Below, one piece after another: positions 1 through 64,000 of a DNA stretch of 64,000 nucleotides (the first letter of the stretch is position 1; the number at the start of each line of letters is the position of its first letter). The DNA lies in IMG/VR virus record IMGVR_UViG_3300036770_007495, positions 1 to 64,000 of that record; one strand, given 5' to 3'. The notes below the pieces were generated by a model. The model worked only from the letters and a program-made list of their open reading frames with translations. It ran no database searches and was not told the origin of the DNA. The position numbers and the translations under genes were made by a program.

Positions 1-63
1 GTACCAACTCGACCTTTTTGTTCGTCAAGGTAGATGCTAATTACATGAGTCCAGTCTTGCATA

Positions 64-726
64 TTAATGTCCAAAAGCTTCAATGGTATACTTGAAAGGA
101 TTGCCTTCAATGTTTTTGACAAGATCAAGCATAGTTGCAGCAATGTCACGAATTTCTTTCTGTGCATCTGGCTTGTTGCGAAGCTCCAAGAAATGATGAA
201 AAGAGCGCCAGTTGAACATCACATCTGCCTGAATCTGAGAATTGTAGGTCTTGAAGAAACGAGCAGATTCTTTTGCGCGTTTGCGACCTAATACAGGTTC
301 AAGGTCTTTGAGACATTTGTGGTAAAGATTGTTGCCTAGTTCTGTATATTTTTTCAGAATATCACGCCAATATTCACAATCCCCTTCTTCCCAAATAGAA
401 GTTGAACTCTCTATACCTTCCCAATCATCAGGAATATAAAACTTATCTTCTTTCAGTTCTTTGTACCTAGCACTTTCGCCATTGATTGAAACGCCAATCC
501 GATGCTTAAGAAGGTGAATGTGAGAAGCAATGTCGCAATCCACAAGGAAATGCAGGCTGCTTTTTTCGAAAGGGGTATGGTGTCCATGTTGTGCTAGCAT
601 TTTGAGCAGCGCAGGAATGCGACTGCGTTTTTCTTCCGTGATGTCTCTGCTGGTGGATGTCCATGCAGAGCATGCATGCACTTCATCATTTCCGTAAAAT
701 CCAATGAGTTCAACTTTGTTTGTCAT
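64..726 (-). CDS. thyX: Flavin-dependent thymidylate synthase
   Basis: H-x-TPFE, HLLKHR...SINGESARY, KESARF, N-W-RS-F-HFLELR...AQKEIR motifs of ThyX. Confidence 0.93.
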   Translation of the reverse strand: MTNKVELIGFYGNDEVHACSAWTSTSRDITEEKRSRIPALLKMLAQHGHHTPFEKSSLHFLVDCDIASHIHLLKHRIGVSINGESARYKELKEDKFYIPDDWEGIESSTSIWEEGDCEYWRDILKKYTELGNNLYHKCLKDLEPVLGRKRAKESARFFKTYNSQIQADVMFNWRSFHHFLELRNKPDAQKEIRDIAATMLDLVKNIEGNPFKYTIEAFGH

Positions 727-729
727 AAA

Positions 730-1326
730 TTAGGTCCACATGTATTCGCGATAGTCAATCATCTGCTTGATGATGTTTGTATCAGTTGCATCAATGAGAG
801 CTTCAATTCGATTGACCTCGCTGTACAATTCATCATAACTTTTGCCGCGAAGGCGTTCAGGAAGAGGATGAGGTGGATAAGCATTCATCATCAGTTCTAC
901 CAAATTGGGACGACCCTCTTTGATCCAAATTGCACTTGTGTCAAGCCAATTTTTGAACTTGCGATGATTATCAGTACCATCCCAATCAACACAAGATTCA
1001 TCAGCTTCTCTCTTAAAAGAAAGAATCATAGCAAAATTGACATCAATGATGAGATTGCTTACATCAGCCCATTGACGAGGAACAGCCTTGCGAATATCAG
1101 AATGATATGGCTTGAAGAAACACTTGATAGCATACTTGGTGTCACGATACATGTGACGGCAAGAGTATTGAAAATCACCAATTAGTTCACGCAAAAAATA
1201 TTGAACAGGGTAGTCCTTCTTTACTTGCTCACGCCAATCATGCCATGCATCCAGAGATGCAACACGAGGAATTTTGTACCAGAGAGGTTTCTTCATAGAA
1301 TCTTTACTATACAGTCTGTTGCTCAT
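730..1326 (-). CDS. Hypothetical phage protein
   Basis: 198-aa ORF tightly packed in a minus-strand operon; ends IDYREYMWT. Confidence 0.7.
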   Translation of the reverse strand: MSNRLYSKDSMKKPLWYKIPRVASLDAWHDWREQVKKDYPVQYFLRELIGDFQYSCRHMYRDTKYAIKCFFKPYHSDIRKAVPRQWADVSNLIIDVNFAMILSFKREADESCVDWDGTDNHRKFKNWLDTSAIWIKEGRPNLVELMMNAYPPHPLPERLRGKSYDELYSEVNRIEALIDATDTNIIKQMIDYREYMWT

Positions 1327-1329
1327 AAA

Positions 1330-1929
1330 TCAACCATGAAGAAACATTCCCCAGTCAGAACGCAAGGCTTCAAACACCATGCCATTGTTTGGCTTTTCAG
1401 GCTTCCACAACAGCCTCAACCCACATTCTTCAGGAGTCTTGTTGTCCTTGAAAGTGTTGACCTTCTTGTCACAAGTAATGAGATTTTCCCAAGTGTTTTT
1501 GCCACCACGGCTTTGCGGAAGAATATGATCAACAGACAGCTCATGCTTCTGAAGCTTTCTTCCAGTATAACCACAAGTGAATTTATCACGCTTGAAGATG
1601 TTTTGCTTGGTGGGAAAGACCACGTTCTTGTAGATGACCTTGTTGAACCGAGCACACACAACCACGCTGGGCAGACGTGCTGGTCCGCTGGTGGTATGAA
1701 CATAGTCATCACAAGTGCGGATTGGCAGTTTGCTCCATTCCTTCCAGTTTTTAACTACAGTGAATCCTTCAACAACATCTTCATTGTGGGTACCATCTTC
1801 ATTCTCTGCATAATAGATGTCCAGAGGATGTGCAGCACCTGAGAAAATGTTGACTACAGTATCTTCCCAGGTGCTAGTGCCAAGAGGGAAGAAGTTAGCG
1901 TTAAGTTTGAGAATGGGTCTCTTGTTCAT
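1330..1929 (-). CDS. HNH endonuclease (McrA-like)
   Basis: N-terminal LKLNANFFPL; RDKFTCGYTG...SVDHILPQSRGGKNTWENLITC...N..K. Confidence 0.9.
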   Translation of the reverse strand: MNKRPILKLNANFFPLGTSTWEDTVVNIFSGAAHPLDIYYAENEDGTHNEDVVEGFTVVKNWKEWSKLPIRTCDDYVHTTSGPARLPSVVVCARFNKVIYKNVVFPTKQNIFKRDKFTCGYTGRKLQKHELSVDHILPQSRGGKNTWENLITCDKKVNTFKDNKTPEECGLRLLWKPEKPNNGMVFEALRSDWGMFLHG

Positions 1930-2458
1930 TCTGCACAATAGAGGTTTCCTGCGTTTGATCAACTACTTTGGGAAAGAATGTTCTTGCATCAGCAAGCCAC
2001 AGCATTTTTGCCTGATACACTTCAGGTGAGTTGTCTTTGTGGCGCAGTGCAATGTCTCTAAACCATCCCATTTGATAATCGTGTTTGCGCATTTTCAGCT
2101 TGGGGCGACTGGCATCATCAAACTTGATGTTGTCTTCTTTGTCGCGAGCAATGATGAGATGATGCAACTCATGATCAATGAGCGCAACGCGCTGCAATTC
2201 GTTCATTGCATTGTAAGCATCTCTGTCAATGGTGATTTCAGCATCCATTGCACCTTTGATGCGATTCTTCAATGAATTGATTTTGATGACAGCAAGTGCT
2301 GGGTAGCCACCAAACTTCACAGGATGATCTCCATTTTCATTGAAAGCAAATACTGCATCCACAGTGACGCCTGCTTCATGCAATTCATCATGGTAATCTT
2401 CCATGGTTTGCTTGATGAGATCCAAAACTTGTTGAGGTACGATGTCGTATGTTGTCAT
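1901..2458 (-). CDS. Putative phage metallopeptidase
   Basis: ALIDHELHH (HExxH) and LKMRKHD motifs; start at MTTYD. Confidence 0.75.
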   Translation of the reverse strand: MTTYDIVPQQVLDLIKQTMEDYHDELHEAGVTVDAVFAFNENGDHPVKFGGYPALAVIKINSLKNRIKGAMDAEITIDRDAYNAMNELQRVALIDHELHHLIIARDKEDNIKFDDASRPKLKMRKHDYQMGWFRDIALRHKDNSPEVYQAKMLWLADARTFFPKVVDQTQETSIVQNEQETHSQT

Positions 2459-2499
2459 AAAATAATGTATATTGAGTTGTTGCTTTTGCAATGCTTCGT

Positions 2500-2904
2500 T
2501 TAAAACAAACCACAATCTGTTGAGATGCATTCAATTTCACCATCAAGATTTTTGATGTGTGCATACAGTTCAGCCTCTCTTTTGTTTGCGCCTACAAAGT
2601 AAGCATCACCAATTTTAAAGAGTTTGTTTGTATGCGTCTCTGGCAGCATAATGGTGTAATAGATGCCTTCTTGCATGAAGCTGTTGGCACAAAAAATGAA
2701 CACAGCAAGCGCCAAGGACATAAAGAAGTATTCTTGTTTGTTGAAATGTCCTACAGCACTAATTCCTGCACACAGCACTCCAATGAAGTTGAATGCAGTT
2801 GCATAACCGTTTATGCGCTTGTATAGCCACAACTCATTGTTGTTTTGCATGTCTGAAACTTGCTTGGCAAGCTCGTTGGAGTCTTCTGCTGGGTTTGTTT
2901 TCAT
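2500..2904 (-). CDS. Hypothetical membrane protein
   Basis: Two hydrophobic segments; overlaps neighbour by 4 nt. Confidence 0.6.
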   Translation of the reverse strand: MKTNPAEDSNELAKQVSDMQNNNELWLYKRINGYATAFNFIGVLCAGISAVGHFNKQEYFFMSLALAVFIFCANSFMQEGIYYTIMLPETHTNKLFKIGDAYFVGANKREAELYAHIKNLDGEIECISTDCGLF

Positions 2905-3701
2905 AGAGGATAATTCTTTCTATACCAATGGACGCTTTCTACAAACTTTGCAATGGCTTCTTCTCTGCTATTTGCCGGGCTGGTTTGACTCTGCAATGCA
3001 CTCTCATCACAATTGTAGCATGTAGTACCTTTGCCTGGATGAGGCACACCGTCTTTGTCTTGAGTAGATACTTCGTAGCGCTTCAATGAATAAGGCTTCT
3101 TGAATCGCTTCCACGTCCAGGTGGAGATGAATTCTTTGCAATTGAGAACATACTCTTTGTCTGCATACTCTTTATTGCCTTTGATTGTTACAGTGTGTTG
3201 AGTAGTTCCATTGTCTTGTTCAGAGTAAGTGGCTCTACCACACAACACAACACGAGGATAGATGCTTGTGCTCAACCATTTTGGATCACTGGATTTCCAA
3301 CAATTGTCATATCGACCCAAATGAATGTTGAGATAACCACCATCAATGCAATCTGTATCTTTAACATATTTGATGCCCCAATCTCGTCCATCATATTTGC
3401 GATCTTCACTCAACCGCAAAATTTTGCGCCATGTATTGGAGTATCCCCATTTGGCTAAGTCAGCATGAACATACAGAGAGAAGAGGAACGGAACATTGAT
3501 GCTGAAGCCGATGGTGTGTTCATCATTAGCCTTGCCATATACATTAAAGCCTGGCATGTCTACATCAGTCCATGGATAGAATTCAATGCCAACATTAACT
3601 CGGTCATGGTGTGAGCCCAAGATGTTGGCGAAGGGATAAATCCAACAACGCCAGCCTTTGTGCTTGCCATAATTTGATTCAATGCAATGAAAGTGTCTCA
3701 T
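2901..3701 (-). CDS. Hypothetical protein
   Basis: 266-aa ORF in operon. Confidence 0.65.
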   Translation of the reverse strand: MRHFHCIESNYGKHKGWRCWIYPFANILGSHHDRVNVGIEFYPWTDVDMPGFNVYGKANDEHTIGFSINVPFLFSLYVHADLAKWGYSNTWRKILRLSEDRKYDGRDWGIKYVKDTDCIDGGYLNIHLGRYDNCWKSSDPKWLSTSIYPRVVLCGRATYSEQDNGTTQHTVTIKGNKEYADKEYVLNCKEFISTWTWKRFKKPYSLKRYEVSTQDKDGVPHPGKGTTCYNCDESALQSQTSPANSREEAIAKFVESVHWYRKNYPL

Positions 3702-3702
3702 A

Positions 3703-4610
3703 TCAGAAATTTCCAGGAGCTACTTGAAGGCACTTGAGGCCGATTTCACGCCACATATCCACAACCTGCTGCCTATCGTCCAGAACAAATTCCACATCGA
3801 ATTTATCCTTGATGAGAGTATCATAGATTTCCTTCTTAACAATGGAGTCTCGACGATGATCACCTTCTTTGCGCATCATGAGATCGTAATAAGGAACCTT
3901 GTGTTTGTCAAGCCATGCAAGAGTCTTTTGACGGCAGACTTCGGTGCCTTCACGACCAGATACAATGAGAATAATATAACCTTTCTTTTGAAAAGCTTCA
4001 ACAATGCCATATACAGCAACATCCAAATGGTCTTGATCAACTTTGTCGTACTCAAACCAGTTGCGATCGCAACGATGCGCAAGAGTACCATCAATGTCTA
4101 CAATGATGGTGTTGCCTTTCTTGTTGACAAGTGGTACATCTTGCAGAGTTGGAAGAATATACCGCTGGTGCATGCCCTTGATGACCTTTTCACCAACAGG
4201 CTTGGCACGCAAAGAGTCGCGATGCAAACACTCGTCAAGAGACACATCCAAGAAGTCCTTGTACTCAACAGAGATGTTGGTGGTAAGATACTTGCACTCA
4301 TGCTTGTATCGCTGATCATCAGCAATCTGCTTCATGCGTTCAAAGTGCTTGTCTTCAAAGTTGGTGTCATCAACAATGATGGTTTCAATGCCACGAGCAA
4401 GCCACATGTCAACAAGAGCATAGCATCACGTGCATCAAGGATTAGCTGCTCATTGATCTTGGACCAAATGCCTGCATCAATCATGTCACGCAAGTCATCC
4501 TTGTTGACACGCTTCACCTTGCCATTGCTCTTGGCAACCTGCTCCTTGCTCCAAGTCGACTTGCCGCTCGCAGGCAGCCCGCGAGTCAAAATGATTTTCT
4601 GCTTCTTCAT
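3703..4610 (-). pseudogene. pseT: Polynucleotide 5'-kinase/3'-phosphatase (T4 PseT-like), split by a 5-bp duplication
   Basis: P-loop GLPASGKST and RVNKDDLR in ORF 4332..4610; VDDTN, DIDGTLA (HAD), SGR, DDRQQV in ORF 3703..4407; removing one AGCAT at 4417-4426 fuses the frames. Confidence 0.88.
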
Positions 4611-4640
4611 GCACTCAGTTTAAGAGCGCATTGCAACAAA

Positions 4641-5417
4641 TCAACTCTTTTTTACAATTTGTTGCAGTTCAGACAAAGGTGCAATTGTTGCTTCTTGTGT
4701 TGCATCATACTTTGCACCTTCAAGCCAATCATTGCCAAAATAATAAAAGCCATCTGAACCTCGCTTGAGCAATGCATAAGCTTCAGAATCAGAATAACCC
4801 TTGTATGTAGTTACATATTTGATGACTGGCTGCATGCTGTTGCTTGCAACTGTTGAGCCGCATGTTGGACATTTGCATTCATTTGGTGCGGGTGTCTCGG
4901 CATTGATGAGTGACAACACCCAATCTTTGGTCACTTTGGTACCAGGGCATGTTTTGCTTGTCTGTGGATCATCTCTGTGAAACAACAAGTTGGAAGCATT
5001 GATGGGAACATTGAGCCATGTGAAAAGAGATTTTGTTACTTTTGCTGCCATCTGCCAGCACTGCAATCCTCTGCCTGTAGCATTGTTTTCACTATCATAA
5101 TCACCCAACACTTCAATGCCTATGGCTGTTGAATTGAAAGATACAGCATGTACACCTCGTTCATTCAAGGGAGTCATGCCCCAAACCTGATCTTCATCAA
5201 TGAACAGGTGCGGACCAGAACTCCAGCCCAAAGACTTGTAATAGTCTCTCATGTTGATGATGTGTTGAACAGTGAAGCCGCTGGGGCGCTGCGCCAGAGA
5301 AGGTGAAGATGTATGATGCAAGCACACTTTGGTGCACCAGCTTGGGCGCTGAAGTGTTTTTAAATATGCATCAAAAGAATCCGAAGTCCAGACTTGACCA
5401 ACATTGTTGTATGACAT
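4641..5417 (-). CDS. Endolysin, N-acetylmuramoyl-L-alanine amidase (Amidase_2-like)
   Basis: LHHT, GPHLFID, HAVSFNS..IGIEV.G, FHRD...KTCPG. Confidence 0.88.
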   Translation of the reverse strand: MSYNNVGQVWTSDSFDAYLKTLQRPSWCTKVCLHHTSSPSLAQRPSGFTVQHIINMRDYYKSLGWSSGPHLFIDEDQVWGMTPLNERGVHAVSFNSTAIGIEVLGDYDSENNATGRGLQCWQMAAKVTKSLFTWLNVPINASNLLFHRDDPQTSKTCPGTKVTKDWVLSLINAETPAPNECKCPTCGSTVASNSMQPVIKYVTTYKGYSDSEAYALLKRGSDGFYYFGNDWLEGAKYDATQEATIAPLSELQQIVKKS

Positions 5418-5456
5418 GCAAATATTTATGCATGAATCATAGACGCTGCAGGTCTA

Positions 5457-5768
5457 TCAGATCTTTTTGTTTCTCAGCTTTGCGTTGTTCTGAGATTTGC
5501 GTGTGGTTTTTTTAGAGCTTGTTTTCTTCTTTGGCTCTTGTGGAGCTTCTTCGTGCTTCACTACTCTTTTGACACATGCATCAGCTGTATCCACTACATC
5601 AACTTCAACGGGAGCATCTGCACCTTCGTCAATGATAGCTTGCTCAGTTGCTTTGAATTCAGGTGGTCTGCAAGATTCAATTTGATCAACAACCTTGTGG
5701 TTGAGATAATGGCTAGCAGCAGCAATTAATGCAAGTGATACAACGGTGATAGCAATGATGGTGTACAT
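5457..5768 (-). CDS. Hypothetical protein, N-terminal TM, basic C-terminus
   Basis: Hydrophobic N-terminus; TAAATA upstream. Confidence 0.6.
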   Translation of the reverse strand: MYTIIAITVVSLALIAAASHYLNHKVVDQIESCRPPEFKATEQAIIDEGADAPVEVDVVDTADACVKRVVKHEEAPQEPKKKTSSKKTTRKSQNNAKLRNKKI

Positions 5769-5776
5769 GCCATTAT

Positions 5777-6028
5777 TTATTTGCCATACACTTGTCTCTC
5801 CAGTTCTCTGAACCTTCTGTCAGAGTGCCACACCTCTTCACCACATTTGTTTTGCGGCACTTTGTAAATGCCATCGCAGGTTTTAATTTCCTGAGAGGGA
5901 AGTAATCGAAGAATAGGTGGTTGCGATATGCTTATAGAATCGCTTTTCTTCGAGCAATTGCATTCGCACGAGGTCAGCATCATCAGTAGCATCAGGGCTG
6001 CGGATAGCGCGAAGCCTTTCAATTTCAT
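5777..6028 (-). CDS. Putative o-spanin (Rz1-like lipoprotein)
   Basis: Lipobox MKLKGFALSAALMLLMMLTS-C; overlaps 3' half of upstream ORF in another frame; lysis cluster. Confidence 0.6.
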   Translation of the reverse strand: MKLKGFALSAALMLLMMLTSCECNCSKKSDSISISQPPILRLLPSQEIKTCDGIYKVPQNKCGEEVWHSDRRFRELERQVYGK

Positions 6029-6152
6029 CAATGTATTGTTTTTGTTGTTGCCTTGATTTGTTGAGTACATCATAGTAGAAGCTTCTGTTTTTGAGTGCAA
6101 AATACAAGCCAATGGCCTTGAACAAGTTGGCTAATACTGCTGCCCAGTTCAT
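5883..6152 (-). CDS. Putative i-spanin (Rz-like)
   Basis: N-terminal hydrophobic helix then coiled-coil-like region; between holin and lipoprotein. Confidence 0.55.
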   Translation of the reverse strand: MNWAAVLANLFKAIGLYFALKNRSFYYDVLNKSRQQQKQYIDEIERLRAIRSPDATDDADLVRMQLLEEKRFYKHIATTYSSITSLSGN

Positions 6153-6373
6153 TGTGCAGCAATCTTAGATGCAAGTTTAGAAAGCAACAATTCCAAACCA
6201 CCAGAAATGCCTGCTGTCAAACCTGCTGCCAATGCAGCTGCACTATCAGGATCATATCCCTTGGCAACAAGCCATGTAGTCAATGCAGCAGATCCCATGG
6301 CAACATACTTGAGAACCTGGCGAACAACCCAACCTCTTTGAGTTGAAATGAGAGAGAATAACAATGATTTCAT
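6149..6373 (-). CDS. Putative holin
   Basis: 74 aa, two TM segments, TAAATA upstream, heads lysis cluster. Confidence 0.6.
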   Translation of the reverse strand: MKSLLFSLISTQRGWVVRQVLKYVAMGSAALTTWLVAKGYDPDSAAALAAGLTAGISGGLELLLSKLASKIAAQ

Positions 6374-6383
6374 ACACAATTAT

Positions 6384-6692
6384 TTATTCATCTGATGATG
6401 ATAACCATGAAATGATCCAAAATGGACCACGATCTTCATCAAAACGTTGATACACAACACTATACCCTTGTGTAATGAGCAAATGCACAATCTCTGGCGT
6501 AACATCAGCATTCACAACAATGGAATTGAGTCCTTTTTTGCATGCTTTGTGAATCTTTTTGTTGATGTAACTGATGATGGTGTCATGCGCTGTATCTGAC
6601 AATGCAGCAGCATCACTAGCATTCATGATGGAGATAAAAGAAGGAGCAGGCATACAACGATTTATGCCTGCTCTTTCAAATGCAATGCACAA
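6384..6692 (-). CDS. Hypothetical protein (paralog of 9777..10022)
   Basis: I..A...G..S.......L...GY.V pattern shared with 9777 ORF; start uncertain. Confidence 0.55.
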   Translation of the reverse strand: MCIAFERAGINRCMPAPSFISIMNASDAAALSDTAHDTIISYINKKIHKACKKGLNSIVVNADVTPEIVHLLITQGYSVVYQRFDEDRGPFWIISWLSSSDE

Positions 6693-6695
6693 CGC

Positions 6696-7442
6696 TTATT
6701 GTGCCATCTCTTGCTCGTTGGGTTCAGGATTCTCTATTGGCATAGGTGCACCTGATGCTTCCCAAATGGCTTTGCGCATTGGATCCAAATCTGTAATCAC
6801 ATAATCTTTGCCATTGATGTTGATTGCAGCAATGCTTGCAAGACTAATTTTACGAATTTGTCTGCCTTCTTGAACTCCCTGGTACAGACCCGGATCAACA
6901 TGCTTGATGTACTGCTGAACCTGCTGCCTATCAAGCACCTCAAAGTTTGTGTCACCACCTGTATTTTTCAGCAGCACTGGCTTGAAAGACTTTGCTACTG
7001 CACGAGGCTTGTAGCGAAGATACATCTGTCCATCCAGCATCACAAAAGCATTTGTGCCTTCCACAGGCTCATAATTGGTCTGCTTTGCAACAAAATCTGC
7101 AACACCGCCTTCGCGCTCACGCTGACGATTTACATCTTCTTCATAATTGTGACCATACATGCCATTCACCTGCGATACTTTGGCAATGTATGATTTGCCG
7201 TGCTTCAATCCAGTCAGTACAAATGGATTAAAGCCTGGAATTTTGTTGGTGTTCTCTTTGGTAATCTGTGTGACACTAAAGAAATTAGTGCCTGGTCCAC
7301 GACGCGCTTGCAGCTGCCTGGTGAGATCAACGAGCTCCTGTTGAGTGATGCGATGTTGACCTTGTGCATCTTTTGCGATTCCGAATGCCATCTCAGTGTA
7401 TAGGTTATAGATGTTGGTGTTGTCTAACAATAACGAGCTCAT
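6696..7442 (-). CDS. Hypothetical late protein
   Basis: TAAATA upstream; N-terminus DNTNIYNLYTE resembles other late genes. Confidence 0.7.
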   Translation of the reverse strand: MSSLLLDNTNIYNLYTEMAFGIAKDAQGQHRITQQELVDLTRQLQARRGPGTNFFSVTQITKENTNKIPGFNPFVLTGLKHGKSYIAKVSQVNGMYGHNYEEDVNRQREREGGVADFVAKQTNYEPVEGTNAFVMLDGQMYLRYKPRAVAKSFKPVLLKNTGGDTNFEVLDRQQVQQYIKHVDPGLYQGVQEGRQIRKISLASIAAININGKDYVITDLDPMRKAIWEASGAPMPIENPEPNEQEMAQ

Positions 7443-7546
7443 ATGCTCTTATTTAATAATGCAAGCTGTTGAATGCAAAATCAACTATATTTTTATCTAA
7501 AAAAACATGTTGCACAAAACCAAAAACCAATGCATTGTGTGGTCTT

Positions 7547-8506
7547 ATGAATCTGCTCGCTGAATTCACTCAACTGTCCCGCGTCTCTGAAATTGATATT
7601 CCTGCTGAATATTACAATCGCATTCGCACCAATCATGCAAATGTTGATGCCATCTTTGGTGATGGTATTCTGCCAGGTAGTGTGTTTACCATTGCTGCTC
7701 CTGGCGGCACTGGCAAGTCTGTGTTCTTGCTGCAATTATGCGAAATGCTTGCCAATGATTATCGCATTGGCTACATGAGCGGCGAAGAAAACATTTACAT
7801 GGTGGCTCTTGCTGCTCGTCGTCTGCAGTGCCGAGATGTGCGCATTGCATCTGAAAGTCGCTTGTCCAAAATTCTTGAAGCCATTCAGGATCACGACTTG
7901 CTGATTCTGGATAGCTTTCCTTGCATTGTGTATGACTTGCCGGATGCTGATGAATACAGCAAACAAAAGCAGAGCACTCGCAATCTTGAGCTCATCATCA
8001 AAGCTGCCAAACAAAGCAAATGCTCCATTGGTTTTGTGCTGCACATGACCAAAGATGGCAAGTTCAAAGGCAGCACTGATCTCAATCATGCTGTGGAGTG
8101 CAATGTGTTCATCAACAAAGATCCAGAAGATGAAAGCATTCGCATCATTGAGACTCGCAAAAATCGACTGGGCCCGTGTGGCGAATGGCGCTTTGCATTT
8201 GGCTTTGCTGGCTACAACTTCAACAATGTGCTCATTAGTGAAGCTGATGCTGCTGCAGATGCTCATCAGACCACTCGCGGCAAAGCTCGCAACAAGCAAC
8301 TGCAGCAGATTATGGAACTGCGCGAGCCTCCGCACATCACTGTGGAGCGAGTGTGTGAGACTCTTGATGTTGATGCACAGCGTGCCAAGTATCTGCTGTG
8401 GCTGCTCACCAGCGAGAACAAGCTTGTCAAGTTTGGCCGCGGCAATGAATGTGTGTGGAAGCACAAAGATGTTGTAAAAAGTAGTTGCGAAACACAACCA
8501 GTCTAA
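7547..8506 (+). CDS. RadA/Sms-like RecA-family ATPase
   Basis: GILPGSV, Walker A APGGTGKS, YMSGEE, LILDS, HMTKDG.FKG...L.H.VE, KNRLG. Confidence 0.85.
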   Translation: MNLLAEFTQLSRVSEIDIPAEYYNRIRTNHANVDAIFGDGILPGSVFTIAAPGGTGKSVFLLQLCEMLANDYRIGYMSGEENIYMVALAARRLQCRDVRIASESRLSKILEAIQDHDLLILDSFPCIVYDLPDADEYSKQKQSTRNLELIIKAAKQSKCSIGFVLHMTKDGKFKGSTDLNHAVECNVFINKDPEDESIRIIETRKNRLGPCGEWRFAFGFAGYNFNNVLISEADAAADAHQTTRGKARNKQLQQIMELREPPHITVERVCETLDVDAQRAKYLLWLLTSENKLVKFGRGNECVWKHKDVVKSSCETQPV

Positions 8507-8530
8507 TACATACCAACATAAATTCACTAT

Positions 8531-8773
8531 ATGAGACTCAGCAAATTGTACACCATTGAGCTTACTGATGGCACATCTGTGGATGTAGAGGTCAATGTGG
8601 ATGTGGATGATAAGTTTTGTGAAAACAATGAACACTCTTACATGTTTGATGATGCAGGTTTGACAGATGAACAAATCTGTGAAGCAGAGAGCATTGTTGA
8701 TAACAGCATTGAAGAGTGGGCTGAAGCAATGTTGTTGGGTGAAGATGATGAAGACAACTTCGATGAAGATTAA
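8531..8773 (+). CDS. Small acidic hypothetical protein
   Basis: 80 aa, D/E-rich. Confidence 0.6.
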   Translation: MRLSKLYTIELTDGTSVDVEVNVDVDDKFCENNEHSYMFDDAGLTDEQICEAESIVDNSIEEWAEAMLLGEDDEDNFDED

Positions 8774-8848
8774 AAGGGTGCGATGCGGTTAGTGACGCAT
8801 ATGAGGCAACTCTGGCTTAGGCAAATTGGTGCAATTCCAATCACCCTT
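8774..8848 (+). ncRNA. Anticodon-less tRNA-like RNA (family member 1)
   Basis: AAGGGTG/CACCCTT acceptor, ATGCG/CGCAT D-stem, ATTGG-TGCAATT-CCAAT T-arm; same architecture as 29425..29566. Confidence 0.6.
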
Positions 8849-8887
8849 TTTAGTTGATTTTGCCAATGTTCTAAGCTAATATGTGTC

Positions 8888-9445
8888 ATGAGCAAAACTC
8901 TCTTCATCCACATCAAAGATCCAACAACTGATTTCTTGGAGCGCATCTACAAAGATGCAAAGAGGTGCACCATTGTGCGCACCATACTTCCCAAAGATGT
9001 GATGAATGATCTCATCAGGAATCATGATCAAGTTGTGATGATGGGACATGGTTGTTCCAATGGTTTGTTTGGCGATTCAACTGCATACATCATTGATGAA
9101 CGCAATGTTGAAGCATTGTCAAGGAAAGACAACAATGTGTTCATTTGGTGTTATGCCAACAAGTTTGTAGAGAATCATCAGCTCAAAGGCTTTTCAACTG
9201 GAATGTTCATCTCTGAAGATGCAGAAGCTCAATGGGCTTTGGGCTCTGCACTCTATAGCAAGAGTGACGAGCACAGCATCATTGAGTCCAATTATTTGTT
9301 TGCTGGGCTTGTGCGCCGAAACTTGAACAAACCCATTGCTGAGTTTGCGCATTGCATCAAAGAAAACTATGCGCCAGAGAATCTGGTTGCAGCAAACAAG
9401 AACGCTCTCATTTACAACAGCGAAAAACTCAAACTCTTTATTTGA
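8888..9445 (+). CDS. Hypothetical protein
   Basis: 185-aa ORF with MGHG motif; leaderless promoter upstream. Confidence 0.7.
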   Translation: MSKTLFIHIKDPTTDFLERIYKDAKRCTIVRTILPKDVMNDLIRNHDQVVMMGHGCSNGLFGDSTAYIIDERNVEALSRKDNNVFIWCYANKFVENHQLKGFSTGMFISEDAEAQWALGSALYSKSDEHSIIESNYLFAGLVRRNLNKPIAEFAHCIKENYAPENLVAANKNALIYNSEKLKLFI

Positions 9446-9446
9446 T

Positions 9447-9623
9447 ATGTCAGCAGGCAAAGGAGACAAACTACGCAAAGGTGCAGACTTACAGGCATAC
9501 TGGAACAATTATGACGAAATCTTTCGCAAGAAAACAGTTGAACAAAGTGCAATTGCCATGCATGATGAGCAACAATCCAACCCTACACCCAATGAAAAAC
9601 CATCCGAAGAATCTAGCCAATGA
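9447..9623 (+). CDS. Small phage protein
   Basis: MSAGKGDKLR...YWNNYDEIFRKK. Confidence 0.6.
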   Translation: MSAGKGDKLRKGADLQAYWNNYDEIFRKKTVEQSAIAMHDEQQSNPTPNEKPSEESSQ

Positions 9624-9776
9624 TGTGACCATGTGGCTTGTCAAGTACATGACGTGCTTGTATGGCTTGCTGTTTGCATTGCATTTCTTTGCAATCACTC
9701 AGCAGCAGGAGCCTGTGCCTCTTGTGATGCCATTTGAGTATGGCAACATCTACATGCTCAACATTACTCGCGTTGC

Positions 9777-10022
9777 TTGATGATGCTTTACCAACTCATT
9801 ACAGCTGCAGGTTGCAGACACATCTTAAAGAGCAATGATGTTGTTCGCAACAAAGTAGCCAAAGCCATCAATGAAGCAGTTGCAATGGGGCATTACAGTG
9901 TATGCCTCAAGATGACTCTGACTCATGATCTCATCAATGAATTGATCCACATGGGATACGATGTATCCACAGATCATGATGAACGAACTCAAACACTGAC
10001 TCACATTTCCTGGAAAGAATAA
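9777..10022 (+). CDS. Hypothetical protein (paralog of 6384..6692)
   Basis: Shared pattern with 6384 ORF. Confidence 0.55.
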   Translation: MMMLYQLITAAGCRHILKSNDVVRNKVAKAINEAVAMGHYSVCLKMTLTHDLINELIHMGYDVSTDHDERTQTLTHISWKE

Positions 10023-10023
10023 C

Positions 10024-11094
10024 ATGGGCGGCAATCTTCTCAAAACCTGGAATCTACCAGAAAAGCGTATTCCTACTTCGGAATACAATCAAATCAAAGA
10101 CGAGCTCTGCAACAAGTTTCAAACAGACTTCTCTTGCAATCGTCCTGTGTGGGGCACGCGTGCGTATGTTGCTCCCAGCATTCGTGACAAAGAGACACAT
10201 GGCGACCTTGACATCATCATGGGTCGTTTCACTGATGTTGATGTTCACATGATGTGGAAAGGTGAGCAGGACTTTGGCAAATATCTTGAACAGGAATTTG
10301 GATACAAGCCATTCAAGAACAGCAATGTATATTCCTTCCCTTATCAAGGCTTTCAAGTGGATGTAACGTTTCATCCAATTGAGCATGTTAAGATGGCCAT
10401 TGATTACTCTTCTTGGGGAGATCTCGGCAACATCATGGGCCGAGTGTTTCACAAAATGGGTCTACATTTTGGTCATACAGGTCTTTCCTTTTGGATTCGT
10501 CAAGGATTGTTTGATGCCAATGTTCAGTGGAGTGATTCTGATCACATCTATCACAAAACTGTGTTGACTACCAACATGGAAGACATTTGTGAAGTTGGTG
10601 GATTTGATTACAAGCGCTGGAGCCAAGGCTTTGATACTGAAAAAGATGCTTTTGATTTTGTCATCAACTCCAAGCATTTCAACAAAGAGTTGTTTGCTTT
10701 GGAGAATCTCAATCACACCAACCGCACGCGCAATCGCAAGCGCGGCATGTACATGCGTTTTGTTGAGTATGTTGCCAATTGTGATAAAGTAGGCATTCCA
10801 TTTCGCAGCAAACATGAATACTCTTTGCTTATGCAATGCAGGTATTCTCAACTGCAGCGCGACATCAACAACTTTAGACTTGTTTATGAAATTGACAAAG
10901 TGGTCAAAGAAAAAGTCAATGGCAAGCTTGTCGCTGAATGGTGCAACTTGTCTGAAAATGATGGACCACTGATTGGCAAAATCATGAGCGAAGTTCGTGA
11001 CGTTGCCAAGTACATTCTTCTTGAAATGAGCCAAGAAGAAATTAAACAGTTTGTTGTTGATATGCATGCAAAATGTGTTAAAGTGAATAACTGA
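10024..11094 (+). CDS. Pol-beta-superfamily nucleotidyltransferase-like protein
   Basis: S..DKETHGDLDII and FQVDV catalytic-type motifs. Confidence 0.6.
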   Translation: MGGNLLKTWNLPEKRIPTSEYNQIKDELCNKFQTDFSCNRPVWGTRAYVAPSIRDKETHGDLDIIMGRFTDVDVHMMWKGEQDFGKYLEQEFGYKPFKNSNVYSFPYQGFQVDVTFHPIEHVKMAIDYSSWGDLGNIMGRVFHKMGLHFGHTGLSFWIRQGLFDANVQWSDSDHIYHKTVLTTNMEDICEVGGFDYKRWSQGFDTEKDAFDFVINSKHFNKELFALENLNHTNRTRNRKRGMYMRFVEYVANCDKVGIPFRSKHEYSLLMQCRYSQLQRDINNFRLVYEIDKVVKEKVNGKLVAEWCNLSENDGPLIGKIMSEVRDVAKYILLEMSQEEIKQFVVDMHAKCVKVNN

Positions 11095-11140
11095 AGACAA
11101 AATATTAAATCTGGCATTTATGCAGCATAATTCACCTAGC

Positions 11141-12238
11141 ATGACACTACCAACACTCTATTCTCGCACCAGCACAGGTGCCATTCAAAAATGGTTCATT
11201 GAAATCTGTGATGATGCATATCGCACCATTTATGGTCAAGTTGATGGCAAGTTGCAGTCAACAGAGTTCACCATTTGCAAGCCCAAGAACGAAGGCAAGG
11301 CAAATGCTACAACTGGTGCAGAGCAGGCTCTCAAAGAAGCCAAGGCTTTGTGGAAGAAAAAGAAAGACAGCGGATGTTTTGAAGACATCAACGACATTGA
11401 CAAAATGTTGTTTACAGAGCCCATGCTTGCCAAGAAGTATGAGGATTATGCAGATGAAATCGAATTTCCTGTCTATTCTCAGCCCAAGCTGGATGGCATT
11501 CGTTGCATTGCTCGCAAGGATGGTCTTTGGAGTCGCAATGGCAAGAAGTTTGTTAGTGTGCCTCACATTGAACAAGCACTCAAGCCAGTGTTTGAATTAC
11601 ATCCCAATCTAGTTTTGGATGGTGAATTGTATTGCGACAAGTTCAGCAATGACTTCAATGCCATTTGTTCTCTGGTCAAAAAGACCAAGCCAACGGAGCA
11701 AGATTTGAAAGACTCTGCAGCAAGCATTCAGTATTGGGTGTATGACTCTGATGTCAAAAACAAATTCCGTCTGCGGTTTTATGATGTTGTGCAAAGCACA
11801 ATTGACATGGTTGCAAGTGACTTTATTCGTGAAGTACCAACCGAGTTTGTGCAGAACAAACCTTATCTTGATTCATTATACGAGAAGTACATCAATGAAG
11901 GCTATGAGGGTCAGATGGTGCGCCTTGACAAGCCATATGAAAACAAACGCAGCAAAAGCCTGCTCAAGCGCAAAGAATTTCAGGACAAGGAATACACTAT
12001 CCTGGATGTCATTGAAGGTGAAGGCAACCGCTCTGGTGGCGCTGGTGCAATGACATTTGAGAACGAGCAAGGCACACGATTCAACAGCAACATCAAAGGC
12101 TCTCGTGAGTATTGTGCACAACTGCTGCGCGAAAAAGATCAGCTCATTGGCAAGCAGGCCACTGTCAAGTTTTTCAATCTGACACCTGACAATGTGCCCC
12201 GCTTCCCGTTTGTAACAGCAATCCGTGACTATGAGTGA
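11141..12238 (+). CDS. ATP-dependent DNA ligase
   Basis: EPMLAK, QPKLDGIRC, LDGELY, YEGQMVR, YENKRS..LLK.K, PRFP. Confidence 0.95.
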   Translation: MTLPTLYSRTSTGAIQKWFIEICDDAYRTIYGQVDGKLQSTEFTICKPKNEGKANATTGAEQALKEAKALWKKKKDSGCFEDINDIDKMLFTEPMLAKKYEDYADEIEFPVYSQPKLDGIRCIARKDGLWSRNGKKFVSVPHIEQALKPVFELHPNLVLDGELYCDKFSNDFNAICSLVKKTKPTEQDLKDSAASIQYWVYDSDVKNKFRLRFYDVVQSTIDMVASDFIREVPTEFVQNKPYLDSLYEKYINEGYEGQMVRLDKPYENKRSKSLLKRKEFQDKEYTILDVIEGEGNRSGGAGAMTFENEQGTRFNSNIKGSREYCAQLLREKDQLIGKQATVKFFNLTPDNVPRFPFVTAIRDYE

Positions 12239-12563
12239 TAACAAAAATATGCAAGACCTCAAACTCGAATACACTGAACCTGACAAGGTCTATGAAACTG
12301 TGGAAACTAAACCACAAGAGCCTCAATATCGTTATTATGAAATTGAGGTGAGTCGCAGACAGACTGCTTTTGTGAATGTGCGAGTGCCACACAATGTGGA
12401 GCTCACTCACCGCAATGCTCTCGGCATTGCTGAAAAAGCAGTTGCTGATCTTATTCGCGGATATGATTGGGAGGAAGACTTCCCCATGGACATTGATGTG
12501 GAGCACTTCAAAGAGGTGACTGAATCAGAAGCAACAGCATACGACGTTTATGAGCACAACTGA
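12231..12563 (+). CDS. Hypothetical protein
   Basis: ORF coupled to ligase. Confidence 0.55.
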   Translation: MSDNKNMQDLKLEYTEPDKVYETVETKPQEPQYRYYEIEVSRRQTAFVNVRVPHNVELTHRNALGIAEKAVADLIRGYDWEEDFPMDIDVEHFKEVTESEATAYDVYEHN

Positions 12564-12858
12564 AACTGATACTCGCTTCTCAACCATTGCGCTCAGCATG
12601 CTTGGTGGTGTTGCATTGTTTATCATCACTGCCTTTTTAAGTTCAGATGCAAAGCCAAAACACAATGCACTGACACCTGAAACAATGGCAGATTATGTCA
12701 TCAATGAAATGCCTGATAGTGTTTTGCGACGCAATCTTCTCATTGTGTTTGGTGCTGAATATGGTGAAGACTCACAAGAGCTCAATGATTTGCTCAGCAT
12801 GTTCTCTCAAATGAAGATTGATCAACTGCAAAAGCAACGTAGCAAAGATTCTCTGTAA
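12550..12858 (+). CDS. Hypothetical membrane-anchored protein
   Basis: One N-terminal TM. Confidence 0.55.
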   Translation: MSTTETDTRFSTIALSMLGGVALFIITAFLSSDAKPKHNALTPETMADYVINEMPDSVLRRNLLIVFGAEYGEDSQELNDLLSMFSQMKIDQLQKQRSKDSL

Positions 12859-12863
12859 AACAG

Positions 12864-12897
12864 TTGACTGTCTGCAGATTTGCATTATAATGAATGC
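12864..12897 (+). promoter_or_regulatory. Sigma70-like early promoter, leaderless
   Basis: TTGACT-N16-TATAAT-N6-ATG. Confidence 0.8.
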
Positions 12898-14082
12898 ATG
12901 AACAATTATCTTGCTCAACACTTTTGGAACTACGAAACCAATTGCATTGATGGTCTGAAGCTGTGGAGTGCTCTGCAGCCGCACATTGCAAAAGGTGAAC
13001 TCATTGTCAACGAAGGCAAAGGTGATCGCGAAGGCCTCAAGCTTGTAACCTATTCCAAGACCTATCAGTACGAACACAATTCTGTTGCATGGGATCCTCT
13101 TGTGCAGCATTGCCGCGGCATCATCTTTGATGCAACTGATGACTACAAGATCGTAGCTCTTCCCTTCTCCAAGTTCTTCAACTATGGTGAAGGCGGCATT
13201 CATTATCCTTCCGCTGGTGCTGAGATTGAACAGGTTTGGACCAAATATGACGGTTCACTGTTCATCATCTTTCATTGGAAAGATAAGTGGCATGGAACTA
13301 CCCGCGGATCACTCAATTCAGATATTGGACAGGTGGGTCAGCAGATTCTGGATAGCTATGTGCACAATGGATTGGTTATGCATCGAGATTACACTTATCT
13401 TGCAGAGTTGATTTACAAGGAAAATCAAATTGTTGTAAATTATGGTGATGATCGCAAGCTTGTGCTGCTTGGTGTGCGTAATCGTTATGCAGGCCATGTT
13501 TATATGCCTGATTGGATCATTGATCGCTTTCATGGTGGATTGACAATTAAGCCGTTTGAAGTTGCTCGTCGTTGGAAATTTGCAAACAAAGAAGAAATGC
13601 TTGCATGGCTCAACCAAACCAAAGGTACTGAGTTTGAAGGCTTTGTGGTGCACTTCTCTGATGAAACTGTTTTCAAGTTCAAGTCTGAAGACTACATGCG
13701 TCTGCATCGCATCATTGCTCAGTTCACGTTCAAGCGTGTGCTGGAAGCTGTGCAGCTGCATCAAGAAGAAGAAATTCGCAAGGCATTGCCAGAAGAGCTC
13801 ATCCCTGAATTCGATCGTTACAAGTGGATGATTGAAGACAAAGTGGACAGCATCATTGCATATGTTGACAAGATTGTGCACAATGCTCCAAAAAGCTCTC
13901 GCAAAGAGTTTGCACTTTATTTGCAACAGTATTACAAAGGTACAGATGCAATGAAGTATGCATTCAAGTACATTGACTTTGAAATGAACGTTGACAAGCT
14001 TGGCGAGCACATTTTGCAAAGCTTGCGCCGCGATGACTTTGAAGTTGCAGAGGACAAAAACAAAGATGATATTGATTCATGA
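12898..14082 (+). CDS. RNA ligase 1 (T4 RnlA-like)
   Basis: CRGIIF, PFSKFFN, KYDGS, TRGS, FEGFVV, KFKS.DY..LHR. Confidence 0.9.
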   Translation: MNNYLAQHFWNYETNCIDGLKLWSALQPHIAKGELIVNEGKGDREGLKLVTYSKTYQYEHNSVAWDPLVQHCRGIIFDATDDYKIVALPFSKFFNYGEGGIHYPSAGAEIEQVWTKYDGSLFIIFHWKDKWHGTTRGSLNSDIGQVGQQILDSYVHNGLVMHRDYTYLAELIYKENQIVVNYGDDRKLVLLGVRNRYAGHVYMPDWIIDRFHGGLTIKPFEVARRWKFANKEEMLAWLNQTKGTEFEGFVVHFSDETVFKFKSEDYMRLHRIIAQFTFKRVLEAVQLHQEEEIRKALPEELIPEFDRYKWMIEDKVDSIIAYVDKIVHNAPKSSRKEFALYLQQYYKGTDAMKYAFKYIDFEMNVDKLGEHILQSLRRDDFEVAEDKNKDDIDS

Positions 14083-14432
14083 GAAACAACAGACCAGAAG
14101 TGTATCGGCTTCCAGCTAACAAAGAAGACTTCTTGCGCAAGTCCATGTCACTTGCATATGATGTTCGTGTCGATGAATTGGATTGCAGCAAAAGCATGTG
14201 CAGGACACAAACAGACCAAACCATTGAGCAGGTGCTGCAACATTGTCTTGCAGACAGCAAAACACATTACACCATGATTTTGCGTGATCGTAGAGATTAT
14301 GGCGGCAATTTGTATTTTGAAGTGGGAGCATCCACAATGATGAATACACCAGATTATTTTCTGTGGATTGACTTGACAGTAGAAAATGGTCGCAAGCTCA
14401 TTGAAGATTTTAATTTGGAACGTCTGCAGTAA
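14079..14432 (+). CDS. Hypothetical protein
   Basis: ATGA overlap with RNA ligase. Confidence 0.6.
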   Translation: MRNNRPEVYRLPANKEDFLRKSMSLAYDVRVDELDCSKSMCRTQTDQTIEQVLQHCLADSKTHYTMILRDRRDYGGNLYFEVGASTMMNTPDYFLWIDLTVENGRKLIEDFNLERLQ

Positions 14433-14470
14433 CTAGTTGCACAACACAAACTTATACACTATAATACAAC

Positions 14471-15331
14471 ATGATCGAAATCATTGCACACAGTACAAAC
14501 AAGCCCATTGCTTACGAACATTTCTTCTTCGGTGGTGGTGAGCAACACATCAAGCTCAATCAGAAGGATCTTGCAGATGCTTATAGTGCAACCATTTGGC
14601 TTCATTATAGCCAGGATTCAGACATTTGGAAGTTGGCATTGATTGTTGATGCGCTGCGTCGTGCTGGTATTCACATTCTGCACCTCAATATTCCTTACTT
14701 CCCTGCTGCTCGTCAGGATCGTGTTTGTGTTGCTGGTGAGCCTCTGTCTGTCAAAGTGTTTGCAGACTTCATCAATGCCATGAAATTCAGCCGTGTGACC
14801 ATTTTTGATCCTCACAGCGAAGTCACTCCTGCTCTGCTTGAAAATGTCAAAGTCGTTGACAATGCGCAGTTTGTGGGTGCAGTCTTGGGTGAGCTCAATG
14901 CACTTGATGGCACTGGCAAAACTGTGCTGGTGTCTCCTGATGCAGGCAGCAACAAGAAAGTCGCCAATGTTGCCAAATACTTGTACAACATCAGCGGCAA
15001 AGAAGTTGCTGTTGTGCGTGCTGACAAGCTGCGCAATGTTGCTACAGGTCAAATCATTGAGACCACAGTTTATGCAGATGATTTGACTGGCAAGAATTGC
15101 TTCATCATTGATGACATTTGCAGCAAGGGCGGAACGTTCTGTGCATTGGCCAAAGTGCTCAAAGCCAAAGGTGCTGCACAAGTGACTCTTGTGGTGTCTC
15201 ACTTTGAAGGTACTGCTGATATGCGCATTCTCAAGGAGTCTGGCATTGATGAAGTCATTACCACTGACAGCAAGCCCTTTGTGACTCGCAACAACAACCT
15301 CATCATCAAGAGCATCAAAGCATTCATGTAA
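14471..15331 (+). CDS. PRPP-synthetase-like protein (Adps-like ADPR-PP synthetase)
   Basis: F.GGE, PYFPAARQDR, DPHS, VSPDAGS, IIDDICSKGGTF. Confidence 0.9.
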   Translation: MIEIIAHSTNKPIAYEHFFFGGGEQHIKLNQKDLADAYSATIWLHYSQDSDIWKLALIVDALRRAGIHILHLNIPYFPAARQDRVCVAGEPLSVKVFADFINAMKFSRVTIFDPHSEVTPALLENVKVVDNAQFVGAVLGELNALDGTGKTVLVSPDAGSNKKVANVAKYLYNISGKEVAVVRADKLRNVATGQIIETTVYADDLTGKNCFIIDDICSKGGTFCALAKVLKAKGAAQVTLVVSHFEGTADMRILKESGIDEVITTDSKPFVTRNNNLIIKSIKAFM

Positions 15332-15388
15332 ATAAGTTGACTTCAATTGGGAAATACTGTATAATAACAACGTAACAGAAAAACAAAC

Positions 15389-16855
15389 ATGAACATCAAT
15401 CCTGCATCTCTCATTGACGGCTACAAAGTCGGCCACATTCATCAGTATCCCAAGAATACTGAAATCATCTTCAGCAATTTGACAGCACGTTCCACCCGCC
15501 GTCTCAACACTGACAAGGTGGTTTTCGCAGGCCTGCAGTACTTCGTCAAAGAGTACCTCATCAAGCAGTGGAATGAAAACTTCTTCCACAAGCCCATTGA
15601 AGAAGTCGTTCACAAGTTCAATCGTCGCATCAACAATTACATTGTACCTAACAATGTTGGTGATCAGCACATTCGCGACCTGCACGAGCTTGGCTATCTG
15701 CCAATTGTAATTCTTGCTCTGCCAGAAGGCACTGAACATCCCATCAAGGTGCCAAGCCTTGTCATCTGGAATACAGATGAGCGCTTTGGTTGGCTCACCA
15801 ATTATCTGGAGACCATTCTGTCCACCAGCATCTGGGGCCCTTGCACCAGCGCCACTACTGCTCACCAGTACAAAAAGTTGCTCATGAAGTATGCTGCAGA
15901 GACTGTTGGTGATACCAGCTTTGTTCAGTGGCAGGGTCATGACTTCAGCTTCCGTGGCATGTATGGTCTTGAAGCTGCTTGCATGAGTGGCGCTACTCAC
16001 CTCTTCAGCTTCACGGGCACTGACACTGTTCCTGCTATCGACTTCCTTGAACAGTACTACAATGCTGACAGCGAGAAGGAACTTGTTGGTGGCAGCGTTG
16101 CTGCAACTGAACACAGCGTCATGTGCGCTGGTGGTGCTGACAATGAGATTGGCACTTTCCGTCGTCTGATTCATGATGTGTATCCGACTGGCATTGTGTC
16201 CATTGTGAGTGACACTTGGGACTACTGGAACACCATCACCAACATTGCTCGCGAGCTCAAGGATGAAATCATGCATCGTGATGGCAAGGTTGTCTTCCGC
16301 CCCGATACTGGGGATCCAGTCAGGGTTGTCATTGGTGATGAAGATGCTGCAAAAGATTCACCTGAATATAAAGGCTCCATTGAATGTCTTTGGGAGGTCT
16401 TTGGCGGCAAGGTGAACGCCAAGGGCTACAAGGAGCTTGATCCGCATGTGGGTCTCATCTATGGTGACAGCATCACGCTGGAACGTGCTCAGCAGATCTG
16501 TGAAGGTCTCAAGCGCAAGGGCTTTGCCAGCACCAACATTGTGTTTGGCGTTGGTAGCTACACTTACCAGTATGTGACTCGTGACACTGATGGCTATGCA
16601 GTCAAGGCAACCTATGCCAAGATTGATGGTCAGGATAAGGAAATCTTCAAGTCTCCCAAGGGTGCTGCATTCAAGAAGAGTGCCAAGGGTCTGACTGCTG
16701 TCTTCAAGGATGCTGATGGTGAGTTCTACCTCAAGGATCAGGCCACTTGGGATGAAGTTCACAACTGCGAATTCGTTGAAGTGTTTGCTGATGGTCATGT
16801 CGTCAAGGATTATACTCTGCAGGAAGTTCGCAACAACCTGGCTCAATACGTCTAA
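15389..16855 (+). CDS. Nicotinamide phosphoribosyltransferase-like protein (Namat-like)
   Basis: DGYK.GH..QYP, HDFSFRG, ATEHSVM, VSDTWD, RPDTGDP, IYGDSIT, KKSAKG. Confidence 0.93.
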   Translation: MNINPASLIDGYKVGHIHQYPKNTEIIFSNLTARSTRRLNTDKVVFAGLQYFVKEYLIKQWNENFFHKPIEEVVHKFNRRINNYIVPNNVGDQHIRDLHELGYLPIVILALPEGTEHPIKVPSLVIWNTDERFGWLTNYLETILSTSIWGPCTSATTAHQYKKLLMKYAAETVGDTSFVQWQGHDFSFRGMYGLEAACMSGATHLFSFTGTDTVPAIDFLEQYYNADSEKELVGGSVAATEHSVMCAGGADNEIGTFRRLIHDVYPTGIVSIVSDTWDYWNTITNIARELKDEIMHRDGKVVFRPDTGDPVRVVIGDEDAAKDSPEYKGSIECLWEVFGGKVNAKGYKELDPHVGLIYGDSITLERAQQICEGLKRKGFASTNIVFGVGSYTYQYVTRDTDGYAVKATYAKIDGQDKEIFKSPKGAAFKKSAKGLTAVFKDADGEFYLKDQATWDEVHNCEFVEVFADGHVVKDYTLQEVRNNLAQYV

Positions 16856-16864
16856 TCAAAACAA

Positions 16865-17113
16865 ATGAAAAACAAAATCCTCAAAACTCTGTTTGTGTTC
16901 GGCTTGTGGAGCATTCCATTTGCATTCATCGAACGCACTGAACAAATCACTCGCAAGTATCTTGCACTGGGTCAAATGGAAAACTCTGAAGTCAATTATC
17001 AGATGTTCCAAATGGCCAGCAACATCAACTACGTCAATTCCTTTGTTGCTGTGTGTGCCATTGTAGCTCTTGTTGCAATCTGGAAACCCAAAAAAGCAGT
17101 TGAAACCAAGTAA
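16865..17113 (+). CDS. Small two-TM membrane protein
   Basis: Two hydrophobic segments; upstream of SPFH gene. Confidence 0.6.
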   Translation: MKNKILKTLFVFGLWSIPFAFIERTEQITRKYLALGQMENSEVNYQMFQMASNINYVNSFVAVCAIVALVAIWKPKKAVETK

Positions 17114-17155
17114 AAATCATCTACAATTAACTCGTTAAAGAAAGAAACAAACAAA

Positions 17156-18217
17156 ATGAAATACACCAAACTCGTTACTCTACTCGCTGTTGCCATCACC
17201 ATGCTGATGAGCTCTTGCCGTCCATACAATGTGCCTGACATTCAGCAGATTGCACCCAATGAAACTGCTTTCCTGGTGCCTCTGGAGGGTGAGCGCGACA
17301 AACAGGTCAAGTTTGACTCTGAAGAATTCCTGGAGAAGAACAAGATCAGCGTGGGCCGAATTGAGATCCCCAAGAAGTGGCGCCAGACTGGCCGACTTTG
17401 GATGGATGGTGAATACATTCCAGAACTGATCCTCATCAAAGTTGATCGTGCTCCTGTGACTGTTCAGTGGCAGAGTTCAGTTGATGCCAATGGCAGGCCC
17501 ATTCGACGTCAAGGTGATGATTCCATCTGGATTGAGAGTCAGGACTCTGTGGGCTTCAGCATTGGATTCAATGTGAGTGCATACATCGAAGCGCAGAATG
17601 CCAGCAAGTTCCTTTACATGTATGCTGGTCGAGCACTCAAGGATGTCATGGATACTGAAGTGCATGGTCGAGTCATGGAAGTGGCACAGACGTTTGCAGC
17701 CAAGCAGAAGATGGACAAGCTGCGTGAAATGAAGGGTGAGATGTCAGAATCCATTCAGACTGATGTCAAGAAGTTCTTCCTGGAGCGAGGCATCACCATC
17801 ACCAACATTGGTATGTTTGGAGGCTTTGTCTACGAGAACGAAGAAATTCAGAAGGCCATTGATGGTGTGTTTGTTGCACAGCAGGAGAAGAACAAGAACC
17901 AGGCTACGTTTGAAGCGCAGGATGCCATCAACCAGAAGATGCTGTCTGAAGCAGAAGCCAAGGCATCTGCCTTCCAGAAAGAAGCTGAAGGCAAGGCTGC
18001 TGCATACAAGCTGGAAGCTGCAGGCAAGGCTGAAGCCATTACACTAGAAGCCAAGGCTCTTCAGGAAGCACAGAGCAATCCACTCTACATTGAGATGCAG
18101 CGCCTGAATGTGACCAAGGAGTTCAATACTCGCTGGGATGGCAAGCTGCCGCAGAGCTACATTGGCACTGACAATGTGACGACTCTCATGGGCATTCCCG
18201 GACTCAAGGTTCAGTAA
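17156..18217 (+). CDS. SPFH/band-7 domain lipoprotein
   Basis: Lipobox LMSSC; IQKAID, EAEGKA coiled-coil repeats, RWDGKLP. Confidence 0.8.
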   Translation: MKYTKLVTLLAVAITMLMSSCRPYNVPDIQQIAPNETAFLVPLEGERDKQVKFDSEEFLEKNKISVGRIEIPKKWRQTGRLWMDGEYIPELILIKVDRAPVTVQWQSSVDANGRPIRRQGDDSIWIESQDSVGFSIGFNVSAYIEAQNASKFLYMYAGRALKDVMDTEVHGRVMEVAQTFAAKQKMDKLREMKGEMSESIQTDVKKFFLERGITITNIGMFGGFVYENEEIQKAIDGVFVAQQEKNKNQATFEAQDAINQKMLSEAEAKASAFQKEAEGKAAAYKLEAAGKAEAITLEAKALQEAQSNPLYIEMQRLNVTKEFNTRWDGKLPQSYIGTDNVTTLMGIPGLKVQ

Positions 18218-18244
18218 TCAACAATGCAACAAGAATAGCAAAAT

Positions 18245-18271
18245 GCAGAGAAGGGGAAACTCTTCTCTGCA
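18245..18271 (+). terminator. Hairpin, putative terminator
   Basis: TGCAGAGAAGGG-GAAA-CTCTTCTCTGCA. Confidence 0.55.
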
Positions 18272-18526
18272 GTTGCATTTGCGTCAACAGGTATTATATT
18301 GTTTTGATATGTACTGCGTAGGAATTCAAGCTGATCATTTTACACACAAACAGATGCATGAACTTGGGCTGAAGACCAATCAGACCATTGTTTATGCAGC
18401 ATGGCACTCTTCACCAGAGTATCGCGTATTTCCAACAGGCAGCCTGTTGAGCCGCAATGAAGAATATCCTTGCGGTCTTGTCATTGTAGACGAAAAAGGA
18501 AAACCAACACCCTGGAAAGACAACTA

Positions 18527-19087
18527 ATGCATACAGATCCATTCACTAGCATCAGCAAATGCGTGCAGCGTTTGCATAAAGAATACAACAAACATCCTCG
18601 TCTCATCATTGCTGTAGACTTTGATGACACCGTTTATGACTTTCACAGCCAAGGTGCAGAGCATAAAAGAGTCATCAACGTTCTCAAGCAGTGCAAAGCA
18701 TTGAACTTCTATGTGGTGCTGTGGACAGCCAGCAAGCCAGAGCGATTTGAGTTCATGCGTGGATACATGCAAGCTCTAGGCATCACTGTAGATGCAATCA
18801 ATGAGAATCCCATTGTTCTCCCCTTTGGCAATCACAACAAGATCTATTACAATATTCTGCTAGACGACAGGGCAGGCTTGGGGCATTCATTGGAGACACT
18901 GGAGATTTTCATCAACGACATTGAACGCAGACAGACGCCGGAGACTAGTGCAGAAAGTGCTGATGTTGTTAATCCCATTGCTGCAAGTGAGCTGATGAAT
19001 TGTTGTGAAGCACTGCGAGTTCAAGGACTTGCATATCCACGCACCTGCCCAACATGCAAATTGGGTCCGTGCAAATATCAACTTTGA
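18527..19087 (+). CDS. HAD-superfamily hydrolase
   Basis: IAVDFDDT, LWTA, LLDDRAG. Confidence 0.75.
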   Translation: MHTDPFTSISKCVQRLHKEYNKHPRLIIAVDFDDTVYDFHSQGAEHKRVINVLKQCKALNFYVVLWTASKPERFEFMRGYMQALGITVDAINENPIVLPFGNHNKIYYNILLDDRAGLGHSLETLEIFINDIERRQTPETSAESADVVNPIAASELMNCCEALRVQGLAYPRTCPTCKLGPCKYQL

Positions 19088-19132
19088 TAAAAAACAGTTG
19101 ACTGAAACGGGAACTGCACTATAATGTCTGCA

Positions 19133-19540
19133 ATGAGCAAGCCATTGATTCACGCACAATCGTCAGCACGCAAGTTTGGTGGAACTTGGGAGGACTACAT
19201 TGACATTCACGAGCTGATGGATTCATCCAAGGCTGTGACTTCTCTTCCCACTCACCGAGCACTCACTCACAACACTTGGTTCGTTGCAAGCATTTTGACT
19301 CGCATCTTTGGTGAAGTGTTTCACCGCAAGAGCGATGGCAAGCCTGTTTCGACCCGAGACATTGGCGAGCAGCACATTGCAGAAGATTATCGAGGATTCA
19401 TTCCAAGTGCTTCTGACTTCATTGACTGCCTCAATGTGGAAGATTGGATGATGAATGGCAAAGGCAAGCCACCTTCTCATGCTCTCATCATCAAGCAACA
19501 GCAAAAAAATCTCAAAGAAAAAACCGCAACTGTAGACTAA
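19133..19540 (+). CDS. DUF6915-like protein
   Basis: P..HA.SSARKFGG...DY..IH..MDSSK...HRALTH...GEQHI.ED.GFIP. Confidence 0.7.
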   Translation: MSKPLIHAQSSARKFGGTWEDYIDIHELMDSSKAVTSLPTHRALTHNTWFVASILTRIFGEVFHRKSDGKPVSTRDIGEQHIAEDYRGFIPSASDFIDCLNVEDWMMNGKGKPPSHALIIKQQQKNLKEKTATVD

Positions 19541-19745
19541 CATGCAAACAGAAACTACATTTACGTTCACCAGACAAGAAGTCATTGACATGCTGCGTGA
19601 TGCGCTCATGCACAAAGAAATTTATGGAGCTACAATTCGTTTCAACATTGGCAATGACCCAACATGGGACGGTCCAGGCACCCTCCCTGTGCTCAGTGGA
19701 ATGACTGTGACTGTCAAAGAATAAATCTAAAAAAAAAACAAACAC

Positions 19746-20270
19746 ATGAAAATCGAACAACTCAAGAACCAAATTCAAGAACACACCAGCAAGATTGCTG
19801 CGCTCAAACAACAAATGATGGAAGAACTGCGCAAGGACTTTCATGGAGCTCTTGTGGAGCTCTTTGATACCTATCCATTTGTGCATGCAGTTCACTTCAC
19901 TGCATACACTCCATACTTCAATGATGGTGATGAATGCACCTTCAGCAGCCACCATGATGATTGCGGCTTCAATGGTTACGATGGTTATGGTGATGACAAA
20001 GACAAAAGTGTGAAGAATGCTTTTGGCAACATTGAAGGTGAAGACATCCTCCACACTTCTCGTGAAACCATTTATGTTAAAGGAGAAAACGGCAAGTGGG
20101 GAAGTGCCATCAACCCCAACTTCAATGCACTGAACAAAAAAGCAGTTGAAGACTTCCGCTCTGCTCTCAATGCAGTGAGTGATGAAGCATGGCAGGAACT
20201 GGTGGGTGATCATTGCATTGTGATGATTGACCGCAAAGGCATTCACGTCGAAGAATACAGCCACGATTGA
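19746..20270 (+). CDS. Hypothetical protein (tandem paralog A)
   Basis: FTAYTPYFNDGDEC...GDH...GI.VEEY.HD. Confidence 0.75.
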   Translation: MKIEQLKNQIQEHTSKIAALKQQMMEELRKDFHGALVELFDTYPFVHAVHFTAYTPYFNDGDECTFSSHHDDCGFNGYDGYGDDKDKSVKNAFGNIEGEDILHTSRETIYVKGENGKWGSAINPNFNALNKKAVEDFRSALNAVSDEAWQELVGDHCIVMIDRKGIHVEEYSHD

Positions 20271-20294
20271 TTCAAACCATCTACACAACAACAC

Positions 20295-20693
20295 ATGACT
20301 CCAAACGATAAACTCAAATTGCTTGTTGAAGAAATTCACAAGCTCAAACAAGAACTGACTCAAAAGGCTCGAGATGGGCTGATGCAATGCCTCAAGGAAT
20401 TGTTTGAGATGCATCCAGAAGTCAAAAAGCTTCAGTTCACTGCCTACACGCCTTACTGGAATGATGGTGAAGAGTGCACTTACTGGTGCAATGCTTCATG
20501 TCCAGACATCAACGTCAGTGATGATGAAGATGAGGATGAAGAATATCCCAAAGTCTCACGAAAGGTTGCCGATGTCTTCAGCAAAGCATTGAGCACGATT
20601 GATGATGATACTTGGTATGACATTGTTGGTGACCATGCATTGGTCATCATCACCCCGCAAGGCATTGATGTGCAGGAATACGAACACGAATAA
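20295..20693 (+). CDS. Hypothetical protein (tandem paralog B)
   Basis: FTAYTPYWNDGEEC...GDH...GIDVQEYEHE. Confidence 0.75.
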   Translation: MTPNDKLKLLVEEIHKLKQELTQKARDGLMQCLKELFEMHPEVKKLQFTAYTPYWNDGEECTYWCNASCPDINVSDDEDEDEEYPKVSRKVADVFSKALSTIDDDTWYDIVGDHALVIITPQGIDVQEYEHE

Positions 20694-20694
20694 T

Positions 20695-21087
20695 ATGAAA
20701 TTTGAACGTAAAATCATTGAAACTGTAGATGTCAAATACCTTGGCATCAATCTGCCAGTTCGCTATGGTGATGAGGACATTCCTTATGATGCTCCTCGGC
20801 GCATTGGAGATACATGGGAAGCTTTCATTGACATTGATGCTGGTGCAGTTCTAGACTGGCCTCAAGGCAAGACTCTTGACATGTACATGAAAGTGGTTGA
20901 TTCTGGCATCTATACACTCTACACAGAGCTGATGCAAGAAGTTGCTTGCCTTGAAGGTGAGTATGTACCACATGGATTGGTGCCTGGTGAATGGGGTGAT
21001 TATGTGCATCTCAAAATTGATGAGAACGGCAAGATCACCAATTGGCCTGCAAAAATTAGTCTTGAAGACTTTGAAGAAGAAGATTAA
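20695..21087 (+). CDS. Hypothetical protein
   Basis: Coupled ORF; YVP..GDY..L.IDENG.I.NW. Confidence 0.65.
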   Translation: MKFERKIIETVDVKYLGINLPVRYGDEDIPYDAPRRIGDTWEAFIDIDAGAVLDWPQGKTLDMYMKVVDSGIYTLYTELMQEVACLEGEYVPHGLVPGEWGDYVHLKIDENGKITNWPAKISLEDFEEED

Positions 21088-21790
21088 CCAGTTGCAAGTT
21101 TTGACGTCTTCATGTATATTGTGTGCATGAAGACGTTCAAACGAACCAATTGGACAACCGAACAAGTAATTGAACTCATCAAAGGACAAAAAATCATCCG
21201 CGGCGATGGCGTTGAATGCGACATCTGCAAACAACACAATGCAGTCATTGACGAAATCACCGATTACTTCTACGATTTCATTCGCCCACTCACTGAACAT
21301 GGGGCGCTGGGCATGCGCAACCAAGACAAAGAGATCTGCCACATTGGCGGCATCCCCGAAGAACATGTAGAGCAGTGGACCAAACAACACATCAACAATG
21401 AATAAAATCAAAGCCTTCCTATTTCATTCAGCAGTGATGCTCATTGCAATTCCAATTGCAAGCATCATTGCAGCTGTACCTGCATCACTCGTCATTTGTT
21501 TTCTCAAAGAGTGGGTGTATGACATCATCCTTTTCAATGATGGTGAATTCACATTTGAGATTCAATCATTTCATTTGATGTTGTCTCGAGTGCTCATGGC
21601 GACGCTCGCCTTTGCATACTTGATGCTCACTACCAAATACAACAAGCAATTCCGCCAATGGCTAATCAAAGGCTTATGAACATTCACCCTCTTTGTTACT
21701 TTGACATGACAGAAGAAGAACTGCAAGAGTTCTTGAAAAATAAAAACGGAAACTAGTTGACTGTTTCAAAAAATCCTATACAATATCAAC

Positions 21791-22069
21791 ATGAACGAAC
21801 AAATTGTCTATTGTGGGTGCGGCAAGTGCGTTGAGAGTGAGCGTGTGACGCTACTCAATAGCCGCATTTGTGCTGCATGTGCTGCAGAGACGCAGAAGAA
21901 TTGGCAGAAGCCGCGCGGCGTCATGGTGTGGGAAGGCAAGACTGCTCCTACCATTCAAGTGCTGTCTGCTGATCAATTCAACAATCATCGCAAGTATAAT
22001 CCTTACGGACGTCATACTGGCCGTGGCTCTGGCTTGCATCGTGTGACCAAGACAACCTCCTGCATGTAA
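21791..22069 (+). CDS. Zinc-finger-like small protein
   Basis: CGCGKC...CAAC; leaderless promoter. Confidence 0.6.
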   Translation: MNEQIVYCGCGKCVESERVTLLNSRICAACAAETQKNWQKPRGVMVWEGKTAPTIQVLSADQFNNHRKYNPYGRHTGRGSGLHRVTKTTSCM

Positions 22070-22073
22070 TTTT

Positions 22074-22469
22074 ATGAAACTACCATTTGAACTCAATCGC
22101 ACATATGCATATGATGAATTGCAAGAGCTTGTTGCAAGCATGTGCACCAGGGAGCCAATTCTCAGCTTCAGCATGTTTAAGACCAAGGAGTGCACCACTA
22201 GTGATGGTGCTTGGATGGTGAATGCACCTGACATTGAATCTTACCACCCAGTCATTGATGGTAAGGTGCAGTTCATGACTGATTACTGGCGTGTGTCCGA
22301 TGAGCCGCTCTACTCTCGTGTTGTTGAAAATCCTACTTGGCGAGTTATCATTGACATCTTCAATACCATGCTGCAAAACGGAGACAGGCAAGGCATTTAC
22401 CTAGAAGGATTGAACGTTGATGAGGTAAAAGATGATGTCAAAATTGTTCGATTCCAAATTGGAAGTTAA
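22074..22469 (+). CDS. Hypothetical protein
   Basis: ORF in operon. Confidence 0.55.
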   Translation: MKLPFELNRTYAYDELQELVASMCTREPILSFSMFKTKECTTSDGAWMVNAPDIESYHPVIDGKVQFMTDYWRVSDEPLYSRVVENPTWRVIIDIFNTMLQNGDRQGIYLEGLNVDEVKDDVKIVRFQIGS

Positions 22470-22472
22470 TTT

Positions 22473-22727
22473 ATGAAACAATACAAACTAGAAATGAGAG
22501 TGATGGGCGGTGAAGATGATATTCGCCAATTCTTAAAGTTTTGCGGTATGCTTCAGTACTGTTGCAACATTGGAGCAAGCCGTGATTTGGTTTGCTCTGT
22601 TGATGGTGATGGTAGTGCAAGACTTGGTTTTGATGTCAAGTGGGGTGATAAAGATGAATATGAGCAATTGAAGTCTACCAAATTTGATACTGGAAAAAAG
22701 CCACCTACCATTTATATTGGAGAGTAG
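22473..22727 (+). CDS. Hypothetical protein
   Basis: IGASR...VDGDG pattern. Confidence 0.55.
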   Translation: MKQYKLEMRVMGGEDDIRQFLKFCGMLQYCCNIGASRDLVCSVDGDGSARLGFDVKWGDKDEYEQLKSTKFDTGKKPPTIYIGE

Positions 22728-23267
22728 TATGAAAAACCTCACAATCTTTATCGACATGGAGCATGTGCCTCTTGAAAAGGCGCTCAAAATCATGACTGAC
22801 GAATGGGTGGATGATGGCAACTATTGCGCTCAAACTGTCATTGATTTGAGAGATGCATTGAAGAAGTGCTTGAAAGAAATCAAAAACCTCAACAAGCAAA
22901 TTGACGCCGACTATTACCCAAACGCATAACACTATGAACCCAATTAGCACTGAAACAAAATTCGCATATCGTCACAAGCCAACAAATCAGTGGTGTTGTT
23001 TTGAAACTCTCGGCTTTAATGTGGAAATGTACTTGCTTGATGAATTTGAATCAGAAATTCTCTACAGTGCTCGAAACATCATTGAAGAAGATTTGCTGCG
23101 TAGCACTATGAATGGCGAACGCTATGCTGCCCAAAACTTTCATGAATTTGAGCTTGTGGAAATTGAAATCGAGTATAAAGTCAAAGAAGACTCAAAGAAT
23201 TTGAGACATGGAATTTAATTCACCTCAAACAGGTTGACAAGTAAAGGAAACTCTCTATAATAAAGAT

Positions 23268-23990
23268 ATGAAATACAAACTTACCGACAATACTAAAACC
23301 ATCGGTAGCACCACTCTTTATCAAATCCAAGCTCTCAAAGACTTCGGAAATGTCAAAAAAGGTGATCTTGGTGGTTGGATTGAAAAAGAAAACAATTTGA
23401 ACCAATATGGCCGTGCATGGGTGAGTGGCAATGCACAAGTGAGTGGTGATGCATGGGTGAGTGGTGATGCACAAGTGAGTGGCAATGCACGGGTGTTAGG
23501 CGCTGCACAAGTGAGTGGCAATGCACGGGTGGGTGATGATGCATGGGTGATTGGCAATGCATGGGTGTTAGGTGATGCACAAGTGAGTGGCAATGCACGG
23601 GTGAGTGATGATGCATGGGTGATTGGCAATGCACAGGTGAGTGGCGATGCACAGTTGAGTGATGACGCACAGGTGAGTGATGATGCACAGGTGAGTGGCA
23701 ATGCACAAGTGTTTGGCTGTGCATGGGTGAGTGATGATGCACAGGTGAGTGGCAATGCACGGGTGTTAGGCGCTGCACAAGTGGGTGGCAATGCACGGGT
23801 GAGTGGTAATTCTCAGGTGCGTGGCAATACACGGGTGGGTGGCAATACACGGGGGTCTGGTGATGTATACACAACCCCCAAAGAAGAAATCTTGCCTGAA
23901 ATCCTCTCCTCTCTTCCGAAAGAAGTTACTGCAATTACCATCGACGGTAAGAATTATAAATTGGAAACAAAGTGGGTGCTGGAAGAGTAA
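23268..23990 (+). CDS. Hexapeptide-repeat (left-handed beta-helix) protein
   Basis: IQALKDFGNVKKGDLGGWIEKE.NL then >20 A-x-V-S-G-[ND] repeats; promoter TTGACA-N16-TATAAT-N6-ATG. Confidence 0.85.
   Translation: MKYKLTDNTKTIGSTTLYQIQALKDFGNVKKGDLGGWIEKENNLNQYGRAWVSGNAQVSGDAWVSGDAQVSGNARVLGAAQVSGNARVGDDAWVIGNAWVLGDAQVSGNARVSDDAWVIGNAQVSGDAQLSDDAQVSDDAQVSGNAQVFGCAWVSDDAQVSGNARVLGAAQVGGNARVSGNSQVRGNTRVGGNTRGSGDVYTTPKEEILPEILSSLPKEVTAITIDGKNYKLETKWVLEE
23414..23860 (+). repeat. 18-bp coding tandem repeat (GCACAGGTGAGTGGCAAT-like)
   Basis: Degenerate tandem array encoding the hexapeptide repeats. Confidence 0.85.
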
Positions 23991-24753
23991 ACAAGTTGGC
24001 TGCATCTGAAAATTCGCTATAGTAACAACATGAATCCAAAACTAATTTTCTTTCAAGATTTTTACATCAACATGAACCATGTGGTTTCTATTCTTTTGAA
24101 ACCCAGCAAGGTGACTCTTGTTTTTGCGGATGGTAGTTCTATGAAATTTGTAGATTTTGATGAGAGTGAATACAAAGACCTTCAAGAAAACCTTCAATCT
24201 CTAATGTAATATGAACGCTGCACAAAAACTTGCATACGAAACTTTTCGAGAGGTTTTAAATCCATATTTTAATCAAAATCCTGGCGCAATGTTTCCAATC
24301 TTTTTCGCCTTTGGAGACGCTATCAAGAAAGCGGGATTTTCGGAAGAGGAAATTCAAGCAGCGCGAAAAATGTACGACGAGAATAAAACTGTATGATTAC
24401 AGGACTACCAGAACATCTTCGCAACTACTCCTTAGCAGTATTTGATTACTTTGCTACTGGTGAAGGAGTTACAGTTGAAGCACAGATTCTAAACGATAAA
24501 GATCATTTGCCAATGGATATTGGTTGGTGGGATAGAAATCTGATTCCTCGATACCCTTGCGTCATTGAGAAAGAATCTCATGGTGAGAAATATCTGGATT
24601 AGAATCCAGAATTCAAAATGCATTTCTATGAGTGCTTTGGAGTGAAGATGTGGAATGCATTTGTGCATTGTTGTGAGAGACGCAAAAGTGTGCTTGACTT
24701 GAAAGTAAAGATGCACTATAATTTGTCGTAAGGAAAGTAGATATAATAATTGT

Positions 24754-25254
24754 ATGAGTGAAATTCTTAGAGCCGCAATGTATGCGCAACAAAAACACGC
24801 TGGCCAGAAGCGCAAAGATGGTAAACCTTACTTTACGCATGTTGAAGCAGTAGCCAACATTGTCAACAGGGAATGGTTCGTGCTCATTCCGCGTGAAGCA
24901 CAAGACAATTGGAACAAATGCAAAGACCAAGTGGTTGCTGCTGCTTACCTGCATGATGTCATTGAAGATTGCGGAGTTACCAAACAGGACCTCATTGATG
25001 CTGGCTTCTCTGTGATGACTGCGGAAATCGTTGATGCTCTTTCCAAGAAGCTTGGTGAAAACTACTTCGACTTCATCATGCGCATTCACAATGGTGATCG
25101 GCCTGTATACGACTCTTGCGGTGCATTTCGAGTTGGCATGGTTGCAGTCAAGCTTGCTGACTTGCAGCACAACATGAGTGATCTTCAAGAGGGTTCACAG
25201 AAAGACAAATATCGTTTGGCGCATTACATCCTCAGTTATTTCAATCCCAAATGA
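24754..25254 (+). CDS. HD-domain small alarmone hydrolase (SpoT/Mesh1-like)
   Basis: HAGQKRKDGKPYFTH, AAYLHDVIED, VKLAD..HN. Confidence 0.82.
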   Translation: MSEILRAAMYAQQKHAGQKRKDGKPYFTHVEAVANIVNREWFVLIPREAQDNWNKCKDQVVAAAYLHDVIEDCGVTKQDLIDAGFSVMTAEIVDALSKKLGENYFDFIMRIHNGDRPVYDSCGAFRVGMVAVKLADLQHNMSDLQEGSQKDKYRLAHYILSYFNPK

Positions 25255-25619
25255 AAGACTCTAAGCATAAAAACTACATTTGGAAAATTGGCGACCACTA
25301 CATTGATTGTGGTTATATTCCACGTGTAGTAGTTGAGGTTCATTATGAAATGAGATATGTTGGTAAGCCAACTCCTGACAATTATGAGAAGTGCCAGCGA
25401 AGGCTGGTGCAAGAAGGGCTTGCAGGACGATCGTTGATTGATGGCACCATTGGAAATTGTTCTATATGGTATTGCGGCGTCAAATGGATGCATCCTGCCA
25501 TGGCAAAGCGTTGGGCTAAATTTGGTCCGTTTGATGATGGCATGCGCAAATATCTGGCTGCATTCTATGCAGGTGAATGGGGCAATGGCAGAAACATTTG
25601 GTGGGAAACAGTTGAATAA
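25251..25619 (+). CDS. Hypothetical protein
   Basis: ATGA-coupled ORF. Confidence 0.55.
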   Translation: MKDSKHKNYIWKIGDHYIDCGYIPRVVVEVHYEMRYVGKPTPDNYEKCQRRLVQEGLAGRSLIDGTIGNCSIWYCGVKWMHPAMAKRWAKFGPFDDGMRKYLAAFYAGEWGNGRNIWWETVE

Positions 25620-25644
25620 ACACAAAACGACATTACTATACAAA

Positions 25645-25905
25645 ATGAAACAAACAATCTTCGCAATCGTCTTTGCACTTGTTGGTGCTTCTTGCACTGA
25701 GAATCAGATGGCCAAACAGTTTGGTGGCACCATGCGAGTGGAGTTGCCAGCCAACACCAAGTTTGTCAATGCCACTTGGAAGAATGATGAACTGTGGTAC
25801 ATCTATCGCAATCGCCGTGCTGATGAGAGCGCAGAGACTGTGACCATGCAAGAAGACTCCAACTTTGGCCTTGTGGAAGGCAAGGTTCTTTTCATCGAAA
25901 AATAA
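25645..25905 (+). CDS. Small lipoprotein
   Basis: Lipobox VGASC; TEN..AKQFGG...NATWK. Confidence 0.7.
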   Translation: MKQTIFAIVFALVGASCTENQMAKQFGGTMRVELPANTKFVNATWKNDELWYIYRNRRADESAETVTMQEDSNFGLVEGKVLFIEK

Positions 25906-26395
25906 TATGAGTGAATCTACCAAACTCATTGCTGTAATCGTCGTCGGCATCGTTGTCGGATACTTCATCAGCTACATGTGATATGATGCAAAAACTCCTC
26001 GATTTCTTCTGCAGCCTGCAGTTCATCTTTCGTCCCAGTTATTGGATCATGCTGGGCAAGTACAACAAAGCATGGGACAAACAGCTGCAACAGCTGGCCA
26101 AAGAACATGATTTTATGCCTATTCATGTCTTTGAAGACAGAGCTGCGCGATGCATGCTGAGTGACCATCACTTGTGGCTTGGCAATTACCCATACAGCTT
26201 CCTGGTGGAGGAAAAAGCTGTCAATGCCACTACTATGAATAGTGGTTGCACATATTTTAATTTTGCAACTCGCGATCTTGATCATCAACCTCGGCCCAGC
26301 CGCCTCACCATCATGCGCCTGCGCAAAAAAATCGTTGATGACTTTGCCAAGCATAACGTCATTCTCGACGACAAATAATACAAACCAACTGAAAT

Positions 26396-26887
26396 ATGAA
26401 CAAGATGTATCTGGTGCTGGGTGATTGGTCTAATGATGGCCATGGAAAGTATGACAAAGTTCTTGTGGAGAGCAACAAGACTGTCAGAGAGATTCAAGAT
26501 GCCTACAAAGCATCCTGCAAGCTGACTGGTGTCTCATTCAATCACAACGATGATTTTACGGGACGCACAAGGGATTACAGGGAAGCGCACAAGTATCACA
26601 TTGCCACAGATTATGAACGGGGGTTTGATGTCACTGATGAAGCAAAACAAGCTCTCAAAGATGCTGGCTTTGATGTAGAAAAGCATTTTGCTTTTGGCAT
26701 GGATCAAGATGGTGAACAAATTGAAGACAATGATGTCATCTTTCTGTATCTGTGGACTGAGTTTGTAAAGCTCAGCTTGCCTGATCTCATCATCAATAAA
26801 ATTCCTGAAGATGAATCCATTCCTGTCATCAATGGTTATTGGAATGGTAACCTCAATGTGCAGTTTGGATATGGTCTTTACTTTTAA
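26396..26887 (+). CDS. Hypothetical protein
   Basis: LGDWSNDGHGK...GYGLY. Confidence 0.65.
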   Translation: MNKMYLVLGDWSNDGHGKYDKVLVESNKTVREIQDAYKASCKLTGVSFNHNDDFTGRTRDYREAHKYHIATDYERGFDVTDEAKQALKDAGFDVEKHFAFGMDQDGEQIEDNDVIFLYLWTEFVKLSLPDLIINKIPEDESIPVINGYWNGNLNVQFGYGLYF

Positions 26888-26895
26888 AAAAAACT

Positions 26896-27312
26896 ATGTA
26901 CTTTCACGATAAAACTCTTGAAAACAAAATTCATGGTGCCAAGTTCCTTGGCTTCACTCGCAAGGATGAAAGCAACATTCTCATCACTACTGATCGTGGC
27001 AACATTAATGTGAATGTTTGTGGTGATTGTTGCTCTCATTCCATCTTCTATGATGTGGTGGTGCCTGAAGAATGCTTTGGTGCTGAAATCACCGGCTTTG
27101 ACACATGGGATCGTGAAAGTCAGGTGCCAACAGAAGAGCAGGTGATTGCAAAAGCAAAAGAAGTTGCAGGCTGGGAAGTTGACACTGCATATGAATGTCT
27201 CAGCATCTGGGATGTCAAGTTTCAAACCACCAATGGCACCATCTACCTGCGCCATGTCAATAGCTCCAATGGCTATTATGATGGCATGGTGAGCATCGAT
27301 TGTGATTTTTGA
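26896..27312 (+). CDS. Hypothetical protein
   Basis: GDCCS...SNGYYDG. Confidence 0.65.
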   Translation: MYFHDKTLENKIHGAKFLGFTRKDESNILITTDRGNINVNVCGDCCSHSIFYDVVVPEECFGAEITGFDTWDRESQVPTEEQVIAKAKEVAGWEVDTAYECLSIWDVKFQTTNGTIYLRHVNSSNGYYDGMVSIDCDF

Positions 27313-27315
27313 TAT

Positions 27316-27669
27316 ATGAAATCGTATAAAATTGAACTACTCATCAACGACCACGATGAGGTGGGTGCAGAAGAAATCAAAACCATTCTGGAGAATCAGA
27401 AGTATCCCAATTGGTGCATTGCTCCTCTTGTTGCTGATGTCAAAGAAGCAGACATTGGTGAATGGAGTGATGATCATCCGTTCAACAAGCGTGATCAATT
27501 CAAAGCACACATGGACAAAGTATTCCCAAATGAATACAAAGAAGAATATGAAAAGCTTCGATCCATTTGCATCGGCATTTATTATGCACGCATTGCAATG
27601 AGAGAAGATCTCATCATCAAAGGTCTTGAAGAGATTGATGCATACTTTCGCGAACCCAACATGAACTAA
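27316..27669 (+). CDS. Hypothetical protein
   Basis: ORF in operon. Confidence 0.55.
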   Translation: MKSYKIELLINDHDEVGAEEIKTILENQKYPNWCIAPLVADVKEADIGEWSDDHPFNKRDQFKAHMDKVFPNEYKEEYEKLRSICIGIYYARIAMREDLIIKGLEEIDAYFREPNMN

Positions 27670-27675
27670 CTTTTT

Positions 27676-27751
27676 GGCTGCATAGACCAACGGCAGAGTC
27701 ATGGGACTTAAAATCCTTGTAGTATGGGTTCGAATCCCATTGCAGCTACCA
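27676..27751 (+). tRNA. tRNA-Leu(TAA), short variable loop
   Basis: GGCTGCA/TGCAGCT acceptor, CT-TAA-AA loop, TTCGAAT T-loop, encoded CCA. Confidence 0.88.
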
Positions 27752-27756
27752 CTTTT

Positions 27757-28020
27757 ATGCTTGAACTCATTGGATGGATTGGCTCAATGCTGTTTGCATT
27801 CTGTGCATTGCCACAGTGCATCATGGTGTGCAAACAGAAACATGCTCAAGGATTGTCTTGGGGCTTTTTGCTCATGTGGATGATGGGTGAGGTGCTGTGC
27901 TTTTTCTATGTTGCACTGCAGCCCATGATTCAGGTGCCATTGTTGGCCAATTATGTTCTCAATTTTATAATGCTCCTCATCATCATTGCATATAAAATCA
28001 CAGGAAACAAGTTGAACTAA
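27757..28020 (+). CDS. PQ-loop / SemiSWEET-like membrane protein
   Basis: IGWIGS..FA.CALPQ...GLS...PLLANY; 3 TMs. Confidence 0.8.
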   Translation: MLELIGWIGSMLFAFCALPQCIMVCKQKHAQGLSWGFLLMWMMGEVLCFFYVALQPMIQVPLLANYVLNFIMLLIIIAYKITGNKLN

Positions 28021-28044
28021 CTGCAAATTACTTTACATTGCAAC

Positions 28045-28356
28045 ATGAACAAAGACCAAATTCAACTGCGCATCAAAAACATTGAAGCTGAAATTCTCAA
28101 GCTGCGAAAAGAGCTTGATGCAATTGAAAAGGCTGAAAATCTTTTTGAAGATCGAGGCGCCGACGCCGACTACACATTTGAAGAAGTTAATGACATTGTG
28201 ACTGACCGCTTTCACCCTGCAGAGTTTGCAGTGCGCACTGGCGGCAAATATGCTTACAATGGCATCTTTTTGGGCGGTGTCGGCGGTGAATGTCCTTGGA
28301 AAATCATCAGAGATGAAGAAGACGCATGGGTGCTTGTATTGACATGCAACAAATAA
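28045..28356 (+). CDS. Hypothetical protein
   Basis: Leaderless early gene. Confidence 0.55.
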   Translation: MNKDQIQLRIKNIEAEILKLRKELDAIEKAENLFEDRGADADYTFEEVNDIVTDRFHPAEFAVRTGGKYAYNGIFLGGVGGECPWKIIRDEEDAWVLVLTCNK

Positions 28357-29011
28357 GTTGCATTCATCTCAAACAACATTACATTACAACATATGGCAAA
28401 CAACAAAAACGAACTCGCAATTGATGCTGAATTGGAGCCTTATCATCGTCGCTGGAGCGGCAATGGCTTTCACATGCACAGCAACCGCATTGGTGGTGCA
28501 TTTGGCTTGTCCAAGAAAGAATGGCATCGCATGATTGAAACGCGCAATCGCATCAACAAGCAGCGCAAACTCAAACAGAAAAACAACAACCGATAAACAA
28601 TATGCACCGCATTGCTGTATTCATTGCTGCCCTAGCAACAGCCATCATTGGCCATGAGATTCATAACTCCATCTTCTGGAGCATCATTGACTTCTTCTTC
28701 TGGCCATTTGCATGGATCAAATGGGCAATCTTTCACGAAGTCAATGTGAGCATCATCAAGAGTGCTTTTGAATTCTTTCTGCAATAGTCATGGACATTCC
28801 TTTTTGGTTTTGGACCAGCATCATCACCAGCATCATTGTTCTTATTGTTGCTGTTGTAAATCTTGTGACATCACTTGATGGCATTGGCAGGCTCCAACTG
28901 TGGCGCGTCTGGGTGCACATTGCATGCTGCATTGCATGGTTGCTTTCAGTTTGGAGTACCATTGGCTTTGGCATTGCATGGATTGTGACAGTACTTAAAT
29001 CTTAAACATTT

Positions 29012-29418
29012 GCGCGGTTAGCTCAATGGTCAGAGCAGGGAACTCGATAGGGTCGGTGCATTGGAAACGATGCATTTGTAAGGTGTAAATTCGGTGAACG
29101 GTTTAATCTCCCAACGCCGAGCGAAGCGGGCACTGTAAAGGAATGAGAATCGTCGGGTAAGCCAAACTCGAAAGAGTGGAACCCCTGACAGCCCGAACGT
29201 GTAGAGACTATAATCACCTGCCTAAGTTTTGCGGATAAGTCTCACCTAACTGTGAACGTAAAATAAGGCAAAGGCATAGTCCAGACCACAAACAGAGTGA
29301 GAGACGTTGAAACGGAACGGTGCGTATTCTCATAAGTTATTCCGTAACTCTGGTAGTGAAAACTATAGTGGTAAGCATAATTCCTTGGTTGGGGGTTCGA
29401 ATCCCTCACTGCGCACCA
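29012..29418 (+). tRNA. tRNA(CAT) (elongator Met or Ile2) interrupted by a group I intron
   Basis: Exon 1 29012-29044 ends GGGAACT; exon 2 29376-29418 CATAATTCCT...TTCGAAT...ACCA; G1-C72 paired so not initiator. Confidence 0.88.
29045..29375 (+). mobile_element. ORF-less group I intron (331 nt)
   Basis: Exon ends in U, intron ends in G; P1 ACT|C-GATA-GGGT with U.G pair; P AATTCGGTGAA, Q AACGCCGAGC, R GTAGAGACTA, S AAGGCATAGTCC. Confidence 0.88.
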
Positions 29419-29424
29419 ATTTTT

Positions 29425-29566
29425 GACTCAGCGGCGTGGACAGTGACACGCGATGAAATGACTGGCCTGAATAAGATCGCAACTTATAACAGGAAAGAGT
29501 CCCAGCCTGAAAAGGTAATAGTAGTCTAATCCTAGGCAGCTGGTGCAATTCCAGCCTGAGTCATCA
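29425..29566 (+). ncRNA. tRNA-like RNA with ~80-nt insert replacing anticodon arm (family member 2)
   Basis: GACTCAG/CTGAGTC, GCGTG-GACAGTGA-CACGC, GCTGG-TGCAATT-CCAGC. Confidence 0.65.
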
Positions 29567-29569
29567 AAC

Positions 29570-29662
29570 GGGAGGATAGTTTAACATGCGAAAAACCAGA
29601 GTTGTATTGGCAACCGCCTTGAGTGGCATCTGATGCAGGTTCAAGGTCTGCTCCTCCTTCCA
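29570..29662 (+). ncRNA. tRNA-like RNA with branched anticodon arm and encoded CCA
   Basis: GGGAGGA/TCCTCCT-T-CCA; D-arm GTTT/AAAC; CAGA/TCTG enclosing two hairpins; T-arm GCAGG-TTCAAGG-TCTGC. Confidence 0.65.
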
Positions 29663-30081
29663 ATTTTATGAACGTCAAAGAAAAACTTCAAAAGCTCATT
29701 GAACTATATGAGCAAGACATTGAGCATTTGCAGAAAGGTAGTTATTACTTTCAAGAATGTGAATATGAATGCGACTACGCCAAAGCCTACAAGCTTGAAG
29801 AAGTTGTATCAGACTTGAAGGCAATTGTGGAAACCATTTGATTAAAGCTTATCTTGTTGTATAGTGTTGTATGAGTATTGAAAAAACCTACGAAGCCGTT
29901 GCACAGGCTCATGCCATTCACAAAATGCATTTGCAAGCCATTGGTACTCTGGTTGTAAGACAGCTAGTGAAAGACAATGCCATCAACATTGAAAAGCTTC
30001 AAGATGCATGCATGGACTTGCGCCTTGTTGATGTAGACGATGATGGCAAATTCACAGCACTCCCCATTACAATCAAATAAT

Positions 30082-30345
30082 ATGATCACAGCAAAAGAAG
30101 CAAGAGAACTAGCAGGTCCGACCATTGAAGAGATGGCGGAATTTTTTGACAAGCCAATCCGCGAAGCTGCTGCCAAGAAAGAAAGAAGCATTACTGTTTA
30201 TCATGGCGCTTTAGAGAGTGAAGCATATAGCAATACCAAACGCTGGAAAGAATTTGTCGCCTATATGGCTAAGCTCGGCTTTGGTGCTGAGCTTTACTAC
30301 TACGAAGGCCAGTTTGTTGACATGAGAATCACAATCAAGTGGTAA
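30082..30345 (+). CDS. Hypothetical protein
   Basis: MITAKEARELA... Confidence 0.6.
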   Translation: MITAKEARELAGPTIEEMAEFFDKPIREAAAKKERSITVYHGALESEAYSNTKRWKEFVAYMAKLGFGAELYYYEGQFVDMRITIKW

Positions 30346-30675
30346 TTGTGTATGTGGCAGCAAGGCAGACAACAAGCAACCAAGCAATTGAGTAAATTGC
30401 TGCTTGCACATGGTAGCAATTGGGATTGCTATCTCATTCACATGCCAAAAGATTGCAACATTGATTGGCATTTGGATCCTGTTGAGAATAAACAGCATCA
30501 TCGCATCAACATTACACTCTGGGGACTGTGGAGATTTTGGCGAAAGAATGATGCTGGCACTGAACATTTTCTTTGGCAGTTTCCTTTTCATTGGACAAAA
30601 TTTCGTCCAGATATTGAACTGCACAAAGCAGAAACCTTTAAAAATACATTGATTCTTTCTATAGGCTGGGTATAA
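30346..30675 (+). CDS. Possible 2OG-Fe(II) oxygenase / cupin-like protein
   Basis: H-x-D (WHLDP) and distal His (FRPDIELH); start uncertain. Confidence 0.5.
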   Translation: MCMWQQGRQQATKQLSKLLLAHGSNWDCYLIHMPKDCNIDWHLDPVENKQHHRINITLWGLWRFWRKNDAGTEHFLWQFPFHWTKFRPDIELHKAETFKNTLILSIGWV

Positions 30676-30682
30676 TAACAAC

Positions 30683-31282
30683 ATGAAAATTTTCTTTACA
30701 TCCGACACCCATTTTGGGCATGCCAACATCATCAAGTATTGCGATAGGCCTTTTGCTGATGCCAATGACATGAATGAGCAGCTCATTGCCAATTGGAACA
30801 ATGTTGTCTCTCCTGATGATGTTGTTTACCATCTTGGTGACTTTGCATTTGGTAGCATCTCTGATGTCAATCGTGTGATGCATCGTCTCAACTTTGCTCA
30901 CATGCACTTCATCAAAGGCAATCATGACAAGCCTTTTCTCAATTGGTACAATGATTATAAGTGCGGCAATGATGCGACCGCGCGGAAAGTGACCATCTAT
31001 CCTCACTTCCTGGAGACCAACATCAACAAGCAGAAGTTTGTGCTGTGCCATTACGCCATGCGTGTTTGGGATCAGAGCCATCGCGGAGCACTGCACCTGT
31101 ATGGACATTCTCATGGCACTCTGCCAGATGACCCCAACTCCAAGAGCTTTGATGTTGGTGTGGATTGCCACAACTATCACCCCATCAGCCTGGAACGTGT
31201 GCTGAAGATCATGGACAAGAAGAAGGTGGAGACTAATTTTGAGAATCTGCCTGGCGTCAAAGCTGGCATCATTCGAGAATAA
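30683..31282 (+). CDS. Calcineurin-like metallophosphoesterase
   Basis: SDTHFGH, HLGDF, GNHD, HLYGHSH, DVGVD. Confidence 0.9.
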   Translation: MKIFFTSDTHFGHANIIKYCDRPFADANDMNEQLIANWNNVVSPDDVVYHLGDFAFGSISDVNRVMHRLNFAHMHFIKGNHDKPFLNWYNDYKCGNDATARKVTIYPHFLETNINKQKFVLCHYAMRVWDQSHRGALHLYGHSHGTLPDDPNSKSFDVGVDCHNYHPISLERVLKIMDKKKVETNFENLPGVKAGIIRE

Positions 31283-31319
31283 CAGTTGACTGAATTAGAA
31301 ACCGCATTATAGTGATTGC

Positions 31320-31577
31320 ATGTCACAGACAACCACTAACAAGTCAGAATATTACATCAAAGGCAATCCACAAGTCATCAAGCTGCTTGAGAAGATTGCC
31401 AAAGAGGAATGCAACGTTGAAACGCTGCAGACTCGTTTCAGTGATGGTTTGGATTTCCATGACATTGGCGTAGCAAGCTTGCTGTCTGCTTTGCACGCTG
31501 CTTATTATGCAGGACTCAACAAAGGAATGCAAATCAGCCACAATCATTATGATGCAAGTTTCAACGATGACAACTGA
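31320..31577 (+). CDS. DUF6900-like protein
   Basis: IA......ETL.TR.SD.LDFHD..V..L..AL.AAY.AG. Confidence 0.7.
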   Translation: MSQTTTNKSEYYIKGNPQVIKLLEKIAKEECNVETLQTRFSDGLDFHDIGVASLLSALHAAYYAGLNKGMQISHNHYDASFNDDN

Positions 31578-31760
31578 ACAAGCAAACCCCAAATCTGGTT
31601 CTCTTTGGCTGGTTGTTGTTGAATGCCGCTACAATGTAATTGCAGTATGTGCTTCTGGTCAAGGATTTTATATTCCTGGTCAGGAGCCTTGCTGGCATTT
31701 TAGCCACGTTGATGAGTGGATCAAAGAGATTGTTCCAGAAGAATGGGACACAGAAAACAG

Positions 31761-31794
31761 TTGACTAGATTAGGAACCTCGCTATAATAATTGC
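31761..31794 (+). promoter_or_regulatory. Sigma70-like leaderless promoter with GGAACC in spacer
   Basis: TTGACT-AGATTAGGAACCTCGC-TATAAT-N6-ATG. Confidence 0.8.
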
Positions 31795-32256
31795 ATGAAC
31801 GATCTTTCTAATCCGCTCAATCCGTTGAGCCCTCTCAATCCAATCTGGAGAGATGTATATTTTCCACAGCAAGAGACTGTCAATCACGTTTCTATTCAAG
31901 GTGATGGGCGTGCGTTTATTGTCATCTTGTTCATCTTGTTTCTTTGCTTTTGTGGCATGGTTGTAAATTCACAGAACTCTTGATCAAATGAACAAAGTTT
32001 ATCTGCTGCAATTTTTCTGCTACAGCTATTACGATTTGATCGTCATTGGAGTGTATAGCAGCGTTGAAAACATTCTGCAAATTGATACAGAAAAAGAATT
32101 TGAATTCTCTGATGGTGAATATCGCATTGTGGAATTTGAGATCAACAGCATACAATCCAAAACATTGAAAAATAAAATTGTTTGGAGCACCGGAAAGACT
32201 GACGGTTGGCAAGATAAAGTTGTTGATTGAGTTAGGAAACTCGCTATAATAATTGT

Positions 32257-33249
32257 ATGAAATTAGCTTCTATTGAACTCATCTCTGACATTCAGCCTCA
32301 TCCCAATGCTGACAAACTGGACCTAGCCAAAGTGCTGGGCTACACATGCATCATTGAAAAGGGTAAATACAAAGTTGGTGATGCTGTTGTGCTCATTCAG
32401 CCTGATACTGTGCTGCCTGATGAATCTTGGGCTGAAGTCTTTAAGAAGAAGTCCAATAGGGTGAAGGCAATTCGCTTGCGTGGTTGTTGGTCATTTGGTA
32501 TTGTTATGCCTGTAGCCACATTCTTTGATGATGTGAAGTCTGTAATGGATTTTGCACCAGGCACTGAAGTATCTCATCTCATTGGCGTTACCAAGTACGA
32601 AGCTCCTCAGCCTCAGCAGCTGGACGCCAAAGGTCACTTGCCTTTTGGTCTGGGCAAGACTGATGAAGAACGTTATCAGAACATTCTTGACTTGCCATTT
32701 GGTGAGGTGGTTGATGTGACTCTCAAGATTGATGGTCAGAGTGCCACCTACTACTGCCACAAAGACAGGCAGACTGGTGAATGGACTACTGGCATCTGTT
32801 CTCGTTCCCTTGAAATGAAGCCAGAGTGCAGCAACAACTATACTAACATTGATCGCAAGTATGGTATTCTCAACAACCTGCAAGACTACTGCAAGTTCCA
32901 TGATGTGAGTTTGGCTCTGCGTGGTGAAATCTACGGCAATGGCATTCAGGGTCATGGCAACAACCCTCATGCCAAGATGCCTCTGAACTTCGCAGCGTTC
33001 AGTGTTTACAACTTTGATACCTTCCAGTATGAAAATGCTGGCGATGAACATTATTATGCCAATGTGTGCCATCGAATTGGCATTCCTGTTGTGGACCATG
33101 TTGAAAAGGCAGTTCTAACTCCAGAGCTCATCAAGCACTATGCTGAAGACATCTCTGAAATCAATGGTCGTGCCTTTGAAGGTGTGGTCATCAAGCACAG
33201 CACAGGGTCGTTTAAAATTATCAATATGAGCTACGATGAACGCAAATAA
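32257..33249 (+). CDS. RNA ligase, DRB0094-like family (N-terminal OB domain)
   Basis: KLASI..I..I.PHPNADKL, KTDEER.QN, KIDGQS, GEIYG.GIQ, FEGVVIK, SFKII. Confidence 0.85.
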   Translation: MKLASIELISDIQPHPNADKLDLAKVLGYTCIIEKGKYKVGDAVVLIQPDTVLPDESWAEVFKKKSNRVKAIRLRGCWSFGIVMPVATFFDDVKSVMDFAPGTEVSHLIGVTKYEAPQPQQLDAKGHLPFGLGKTDEERYQNILDLPFGEVVDVTLKIDGQSATYYCHKDRQTGEWTTGICSRSLEMKPECSNNYTNIDRKYGILNNLQDYCKFHDVSLALRGEIYGNGIQGHGNNPHAKMPLNFAAFSVYNFDTFQYENAGDEHYYANVCHRIGIPVVDHVEKAVLTPELIKHYAEDISEINGRAFEGVVIKHSTGSFKIINMSYDERK

Positions 33250-33450
33250 CAACAATACCACGACAAAAGAAAAAGCCATTGAAATGCTCAGGCAGGAGCA
33301 GCAGAACTTTGATACAGAAGTTGCACATGCTAATGCAGATGCCATTCTCTGCAAACTACTCATTTCACTTGGATATACAGATGTGGTGGATGAATACAAC
33401 AAGGTGAAAAAATGGTATGCATAACATCCTTGAGCAAATAAAAGACAACA

Positions 33451-33852
33451 ATGTTTGACAAAACCTATCACACAGACAACAGCGTCAACTTCCCTGATGA
33501 AGTTCGCATTGTGCATGAACGCCCCACCACCACCAAGCAGATCAAACTGCTGCGTGAAATGGAAGAGGACTTGCGCAAAGACATTTTGAGTCATGTCAGA
33601 ATTGACAACAATGATGTCAAGTTCAACTGCTTTCTTCGTCACAAATGTTTTGATGATTATGAGCTGGTAGCAGTGCTCAAGCTCAACAACAAAGAGCTGA
33701 CTGTTAAGCACGACATATACAGATTCAAATCATTCAAAGAGCAAACTCAAATGTTCTTTCGCAAAATTGCTGATCAAATTGTGCATGAAGTTTTGATTGC
33801 AAACTATCAAGAAGTTGAAAAGGTGTTCAAGTCATTAAAATCAGTTGTCTAA
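33451..33852 (+). CDS. Hypothetical protein
   Basis: 133-aa ORF. Confidence 0.55.
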   Translation: MFDKTYHTDNSVNFPDEVRIVHERPTTTKQIKLLREMEEDLRKDILSHVRIDNNDVKFNCFLRHKCFDDYELVAVLKLNNKELTVKHDIYRFKSFKEQTQMFFRKIADQIVHEVLIANYQEVEKVFKSLKSVV

Positions 33853-34453
33853 ATTAGGAACCACTACATAATACCAGCATGAACGTTCTTCTTGTAATCT
33901 TTTTTGCCTATCTCTCAGGTGTCATCATCATGGCAATCATCACCCGATATGCCAATGCCAAAGAAAAAAGCAAACATGCATGCTTGGAACCTAGCTTCAG
34001 CTTGCTGTCTTGGCTTGGTGTTGTTTTGTACTTTATTTGTTCTTTGGATGAATCTGCCAAAGATGGCTTCATTGCCAAGTTGCTCAACTACACCAACAAA
34101 GAGTAATGCAGGTGTGCATCATCATTGCATGCTGGCTCATTTTGAGCATGCTTGCGCTTTGTTTGTTTAATACCAAACCAGACAAAGATAACAGTTGATT
34201 TGATAGAAGATCTACTCTACAATGACAACATGAATGCGCCACAATACAGTCTGAAACCTGAATACAAAGTCTGGGACGAAGAAAACAAAGAACACATCAG
34301 CATCAGCATTGATGCTGGAGGTTATAGTTGTGTTTGTGTTACTCAAAAAAGTTGCAGCATCACTGATCAAATTAGCATGCCACCTCAAATGGCTCTGCTG
34401 GTTGCTGAAGCCATCAAGCATGTTGCTGAACATCTGATCAAGGAATCTAGCCA

Positions 34454-35038
34454 ATGAAATCCTCTGCGTATCAACGGTTGGACGACATTGACACTGTCAA
34501 CATCAATTGGCAGGAGTTCTATGCAGTTGCTCATGAAGCTCTCATGAATCTCGCACGTGCACAGTTTAATCTGTCACTGCATGATGCACAAGATGTGGTG
34601 CAGGAAGTGATCATTGCAATGCACAATCACATCATCTCCAATAGGTTTGATGCAAGCAAAGGCAAACTCAAAAGCTGGATGATTCATTTTGGCAAATGGC
34701 GCATCATTGACATCATTCGCCGCAACAAAAATCGCAATGCCCGCTTTGATGCACTTGAAGATGCACATGTTGAGTGTTGTGCAAGCAAAGATGCAGGTGT
34801 TGTGCATCATCTCATTGAGCAAGAAGATCATCAGCATCGCATGCAAGTGATCAAGCTTGCTCTCAAAGCAGTTCCTTCCAAGAAGTATCAAGCAATTTTT
34901 CTGGATTGGATTACAACTGGTGACTCACCGCAACAGTTGGCAGCAAAACATAAAGTTCCAATTTCACAGATTTATCTTGCAAAACACCGAGCCAAAGCCA
35001 TTGTACAACATCAAATTCAACAAATGAATCATGGCTAA
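34454..35038 (+). CDS. ECF-type sigma factor
   Basis: WQEFY, DAQDVVQEV, FD..KG.LKSW...W.IID..R, C-terminal HTH ending IYLAKHR. Confidence 0.85.
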   Translation: MKSSAYQRLDDIDTVNINWQEFYAVAHEALMNLARAQFNLSLHDAQDVVQEVIIAMHNHIISNRFDASKGKLKSWMIHFGKWRIIDIIRRNKNRNARFDALEDAHVECCASKDAGVVHHLIEQEDHQHRMQVIKLALKAVPSKKYQAIFLDWITTGDSPQQLAAKHKVPISQIYLAKHRAKAIVQHQIQQMNHG

Positions 35039-35369
35039 GATTACACCCATCACACGCAAAAGCAATTTTCGCATCACCATTGAACCCAAAGGTCTTGGCA
35101 ACTATGGCTTTGCAACCATTTCACCTCGACTCATCTATGGAGATGGACCAGAAGCAGAAAAGCGCATGGAACGCGACATCCGCGAGAGGTGCGAAGAAAT
35201 CATTGAACAAGCCAAACGCCATGTAGACAACATTGGCTGGATGGGCATTGAATGTGATGAAGAACAGTTGTGTCCATTCTGTGGATGGAACTGGGAAAAT
35301 GCCTGCGATGGGACTGGCGCACCAGGATGCTGCCAGGCTGCAATTGACGAATACGAAAAACCAGAATAA
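35031..35369 (+). CDS. Hypothetical protein with C-terminal Cys cluster
   Basis: CPFCG...CC. Confidence 0.6.
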   Translation: MAKITPITRKSNFRITIEPKGLGNYGFATISPRLIYGDGPEAEKRMERDIRERCEEIIEQAKRHVDNIGWMGIECDEEQLCPFCGWNWENACDGTGAPGCCQAAIDEYEKPE

Positions 35370-35389
35370 ATTCTCAATCAAAAAAACAT

Positions 35390-35866
35390 ATGGGACTCGA
35401 CATGTACATCTTCCACACCAATCGCACCAGTCATAGCATTGATGCATTGAATAAAATTGATTCAATTCGAGAGCTGAGTGCTGAAACGCCAGAAGCACAG
35501 CCGTTTCTGCCGCTGCGTGAATACAAACACCTCAAAGGAGTGTTCTCCATTTTCCATGAAGGTGCTTATTGGCGCAAAGCCAATGCCATTCATGGCTGGT
35601 TTGTTGACAAGGTGCAGAAAGGTGTCGATGATTGCGGATACTATGAACTAACCCGCAAGCATCTTGAACGGCTTCGCAAGGCTTGTGCAACCTCTTTCAG
35701 AACCAAGAAAGCTGGTTCGCTCAAGCCTCGCGGCGGGTTCTTCTTTGGTTCTACTGTGATCGATGAATGGTATTGGCGTGACATGTGCGACACCATCAAA
35801 CAGCTCGATGATCTGCTTGCAATGGATTGGGATGCTCGCCGCTTCTTCTATCATTCTTCTTGGTGA
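35390..35866 (+). CDS. Conserved phage hypothetical protein
   Basis: MGLDMY...YWRKANAIHGWF...GFFFGS...YHSSW. Confidence 0.7.
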   Translation: MGLDMYIFHTNRTSHSIDALNKIDSIRELSAETPEAQPFLPLREYKHLKGVFSIFHEGAYWRKANAIHGWFVDKVQKGVDDCGYYELTRKHLERLRKACATSFRTKKAGSLKPRGGFFFGSTVIDEWYWRDMCDTIKQLDDLLAMDWDARRFFYHSSW

Positions 35867-36578
35867 TATGAGACATTTGCTGCATCATATCGTTCGTGGC
35901 TGTGGTGAGTTGCCCACTTTTGGACACCACCCAGGCACACCCATTGTAATAATGTTCATCATTGCATTCACCATTGCAACGGGATGGCATGGCTTGTTGG
36001 TGAGTTGTTTGCTGTTCTTGCCCATTTATTTGTGGGGTGCCTATCATCGCTCCATTGACGATCCTGAAAAATAATGGTTGATTGTTGATGGAAACACTGC
36101 ATATTACAACATGAACGACAAAAATGAATTCATTGATGATGCACATGCATTGCGATTGATTCTTGCAGGCTTCTCTCTCATGGGCATTCGCTGCAATTCT
36201 CCAAATGCAAATGCAGAAACGGCAGCATCCATTGCACTTGATGATGCAGATGCAATTCTGCGCATGAGCAAGCAAAAGAACAAAAAGATCAAACAAAAAA
36301 ACAATGAATCTAAAGCTGATCAATGAAGTGGCAACACTTGCCAAACACATGCAAGTGAAATATCCGCATTTGCGTCAAGGGCAGGCTCTCATGAATGCAT
36401 TGCACGAAGTTGATGCCAACATGTACAAGCAAATTGATCAAACTGATGCAGACTGCTTCTATCAAGATGCACGCATTGAGAAGTTCTGGAACATCATTGC
36501 ACATGCTGAGACTCAAGCTTTGAATCAATAATTTGCTTCATCATCAATGCAGCATCCATGTGTACAATAAATATCCAC

Positions 36579-37715
36579 ATGGATGTTGTTGTATTAAATG
36601 AAATGAGCCGCACAGGAGAAATCATCAAAATGTGGCAAAGCACTGGTGCATGGGACCGCCTCAAAGAGCCCAAGCGTCAAGCAATTTTGGCATCACTCAA
36701 AAAAGTGATGCAAGCCACCAACAACAACCACAACATTGTCATGTGGATGGCACGTTGTGTGCAGAGAGGATTGCTGTTTGCCACCAACAAGACCACCAAG
36801 GTGAAGCAAATGCTCAATGATGAAAATCCTGCCAACAGAGTTTACAGCGATTTCAACTTCTTTGTGGGCAATGAAGCAGGTGCATTTGCTCAAATGTATC
36901 AAGACATTTTGCAAACAGCCAAAGAGCTGCAAAATGATCCAGTGTTTGTGGAGGTTCCTGACATCAGAAATGGTGAACAGCAAATGAATGCTGATGGAAC
37001 CCCCAAAATGAGACGTGAAAAGGTGGACTTGATCAAGTTGCTCAACAATGTTCAGTACACCAAAGATGTCAAGACAATGCAAGGCAGCAGGCAAATTGAT
37101 CGTTCCACATCAGATGTGTATCATGACATCAACAATGTGATGAAAAGCATTGGCGATGCTACAAAATTGCCCAGAGGAGAGCGCATTGTAGACATGAGCA
37201 AAGATGAACACTGGACATATGTGAGTGCAGGCAAATGCAAGATTGAAGGATCCATGATGGGCCATTGCGGCAATGCCACTCCCAAGCCAGGTGATGCCAT
37301 TGTTTCCTTGCGCATCAAATCATCTGGAATGTTTTTTGAACCAGTGGCAACATTCATCTACAACAAAAACAGCAATGCATTTGGTGAAATGAAAGGCCGC
37401 CACAATCAGAAGCCATCTGATTATCATGAACAAATTGTTGCATTGCTGTCTGCTCCAATGTATAATACATCAGAAGGTGAATTCAAGTTGCAATTGCTGC
37501 AAGGTGGTGGTTATGCTCCTGCCAGAAACTTTGCACTCAATGACTTGTCTGAACCATTGTTCAAGCAATTGTGTGATGCAAATGGTGAATTGATTAAAAA
37601 TCAAATGAAAAATGCAAACAAGGTGAGTCAGGAACAAAAACTTGATGAGCAACATCTCAAATGGGCAAATGAAGTTCTAGATGGTGGCACCATTAAATAC
37701 ATGCAACATCAATGA
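36579..37715 (+). CDS. Late protein with PcfJ-like C-terminal domain
   Basis: TAAATA upstream; EGSMMGHCG...SLR...EMKGRHNQKP. Confidence 0.6.
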   Translation: MDVVVLNEMSRTGEIIKMWQSTGAWDRLKEPKRQAILASLKKVMQATNNNHNIVMWMARCVQRGLLFATNKTTKVKQMLNDENPANRVYSDFNFFVGNEAGAFAQMYQDILQTAKELQNDPVFVEVPDIRNGEQQMNADGTPKMRREKVDLIKLLNNVQYTKDVKTMQGSRQIDRSTSDVYHDINNVMKSIGDATKLPRGERIVDMSKDEHWTYVSAGKCKIEGSMMGHCGNATPKPGDAIVSLRIKSSGMFFEPVATFIYNKNSNAFGEMKGRHNQKPSDYHEQIVALLSAPMYNTSEGEFKLQLLQGGGYAPARNFALNDLSEPLFKQLCDANGELIKNQMKNANKVSQEQKLDEQHLKWANEVLDGGTIKYMQHQ

Positions 37716-37972
37716 AAACAAGTGACTTACAACAAATGATGCAGCAATATCAATTGATTGCAGAAAACAATGGCGAGCAGCAAGATGGTTTGAATCTTGA
37801 AGCAAGATATGATGAGATTACTGAAAGAGTAAATGAAGCATATGGCCAACTAGCTGCAGCAATTGAGCAAATGCGTCAATTTCTTGCATATGCAGAAAAC
37901 TTTGACTTTGAAATAGATTTTGTTGCCTGGGCTGAAAACATGGAGGATGCATGCAGAGATTTGTTGAGATGA
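37712..37972 (+). CDS. Small acidic late protein
   Basis: TAAATA upstream; N-terminal ...LIAE. Confidence 0.55.
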   Translation: MKTSDLQQMMQQYQLIAENNGEQQDGLNLEARYDEITERVNEAYGQLAAAIEQMRQFLAYAENFDFEIDFVAWAENMEDACRDLLR

Positions 37973-38220
37973 ATGATGCAAAACACATTTACAAATTGTA
38001 TGCAGAGAATGCTGAACAAGCATCTCCCATTCAGCAAACTTATGACAAATTCATGGATTTGCACATGGATTTGATGAATGCACATGATGAAATGAAGCAA
38101 TTCATGGAGTCTGATGAATTCAAATTTGCCATCAACAATGATTGGATGGGCTTGGAAGATGAAGATGCTGAAATGATTCCAAGTGACTTTCAATCTTACA
38201 AACACAGTTTGTTTGGCTAA
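37969..38220 (+). CDS. Small acidic late protein
   Basis: MNDAKHIYKLYAE. Confidence 0.55.
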   Translation: MNDAKHIYKLYAENAEQASPIQQTYDKFMDLHMDLMNAHDEMKQFMESDEFKFAINNDWMGLEDEDAEMIPSDFQSYKHSLFG

Positions 38221-38224
38221 TTTC

Positions 38225-38683
38225 ATGGATTCCATTGACATCAACAACATTCAATGGTTGGTGGCAGAAAATGCCATCAAACAAAATGATGATGAGCAAG
38301 GTGTGGAACAACCTTCTCCCATTGCAGGTGCAAGAGCATAGAAAGATTCACAAGGGCGATACCATCGCATCGGAGGACCTGCTTTTGTTGCATCTGATGG
38401 TTCACAGCAGTGGATTGTTCATGGTGTGACGCACAGAGAAGATGGACCTGCTTTGATATATGATGATGGTTCAATATGGTACTTGAATGGACAACGCCAT
38501 CGCATCAATGGACCTGCTGTACAACAGAAAAATGGTGAACAACACTGGTACATCAAGGGCAATAGATACAGCAACATCAATGCATGGGCCAAGGCAGCAT
38601 TGGAATTTGAAGGCAAGGAACCTACTCATGAAATGATTGAGCAAAAGGTTCAGCAAGTGATGCAGCAAGATCTTTTTGATTAA
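38225..38683 (+). pseudogene. HRxDGPA-repeat protein with in-frame TAG at 38339
   Basis: Frame from ATG 38225 continues past TAG into YHRIGGPA/HREDGPA repeats; paralog has Trp there. Confidence 0.7.
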
Positions 38684-38691
38684 ATACAAAG

Positions 38692-39144
38692 ATGAATGAT
38701 GATGTCAACATCTTTGAATTGTATAAAGAGAATACTTCAAAAACTGCTGATGGTGGCAAGGTTCGTGCCATAGTTGATGAACATGGCAATAAACGATGGT
38801 ATGATGAGTATAATAGAATACACCGCGAAGATGGACCTGCTGTGGAATATGCATGTGGCGAAAAATACTGGATGAAACATGGCAAACTGCATCGCATTGG
38901 TGCACCAGCCATTGAATATGCTGATGGCAGCACTGAGTGGTTTTATAATGGTAGAATACATCGTGTTGATGGACCTGCTGGTGAGTATAGTGATGGCAGC
39001 AAATCATGGTATGTTAGCGGTATAATTTATACAGACATCAACAAATGGGCTGCAGCAGCGTTAAAATATGAAGGCAAAGAGCCCACAAAAGAGATGATTG
39101 AGCAAAAGATTCAAAGTGTGATGCAACAAGATCTTTTCAGTTGA
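38692..39144 (+). CDS. HRxDGPA-repeat protein
   Basis: Three HR..GPA repeats; TAAATA upstream; ends QQDLFS. Confidence 0.8.
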   Translation: MNDDVNIFELYKENTSKTADGGKVRAIVDEHGNKRWYDEYNRIHREDGPAVEYACGEKYWMKHGKLHRIGAPAIEYADGSTEWFYNGRIHRVDGPAGEYSDGSKSWYVSGIIYTDINKWAAAALKYEGKEPTKEMIEQKIQSVMQQDLFS

Positions 39145-39178
39145 TTGTGTTGCAAAAGCATGCACATTGCATGCACAC

Positions 39179-39478
39179 ATGGATGCAAAAGATTTGATGC
39201 AACTGTCAACATTGTATGATGATGTGCACTTGCGAGAGCCTCAAGTGCATCGTGATGAAAATGGCAATGTAGTGCACAAATTGTGGGGCAAACGTCATTG
39301 CACCAATGGTGCTGCTGTGCAATGGAATGATGGTGCAAAAGAGTTCTGGGTTAATGGCCGTAGATTTCGTGATGTTGATGCATGGGCACGAGCAGCATTG
39401 GCATGGGAATTCAAATGCATAAATCAAGAGAGCATCAATGAAAAGATTCAATGTGCGATGCAATGTGATCTGTTTTGA
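39179..39478 (+). CDS. HRxDGPA-repeat paralog (single repeat)
   Basis: Shared C-terminal WA.AAL..E...I..K.Q..MQ.DLF. Confidence 0.7.
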   Translation: MDAKDLMQLSTLYDDVHLREPQVHRDENGNVVHKLWGKRHCTNGAAVQWNDGAKEFWVNGRRFRDVDAWARAALAWEFKCINQESINEKIQCAMQCDLF

Positions 39479-40014
39479 TGATGCACAATGATGTGGTGGA
39501 GATGTAGGATGAAAATGATGTAAAAACATGTGAAAATCATGAAAAAGCAGCAGAATATGCATTGGCAAGCAAGTGCTGATTGTTGATGAATGTGCATGCA
39601 TAATGCATTGAGAATCAATGAAGTATGTTATGCATTGAATGTGAACGAGTTACATTGAAATGTTGAAATGTACGCCTCAATGGGGGTGCGAGTGTAGAAG
39701 GGGTTGGCAATGTGGGTATGAGGGTGAATGAAGGTGAATGGTTTGGAAATGAGTTGTGTGTTGCGCGCTCCTTACTCGGCACTTGCTGCCTTTGCGCACA
39801 CAATTTAGACATCGCTTACTTCAGTGCGAACATCAGATCACCACATCGAGAATATCCCCTTGTGGATCTGAGATGCGCACATCAAAACGAGAAGCGCATT
39901 TGCTCAATGCATGTCCCCGCGCCGCCATGCATGCGTTTCCAATGCCATTCAACAATTTTAAAAAACATTCATTTTGTGCATTGCAATACACGTTGTAGAG
40001 TCCACATTGCATAT

Positions 40015-40239
40015 ATGACAAAAAACAAACGACTCAATATCAATCGCAACTGGTACTCCAACAAGAATGTGCGCCCCAAGCTGTTCAATGTGACGCTGGC
40101 TCGCGATTCTGATGGCACTTACCGCATTGTGGAAGGTGTGGTGGAAGCAGTGGTGAACCAGCATGAAGCTCGCATTCAGCGCGTGGATGCTCGTGACCTT
40201 GCTCGCGATCTCAATCGCGGCCGAGTCAAGGCTCTGTAA
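40015..40239 (+). CDS. Small basic early protein
   Basis: Leaderless start MTKNKRLNIN; hairpin at 40275-40312 downstream. Confidence 0.6.
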   Translation: MTKNKRLNINRNWYSNKNVRPKLFNVTLARDSDGTYRIVEGVVEAVVNQHEARIQRVDARDLARDLNRGRVKAL

Positions 40240-40486
40240 TGCACAAGCACAGAGCATAAAGACTGAGCATACAGTGAACGGAACTCATGGCTAATGTGCT
40301 GTGAGTTCCGTTCTCATTTTTATAGCATTTATAAGATAAAATGGCGCTTTTTGCAATCAACTGTATAATTGTGAGAGTGCTAGCGCGGCACGGGTTCACT
40401 TAGAATTTGTCGGCTGCTGAAGCATTGCTCCTATTTGGATGCTCCCATCGATGCATGCACATTACCCCTCTTTTGCATTTGTGCCA

Positions 40487-40921
40487 CTATTCTTTGAGAC
40501 GTTGGTACCAATAAACTTTGGCATTGCGCCACATGTTGCAAAAGGGAATGCGGGTTCCGTGATTGTTGACATCATACAGTCGGCCATTGCAAATGATGAT
40601 GATGTGTTGCGGCACCATCACAATGGCCCATTCATTGCGCTTCAATCGATGGCTCAATTCAAGCACCGTTGTTTTGCGTTGAGGATAGATGCAGCGAGTT
40701 TTGCACAGCCATTTGCGCAGTTCAAATCGAATCTCACTATCCCACATCATTTGAGTCTCACGCTGGGCGCGGCATGGTTTCCATTTGTTGACTTCAATGC
40801 GACGGCGCATCACACGCAAAGTGATTTGTTCATCTGGCTCACCGGTGAGCATGCTGATGACGCGGCTGGCACAGCTATACATGTGAAAAGGGGCTTGGCA
40901 GGTGGTGAGATGCAGTTTCAT
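40487..40921 (-). CDS. Hypothetical basic protein
   Basis: Leaderless promoter (TATAAT-N8-ATG) on minus strand. Confidence 0.5.
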   Translation of the reverse strand: MKLHLTTCQAPFHMYSCASRVISMLTGEPDEQITLRVMRRRIEVNKWKPCRAQRETQMMWDSEIRFELRKWLCKTRCIYPQRKTTVLELSHRLKRNEWAIVMVPQHIIIICNGRLYDVNNHGTRIPFCNMWRNAKVYWYQRLKE

Positions 40922-41118
40922 TGCAACGCCATTATAATGATCAATGCAAATGCATCAACTAAAATGTGCACAAATGCATCTTGGTTCCCTTTGAAACAAA
41001 AAATTCAAAAAAAGCATGGTGCAGAGTTGCACTAATTCAAAATGCATATACAATGAGGGTGTAAGGCAATTACGCCTTGTTAATCAAACTCAACAAACAC
41101 ACAAAAAGGACCAAACAT

Positions 41119-41529
41119 ATGCCCAACGAAAAGAATACCAAGTTCACCGCCGCCATGACCTTCAACACCGACAAGGTGGTGATTCAGGACCTGCGCGACA
41201 AGTGCAACCTCGGCGAGAAGGAGATGATGCGCGTCATCCTCAGCGTCGTCAACAACCATGAAGCGGAACTCATCGAGGCCGCCGCCAAGTTCATCGCTGA
41301 TGAGAAGGCTGGCATCGAGGCCGCCAAGCAGGCCAAGAAGGCGGAACGCGAGGCTGAGAAGCTCGAAGCCAAGCAGAAGCGCGAGGCTGAGCGTCTGGCC
41401 AAGAAGGCAGAACGCGAGCAGGAGAAGGCGCAGAAGGCTGCTGCCAAGGCCGCTGCCAAGGCGGAGAAGGAAGCTGCCAAGGCTGCGGAACTGGCTGCCA
41501 AGGCCAATGCTGAACCGGTGGAAGCCTAA
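41119..41529 (+). CDS. Ala/Lys/Glu-rich protein (histone-H1/TolA-like tail)
   Basis: AAKAAAKAEKEAAK repeats; GC-rich codons; AAAGGA RBS; own promoter and terminator. Confidence 0.75.
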   Translation: MPNEKNTKFTAAMTFNTDKVVIQDLRDKCNLGEKEMMRVILSVVNNHEAELIEAAAKFIADEKAGIEAAKQAKKAEREAEKLEAKQKREAERLAKKAEREQEKAQKAAAKAAAKAEKEAAKAAELAAKANAEPVEA

Positions 41530-41552
41530 TCCACAACCAACACCAACCATTG

Positions 41553-41583
41553 AAGGCTCCAAGGCAACTTGGAGCTTTCTTTG
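41553..41583 (+). terminator. Rho-independent terminator
   Basis: AAGGCTCCAAG-GCAA-CTTGGAGCTTT + T tract. Confidence 0.7.
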
Positions 41584-41626
41584 TGTTTCTATTTGCATTC
41601 AAGTGCTTTTGCATGTATATTGTGTT

Positions 41627-42109
41627 ATGAATAAACCACTTAAGACGGCTTCTTTGGCTCAAGCACTTGAAGCTTATGCATCTGGAACCTTTGTTTACAA
41701 CAATCCATGCAGCATCTGCGGCAAGCAATGTTCCACACCCACCATGGAAATTTGGCTGCGACGCATTCGCGAGTTTCATGGCATTGAGCAAATGTATCGT
41801 GAATACAAATGTCGCAACTGCCGCAAAACGGAACCTTTGAACATCAAAGCTGCAGAGCCCATGCACAATGTTGCAGTGGAACCTCTCAAGGATGCTTGTG
41901 TGCCGGTGTTGCAGATGCAGGCCAAAAAGAAGCCACAACAGCCAACACCAGTGCATCAGGAACCGCCGCAACCCATTAAACGCACTCCTCGCCCCGGTGA
42001 TGCAGTCAAGCACCCCCCTGGTTGTGTGGGCATTTCCGTTTGGGAAACCAACATCAATGGTGAATTGGAATATCGTGGCACTCAATGGACAAAAATTTTG
42101 AAAGATTGA
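41627..42109 (+). CDS. Zinc-finger-containing hypothetical protein
   Basis: CSIC...CRNC; leaderless. Confidence 0.55.
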   Translation: MNKPLKTASLAQALEAYASGTFVYNNPCSICGKQCSTPTMEIWLRRIREFHGIEQMYREYKCRNCRKTEPLNIKAAEPMHNVAVEPLKDACVPVLQMQAKKKPQQPTPVHQEPPQPIKRTPRPGDAVKHPPGCVGISVWETNINGELEYRGTQWTKILKD

Positions 42110-42145
42110 GTTGCACAAAACACAAAAAGCATCCATGATACACAC

Positions 42146-42463
42146 ATGAACGTCCAAGACATCATCACCGAAATTGAGGCTGGCCATCACGATTCCCACC
42201 TCAATGACATGCTGCAGTGCATCACTCAGCGCATGCGCAACAAAAATCGTGAAGCTCAAATGCCACGCACTGGCATGAACTTCAATGTTGGAACGCCTGT
42301 GCGCTTCAACAACATGGCCAGCACCAGCTACATTCGTGGCCAGCGCGGCATCATTGTGGAAAAGCGTCGCAGTCGTGTGACTGTGCAGATGGATGCTGGT
42401 CCCATGGGTCGCTTCCAGACTGGCCGCATCACCTGCCCCACCAGCATCCTGGAAATCATCTAA
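42146..42463 (+). CDS. Hypothetical protein (SH3/KOW-like C-terminus)
   Basis: FNVGTPVRF...G.RG.IVEK. Confidence 0.6.
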   Translation: MNVQDIITEIEAGHHDSHLNDMLQCITQRMRNKNREAQMPRTGMNFNVGTPVRFNNMASTSYIRGQRGIIVEKRRSRVTVQMDAGPMGRFQTGRITCPTSILEII

Positions 42464-42891
42464 CTGATTACACCGCTACAGCAGGTGGCCCTGCAACCTT
42501 TTTAGTTGAACTCTTTGCAAAAACATCTAATATGATGACAATGAATCAATTCTTTGCCACAATGAAAGCAGGCTTCTATGATCTGCTCATGAAGCCCAGA
42601 ACAGCACAACAAGACAATGATCGTGCAGTTTCTCCAGCAACAACTCGTGCTCTGCGCGCCGTGGCCTACCATCGGTGCAATGGCTACAACCCTGTGGTAA
42701 CTTATCAACGTCGCTTTGGATGAACAAGTGGTGGCGCATTTGGTGCCGCACCATGGGGCACAAAATATCTGATGACAATGCAGAAGCTGATGCTGCAGCC
42801 ATCATCAGAACCATTTTTTGGGTGGTGAACCTAATCACGTGCTTGTTCATCATTGCTGGCATCATTCGACACTGGAACGACTAAACAATTT

Positions 42892-43000
42892 TGAGTGCAT
42901 GGTGAAATGGTAAACACAGCCGTTGGCGAGGAGGTCGCCATTACGCGGGGCCGCTGATTTAATCACAGCTTGTGGGTTCAAATCCTGCTGCACTCAATCA
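42892..43000 (+). ncRNA. tRNA-Leu-like RNA with extended anticodon arm
   Basis: GAGTGCA/TGCACTC; GTGAAATGGTAAACAC D-arm; long variable arm; GTGGG-TTCAAAT-CCTGC; TGGCGA-GGAGG-TCGCCA apex. Confidence 0.6.
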
Positions 43001-43254
43001 CCTTTCTTTTAATCATGAACATCTCATTCGAACAGTTTATGCGCATGTGGGACAAACACTGCGAGCGTGTGTTTGGCATTGACGCTAGTTCCTTGCCAGA
43101 CATTTTGTGCATTGATGACTATTGGTATGAAGACATGAGCCAGCAAGAGGCAAAAGATGCTTTGTTGGACATGGAACAGGAACTGCGTGAGGAGTTGCAT
43201 TTTGATGCATAAAGTTGTTGCACCATCACCAAAATGCGCCTATAATGACGTCCT

Positions 43255-43677
43255 ATGAGCAACCTGCTTAAATCAACCAATCGCGGCATCATTGCCCGCG
43301 GCCACAAGTCCCGCAACATCGGCCTTCGCGCCCAACTGCTTCATCTCAAAGTGGGTGAAGTGTTGGTGTCTCGCGACAAAGATGCCAAAGGGCTGGCCAA
43401 TTCATTGAGCCGAACCACCAAGCGCACCTCTGGCACCCGCTTTGCTGTGAGTGACTTGGGCAATGGCGAAGTGGAAATCCAACTCGTTCGCCACATTGAA
43501 CGCAAGCGCATGACGCAGATGACGTTGCCCATGCCTGAGGTCAAAGTGGAAATCCTGCCCCCACCTGCGGCTCCTGTGAGCATCAAGCTCGATGACTCTG
43601 ATGTTGTTGAGCTCAATGCTCTGCGCGAGCTGTTCAACGGGTTCATGCAGCGCCTGGAAATGAAGAACGGCAAGTAA
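43255..43677 (+). CDS. Hypothetical early protein
   Basis: Own promoter and terminator. Confidence 0.65.
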   Translation: MSNLLKSTNRGIIARGHKSRNIGLRAQLLHLKVGEVLVSRDKDAKGLANSLSRTTKRTSGTRFAVSDLGNGEVEIQLVRHIERKRMTQMTLPMPEVKVEILPPPAAPVSIKLDDSDVVELNALRELFNGFMQRLEMKNGK

Positions 43678-43695
43678 CATCTCCTGCATGCCATT

Positions 43696-43731
43696 GGCGG
43701 TGCCATTCTTTTGAGTGGCACCGCTTTTTTT
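43696..43731 (+). terminator. Rho-independent terminator
   Basis: GCGGTGCCATTC-TTTT-GAGTGGCACCGC + T8. Confidence 0.8.
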
Positions 43732-43765
43732 GTTGCTTTGATCGCAAATGCTGCCATAATGCAAT

Positions 43766-44074
43766 ATGGACAAACAACAAATCAAAGCACTGCTTAGCAT
43801 CAAAAGCATTGATGACATCAAATCGCTCGACATCACCCATGAGTATACAGATGATCATCAGCCGTGTGCGGAAGTGCAAATCAATGGCATCGCCGTTGAA
43901 TTCCTTTGGTATGATGATTTGGGCTTTCTGCAGTATTACGATGAATCGCCCAAAGCTGCTGCAAAGCTTCTGCAGAGCATCAAATTCGTTGCTTTTGCAG
44001 CTTTGGAAGAGTTGAGCGATGAATGGGATGAAGAAATGAAGCAGATGCATTCGGAACTCAGCAAAGAGTTTTAA
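43766..44074 (+). CDS. Acidic hypothetical protein (paralog of 45507..45932)
   Basis: DDHQ.CA.V.INGI..E.LWYDDLGFLQY.DESPKA shared. Confidence 0.75.
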   Translation: MDKQQIKALLSIKSIDDIKSLDITHEYTDDHQPCAEVQINGIAVEFLWYDDLGFLQYYDESPKAAAKLLQSIKFVAFAALEELSDEWDEEMKQMHSELSKEF

Positions 44075-44199
44075 TCGCACAACAATGCATGGGGGCAGCA
44101 GAAATGCTGCCCTTTTTTTGTGCACATGTGGAACCAAATGCCGAAGCATATATGCAAAAATAGACTATAGACTGAGATAGACCGAGGTAGACTGACAAG

Positions 44200-44445
44200 T
44201 GCATGGTTCCAATTCTAATGGAACCCATTGATAGTCAATGCATTATGCACATTACAAAATAAAGATCTATATACAGACCTCTCGTGTACCCAGGTGACAC
44301 GAGCCGGCATCGGTTCCTAATGCAGATGGAACCGTTGAGACTCAATGACTTATGTCAAAATGTACACTAAAAGATGTCTATTAGATGTCTTGTGTCACCT
44401 GGGTACACGAGCCGGTATCGGTTCCTAGTGCAGTTGGAACCATGG
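44200..44445. repeat. Three ~107-108-bp tandem units with palindromes
   Basis: GGTTCC-N9/10-GGAACC at 44205, 44312, 44420; CTCGTGT/ACACGAG hairpin at 44281 and 44389. Confidence 0.8.
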
Positions 44446-45049
44446 TGATGAGATCATCGTGTGGTGATCATGAATGCATCATCTTGAGTTCCCCTTGTTG
44501 ATTTGAGAAGTTTGCAAAGAGATGTTGATGTTGCGCGCGGAGCATGTATTGTATCAACATGGATAAGATCAAACTCGCCGCTGCTCTCTTGAAGTTCTTT
44601 GCAACGCAAGAGTGTGAGGAACTCTCCGACTTGGTTGGCTACTGCAATGCCAATTTTGATCCTGCAAGTCTCGATTACAAGGAACAGATGCAGGACCTGC
44701 AGCATCGGTTTGAGTTTGTGGCACAAGACATCATCAAAGAAATCTCATGAGCGCTCCCATCATCAAGATCCCTGTGCATGGAATGCACATTCACGAGTTG
44801 CTGCAGCGGCTTGGCGACCCTGCAGAGGGGTTCAAGTTTACGCTCAAGATCAAACGCAACAAGCGCTACAAGCTGCGTTCGTTCCGCATGCTGTCGACGT
44901 CGCAGCGGCATTGCGAATGCTGCGGCAATTATGTGATGACCGGCTTCAGGAACTCTCGTCGAAGCTTTCACTTTGATACACATTTTGGCATTGGCTACGT
45001 GAACCCACAAAGCATTTGCTAATTTGCAGGAACCTGTTACATTGATGCT

Positions 45050-45331
45050 ATGCCCCTTGACAACGAATATCTGCCGGTGAAGTTGGAATACAGATACATG
45101 CGTGATGGCTGGTATCAGCTGCCGCTGTTTGATTGGGTTCAATCTCATGCTATTTATGGTCTTACTGTGTATGACTTGGATAGCGTAAAGAAAGAACTCA
45201 AAAGCAAAGGAGCTACCCATTTCCGAGTGGTTGGCAAGGCCAAGCATGGCGATGGTCGCATTCTTTGCTATCGCGGAACTCCCAACCCTGAATTCAAACA
45301 TCCTCACCCCAAGAAAAAGAAAAAGAAATGA
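45050..45331 (+). CDS. Small basic hypothetical protein
   Basis: Leaderless promoter; poly-Lys C-terminus. Confidence 0.55.
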   Translation: MPLDNEYLPVKLEYRYMRDGWYQLPLFDWVQSHAIYGLTVYDLDSVKKELKSKGATHFRVVGKAKHGDGRILCYRGTPNPEFKHPHPKKKKKK

Positions 45332-45506
45332 GCACTCTGTTCACCATTCGTCTGAGCAATGCCGCAATCAATGCCAAGGTTCGCCGCGGCGCTTGCGGAA
45401 AAGGCCGCACTGGCTTTGCGATGCGCGATCGCACCAAGTATGTGCGGCACAACAAGCACAAGAACAAAATGGTTGACTGATTCAGGAACTGCTGCACATT
45501 GCTGCC

Positions 45507-45932
45507 ATGAGTGCTAATGCAAACTATCGCAAGCTCAACGATCGCAGCTGCAACAGCTCCACCTACCACAAAAAGGATGGAACTGCTGTGCGCGCCAAGC
45601 TCAAGCAGCAGATGAATGATGATGTTGATGCTTGCACCAAAGAGGAACTGCTGCAGATCAAAAGTGCTGAGGACATCAAATCGGTGGAAATCGAAAATGA
45701 ATACATCGACGACCACCAACAATGCGCTGATGTCAAAATCAATGGCATCAAAATGGAAATGCTGTGGTATGATGATTTGGGCTTCCTTCAATATTGGGAT
45801 GAATCACCCAAAGCACTCAAGCGCCTCATCAAAGCCATTCGCCATTGCTGCTTTGTGGCAATGGATGATAGGGAAGATGCTGCATTTGAAGAAGTGGCTG
45901 AAATGCATGCGGAACTTGCAAAAGAGTTCTAA
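45507..45932 (+). CDS. Hypothetical protein (paralog of 43766..44074 with N-terminal extension)
   Basis: Direct similarity; terminator at 45948-45982. Confidence 0.75.
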   Translation: MSANANYRKLNDRSCNSSTYHKKDGTAVRAKLKQQMNDDVDACTKEELLQIKSAEDIKSVEIENEYIDDHQQCADVKINGIKMEMLWYDDLGFLQYWDESPKALKRLIKAIRHCCFVAMDDREDAAFEEVAEMHAELAKEF

Positions 45933-46042
45933 GTCAAAATCTTCATAAGAAGGCTGCACTCAAAAGGTGCAGCTTTCTTTTTTAATTGATGGTTAACAGA
46001 TTTTCCTGTTGCACACTTGAGAGAATCATTGTATAATCTACT

Positions 46043-46354
46043 ATGATCAACACCAAGGCGTTTTGGGAAATTGTCAGAGATGAATATGAGCACCACAGCT
46101 CATGGGGCATATACATGTGTCTTGCATCTGAAGCATTCAAGAGTGCATGGAACAATTCACGCACCACATTGCAGCAATTGGGTGCAGAATTTCTTGCCGC
46201 AGTGCCTGAGTTTAATTTCATGCACACCACCAATGATGAAGATGGTGCAAGCGTGCTGTTCAAGCCCTCAAAAGATACACTCTACATCACCGACGAACAG
46301 CGCATTGAGGTGCGCAAAGCTTTCATCAACTGGAACCTTGAACGCTGCAAATAA
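46043..46354 (+). CDS. Hypothetical early protein
   Basis: TTGCAC-N17-TATAAT-N5-ATG. Confidence 0.6.
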   Translation: MINTKAFWEIVRDEYEHHSSWGIYMCLASEAFKSAWNNSRTTLQQLGAEFLAAVPEFNFMHTTNDEDGASVLFKPSKDTLYITDEQRIEVRKAFINWNLERCK

Positions 46355-46660
46355 CATCATGACTACTGCCATCATCCTCTGCATCTTGTGGGTTGTATCC
46401 ATGGGAACCATTCTCAACATCGCCCTGCAACCCGCCAACTATACGTTTCCTCAATGGCGCAAGCGCATGCGCACCTGCTTTGCCATGTGCCTCATCATCA
46501 CATTGTTGTATGCTTGGGTCATTGTGCGCCTGAGCTCATCACAAGAACATCCCCATGAGGAACTGATCTTGCCACCAGCTTCTGATGAGCTCATTGGCTC
46601 AACATGTTTCCTCAATCAAACAATTGTTGATGTTTGAGCAAATGAATGCATAATAACGTC

Positions 46661-46927
46661 ATGAAAAAGAAATACGACCTTATCATCTATTCTCGTCAGC
46701 AATTTGAATGCACATCCATGCAAGTGGAAGCCGCCAACAAAGAGGAGGCTGCTAGCATGATGGATGATGCTCTCATGAGGTATCATCTGGAACTTCTCGA
46801 AGGAGAGGATCCTGCTGACTACGATGCCGACACCCTTGAAGAGGTTGCGGAAGAGCAAATCGAAAACGAAGAATACTACCTCGTTTGTGTGGTGGCTTCT
46901 GATTCCGACTACGACTTGGTTTGGTAA
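46661..46927 (+). CDS. Small acidic protein
   Basis: D/E-rich; leaderless. Confidence 0.55.
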   Translation: MKKKYDLIIYSRQQFECTSMQVEAANKEEAASMMDDALMRYHLELLEGEDPADYDADTLEEVAEEQIENEEYYLVCVVASDSDYDLVW

Positions 46928-47175
46928 CATCATGCACCAATTGCAATACAAATGCCCTCTTTCACATCAATGGATGGTGTTCAAGCGATTCAAATGCAAT
47001 GCGGAAGCAAATGAATACTTTCGGACATATCCTAAAAGAGGGCATTTGTTGTCGCAACTGATGCGAGAGGGGAAATGCCGAATTGCACCAACGCGCGTTT
47101 CCTAAAAAGAAGGCCGCAAAAAATATTTTAAGTTCCAGTTGATGCATCCTAAAATCCGCCTATATTGAGTTCGTT

Positions 47176-47370
47176 ATGAGAAAGCCATATTTCAACAATA
47201 CCGAAATTAAAAAAGGCGACATTCTGGATTTCACCATTCATAAAGTGGCGGAAGATGGAGTGGTTGTCAACATCAATTACGAATCGGAAGAAATCGATTT
47301 GTATGATGATGGAGAGGGGTGGACGATTAGCGCCAAAACGGAAAGTTTGGGGCTTATCGAGTGGAAATAA
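47176..47370 (+). CDS. Small hypothetical protein
   Basis: Promoter upstream, GC hairpin terminator at 47376-47404. Confidence 0.55.
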   Translation: MRKPYFNNTEIKKGDILDFTIHKVAEDGVVVNINYESEEIDLYDDGEGWTISAKTESLGLIEWK

Positions 47371-47451
47371 ATTGGGAGGGGCGGCCAAAAAAAGGCCGCC
47401 CTTTCCTTTCTTTTTAGTTGATGATTTGTTGGAACCAGCCACAGTACTCAC

Positions 47452-47889
47452 ATGCCCCACTCACAATATTCTCTCAAAGACCAATTGGAAGCCTTCAGCA
47501 AAGGCGAATGGCTTGATCGCTGCTTCTACTTCTATGATTGGTTCTGCAAAGATGCTTCTCTGGAACGCAAGGCTCGAGCATTGATGAGCAAAGTCAAGAA
47601 GTTCATCAAAGTTATGAAGGTGGATGTGGAGACAACTTACGTCTTCTTCAAAAACAACTGCCCTCTGCATGGAAGCCTGTATGATGACTTTCGCATTTGT
47701 GATGTGGAAACTGGTGATGTGCTGTGGACAGTGACGCCTGCATGCGGCCACAATTGCACCAAAGGAACTGCAGATGCATGGAGCCCATTGAATCAATTCA
47801 AAGAGCCACTCTACTCAGCACGCAACTGGAAAGCATTGCTGCAACATCTTCAAGAGTTTGAGTTGCAAAAGTCGCAAAAGCAGCCATGA
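47452..47889 (+). CDS. Conserved phage hypothetical protein
   Basis: FYDWFCKD.SL...YVFFKNNCP..G.LYDDFRICD. Confidence 0.7.
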   Translation: MPHSQYSLKDQLEAFSKGEWLDRCFYFYDWFCKDASLERKARALMSKVKKFIKVMKVDVETTYVFFKNNCPLHGSLYDDFRICDVETGDVLWTVTPACGHNCTKGTADAWSPLNQFKEPLYSARNWKALLQHLQEFELQKSQKQP

Positions 47890-48244
47890 TGTTGCATGAC
47901 TGACGAACAATGCCCCACATGCGGATGCACCATTGGTGGTGGGTGCCCACAAAGCACTCAAGAGGAAATTGAAGCATACAAGCAACGCCATCCTGAAGAG
48001 CAAGATGATGAGGAACTCATTCTCTCTCATTAATCTGAATGATGATTTGAGAGACACTACCAAACATATTGGAAGGTAGAAGAGGAGCTCAAAATGAGCA
48101 GATGAGGTTGTGCATCTCATCTGCTCACCTCTTCAACATCCCCTTCTGGAAATGAGGAATGCATTTTGAGATGATGGCGCAAAATGGCGAGCTGGTTCCT
48201 TCTTTTTTAGTTGAATACTTCAAAATTGATGCTATTATAAGAGC

Positions 48245-48481
48245 ATGAAAGAAAAGATTATTGCATTCATTTTTGGGGATGGTGAGGTTGAAAGCAAGAT
48301 TTTTGGGCAGGAAGATGTGGAAGTGTGGGAGAGGGGTATGGGATGGGGATGTGTGAGTTTGGATGATGTGGAATTTCGAATTGTGGATGATGTGGTGATG
48401 GTAATGGGAGAGAGTGTGGAGAAGGTGAAGGAAGGGGTGAAGAAGGTGAAAGTGTATGATGCGGAACAAGATTATGGATGA
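48245..48481 (+). CDS. C-depleted small acidic protein
   Basis: 7 C in 237 nt; leaderless promoter; starts MKEK. Confidence 0.55.
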   Translation: MKEKIIAFIFGDGEVESKIFGQEDVEVWERGMGWGCVSLDDVEFRIVDDVVMVMGESVEKVKEGVKKVKVYDAEQDYG

Positions 48482-48939
48482 TGTGGCAAAATAGGAGCAT
48501 TAATGTGATGCATTAAGTGCATGAATGGAGTGAGTTTCCCATTCATGGGAAATGCATAATGCAGGCACACTCATCTTCATCATCACCCTTCATACTTCAA
48601 GTGGAACCTTTTTTGTGATGCTGGCATCTTGCTCGTTTCCGGCAGCATAAAATATTTTATTTTTAAGTTGATGATTCTCTATCAGCATCTATAATGTTGG
48701 TATGGAGAACGAACTCAAAAATAAATTGAAAGAAGTGGAGCAACAAATTCAAAATGTCCAAAATTTTGGATATTGCCGGGAATGTCTCGACATTTTGGTG
48801 CAACAAAAAGAGTGGCTGGAGGGTCTGATCGCCAATTTTTGCGAATAAAACTTGAAAGGGAAAGGCAGCTAAAAGGCTGCCTTTCCCCCCCCCCCTTTTT
48901 TTTATTTGATTAATTAGTGGGGTGAGGTATAGTGTGAGT

Positions 48940-49269
48940 ATGAAAGAAAAATTTAATTTTGAAGAGGATATGGATTTGGTGAAAGTGGAATTGATGGATG
49001 ATGGTGATTGGGAGTATTTGAGAATGGGAATTGGAGAGTGTGAGGGTAGGGTGTTTGTGGTTGATTTGGATGATAGTGGAGAAGAAGAAAGGGAAATGAA
49101 ATATGTGAAAGAAGGATTGAGTGTTGAGGATGTTTGTAAGATTGGAATTGAAGTGGGAGTGTTTGTTGATAGTAGTGAGTGGGGGTATGATGAAAGAGAT
49201 AAGGTGAGGGTGAAGATGGAGTGTGAGGAGAAGGATTGGGAGGAATTTTTTAGGAGGTTGAAGGAGTGA
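48940..49269 (+). CDS. Cytosine-free gene encoding a 109-aa acidic protein
   Basis: TTGATT-N16-TATAGT-N6-ATG; open 109 codons; no C on coding strand; no A/P/T/H/Q residues. Confidence 0.65.
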   Translation: MKEKFNFEEDMDLVKVELMDDGDWEYLRMGIGECEGRVFVVDLDDSGEEEREMKYVKEGLSVEDVCKIGIEVGVFVDSSEWGYDERDKVRVKMECEEKDWEEFFRRLKE

Positions 49270-49451
49270 AGGTGTGGTGGAACCTTCAAAAGAAGATGAG
49301 GAGGTGGTGATGAGAGTGTGAGGTTGGGAGGATGAGTGTGTGGTGATGATGGGGTGGTGTGGAAATGATGGGGGGAAGTGGTGATGGTGGCTGCATTTGC
49401 AGTTCCGCCTTTTTTTAGTTGATTACATCTCAAAAGAAGTTATGATGTTGT

Positions 49452-49652
49452 ATGGACATTAAATCTTATGACATCAACAAACAAGAATGTATCATCAACT
49501 TTCTTAATGTGGACAGAAAGGTGAGTTTTAGTGATAATGGGGATATTGATGTGGAACCCATTAATGATTTGAATGAACAGGAAGAGAAAGATTTGTTTGA
49601 TGAGATTTTGAATAGTGAAGAAATCAACAAACTCTTTCCTTACGACTCTTAA
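49452..49652 (+). CDS. Small acidic protein
   Basis: Leaderless promoter TTGATT...TATGAT-N5-ATG. Confidence 0.55.
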   Translation: MDIKSYDINKQECIINFLNVDRKVSFSDNGDIDVEPINDLNEQEEKDLFDEILNSEEINKLFPYDS

Positions 49653-49699
49653 AGAAGAGTAAGAGATGAGATGAGAGGACATCTTAATGATGTCCTTTC

Positions 49700-50420
49700 T
49701 TTTTGTTTGCAAATGGAACCAAATAGAATGAATGAGTGAGTGATGGAGTGGTGAGGAGGAGTGATGTAGAGGTGAGGTGAATGTGGAACCAAAAATGGAG
49801 GAGTGAAGGAGTGAATAGAGTGAATAAATGAAGGAGTGAATGAAGATGTTTCCTTTTGCAATTGGAACCAAAAATGTATGAGTGAATGAATGAATGAATG
49901 AATGAATGAATGAAGGAGAGGTGAGGAGGAGTGATGGAGTGAATGAAGATGTTTCCTTTTGCAATTGGAACCAAAAATGTATGAGTGAAGCTTTATGCTC
50001 AAATTATGCATAATGCAGATTAGATGTTGATGAGGATATGAGAAGCATTTATATTCATTCATGCACTCATTTCTGGAACATCTTTATGCCATCTGCTCAT
50101 CACTCATTATGTTGATGATGATGCTGGTGGAACAAATGAAGAGCATTAAGGTGAGCATTATGCTCATCATTCTCTTTTGCATCTGGAACCTTTCTTATCC
50201 TCTCTTTATCTCAATTGATGGTGAGGTGTGGATGAATGTTGTGATGAATGATGTGATGAATGATGAAATGGAACTCATGAATGATGGAGTGGTGATGAGT
50301 GAATGTGGTGAGGTGTGGATGAGTGATGTGATGAATGATGAAATGGAACTCATGAATGATGATGAGGTGATGAGTGGGAGGGTGAGTGGGAGGGTGAGTG
50401 AATGGCGTTCCGGATGAAGA
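49700..50420. repeat. G/A-rich non-coding repeat tract (candidate origin or genome end)
   Basis: 54-bp exact repeat at 49833 and 49936; (GAAT)7; duplicated GATGTGATGAATGATGAAATGGAACTCATGAATGATG; recurring TGGAAC. Confidence 0.75.
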
Positions 50421-50759
50421 GGAATTGATTAGACCATTTCTGAATATGAGGTGTGATTTCTAGACTACATCATGTCTAGAAACATCATCATGTCTAGAAT
50501 TATTAACACATCTTAAATTTTGTATTGTTTTGGATTTTGAGTGGTTCCATAGAAACACAAGCGTGAAAAAACGGAACTAACAAAACTTTTTTGGTCTATC
50601 TTTTAGACCGCATGCCAAAATTTTTTTGCGCAATTCACCACAGTTCTGTATATGGGTTTTCTTCACCACAGTTCTATATATGGCTCATTTTCAAAAATTT
50701 TTTTTGCGCAAAATTTCACCATTTCATATATGGCCCTGATGCATTAAATAATTGCACTT

Positions 50760-51386
50760 ATGTCTTATCTTAACAAAGATGCACAAAGCATTTCATTGTT
50801 GTATGAACAGCTTGCACAAGCCCCAGCTCCTGTTGCTGCACCTGTTGCTGCACCTCCATCCATGGTGCAACAGCAACAACCGGCTGCTCCGCAGCAACAA
50901 CAACCAGTTGCCAATGCTGCCAAAGTACCAGCATTTGCTTTGCGTACTTTTGGAGACATCAAAGCCATCATCAACAGAGTCAAAAACAAACAGAAAGTTG
51001 CCGGCGTTGCTGCTGCAGGTGCAGATGCTGCCATTGATGCTGCATTGAATATGATTCCTGGGCTTGGTGCAGCCAAGTCTGCATTTGCATTTTTTAAAGC
51101 AGCCACCTCTCGCCCTGATACTCAAAAGACCAACACCTTCATCGATCAATTGGATGTGGATGATTCCATGAGCAAAATTGTGGATGATACTGTGGAGAAT
51201 GAATTTTTGCAAAACATTGAATCCATCATCAGCAAATATCCTGACAAAGAACCATTGCCAGCCAATTGGAACATGACCAATGAACTGGTGAAGTTTTTGC
51301 GCAACAAGTACAAAAACTCACCTGCAGTGCTGCAGCATCTCACAGACATTACCGCTCGCATGCAGCCTGCAGCACCCATCAGATGA
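50760..51386 (+). CDS. Late protein, putative virion internal protein
   Basis: TAAATA upstream; KDAQSISLLYE; Pro/Ala/Gln linker. Confidence 0.7.
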   Translation: MSYLNKDAQSISLLYEQLAQAPAPVAAPVAAPPSMVQQQQPAAPQQQQPVANAAKVPAFALRTFGDIKAIINRVKNKQKVAGVAAAGADAAIDAALNMIPGLGAAKSAFAFFKAATSRPDTQKTNTFIDQLDVDDSMSKIVDDTVENEFLQNIESIISKYPDKEPLPANWNMTNELVKFLRNKYKNSPAVLQHLTDITARMQPAAPIR

Positions 51387-51390
51387 CTAT

Positions 51391-53799
51391 TCACTCATTA
51401 TGGTGAATGTGATACAATGCATCTGTTGTTGACTGCTGCACACCAGTTGTTGCATTTATCAAGAATGACTGACCTGCACCTTGCGCATTGAATTCTTTGC
51501 GGCAATAGTAGATGGTTTCATCATCATCATTTTTGCCTTCAATGAAAAAGCTAAATGCCACACGAGTCAGCAATGGCTGAATAAAAATTCTGCTCCATGC
51601 AACATCCCATGCTTGTGCTATCTGTGTCAAGTTGTTCAATGTGGGCGTGGACAATACAGCAGATGTATCTGCAAAATTGCCAATGAACACTGCATTGTTG
51701 TTGATGATGGTTTTTCTGCCCACTTTGATTTCATTCTGCACTCCATGCTCTTGAATGTATGCATGATATTCTTGTGGATCCACTTCATCATTTCTGCCCA
51801 AGGCTTTGAGATGCAAATAATGTTTGGCAGCATCGCTCAATTCAGATGCTTTCATCTTTTTGCGATCTGATACATTGAGGCGCTTTTGTCTCAAATTTTC
51901 CACCACATCTGCCGCATCAAAGATTTGTTGCTTGCGCACACCAGCCCAATGAATTCTGATGTATTCTGGCACTGCATCATCATCCTGCATGCGTTTAAAA
52001 ACTGGCACATGTGGACTAAAACCAAATACTTTGCTCATATGTTTGTATTCAGCCAATGCTTTACCATTTGCATCAAATGCATACATGCTTTGTTTGAATG
52101 TTTCATCATCATACAAAGTTACCAAGTATGTTTGCGGCACTTGCATGAATGGCTTCAACATCAAAGGTGCTTTGTCAGGACGTTGCAGCAATTGTTTGAA
52201 CAACTGTGACTGTTGCAATTTTTTGAGTGCAGCATCAAAAGATTGTTTTGGCAGACGCAAATCTCCTGCATTTGCTGCCATGCGTTTCATGAATTTTTTG
52301 AAATGAGCATTTTTAATTTCTACATCATCAATGATGCAACGAGCAAACAAATTTGGTGCATATTCTGTCATTGCATCTTCCGACAATGCTTTAAACAATT
52401 GCGGCAATTTTTTATTCAATTCAACAGCATCATATGTTCCAAGCAATTGCACCATCTTTTGCATCTCATCAATGTTGGTGCCAAAATGCATGTTTGCATT
52501 GTGCCCAATTGCAAATTTAATGCTGCAGTTTTTTAATTCATCACCATTGAAGTTAAAATTCAAAAACACAGCTTTGTATTTGAACTGCAACTTAAATTCT
52601 TGCAACATCATGGTTTGTGCATTATACATGGCAATGAGCTGCCCCACGTTCAGTGCTTGATCCAATGGCATTGACACCACATGATCAATGGCCTGTCGCA
52701 CTTGTTCAGACAATCCATCCACAAGGTTTCTGGCCACTTCACCCCAATACAAGTCAAATTCATACACCTCTATACCATCAGCTGTTCTAATTGTGTTCTT
52801 GCCTTGTTCTTGATAATTCTCAGCAGCTCTTTTGGCATATCTTGCGGCCTCTTGTGGCAGATGCTGTTGCAACACCCGCACTGGGTCCATGTACGGCATA
52901 TTGAACTGCGGAGGATAGGCAAAAAAGTGATACACCGTTCTTGGTGCAGCAACATCTGCATATGTCTTTTTAAGATCACGCGGCAAATCCAACCAACTGT
53001 CCATGTAAATTGTTTTGCCCATGGCAATGTATGCTACTTTTTTCTCGTAGCTCAGCTCATCAAAAGTTTCAGCATCTGCATGCGCCAAATCTGCTTGCAT
53101 TTTTTCTTTGGCACTAAATTCATGATACTCAAACAAATGCTGCAGTCCTTGCAACTTGGGCTGCATCTTTACAACTTGCTGCCAATTCATTTGCTTTTGA
53201 AAATCATTGGTGGCATTGGTAACAATGTAATCATCATTTTGTACACCTGCTTGAATCACAAGCAAGTGGCGGGTATTGCTCTGCGGCAATGATTCATCAT
53301 ACACAAAATAGAACGAACGTTTTTTGAATCTGTATGAATCATACATGTTGCCACCCATGGGTCTTGACACACAAAATGTGTATGATTTGCCAAACTGATG
53401 ATGCCCCAGATGAATGCATGCTTGCTTGCTGGGTGCATCATAAATCTTCAATTGATTTTCATCATAAATGAGTCGTGATTCTGGTGGTGGTTCATCCACA
53501 TGCTCTCTCTTTGGTCGTGTTTCTGGTGCAGGCAATTGATCCACTGTGGTCTCCAATTGACTCCATGAATAGTTGAAAATGTCTGTGGGCTGACTAATTT
53601 TGTAAATGCGGCGCACAAAATTGATGATGCGCGGTGAATCTTTGATGGCATTGAAGCGATTGATGTACCACTCCATGACTTCATCAGTCAATGCAGCATC
53701 TTGTTTTTTGAATTTTTGTTTGAGCTGTTCAACGACGTTGGGCGCATATGCCTCAGCATACATCATGTACATTTCATGAAAGAGAGATGATTTCATCAT
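51391..53799 (-). CDS. Large late protein (shares domain with 54615..55787)
   Basis: TAAATA upstream; IY.A.....C..LG..YTFC.SR...NM...Y. Confidence 0.75.
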   Translation of the reverse strand: MMKSSLFHEMYMMYAEAYAPNVVEQLKQKFKKQDAALTDEVMEWYINRFNAIKDSPRIINFVRRIYKISQPTDIFNYSWSQLETTVDQLPAPETRPKREHVDEPPPESRLIYDENQLKIYDAPSKQACIHLGHHQFGKSYTFCVSRPMGGNMYDSYRFKKRSFYFVYDESLPQSNTRHLLVIQAGVQNDDYIVTNATNDFQKQMNWQQVVKMQPKLQGLQHLFEYHEFSAKEKMQADLAHADAETFDELSYEKKVAYIAMGKTIYMDSWLDLPRDLKKTYADVAAPRTVYHFFAYPPQFNMPYMDPVRVLQQHLPQEAARYAKRAAENYQEQGKNTIRTADGIEVYEFDLYWGEVARNLVDGLSEQVRQAIDHVVSMPLDQALNVGQLIAMYNAQTMMLQEFKLQFKYKAVFLNFNFNGDELKNCSIKFAIGHNANMHFGTNIDEMQKMVQLLGTYDAVELNKKLPQLFKALSEDAMTEYAPNLFARCIIDDVEIKNAHFKKFMKRMAANAGDLRLPKQSFDAALKKLQQSQLFKQLLQRPDKAPLMLKPFMQVPQTYLVTLYDDETFKQSMYAFDANGKALAEYKHMSKVFGFSPHVPVFKRMQDDDAVPEYIRIHWAGVRKQQIFDAADVVENLRQKRLNVSDRKKMKASELSDAAKHYLHLKALGRNDEVDPQEYHAYIQEHGVQNEIKVGRKTIINNNAVFIGNFADTSAVLSTPTLNNLTQIAQAWDVAWSRIFIQPLLTRVAFSFFIEGKNDDDETIYYCRKEFNAQGAGQSFLINATTGVQQSTTDALYHIHHNE

Positions 53800-53811
53800 G
53801 GCTTTATTTAA

Positions 53812-54618
53812 TTACACTTCATACTCTGGCAGCTCTTTGCCACAAACTCGGCGCCAAAATGCACCCAAAGAATACATGTTTCGTTGCTCTGCTGGTGCAA
53901 CACCTTCACGTGGCCAAGAAATTCTTCTGAAAATTTTGAGTGCTATTTCTCTTGGAGCATTGCATATGATTTCATCAATCCATGCACATGGCTTGTGCAT
54001 GGTTCTAACATAGTATGTGTAATATGCATTCAGCAATTCTATTGATGCATCATCAATGCTTTCAATTGCGGGCATAGTTTTTTTGATCAGAGGTTCAAAC
54101 TGGCCATCAAATTCTTTTAAACTTGACAAATATTTGTTGATGGAGGCGCTGGCAGCATCCCACTTATCAATCTTTTTAAATGCTTCAACGTTGTTGCTCT
54201 GCAACAATTGCAAAACAAGATGTTCAATGATGACTGGTTTTTTGTTGAAGCGTTTGCAATACTGCAAGTACTTTTCAACTGTTCCACTGTAGCCCCACCA
54301 GCTGATGAACTTGTTGTCAGCGCCTTCCTTCAAGCTATCAAGAGCTTTTTGAAAAACATCTTGAGCAGCAACATCAATGTTTTTGTATACTCTGAGTGCA
54401 TAGTTGCATGCATATTCCACTGTTGTGGTTGACATGTATGTTGATTCTGGCAGAGGTTCATCAGACAGCAATGCCAAAATGTCTGATGAATATCTATAAA
54501 ATATCCTGTTGACATTGTCCAAATTATCAACCATGGCCTGTTTGACATCATCAGGAATGCTTGCAGCTTCATTCAGCACTTGTTGCTGATAAATTTGTGT
54601 GAGGTAATGTGAGATCAT
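53812..54618 (-). CDS. Late protein
   Basis: N-terminal ...QVLNEA. Confidence 0.65.
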   Translation of the reverse strand: MISHYLTQIYQQQVLNEAASIPDDVKQAMVDNLDNVNRIFYRYSSDILALLSDEPLPESTYMSTTTVEYACNYALRVYKNIDVAAQDVFQKALDSLKEGADNKFISWWGYSGTVEKYLQYCKRFNKKPVIIEHLVLQLLQSNNVEAFKKIDKWDAASASINKYLSSLKEFDGQFEPLIKKTMPAIESIDDASIELLNAYYTYYVRTMHKPCAWIDEIICNAPREIALKIFRRISWPREGVAPAEQRNMYSLGAFWRRVCGKELPEYEV

Positions 54619-55787
54619 TGTGCGTCGTAGAATAAAATGGATAAGATGAGATTGCCATTGTCTGCTTCATCGCGCAAATGCAAATGCGGCAATGCAGTTA
54701 TTTTGGCCAACTTCAGGCGATCAGCAGGCTGCATGATGCTCCACAAAGATGCATCTACATTTCTGATGCGCTTGAACAATTCATTGCGCAGTGCACCATT
54801 GAGGTGTGGATATGTCTCCAATTCAAAAGGAATGCTGCCATTGGTTTTGATGTACAGCTCTTTTTGTTCTTTTGTTGCAGCATTGAATGCTTCTGCACTT
54901 TGCTTCAAATCATTGAGTGTGCGGTGCACAAAAATCTCTCGTTCTGAAAATGAAGATGCAGCAATGCCTTTGAAGTTGCCGCTGCCATTGAACACAGGAG
55001 CAAACTCTGGAAACTGCTCAAGCACTTGCTGCTGAGTTACTGATTCAGTGCCATGTCCTTGTGCACCATTGTCTGCCCAAGTCCATTTGAGACCCCCATC
55101 TTTGTCAATGTGCAGAACAATGAGATGCTCTGGTTGCTCCCATTTGTCTCCCTGTTTGGCATTGGATACAATGTCACCATTAAGGCGCTTCTTCAAACGA
55201 ATGAACCACGTTCCTACTGCAACATCTCCCGGCTTGGTGTATGGGCCAACCCTGCCCTTGTAGTTGTAAAACATGTTGGATGAACCTCTGCGAGAAATGC
55301 AGAAGGTGTAATCTTTGCCAAGCTCACATGCTTCTGCTGGGGTTTTGGCTTCATAAATGGCAATGTAGTCGTTCTCAAAAACTGGATCCACATGATCCAA
55401 TGTTTCATCATCAGCAACAGATTTCTTTGCCTCTTGACGAGCATCCACTTCATTTTCAAATTGCTGAAATGTTGCAAATGCATTGATTTGTGGGTTGATG
55501 CGACCACGTGTGCGCAAATTAACAAATGATGTATAGTAGTGTTGCAATTGCTGCATTGCTTCTTGTTGCGGTGCATCAATCTCTTTGTAGAATTTTGCAA
55601 GCTGCAATGCATCAGATTTGGATGGCGTCTGATCCATTTGAATGATTGATCGTGCAACATCTTCAGTGATGTCACGGGTTTGCATCAACTGCTGCACAGA
55701 AATAGCCTCAGCAAGAACGATGCGCTTGCTGTATACATTTGCAAGCTCATTCATTGCATTGTTACAAGTGAATATCATATGATGCAT
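54615..55787 (-). CDS. Late protein (paralogous domain to 51391..53799)
   Basis: YTFCISR..NMFYNY; start may be 55778 or 55754. Confidence 0.7.
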   Translation of the reverse strand: MHHMIFTCNNAMNELANVYSKRIVLAEAISVQQLMQTRDITEDVARSIIQMDQTPSKSDALQLAKFYKEIDAPQQEAMQQLQHYYTSFVNLRTRGRINPQINAFATFQQFENEVDARQEAKKSVADDETLDHVDPVFENDYIAIYEAKTPAEACELGKDYTFCISRRGSSNMFYNYKGRVGPYTKPGDVAVGTWFIRLKKRLNGDIVSNAKQGDKWEQPEHLIVLHIDKDGGLKWTWADNGAQGHGTESVTQQQVLEQFPEFAPVFNGSGNFKGIAASSFSEREIFVHRTLNDLKQSAEAFNAATKEQKELYIKTNGSIPFELETYPHLNGALRNELFKRIRNVDASLWSIMQPADRLKLAKITALPHLHLRDEADNGNLILSILFYDAQ

Positions 55788-55835
55788 TTATTTATCAACA
55801 TCAATACGTTGCATCAATGCATAAATAAAAATCAT

Positions 55836-56444
55836 ATGATGCATTTTGAAACAATGTTGCTTGCACTAGAGGCAAGATTGCAACACAATGAACAAACCAA
55901 AGGATTGGATGCATTCATGAGCCAATTGAATGATGCATTTCCAGACAAGTGGCAATCATTTGCTGCATTGAGAAACATCATTCTTCAATCCAAGTGTCCA
56001 GAGATTCGATTTGAAAGCATTCGTGCACTAGGAATATCCATGGGCGACAAATGCATCATCAGCAACAGTGTATTGCGATCTTCTTTTGCACATGCTGTGT
56101 ATGTGATTTTGCATGAGATTGCTCATCAGATGCAATATACAAAATATGGCGAGGATTTTGCTGCGGCCATTTTTATGCATGATATACCAGATGCACAAAT
56201 GGTTCAAATGCTCAGAAAAATTGAATTGACTGCTGATCGTTATGCCATTGCCAAAGGCAAGCAGGTTCTTCGCAATGCAGGTGCAACAGATGTACCAGTG
56301 ACGCGCAGCATGTACAAATCAATGAGCGATGCATCTTTGCTCAGTCACATTCACAATGTGCGTGCAAATGCAAAGAAGCACAATCTCAACACCGTCATGG
56401 ACATCAATGAATGGATTTACAACTCCATCAAAAACGCTTTGTAA
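55836..56444 (+). CDS. HExxH zinc metallopeptidase-like late protein
   Basis: ILHEIAH...E..AD; TAAATA upstream. Confidence 0.65.
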   Translation: MMHFETMLLALEARLQHNEQTKGLDAFMSQLNDAFPDKWQSFAALRNIILQSKCPEIRFESIRALGISMGDKCIISNSVLRSSFAHAVYVILHEIAHQMQYTKYGEDFAAAIFMHDIPDAQMVQMLRKIELTADRYAIAKGKQVLRNAGATDVPVTRSMYKSMSDASLLSHIHNVRANAKKHNLNTVMDINEWIYNSIKNAL

Positions 56445-58146
56445 TTTTATATATTCTATTACTACTATCTTTATACACTTGTAGTGTAGATAAATTGATG
56501 TTTATTCCTTTGTCTCTCAACCTGTTTATTGCTGTATAGAGTGTTTGCACGTGATATGGACTGTTTGAAAAATCGCCCACATCACCTTCTTTTGCATTTA
56601 CAAGAAAATTAGTTAGCGACTTCCATGCAACTTTTAATTGATCATCGGTCTTTCTTGTGATTGATGACACAATGTAGCTGTTGCTTTTATCACGATTTAT
56701 AGTAAACTTTTTGATAAAATCATTCTCACCAGCAAGCTTCATTGCAATTTTTAAATTTGCCATATTCATTGGGGTACCGCGGCTTGTAATATAATTTGTT
56801 AAATCAATGCTTTCTCCTGGCTTTAAGCTACGGATGCGATCTGTTAGTGTTTTTCTCTCTTCACCTTGTTTCAACTTTCTAATAGAAGTTACAAGTGTTT
56901 TTTCTTTGTTTGCAAATTGTATGTCGTATGAATTGAGGGGCTGCTTCAATCTAAAAATATTAGCCTCAAGAGAGGATCTCTTTGTAGGTGGATTAAACAC
57001 ATAAGCATCTCCACCAGGTTCAAGATTTATAACTATATCGCGAAGTGTGTGCAATTTGCGTCTATTAATTACATGCTCTTGTTGACCGAGTCGCCTAATT
57101 GCTGATATATGCATTTTATCGCTATCAACATATTTAAAATCAAATTGATTGATGCTCGTGCCCAGTCTGCTTGTGAATTGTCGAATAGAACTACGTTTTA
57201 TCGGGGATTTAAAAACATGCCAATCATCTCCCGGCTGTAAATTTGCAATAACGTTATATAGGTTTTGTATATAGGGTGTCTTTTTAAAGATAATGCGCAT
57301 CATCTCCACCGCTTGCGACTTATCACCACCTTTATAGGGGTTGACGTATATTGGCACCAGACCAAGGCCCTTCCCGAAATCATTTGCAATATAATCTGCG
57401 ACATTTGCTGCATAAGCAACGTATTTTTGTCGTTTTCGCATATTTAAACCATAGCTAACTTTAGGTGTGCTGCTATCTTCAGCTGGAGCAAGCTCATTAT
57501 ATGCTGGATTATTGAACACCGCCTCGTCTTTAGGATTAAAAGGTGGTATTATTCGCTCATCTGTTTTATATCCTGTCTTCTGTGTTCTAAAAGCTACTGT
57601 TACAAACAGCAGACCCTCCGCGCTCAAGAGTTTACTTGCAAGGTAAATATCCGTGAGCTTACTTTCATCAAGAACACCAATATAATCAAGGTCAATTACA
57701 TTAACAGATGCATCTTTGATGTTCTTTAATTCATTTGTTTTTATATTTTTTAGAGCTTGCTTGCCGTCAAGAACTCTGCTTATTGTACTTGTAACATACC
57801 TTTTGAATTTTTTACTATATGGCATCCAAACATTTACTTGTTGTTCTTTGATGAGATCAAATGCAGCAGGTAGTACCTCTTGTTTCAAGACATCCAACTT
57901 AAACTCAGCGCCGTATATATCTGTAACAGCAAAATTACGCTCTAAGAGTAATTTTTCAAAAGAAAATATATGCGGAAGTGATAAAATTTTCAAACCACCA
58001 CTATTACTCAATCTATCAAGTGATTGCTTGACACGGCCAACTGATAAATATGTATGCCTGTCATGTATTTTGTTGGCAAACTTATTAAAGCTATATCTTG
58101 TACTAGCCTCTACTGTCAATTTGAAATATTCATCAAACGTAATCAT
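56428..58146 (-). CDS. Putative SAM-dependent methyltransferase-fold protein with C-terminal repeats
   Basis: KILSLP...IYGAE...VIDLDYIG...EGLLFVT; four L.PG[DE]-type repeats; atypical AT-rich codons. Confidence 0.5.
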   Translation of the reverse strand: MITFDEYFKLTVEASTRYSFNKFANKIHDRHTYLSVGRVKQSLDRLSNSGGLKILSLPHIFSFEKLLLERNFAVTDIYGAEFKLDVLKQEVLPAAFDLIKEQQVNVWMPYSKKFKRYVTSTISRVLDGKQALKNIKTNELKNIKDASVNVIDLDYIGVLDESKLTDIYLASKLLSAEGLLFVTVAFRTQKTGYKTDERIIPPFNPKDEAVFNNPAYNELAPAEDSSTPKVSYGLNMRKRQKYVAYAANVADYIANDFGKGLGLVPIYVNPYKGGDKSQAVEMMRIIFKKTPYIQNLYNVIANLQPGDDWHVFKSPIKRSSIRQFTSRLGTSINQFDFKYVDSDKMHISAIRRLGQQEHVINRRKLHTLRDIVINLEPGGDAYVFNPPTKRSSLEANIFRLKQPLNSYDIQFANKEKTLVTSIRKLKQGEERKTLTDRIRSLKPGESIDLTNYITSRGTPMNMANLKIAMKLAGENDFIKKFTINRDKSNSYIVSSITRKTDDQLKVAWKSLTNFLVNAKEGDVGDFSNSPYHVQTLYTAINRLRDKGININLSTLQVYKDSSNRIYKITKRF

Positions 58147-58154
58147 ATGATTAT

Positions 58155-58508
58155 TTACTGCATTTTGATGATGAGCTCGCCCAGCACTTCAATGAGTCCC
58201 ACTTTCTTCTGAAACTCAATTTGCTGCATTTTTACAGAAGAATTGATGCTTGAATTCAACTCTTTGGTGAGTTGTTTGAGCTGTTTTTTTGCTGCATCAA
58301 CATCAAATTTACCATTTGCGGCCTTTTTGTAATGCGGCAATTTAACATTGAAGTGATGATATGTAAGCATTGCTGCACCACCTTTTTCTTTGGCTGCTTT
58401 GGCAATTTTTTCAGCACCAATGAGTCTTTTGTTTGCAAACTCCTCAAAAGAAGTTGATGATGTTGCTTGTTCATACAAGAGAAATATTTTTTCACTATCG
58501 TGCTGCAT
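58155..58508 (-). CDS. Late protein
   Basis: TAAATA upstream; DSEKIFLLYEQ. Confidence 0.65.
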   Translation of the reverse strand: MQHDSEKIFLLYEQATSSTSFEEFANKRLIGAEKIAKAAKEKGGAAMLTYHHFNVKLPHYKKAANGKFDVDAAKKQLKQLTKELNSSINSSVKMQQIEFQKKVGLIEVLGELIIKMQ

Positions 58509-58559
58509 ATCATTTATTTACTTAAATTCAGTTGATTTGCATCTTTATGATGTTATTAT

Positions 58560-58567
58560 TATAAATA
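58560..58567 (+). promoter_or_regulatory. T4-type late promoter TATAAATA upstream of tmRNA
   Basis: Exact consensus; TAAATA core also precedes ~15 genes in the window. Confidence 0.6.
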
Positions 58568-58612
58568 AACAGCTGATGAATCAGCAAAATTTGATCTTTG
58601 ATATTTATAAAT

Positions 58613-59056
58613 GGGGGCGAACTGGCTTCGACTCAATTGGTTGATTCAGATTCGCATGCAGAGGTAGACTAGCTGGCCTCTATAAAAGCAAGTCAAAAAA
58701 CATAAACGCAGAAGACACTGAAGTCGATGCCCTCTTGGCGCAAGCTGAGTACATCTTCAACAATGCTGACGAATTCCTCGTCAACGAAGTTGAAATGGCA
58801 CTCGCTGCCTAAGCAAAAACAATGTTGGATCCTATTAAAAACATTGAGGCAAGCAATAGGTGGAGCTGAACAATGTATGCTCTTAAATCAAACATTGGGG
58901 TGATGTCAGACTCTTCACTGACATAGGTAGGCTCTAAAACTCAGGTTGATGCGCCATGCAAACCTTTTGCCAATGAAATTGCAAATGCATCCAAGCATGT
59001 AGACGGTTTGATGATGTTGATTGAACACAGGGGTTCGACTCCCCTCGCCTCCACCA
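58613..59056 (+). ncRNA. ssrA: tmRNA
   Basis: GGGGGCGAACTGGCTTCGAC 5' end; GGTTCGACTCCCCTCGCCTCCACCA 3' end; G3.U70; tag ORF 58708-58812 ending ALAA*. Confidence 0.95.
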
Positions 59057-59067
59057 TAAATAACAAG

Positions 59068-60084
59068 ATGATTGCATTTGAAAAATTTTACAATATTCGC
59101 GTCGTAAATGAATCAACAAGACGCAGCTTTTTAAAACAGTTAATGGGTACTGTTGCTGCAGCAATAGGGTCACCAGCTACAGCAACAAAAGCATTGGCTG
59201 CGCAGCCTTCTAAATTTTCTTATGATTTGACTAATGCAATGAGCATTGACTCCATTGCAAATTACATTGTTGACTTCGGAAACGGTAGCAGGCTTTCTGA
59301 GGAAGCACTGCTTAAAAAAGCAAAAAAAATACATGATGAATTTGCTGCAGGTAAAATAAATGCTAAAACTATCAAACAACTGATTGCATATGATAATAGT
59401 TGGATTGATGTTTTACAAACAGTTGAGCGTGAAGCATTAGAAAACTTTATAGAACAGAACCAACAAAAGCTATCACCATACATGGGCGATGAGAACAATG
59501 GGCTGTTCTTGGATGCGTTGCATGGTGTGTTGGACGATTTATCTAACACAGACGCATTGGAGGAGTTGCGACAAGGATTTTTGGCAGGTGACAGCCACGA
59601 TGTTTTTAAATATATCGTACCCGGCGACATAAAAATAAATGGTAAAGTTATCATGACGCAGCAGCAAGCCATTGACAAGGGCATCTTTGAGACAATGAAT
59701 AATGTCATTTCAGCTACTGTTGAGTATGTTAACGAAACTGCTGATTATTTCATGGAAACAAATCTTGATAATAAATCTGTAGATGATGCAGATGAATATG
59801 CGGATGAATATGCAATCGATGATGCTGGTCATCAAGATATTGAGTACTCACCAGCAGATTACAAAGGTAGTTGGGAAAATGATCCTGATTATCAATCATT
59901 GTCCATGGGCGAGAGCATTGTTGCTGAAAAAAGCATTCACGATCCAGTGAGACCCGGCATTCTCAAACGTCAAGTCAAGGGCAAAATGACTTGCAGCAAA
60001 GCCCGCTCACTCAAATCCAAACAAAAGAACAAGGGCAACAACACAGCAAAAGCTGCACAGCGGTATCTAAATTATCACTGCTGA
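59068..60084 (+). CDS. Late protein with internal twin-arginine motif
   Basis: TAAATA upstream; MIAFEKFY..VVNE-STRRSFLK + hydrophobic stretch + ALA. Confidence 0.7.
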   Translation: MIAFEKFYNIRVVNESTRRSFLKQLMGTVAAAIGSPATATKALAAQPSKFSYDLTNAMSIDSIANYIVDFGNGSRLSEEALLKKAKKIHDEFAAGKINAKTIKQLIAYDNSWIDVLQTVEREALENFIEQNQQKLSPYMGDENNGLFLDALHGVLDDLSNTDALEELRQGFLAGDSHDVFKYIVPGDIKINGKVIMTQQQAIDKGIFETMNNVISATVEYVNETADYFMETNLDNKSVDDADEYADEYAIDDAGHQDIEYSPADYKGSWENDPDYQSLSMGESIVAEKSIHDPVRPGILKRQVKGKMTCSKARSLKSKQKNKGNNTAKAAQRYLNYHC

Positions 60085-60098
60085 ACATAAATAAACAT

Positions 60099-60371
60099 AT
60101 GCAATTTGATGATTTGTTTCAAAAAATCTTGGAAGCTCCTGCTACAGCACCAGTGCGAACACCAGCACCTGTAAGAACACCAGCACCAGCCAGACCAACA
60201 CCTGCAAAACCAAGTCGTCCAAGTTGGTTGCCAGATCCAGGCACCAAAACTCGTCCCAAGGCAATGCGTGATGAAGAAAATGAGGATGTTGCAATTGATC
60301 CAAGCATTGAACAACATGATAAAAAGGTTCTTCAAAAGAGACTTGAACGCCGCCGCAACTTTTTAAAATAA
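60099..60371 (+). CDS. Pro-rich late protein
   Basis: MQFDDLFQKILEA; PVRTPA repeats. Confidence 0.65.
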   Translation: MQFDDLFQKILEAPATAPVRTPAPVRTPAPARPTPAKPSRPSWLPDPGTKTRPKAMRDEENEDVAIDPSIEQHDKKVLQKRLERRRNFLK

Positions 60372-61585
60372 TGAATCCCATTGTACAACTCGCCCTGGAA
60401 GCACTCAACACTGGTGATGTGCCCAAGAAATATTTTGATGCATCCAAGCAACAACTTGCAACTGGAGAGCATCCTGTGGAAGAAATTTTACCATCATCTG
60501 GTGAGCAGGATCGATTCATTGAGCAAATCACAAGCGAAGGATACAAGCTGGTGGTCACAAAGCTTGCATCTTATCTCAACATGCCCATTGCAGACATGAT
60601 GCGCAGATATCCAAATGCATATTCATTTTCTGCTGTTGTAATGCAGACATTGACTGAAGTGATGCAGTTGGAAGCTAACAACAAGCAAATGCTTGAGCAA
60701 CTTGCACTTGATGCTGTTTTTAAATTGCCTGAATTTGCACAATTCAAGAAGCTTCATGAAAGAGGCATTCTCAAGCTTGACATCAAACTTGGTCCGCCTG
60801 AACTGGGTAATGCCAAAACCAAAGATGACATTGAAGAGGAAATTGAAGAAGATCAGGAAAACATCATTGAAGAAATTGAACCTCTCATTGAAGACAACAC
60901 TGATGCCAAGCTCAAGAGAGTTCTTCACAATTACATCACACAAGGCAATGCTGTTCACAAGAGCTTTTTGTTCAACATGGTGAATGAAGAATTGGAGACC
61001 ATTGATGAAAAATTGCCGGTCAAATATGGTTTGATCATGTCCATTGTACACATGCTGTATTATGGAACACCTTACATGAGTGGATCAATTCTCAAAAGTC
61101 CTCAAGCTGGGTTGGGAAGTGCAGAAGCAGGTGCAGATGATACCATCATTGTGCGCGGCTTGGTATTTCCTGTGCTTGTGCACGAACTTGTCAAGGGATT
61201 GTTTGAATATCTTGGCAAAGACATCTCACCAGAAGGTGCTGAAGGAGAAACTCTTGAAGATGAATACATGCAACTCATGGCTGGTCCAGAGTTGTACAAA
61301 AAGCTCAATTCAATGATTCCAAACAACAAAATTGAATTGCTGCCCATCATTTATAGACTTCTCATGAAGCGTGATGTTGAAGAAATCAAACAAGTAATTG
61401 CACGTACACCTCAAGGCAGACAAGTCATTGATGAACTTGCAATTGAAGCTCAGCGCTTGGCCGATGAAATGGATCAAGAACCAGAAGATGATTTTGGTGG
61501 TGAAGAAGACTTCGACTTTGGCGGAGAAGATGAAGGTGATGATGGCGAAGGTGCTGATCCATACAACCTCTACAGCGGCTTCTAA
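60371..61585 (+). CDS. Conserved large-phage protein with acidic tail
   Basis: FPVLVHELVKGLFE; coupled to upstream ORF. Confidence 0.7.
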   Translation: MNPIVQLALEALNTGDVPKKYFDASKQQLATGEHPVEEILPSSGEQDRFIEQITSEGYKLVVTKLASYLNMPIADMMRRYPNAYSFSAVVMQTLTEVMQLEANNKQMLEQLALDAVFKLPEFAQFKKLHERGILKLDIKLGPPELGNAKTKDDIEEEIEEDQENIIEEIEPLIEDNTDAKLKRVLHNYITQGNAVHKSFLFNMVNEELETIDEKLPVKYGLIMSIVHMLYYGTPYMSGSILKSPQAGLGSAEAGADDTIIVRGLVFPVLVHELVKGLFEYLGKDISPEGAEGETLEDEYMQLMAGPELYKKLNSMIPNNKIELLPIIYRLLMKRDVEEIKQVIARTPQGRQVIDELAIEAQRLADEMDQEPEDDFGGEEDFDFGGEDEGDDGEGADPYNLYSGF

Positions 61586-61983
61586 AAAAGCAAAAAAAAG
61601 TTGTTGAATAACAGTTGAGTGTACATAAATAGACTGTACATTCAAAAAACATGAACGTTGATCTCACATGCAGCAAACCAATTAGCGAGGGGCACCAAGT
61701 GTCCGCGCTCGGTTGCATGTGGCCTGATTATCCGTCCTTGCAACGAAATCGATTTTCAAGATAATTGAAAAAAGAAGTTGAAGGAACAGAGATAGAGGGT
61801 ATTGTAGATACATAACAACAACGGTTCATGACGAGGGATGACCACAACAGCCCAAGAGTTCGCAGAATGCGACGTTCAGCCAAAAGCTGCCAGTGTAGTA
61901 AAGTATTGAAATGAAGCAAAGTGGGTTAGTAGTGCACAAGCACGAGGCTTCCCGGGTAGCCCCAAAAGCCACGATTTTCAAAA

Positions 61984-62058
61984 GGCTGCTTAGCTGAGAT
62001 AGATTAGCGTCTGCCTGAAGAGCAGAAAAGACTGGAGCGTTACCAGTAGCAGCCACCA
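61984..62058 (+). tRNA. tRNA-Phe(GAA), non-canonical T-loop
   Basis: Full cloverleaf, CT-GAA-GA, T-loop AGCGTTA, CCA. Confidence 0.85.
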
Positions 62059-62062
62059 TTTC

Positions 62063-62151
62063 GGGACCTGCCCCCATCAGCGGACTGTAAATCCGTTGCC
62101 ATTAATAAGATGGGAAGTTGGCAAGTGGTGCGTTACCACCAGGGCCCACCA
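62063..62151 (+). tRNA. tRNA-Tyr(GTA) lacking a D-arm
   Basis: GCGGA-CT-GTA-AA-TCCGT; long variable arm; T-loop TGCGTTA; ACCA. Confidence 0.75.
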
Positions 62152-62306
62152 TTTCAAGTTGGAGATGACGCGCTGTGTTGTCTTTAAAACGCTAACCAAC
62201 AAGAACAAACTAGTAATGCCGCTAGTATATACAAAGGCAGTCCTCATCACCTTATGGTGCTGATATGGCTTCTTTTTCCGTGAGCCCGTTAATCACGGAA
62301 TATTTT

Positions 62307-62397
62307 GGAGAGAGCCCGGCTAGACGAGGAGCAATCTTGGAAAGATTGTAACACTTCGAAAGAGGTGTTAAGGGTGCGAGTCCCTTTCTCTCCTCCA
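62307..62397 (+). tRNA. tRNA-Ser(GGA)
   Basis: CAATC-TT-GGA-AA-GATTG; long variable arm; T-loop TGCGAGT; CCA. Confidence 0.8.
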
Positions 62398-62403
62398 TTT
62401 TAT

Positions 62404-62493
62404 GGGCAGTTAACTAGACAAGCGCGCTGGGACCGACTTGAAATCGGATCGAGGTCGAAAGGCCTTGGGGTGCAAGCCCTCAGCTGCCCGCCA
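62404..62493 (+). tRNA. tRNA-Ser(TGA)
   Basis: CCGA-CT-TGA-AA-TCGG; long variable arm; T-loop TGCAAGC; GCCA. Confidence 0.82.
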
Positions 62494-62499
62494 TTTTAT

Positions 62500-62574
62500 G
62501 CGGATATAATTCAGTGGTAGAATATCTCGTTGCCAACGAGAGTGTCGTCGGTTCAAATCCGACTATCCGCTCCA
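62500..62574 (+). tRNA. tRNA-Gly(GCC)
   Basis: Canonical cloverleaf, TCCA. Confidence 0.95.
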
Positions 62575-62655
62575 ATTAACCGTAGTGGAGAATCTACGGC
62601 ATAACAAAATCTCTTAGATTGCAGAAACCTAACAAAACGCTGCGCCTATTTCAAA

Positions 62656-62732
62656 CGGGATGTAGCTCAGCCTGGTAGAGCGCTTGCTTTGGGAGCAAGA
62701 TGTCGTCGGTTCGAATCCGGCTATCCCGACCA
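62656..62732 (+). tRNA. tRNA-Pro(TGG)
   Basis: Canonical cloverleaf, ACCA. Confidence 0.95.
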
Positions 62733-62934
62733 ATTTTGCGGAGCAGAAATGCTAGTGTGCGGCCGAAAGACTGATGATGCGGCGTTTCGGGTAAAACCTC
62801 GCGATCATCTCGCAAATTTAGATGTGGGTGAAAGTCCCAGAAGCATCACAGATGCTTGTTCCACGACGGGCTCTAAAGACTTGAACTGACAAGTGCAAGG
62901 GTGAGTGTAAAGGTACTCCCCACAAATTTCAAAT

Positions 62935-63009
62935 GCGGTGTAGATGTTAATGGCTGCACACCTGACTTCCAATCAGAAGGAGGGGGTTCGATTCCCCCAC
63001 ACCGCACCA
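62935..63009 (+). tRNA. tRNA-Gly(TCC)
   Basis: CTGA-CT-TCC-AA-TCAG; TTCGATT; ACCA. Confidence 0.88.
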
Positions 63010-63013
63010 ATTT

Positions 63014-63234
63014 TATCAGAAGGAAGTTGGCTTAGAAGCAGCCATCTATAATGAGTGAAGCGAAGTACGAGTCTCCAACATCAACGGCCTAGTAAGGTGA
63101 CTGTGATAATGCATGATGTATCAGAGTCAGATATTGGCTCATGCGTTGGATATCGTCTGACTGCGGATAGTAAAAGAGCACCCCGTAAATGGTAAGGCTT
63201 AATTCTTCTTAGGCGTAACAGCACACCTCTGATA
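63014..63234 (+). ncRNA. 23S rRNA GTPase-associated-centre (H43/H44) mimic with internal insertion
   Basis: GTTGGCTTAGAAGCAGCCATC and GCGTAACAGCACAC match the L11-binding domain; closed by TATCAGA/TCTGATA. Confidence 0.75.
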
Positions 63235-63242
63235 TATTTTAA

Positions 63243-63336
63243 GGATCCATGACAGAGCCTGGTATTGTACGTCCCTGCTAAGGACAGGTCAGCCCCTAAA
63301 AAGGCTGCGTAGGTTCAAATCCTACTGGATCCGCCA
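63243..63336 (+). tRNA. tRNA-Ser(GCT)
   Basis: GTCC-CT-GCT-AA-GGAC; long variable arm; TTCAAAT; GCCA. Confidence 0.92.
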
Positions 63337-63374
63337 TTTTGTTGCTTTAAATCGTTCATGAGATAAATCACGTT

Positions 63375-63800
63375 ATGAATGAAATTGAACAACTTAAATC
63401 AGAGTTTGAAGAACTCAAAAATGCACAACAAGAAACAATCTTTGAAGACCACAACATTGTGGGTGATGCAGAATCATATGTTGGTTCATTGAACAGTGGT
63501 CTAAAAGAGCTAGTTAATCACTACGTGATGGATTATCTCATCATCATGAATGCGTTAAAGTTCATGACTGGCCCAGTTGCTTGCTATCAAGGCAAAGCAA
63601 TTGAGGCACAAACAATCAAGTTTGAAACAATGAAAGAGTTGAGAGACTTTCTCAAAGACAAACAATATTTGCTGTATGTAATTGTTGCACATGCAAGTGT
63701 TACATATGAAGAAGTGGAATGGACTAAAACAATGGCACCTAATGCTAAAACAATTGGTGCAAAAATTTCATACCTCTTTAGAGGTCATATTCTAGAGTAA
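63375..63800 (+). CDS. Hypothetical protein
   Basis: 141-aa ORF within tRNA cluster. Confidence 0.6.
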   Translation: MNEIEQLKSEFEELKNAQQETIFEDHNIVGDAESYVGSLNSGLKELVNHYVMDYLIIMNALKFMTGPVACYQGKAIEAQTIKFETMKELRDFLKDKQYLLYVIVAHASVTYEEVEWTKTMAPNAKTIGAKISYLFRGHILE

Positions 63801-63808
63801 TTTCAATT

Positions 63809-63885
63809 CGGGTGGTGTCTGGACAAGTAAACGAACTCGGTTTGGAGTCGAGTAAATGTGGGAGCGTTACCCACTCACCCGACCA
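63809..63885 (+). tRNA. Second, divergent tRNA-Pro(TGG)
   Basis: CGGGTGG/TCACCCG-ACCA; TT-TGG-AG loop (A37); T-loop AGCGTTA. Confidence 0.75.
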
Positions 63886-63889
63886 ATTT

Positions 63890-64000
63890 ATGAGTACAAA
63901 GCATCAAGGGGATATCTCTGAAGCTTATGCAATAGCAAAATTCTTAGAGTTAGGATTTGTAGTAGCAAAGCCAGTAGGAGACAATCAGAGATATGATCTT
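63890..64000 (+). CDS. PD-(D/E)XK homing endonuclease, I-Ssp6803I-like (partial)
   Basis: MSTKHQGDISEAYAIAKFLELGFVVAKPVGDNQRYDL resembles the N-terminus of this family. Confidence 0.75.
   Translation, partial: MSTKHQGDISEAYAIAKFLELGFVVAKPVGDNQRYDL

Follow-up and report, generated by a model that had tools for sequence, protein, structure and literature searches.

The window analysed here, a 64,000-nucleotide stretch of viral DNA, contains a tRNA-Gly gene and a tRNA-Ser gene, and between them, at 63014-63234, lies an element in which both halves (H43 and H44) of the GTPase-associated centre (GAC) of 23S rRNA are present, separated by a 150-nt insert and enclosed by a terminal stem. The features of the locus are as follows.

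62935..63009, + strand: tRNA-Gly(UCC) with encoded CCA (ARAGORN; Rfam tRNA, 45.6 bits)
63014..63022, + strand: 5' strand of the closing stem (H42-like), UAUCAGAAG, pairing with 63226-63234
63023..63047, + strand: H43 mimic, containing a 21-mer identical to 23S rRNA (63026-63046); nucleotide 1081 is missing
63023-63028, + strand: G1056-U1061 part of the H43 mimic
63029-63043, + strand: hairpin of the H43 mimic, GGCUUAGAAGCAGCC
63044-63047, + strand: A1077-U1080 part of the H43 mimic
63048..63057, + strand: junction, consisting of the '1082 hairpin' AUAAU (A1082-U1086 pair) followed by G1087 A1088 G1089 U1090 G1091
63058..63207, + strand: variable insert domain, 150 nt, 'GGUAAGG-module' class
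63060-63068, + strand: sub-part of the insert, GCGAAGUAC
about 63063-63160, + strand: sub-part of the insert, a long hairpin
63165-63172, + strand: sub-part of the insert, GGAUAGUA
63176-63200, + strand: sub-part of the insert, a conserved small hairpin module
63208..63212, + strand: linker C-UU(A)-G (family consensus CUUUG), whose C pairs with G1091 and opens the insert helix
63213..63225, + strand: H44 mimic, with G-C closing pairs, a GUAACA hexaloop (G1093 U1094 A1095 A1096 C1097 A1098), then A1101 C1102 A1103
63226..63234, + strand: 3' strand of the closing stem, CCUCUGAUA
63243..63336, + strand: tRNA-Ser(GCU) (ARAGORN; Rfam)
63375-63800: ORF downstream of the element, with no Pfam domain

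A first-pass annotation had placed a GAC mimic between these two tRNA genes, closed by a TATCAGA/TCTGATA stem, and most of its description of the locus survives closer inspection. The closing stem is there, with 8 of its 9 positions paired and one A.C mismatch; the two quoted halves, put at about 156 nt apart, are separated by exactly 156 nt; and the H43 match of about 21 nt is a 21-mer, GTTGGCTTAGAAGCAGCCATC, identical to the annotated E. coli 23S rRNA, which occurs once in the window against a chance expectation of 0.01 even when three mismatches are allowed. The H44 loop, described as retained, is indeed present as the GCGUAACAGC hairpin top at 63213-63222, but the insert breaks up the helix of H44. 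At the base of H43 the window copy is one nucleotide (1081) short, and we rejected the reading of this deletion as the mark of a pseudogene because the same shorter junction recurs in three other members (L166, L186 and L190). A/U-rich linkers flank the element.

Rfam searches of the window, run both at the gathering score and with E<=10, yielded no family covering the element and no LSU rRNA match, hence no further 23S sequence beside it, in agreement with the earlier claim that no other rRNA flanks it. At the same time, a covariance model built only from the copies of other phages finds the window element at 63009-63238 with 90.7 bits (E 2e-26), and this phage-built model also detects the true GAC, at 44 bits in E. 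coli 23S rDNA and 60 bits in Paenibacillus. The folding energy of the element taken as a single sequence is unremarkable (z = -1.04; the neighbouring 202-nt spacer gives z = -0.62).

The window phage shares this RNA with unrelated phages that number well over a hundred. Searching viral contigs by pattern gave 99 loci in one scan and at least 120 in another, and the matches listed from the two scans hold 135 unique copies, 126 of them clearly distinct, with one common architecture. Both scans were anchored on conserved motifs, so that family-wide conservation is partly ascertained; this effect was reduced by scoring each half of the element in the set anchored on the opposite half. Cultured carriers include Aeromonas phage 4_4572, the Pseudomonas phages pf16, Milchi and Astolliot, and the jumbo phages Serratia BF, Cronobacter GAP32, Pectobacterium CBB and Xanthomonas XacN1, all of which can be studied now and in whose records the element is unannotated. 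A scan of genome contigs gave mostly chance 16-mer matches, with only about 22-29 true members of 120 among the matches listed; every title displayed for these members is that of a MAG or an uncultured contig (for six true members, L279-L306, none was displayed), many of their contigs bear tRNA arrays, and the MAG taxa are broad. In a plasmid search the 25 matches listed were all real rRNA operons, and no record covered at least 80% of the query. The family is found almost only in phage sequences. At the gathering score, Rfam gave no family for the element in 19 other loci; its matches in the window and these loci were confined to tRNA, tmRNA, group I intron and twister, none overlapping the element, and the models of known phage-associated RNAs (GOLLD, ROOL), tmRNA and tRNA-like structures did not match it. 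Our literature search, which combined the GAC, L11, the thiostrepton loop and the SRL (sarcin-ricin loop) with phage, mimicry, decoy and covariation, found no such RNA described. The GAC-like RNA is a large, previously undescribed and unannotated RNA family, one that belongs in Rfam and in phage annotation pipelines, where its place is currently blank or filled by a 'hypothetical protein'.

The embedding in tRNA operons seen in the window extends to much of the family. Among the matches listed, a tRNA lies within 500 nt in 75 of the 135 unique copies (56%), on the same strand every time; some copies abut a tmRNA, which lies within 213 nt in 5 loci, and some phages hold two GAC-like copies. Clustering by blastp of the 2,267 ORFs within 4 kb gave no neighbouring protein common to the family, the largest cluster reaching 7 of 126 loci, which points to a universal host partner. 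The setting itself could be the function, the element serving as a compact nuclease-resistant spacer, processing signal or stabiliser of the tRNA operon, with no ribosome-related ligand. The A/U-rich linkers and the 54 of 135 copies in which a tRNA stands only 13-24 nt from the motif-defined core (G1062-A1103) fit this idea. However, 40 of the 135 copies, including that of Serratia BF, have no tRNA within the fetched locus, a spacer would have no need of near-identity to rRNA at exposed bases irrelevant to the fold (A1095, the H43 loop), and the co-option of the SRL described below would go unexplained. We consider such a role very unlikely.

Across the family, 94% of alignment cells are paired versus 71% in shuffles, and the covariation score is 0.59 versus 0.15 in shuffles (0 of 500 reach 0.59) and 0.09-0.16 in slid controls; RNAalifold recovers the same helices independently. 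The closing stem shows double changes at all 8 pairs and differs in sequence in every member. In H43, the pairs 1057-1081 and 1058-1080 covary, and in the 3'-anchored set so does the upper stem. The pair specific to the GAC, 1082-1086, covaries as well (U-A in 44, C-G in 31 and A-U in 18 of 101 members; A-U, 63048/63052, in the window), and so does the base of the insert stem (columns 51-53 with 183-185), where G50-C186, the pair of G1091 with the linker C, is present in 30 of 31. The first-pass annotation had read two changes in the window copy as compensatory. The first, U1058-A1080 to A-U, is real, the pair being A-U in 23 members, G-C in 39, U-A in 33 and C-G in 3; the second, A-U to U-A at 1090-1101, is borne out only as far as pairing goes, U1090 and A1101 being compatible with a pair but fixed, with no covariation within the family.

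This covariation argues that the RNA is selected for the GAC fold and is not decayed captured rDNA, as had been argued from the window copy. A neutral remnant of host rDNA, or a pair of rRNA exons on either side of an intron or mobile insert, might have been suspected from the 21-nt identity to 23S rRNA, and genuine rDNA does occur in some records labelled as phage, such as L003. The window element, in contrast, has neither a native H42 nor adjoining 23S sequence: its closing stem is unrelated to rRNA H42, and its flanks hold no further rRNA. Nor does any group I or group II intron model match the insert of the window (E<=10) or the inserts of 19 further loci (gathering score); some inserts measure only about 39 nt, and the flanks are closed by a covarying stem. 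With 126 distinct copies of a single architecture and extensive covariation, we regard a remnant as refuted and give it next to no probability.

Conservation follows the GAC fold closely. The invariant positions are U1060, G1071, C1072, A1077, U1083-A1085, G1087-G1091, G1093, U1094 and A1098-C1100; GAGUG (1087-1091) is found in 55 of 55 rows and G1071 and C1072 in every row of the 3'-anchored set, whereas 1061 and 1058/1080 vary, as they do in rRNA (PMC6239185). The window holds the exact H43 stem-loop (63029-63043), with its 9-nt loop UUAGAAGCA closed by U1065-A1073, and at 63213-63222 the H44 hexaloop G-U-A-R-N-A, closed by C1092-G1099 and a G-C1100 pair. The top of this hairpin is invariant (57/57) except at 1095-1097, with A1095 retained in 53 of 57 and A1098 in all 57. 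In these alignments the residues from which the GAC tertiary fold is known to be built do not vary, and packing of H43 on H44 is predicted. By comparison, A1067, a contact of factors and of thiostrepton, is kept in only 37 of 53 copies, and G1068 is variable. Natural variation thus separates the residues of the GAC fold, which are fixed, from those of factor function, which are relaxed at A1067, and for structural work the family is a ready source of stabilised GAC variants.

No member has a continuous H44 helix (1087-1102); all have instead a helix and the CUUUG linker between G1091 and C1092. In the 5'-anchored set the linker is C in 55, U in 56, U in 55, U in 53 (A in 3) and G in 50 of 57 copies. 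A pairing of CUUU with AAAG (1084-1087) was considered and rejected, the variants of either side being uncompensated. Across the family the insert ranges from 39 to 349 nt, and the suggestion that it is a second functional domain gains from the recurrence of the window's own module in 32 of 126 distinct members and from an SRL-like hairpin in the inserts of others. This hairpin is present in nine loci with eight distinct sequences (L322 and L323 are the same in that region): L029, L124, L134, L169, L321, L322 and L323, together with the loop variants L161 and L025. One member of the subclass matches the E. coli SRL exactly over 14 nt, double changes are seen at each of the 7 flanking pairs, the S-turn residues do not vary, and the motif, which occurs 7 times in the 2.55 Mb of loci fetched, lies inside an insert in 5 of these cases. 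The tetraloops vary (GAGA, GAAA, GGGA, AGAA, CAGC), and only about 5% of members have the hairpin. A search of the window copy for an S-turn AGUA / GA with a C-G-closed GNRA tetraloop on a stem found none; an SRL-like 8-mer in its insert, AGUACGAG, was rejected since it sits in an ordinary helix, without the closing G and the GGA strand. Comparison of all inserts with an E. coli rrn operon (blastn-short) gave no rRNA similarity besides the SRL. GAC and SRL make up the ribosomal factor-binding centre (PMC2330231), and RNAs of this subclass, judged by their sequences, combine both rRNA halves of that site.

How does this RNA compare with known systems? With the GAC of 23S rRNA (H42-H44, E. coli 1051-1108; the L11 and thiostrepton domain) it shares the H43 hairpin and loop, the H44 hexaloop, the residues of the tertiary core, and the 1082-1086 pair with its covariation, and a model built from it recognises the real GAC. 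It differs in being a stand-alone gene of phage tRNA arrays, outside any rRNA, in having an arbitrary stem in place of H42 and an obligatory 39-349 nt helix plus CUUUG linker between G1091 and C1092, and in fixing 1090/1101 as U-A while leaving A1067 unconserved. The leader of rplJ (L10), like other ribosomal protein leaders, is a natural mimic of rRNA: it is cis-regulatory, lies upstream of rplJ, structurally resembles the rRNA site and binds L10(L12)4, so that a stalk-base protein is bound off the ribosome through an imitation of the same region. The phage RNA, however, precedes no ribosomal protein gene, and its sequence is nearly identical to that of H43/H44; the genes flanking the window element are tRNAs, and Rfam at E<=10 gave no match to L10_leader (RF00557). 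The earlier suggestion that the L10(L12)n site is mimicked is also weak, the H42-like stem having no conserved sequence, kink-turn or L10 determinants. Synthetic 'ribosome-in-pieces' RNAs (SRL and thiostrepton-domain mimics) bind ligands off the ribosome, but they are laboratory constructs; the phage pieces are natural and conserved, with relaxed factor-contact bases, and one subclass joins both pieces. Abundant non-coding decoys such as 6S RNA and CsrB/RsmZ act by mimicry or sequestration, as we propose here. GOLLD and ROOL are large structured phage-linked RNAs near tRNAs, and T4 stable RNAs C and D are structured RNAs of a phage tRNA region. To our knowledge none of these imitates an rRNA functional centre, and 6S, CsrB/RsmZ, GOLLD and ROOL have no sequence or structure relationship to the phage RNA, their Rfam models being unmatched. 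If our reading holds, the family would form a new class beside the few stable RNAs of phages (tRNAs, tmRNA), and it would put to a natural test the 'ribosome-in-pieces' idea, according to which GAC and SRL RNAs remain specific for their ligands when isolated.

For the family, structure, GAC homology, genomic setting and SRL subclass described here, we believe the best explanation, in which our confidence is evenly balanced, is that the RNA acts in trans as a decoy of the ribosomal factor-binding centre and is probably bound by uL11. The stretch 63010-63242 would give rise to a stable non-coding RNA of roughly 220 nt, presumably co-transcribed with the phage tRNAs, with 3' processing of tRNA-Gly setting its 5' end and the RNase P cut at the 5' end of tRNA-Ser freeing its 3' end. 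Such an RNA would fold into the GAC tertiary domain, an H43/H44 three-way junction upon a generic H42-like stem, with the additional helix grafted between G1091 and C1092, and off the ribosome it would display the GAC surface and, in one subclass, the SRL too. By presenting this surface it may capture a protein whose usual docking site it is. Host uL11, which recognises the tertiary fold of the GAC and not the bases exposed in its loop, would be the likeliest direct ligand. A stress or defence activity aimed at the ribosome, whether that of the stringent factor, of a toxin targeting ribosomes or of a translational GTPase, would be diverted or blunted by the RNP so formed, and translation would be kept running for the phage. 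The broader proposal, a portable miniature factor-binding centre (GAC with or without SRL) carried by phages of many host phyla, probably coated with uL11 and capturing ribosome-directed proteins, has in our estimation slightly less than an even chance of being right. Counting against the decoy are the insert, which interrupts H44 and may hinder the docking of uL11, an H42 part in which sequence comparison finds no conserved L10 determinants, the rarity of the SRL hairpin together with its absence from the window copy, the unremarkable single-sequence folding energy, and the point that drawing uL11 away from assembled ribosomes in the course of one infection cycle is not obviously feasible. 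If the proposal is true, the RNA would be the first decoy of an rRNA functional centre encoded by a virus and would add a new layer to the ways in which phages control host translation: a functional centre of the ribosome, copied by phages into an RNA of its own and widely spread. It would also provide a direct experimental handle on what phages have to neutralise at the stalk base, whether the stringent response, ribosome-targeting toxins or factor availability.

Several more specific roles can be weighed against the same evidence. The first-pass annotation had itself put forward L11 titration with its effect on RelA, de-repression of rplJL and a lure for toxins, all of them conjectural. One role is that of a trap or platform for translational GTPases or tRNA complexes (EF-G, the EF-Tu ternary complex, IF2, or RelA with deacylated tRNA), in effect a factor-binding centre in miniature; on the ribosome that centre is formed by GAC and SRL (PMC2330231). 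Oligonucleotides of the SRL and of the GAC in isolation bind EF-G and IF2, according to PMC3496166 and to Munishkin and Wool 1997 as cited in PMC5829649, A/R tRNA contacts both A1067 and A2660/G2661 (PMC5829649), and the gene is located in tRNA arrays. On the other hand, isolated rRNA pieces have low affinity for these factors, A1067 is only about 70% conserved and most members lack the SRL, and we find this role quite improbable. The relaxed A1067 and the variable SRL tetraloops, as far as sequence can tell, argue against a strict mimic for EF-G and for loop-specific toxins alike. A second role is that of a decoy substrate absorbing toxins or defence effectors of the factor-binding site, such as ADP-ribosyltransferases acting on H44 or SRL-directed nucleases, and so sparing ribosomes. 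Indeed, a bacterial ADP-ribosyltransferase toxin modifies 23S H44 at 1095-1098 (PMC8661411), a region whose A1095 and A1098 the family largely keeps; the SRL subclass unites two classic toxin targets in one RNA; the element keeps company with tRNAs, tmRNA and an RNA ligase 1 gene, which are known or likely counter-measures to attack on the translation apparatus; and some phages have more than one copy. Yet our literature search turned up no anti-phage system that is known to act on the GAC, loop-specific enzymes need GAGA whereas the SRL tetraloops vary, and a decoy that works by stoichiometry protects poorly against a toxin that is catalytic. A substrate decoy strikes us as unlikely.

A third role brings in the other genes of the window phage. 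As a sponge for uL11, the main idea of the first-pass annotation, the RNA would phenocopy relC: ribosomes without uL11 cannot activate RelA, and the stringent response to phage-induced tRNA or amino-acid stress would be blunted. L11 recognises the tertiary fold of the GAC and its binding requires that fold, as stated in a passage of PMC6239185 that cites Blyn 2000; fold-building residues are conserved and factor-contact bases relaxed; and RelA and uL11 are universal, matching the breadth of the carrier MAG taxa. At the same time, the sponge supposes that uL11 can be removed from assembled ribosomes, the insert may clash with uL11, the SRL subclass and the obligatory insert would be left unexplained, and an alarmone hydrolase accompanies the element in only two loci. 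As a stand-alone account we hold the sponge to be doubtful. One of these two loci is the window, where the alarmone-hydrolase-like gene noticed in the first pass proves to encode a RelA/SpoT-type HD hydrolase (24754-25254; Pfam HD_4, E 2.6e-11); in the other, L089, an HD_4 homologue lies near the element. A tblastn comparison of the HD_4, RNA ligase and NAMPT proteins of the window with all loci gave only four isolated matches. The window phage itself encodes a T4-type RNA ligase 1 and NAMPT in addition to the HD_4 hydrolase, a combination consistent with investment in counter-defence.

Overall, our analysis shows a phage-borne RNA gene, conserved and structured, in which the GTPase-associated centre (GAC, helices H43 and H44) of 23S rRNA is reproduced; the gene lies within tRNA and tmRNA operons and, in one subclass, adds the sarcin-ricin loop (SRL). 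A split GAC between tRNA-Gly and tRNA-Ser had been read in the first-pass annotation, and every detail of that observation is borne out, including the coordinates and the identity of a 21-mer (63026-63046) to annotated E. coli 23S rRNA. This 21-mer occurs once in the window, against 0.01 expected by chance; in annotated records it lies ~1,055 nt from the start of the 23S gene, within a few nucleotides of the standard literature E. coli numbering (1051-1108) used here.

Anatomy of the window copy
directly 3' of tRNA-Gly, +: A/U linker, 4 nt
63014-63022, +: stem strand, 9 nt
63023-63028, +: G1056-U1061
63029-63043, +: hairpin GGCUUAGAAGCAGCC
63044-63047, +: AUCU
63048-63052, +: AUAAU
63053-63057, +: GAGUG
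63058-63207, +: insert, 150 nt
63208-63212, +: CUUAG
63213-63222, +: GCGUAACAGC
63223-63225, +: ACA
63226-63234, +: complementary stem strand
between stem strand and tRNA-Ser, +: A/U linker, 8 nt

A sub-lineage that includes the window copy (63047-63048) and those in fetched loci L166, L186 and L190 lacks nucleotide 1081, so that H43 loses its basal A1057-U1081 pair.

The element sits in a + strand island of RNA genes, and all ORFs wholly within 61586-63374 are short (83 aa at most).

RNA genes in the window, called by ARAGORN and Rfam unless stated
42893-42996, +: tRNA, Rfam only (37.2 bits), missed by ARAGORN
58613-59056, +: tmRNA (98 bits)
61984-62055, +: tRNA, Rfam only (44.6 bits), missed by ARAGORN
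62309-62397, +: tRNA-Ser
62500-62574, +: tRNA-Gly
62656-62732, +: tRNA-Pro
62935-63009, +: tRNA-Gly(UCC)
63243-63336, +: tRNA-Ser(GCU)

The 104-nt match at 42893-42996 may owe its span to an intron or to an extended variable arm. Neither a long ORF nor an Rfam match occurs in the 202-nt spacer from tRNA-Pro to tRNA-Gly (62733-62934, +), and shuffled versions fold with comparable stability (z = -0.62); the spacer may be a further stable RNA, or mere spacer.

The same split arrangement recurs in unrelated phages. Searching GenBank phages with the element by blastn recovered copies adjoining tRNA-Met in Aeromonas phage 4_4572, flanked by tRNA-Asn and tRNA-Pro in Pseudomonas phage pf16, and in Serratia jumbo phage BF with its Erwinia and Xanthomonas relatives. 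With another query the list grew to include Pseudomonas phages Milchi, Astolliot and UNO-G1W1, Yersinia fHe-Yen9-03/04, Cronobacter GAP32, Pectobacterium CBB, and Xanthomonas XacN1 and XaC1; the GenBank phage records leave the element unannotated or label it 'hypothetical protein'. In IMG/VR, a 5'-anchored pattern matched 99 loci with true rRNA excluded and a 3'-anchored pattern at least 120, nearly all pattern-matched loci holding both halves. Homologs and covariation, which the first-pass annotation proposed to check, are both present: de-duplication of the matches listed left 135 unique copies of 86-458 nt, 126 of them clearly distinct, and their helices covary. The family-wide conservation figures come from this motif-anchored sampling. 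Genuine rDNA has to be filtered out of such searches, and is readily distinguished from the mimic: Paenibacillus phage Pd_22F (L003, MZ092003.1 82476-85513) holds contiguous true 23S rDNA, as do many 2-7 kb 'phage' records, probably through host contamination or packaged host DNA. Among the 25 plasmid matches listed there was only true rRNA. Across 185,579 species genomes most matches to the 3' pattern were due to chance; the ~22-29 real members, so far as listed with a title, lie on contigs that are from MAGs or uncultured, many of them with tRNA arrays, in bins assigned to Firmicutes, Bacteroidota, Chloroflexota, Nitrospirota, Actinomycetota, Saccharibacteria and Proteobacteria.

The same architecture is common to all members: a closing stem of member-specific sequence, G-G/A-A-N-G-U-N, the H43 hairpin, A-U/C-C-N-N-N-U-A-A-N-G-A-G-U-G, a variable helix of 39-349 nt, C-U-U-U-G, G-C-[GUARNA]-G-C-A-C-A, and the other strand of the closing stem. 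When pairs were counted in a MAFFT alignment of 31 short members, 94.1% of cells paired versus 71% in shuffles, and the covariation score was 0.594, a value reached by 0 of 500 shuffles, versus 0.146; slid controls scored 0.09-0.16. Double changes occur at all eight closing-stem pairs, at 1057-1081, at three insert-helix base pairs and at 1058-1080, where a compensatory change had already been suspected from the window alone, and RNAalifold, run without our input, predicted the same helices. Among the matches listed for the 3' anchor, covariation extends to the upper stem of H43, where GGC/GCC gives way to AGC/GCU, GGA/UCC, GGG/CCC and UGA/UCA. The GAC-specific 1082-1086 pair covaries as well (U-A 44, C-G 31, A-U 18; n=101). 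A covariance model built from the short-member alignment scored the window copy at 90.7 bits (E 2e-26) and gave 74 and 66 matches in two locus sets. The model also detects the authentic GAC in 23S rDNA with the insert deleted (E. coli 44 bits, Paenibacillus 60 bits), so that the kinship to the GAC extends to sequence and structure together.

Because ascertainment bias had to be limited, conservation in each half was scored from the set anchored on the opposite half. Invariant or nearly so are G1059, U1060, G1063, C1064, G1071, C1072, A1077 and C1079 on the H43 side; U1083, A1084, A1085, G1087, A1088, G1089, U1090 and G1091 in the junction; the C-UUU-G linker; and C1092, G1093, U1094, A1098, G1099, C1100, A1101, C1102 and A1103 on the H44 side, a set that, on established structural work, includes the residues building the GAC tertiary core. 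Position 1061, the covarying pairs, 1096, 1097, A1067 and G1068 vary. At 1095, 53 of 57 copies have A. A1067, to our knowledge almost universal in bacterial rRNA, is A in 37 copies, G in 11, C in 3 and U in 2. Selection therefore keeps the fold and relaxes at least one factor-contact base, A1067 being an exposed base of which thiostrepton, EF-G and the tRNA elbow make use (PMC5829649); 1061 is unconserved in rRNA too (PMC6239185). The latter source, citing Blyn et al. 2000, reports the tertiary fold as a requirement for L11 binding. The H42-like stem has no conserved sequence and so gives no support to mimicry of the L10(L12)n site in particular, which was also suggested earlier.

The insert always exits between G1091 and C1092, its helix opened by G1091 pairing with the linker C, and a new G restores the C1100 pair. 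Of the insert classes that can be recognised, that of the window copy is the most frequent, with 32 of 126 members among the matches listed.

Motifs of the window insert class
63060-63068, +: GCGAAGUAC, near the insert 5' end
63165-63172, +: GGAUAGUA
63176-63200, +: small hairpin module, outer stem covarying between members

The AGUA/GAA pairing in this module looks like a candidate loop-E or S-turn motif. When all inserts were compared with an E. coli rrn operon, the only match above noise was 14 nt of the SRL, exact, in L169. Four inserts contain a complete SRL-like hairpin, a dedicated scan added those of L321 and L322/L323, and two loci carry loop variants.

SRL-like hairpins in fetched loci
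L029 8680-8713, -: complete
L124 7828-7861, -: complete
L134 3778-3811, -: complete
L169 832-865, +: complete
L321 2456-2489, -: from the dedicated scan
L322 8494-8527, -: from the dedicated scan
L161 8412-8445, +: loop variant
L025 3675-3708, +: loop variant

The SRL motif occurs seven times in 2.55 Mb of fetched loci, five of them within inserts on the RNA strand. In the SRL-hairpin alignment the flanking stem shows double changes at 7/7 pairs with 97% pairing, the S-turn is invariant, with G2655, U2656, A2657, C2658, G2663, G2664 and A2665 all fixed, and the tetraloop is GAGA, GAAA or GGGA (AGAA or CAGC in the two variants). This ~390-nt subclass, to which the window copy, lacking the hairpin, does not belong, joins in one RNA the GAC and the SRL, a pair of rRNA elements that together constitute the ribosomal factor-binding centre (PMC2330231).

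Among the matches listed, a tRNA gene lies within 100 nt of 54 of the 135 unique copies and within 500 nt of 75, always on the same strand; in 40, including Serratia BF (L004), the fetched stretch has none. A same-strand tmRNA accompanies 8 of 126 listed loci, the window included, at 22-213 nt in five (L029, L092, L171, L187, L015). When 2,267 neighbouring ORFs were clustered, no protein family extended beyond 7 of the 126 loci among the matches listed. The carriers span a wide diversity, and the RNA has no phage protein dedicated to it as a companion.

The rplJ leader resembles the element as a mimic of an rRNA site, and 6S and CsrB resemble it as sequestering RNAs; on testing, the element belongs to none of these groups, nor is it a genuine rRNA fragment. 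No family in Rfam 15 matches, and searches of openly accessible literature found no prior description. We therefore rate the element a new RNA class with a putative functional role. Of the rival readings, that of a neutral rDNA remnant, that of an intron and that of mere spacer are each either discarded or improbable. tRNA processing would release it as a stable RNA that would adopt the GAC tertiary fold and act in trans. No phage partner is conserved, and conservation approaches that of rRNA in phages whose hosts span many phyla; taken together, these observations point to a putative universal host factor recognising the ribosomal stalk base as its ligand, and the conservation pattern, fold kept and A1067 relaxed, favours uL11 as the candidate direct binder. 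Judging by the SRL subclass, what counts biologically is likeness to the entire factor-binding platform, and a putative decoy RNP is thus the best explanation.

Three outcomes are candidates. RelA activation might be blunted, as first proposed, consistent with the RelA/SpoT-type gene of the window phage, whose earlier reading as alarmone-hydrolase-like agrees with its Pfam match. It is one of three plausible counter-defence or translation-maintenance genes.

Protein genes in the window
12880-14082, +: T4-type RNA ligase 1
15389-16855, +: NAMPT (nicotinamide phosphoribosyltransferase)
24754-25254, +: RelA/SpoT-type HD hydrolase (Pfam HD_4)

Munishkin and Wool reportedly observed in 1997 that isolated SRL and GAC RNAs bind EF-G and IF2. 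Translational GTPases or tRNA complexes might be trapped, consistent with the binding of EF-G and IF2 by such isolated RNAs (PMC3496166). Toxins aimed at the GAC or SRL might be absorbed, with precedent in an ADP-ribosyltransferase toxin that acts on H44 1095-1098 (PMC8661411).

Six loci (L107, L173, L184, L192, L168, L196) have a second insertion site besides the H44 insert, an extra hairpin in the H43 3' strand after A1077. Two loci carry two copies, in direct tandem in L172 (3842-4091 and 4095-4341, -) and apart in L191 (1114-1237 and 2169-2366, +). A group I intron (L161 2941-3164, +, 70 bits) and a type-P5 twister ribozyme (L168 12687-12763, +, 38 bits, barely over threshold) each share a tRNA-rich stretch with the GAC-like RNA.
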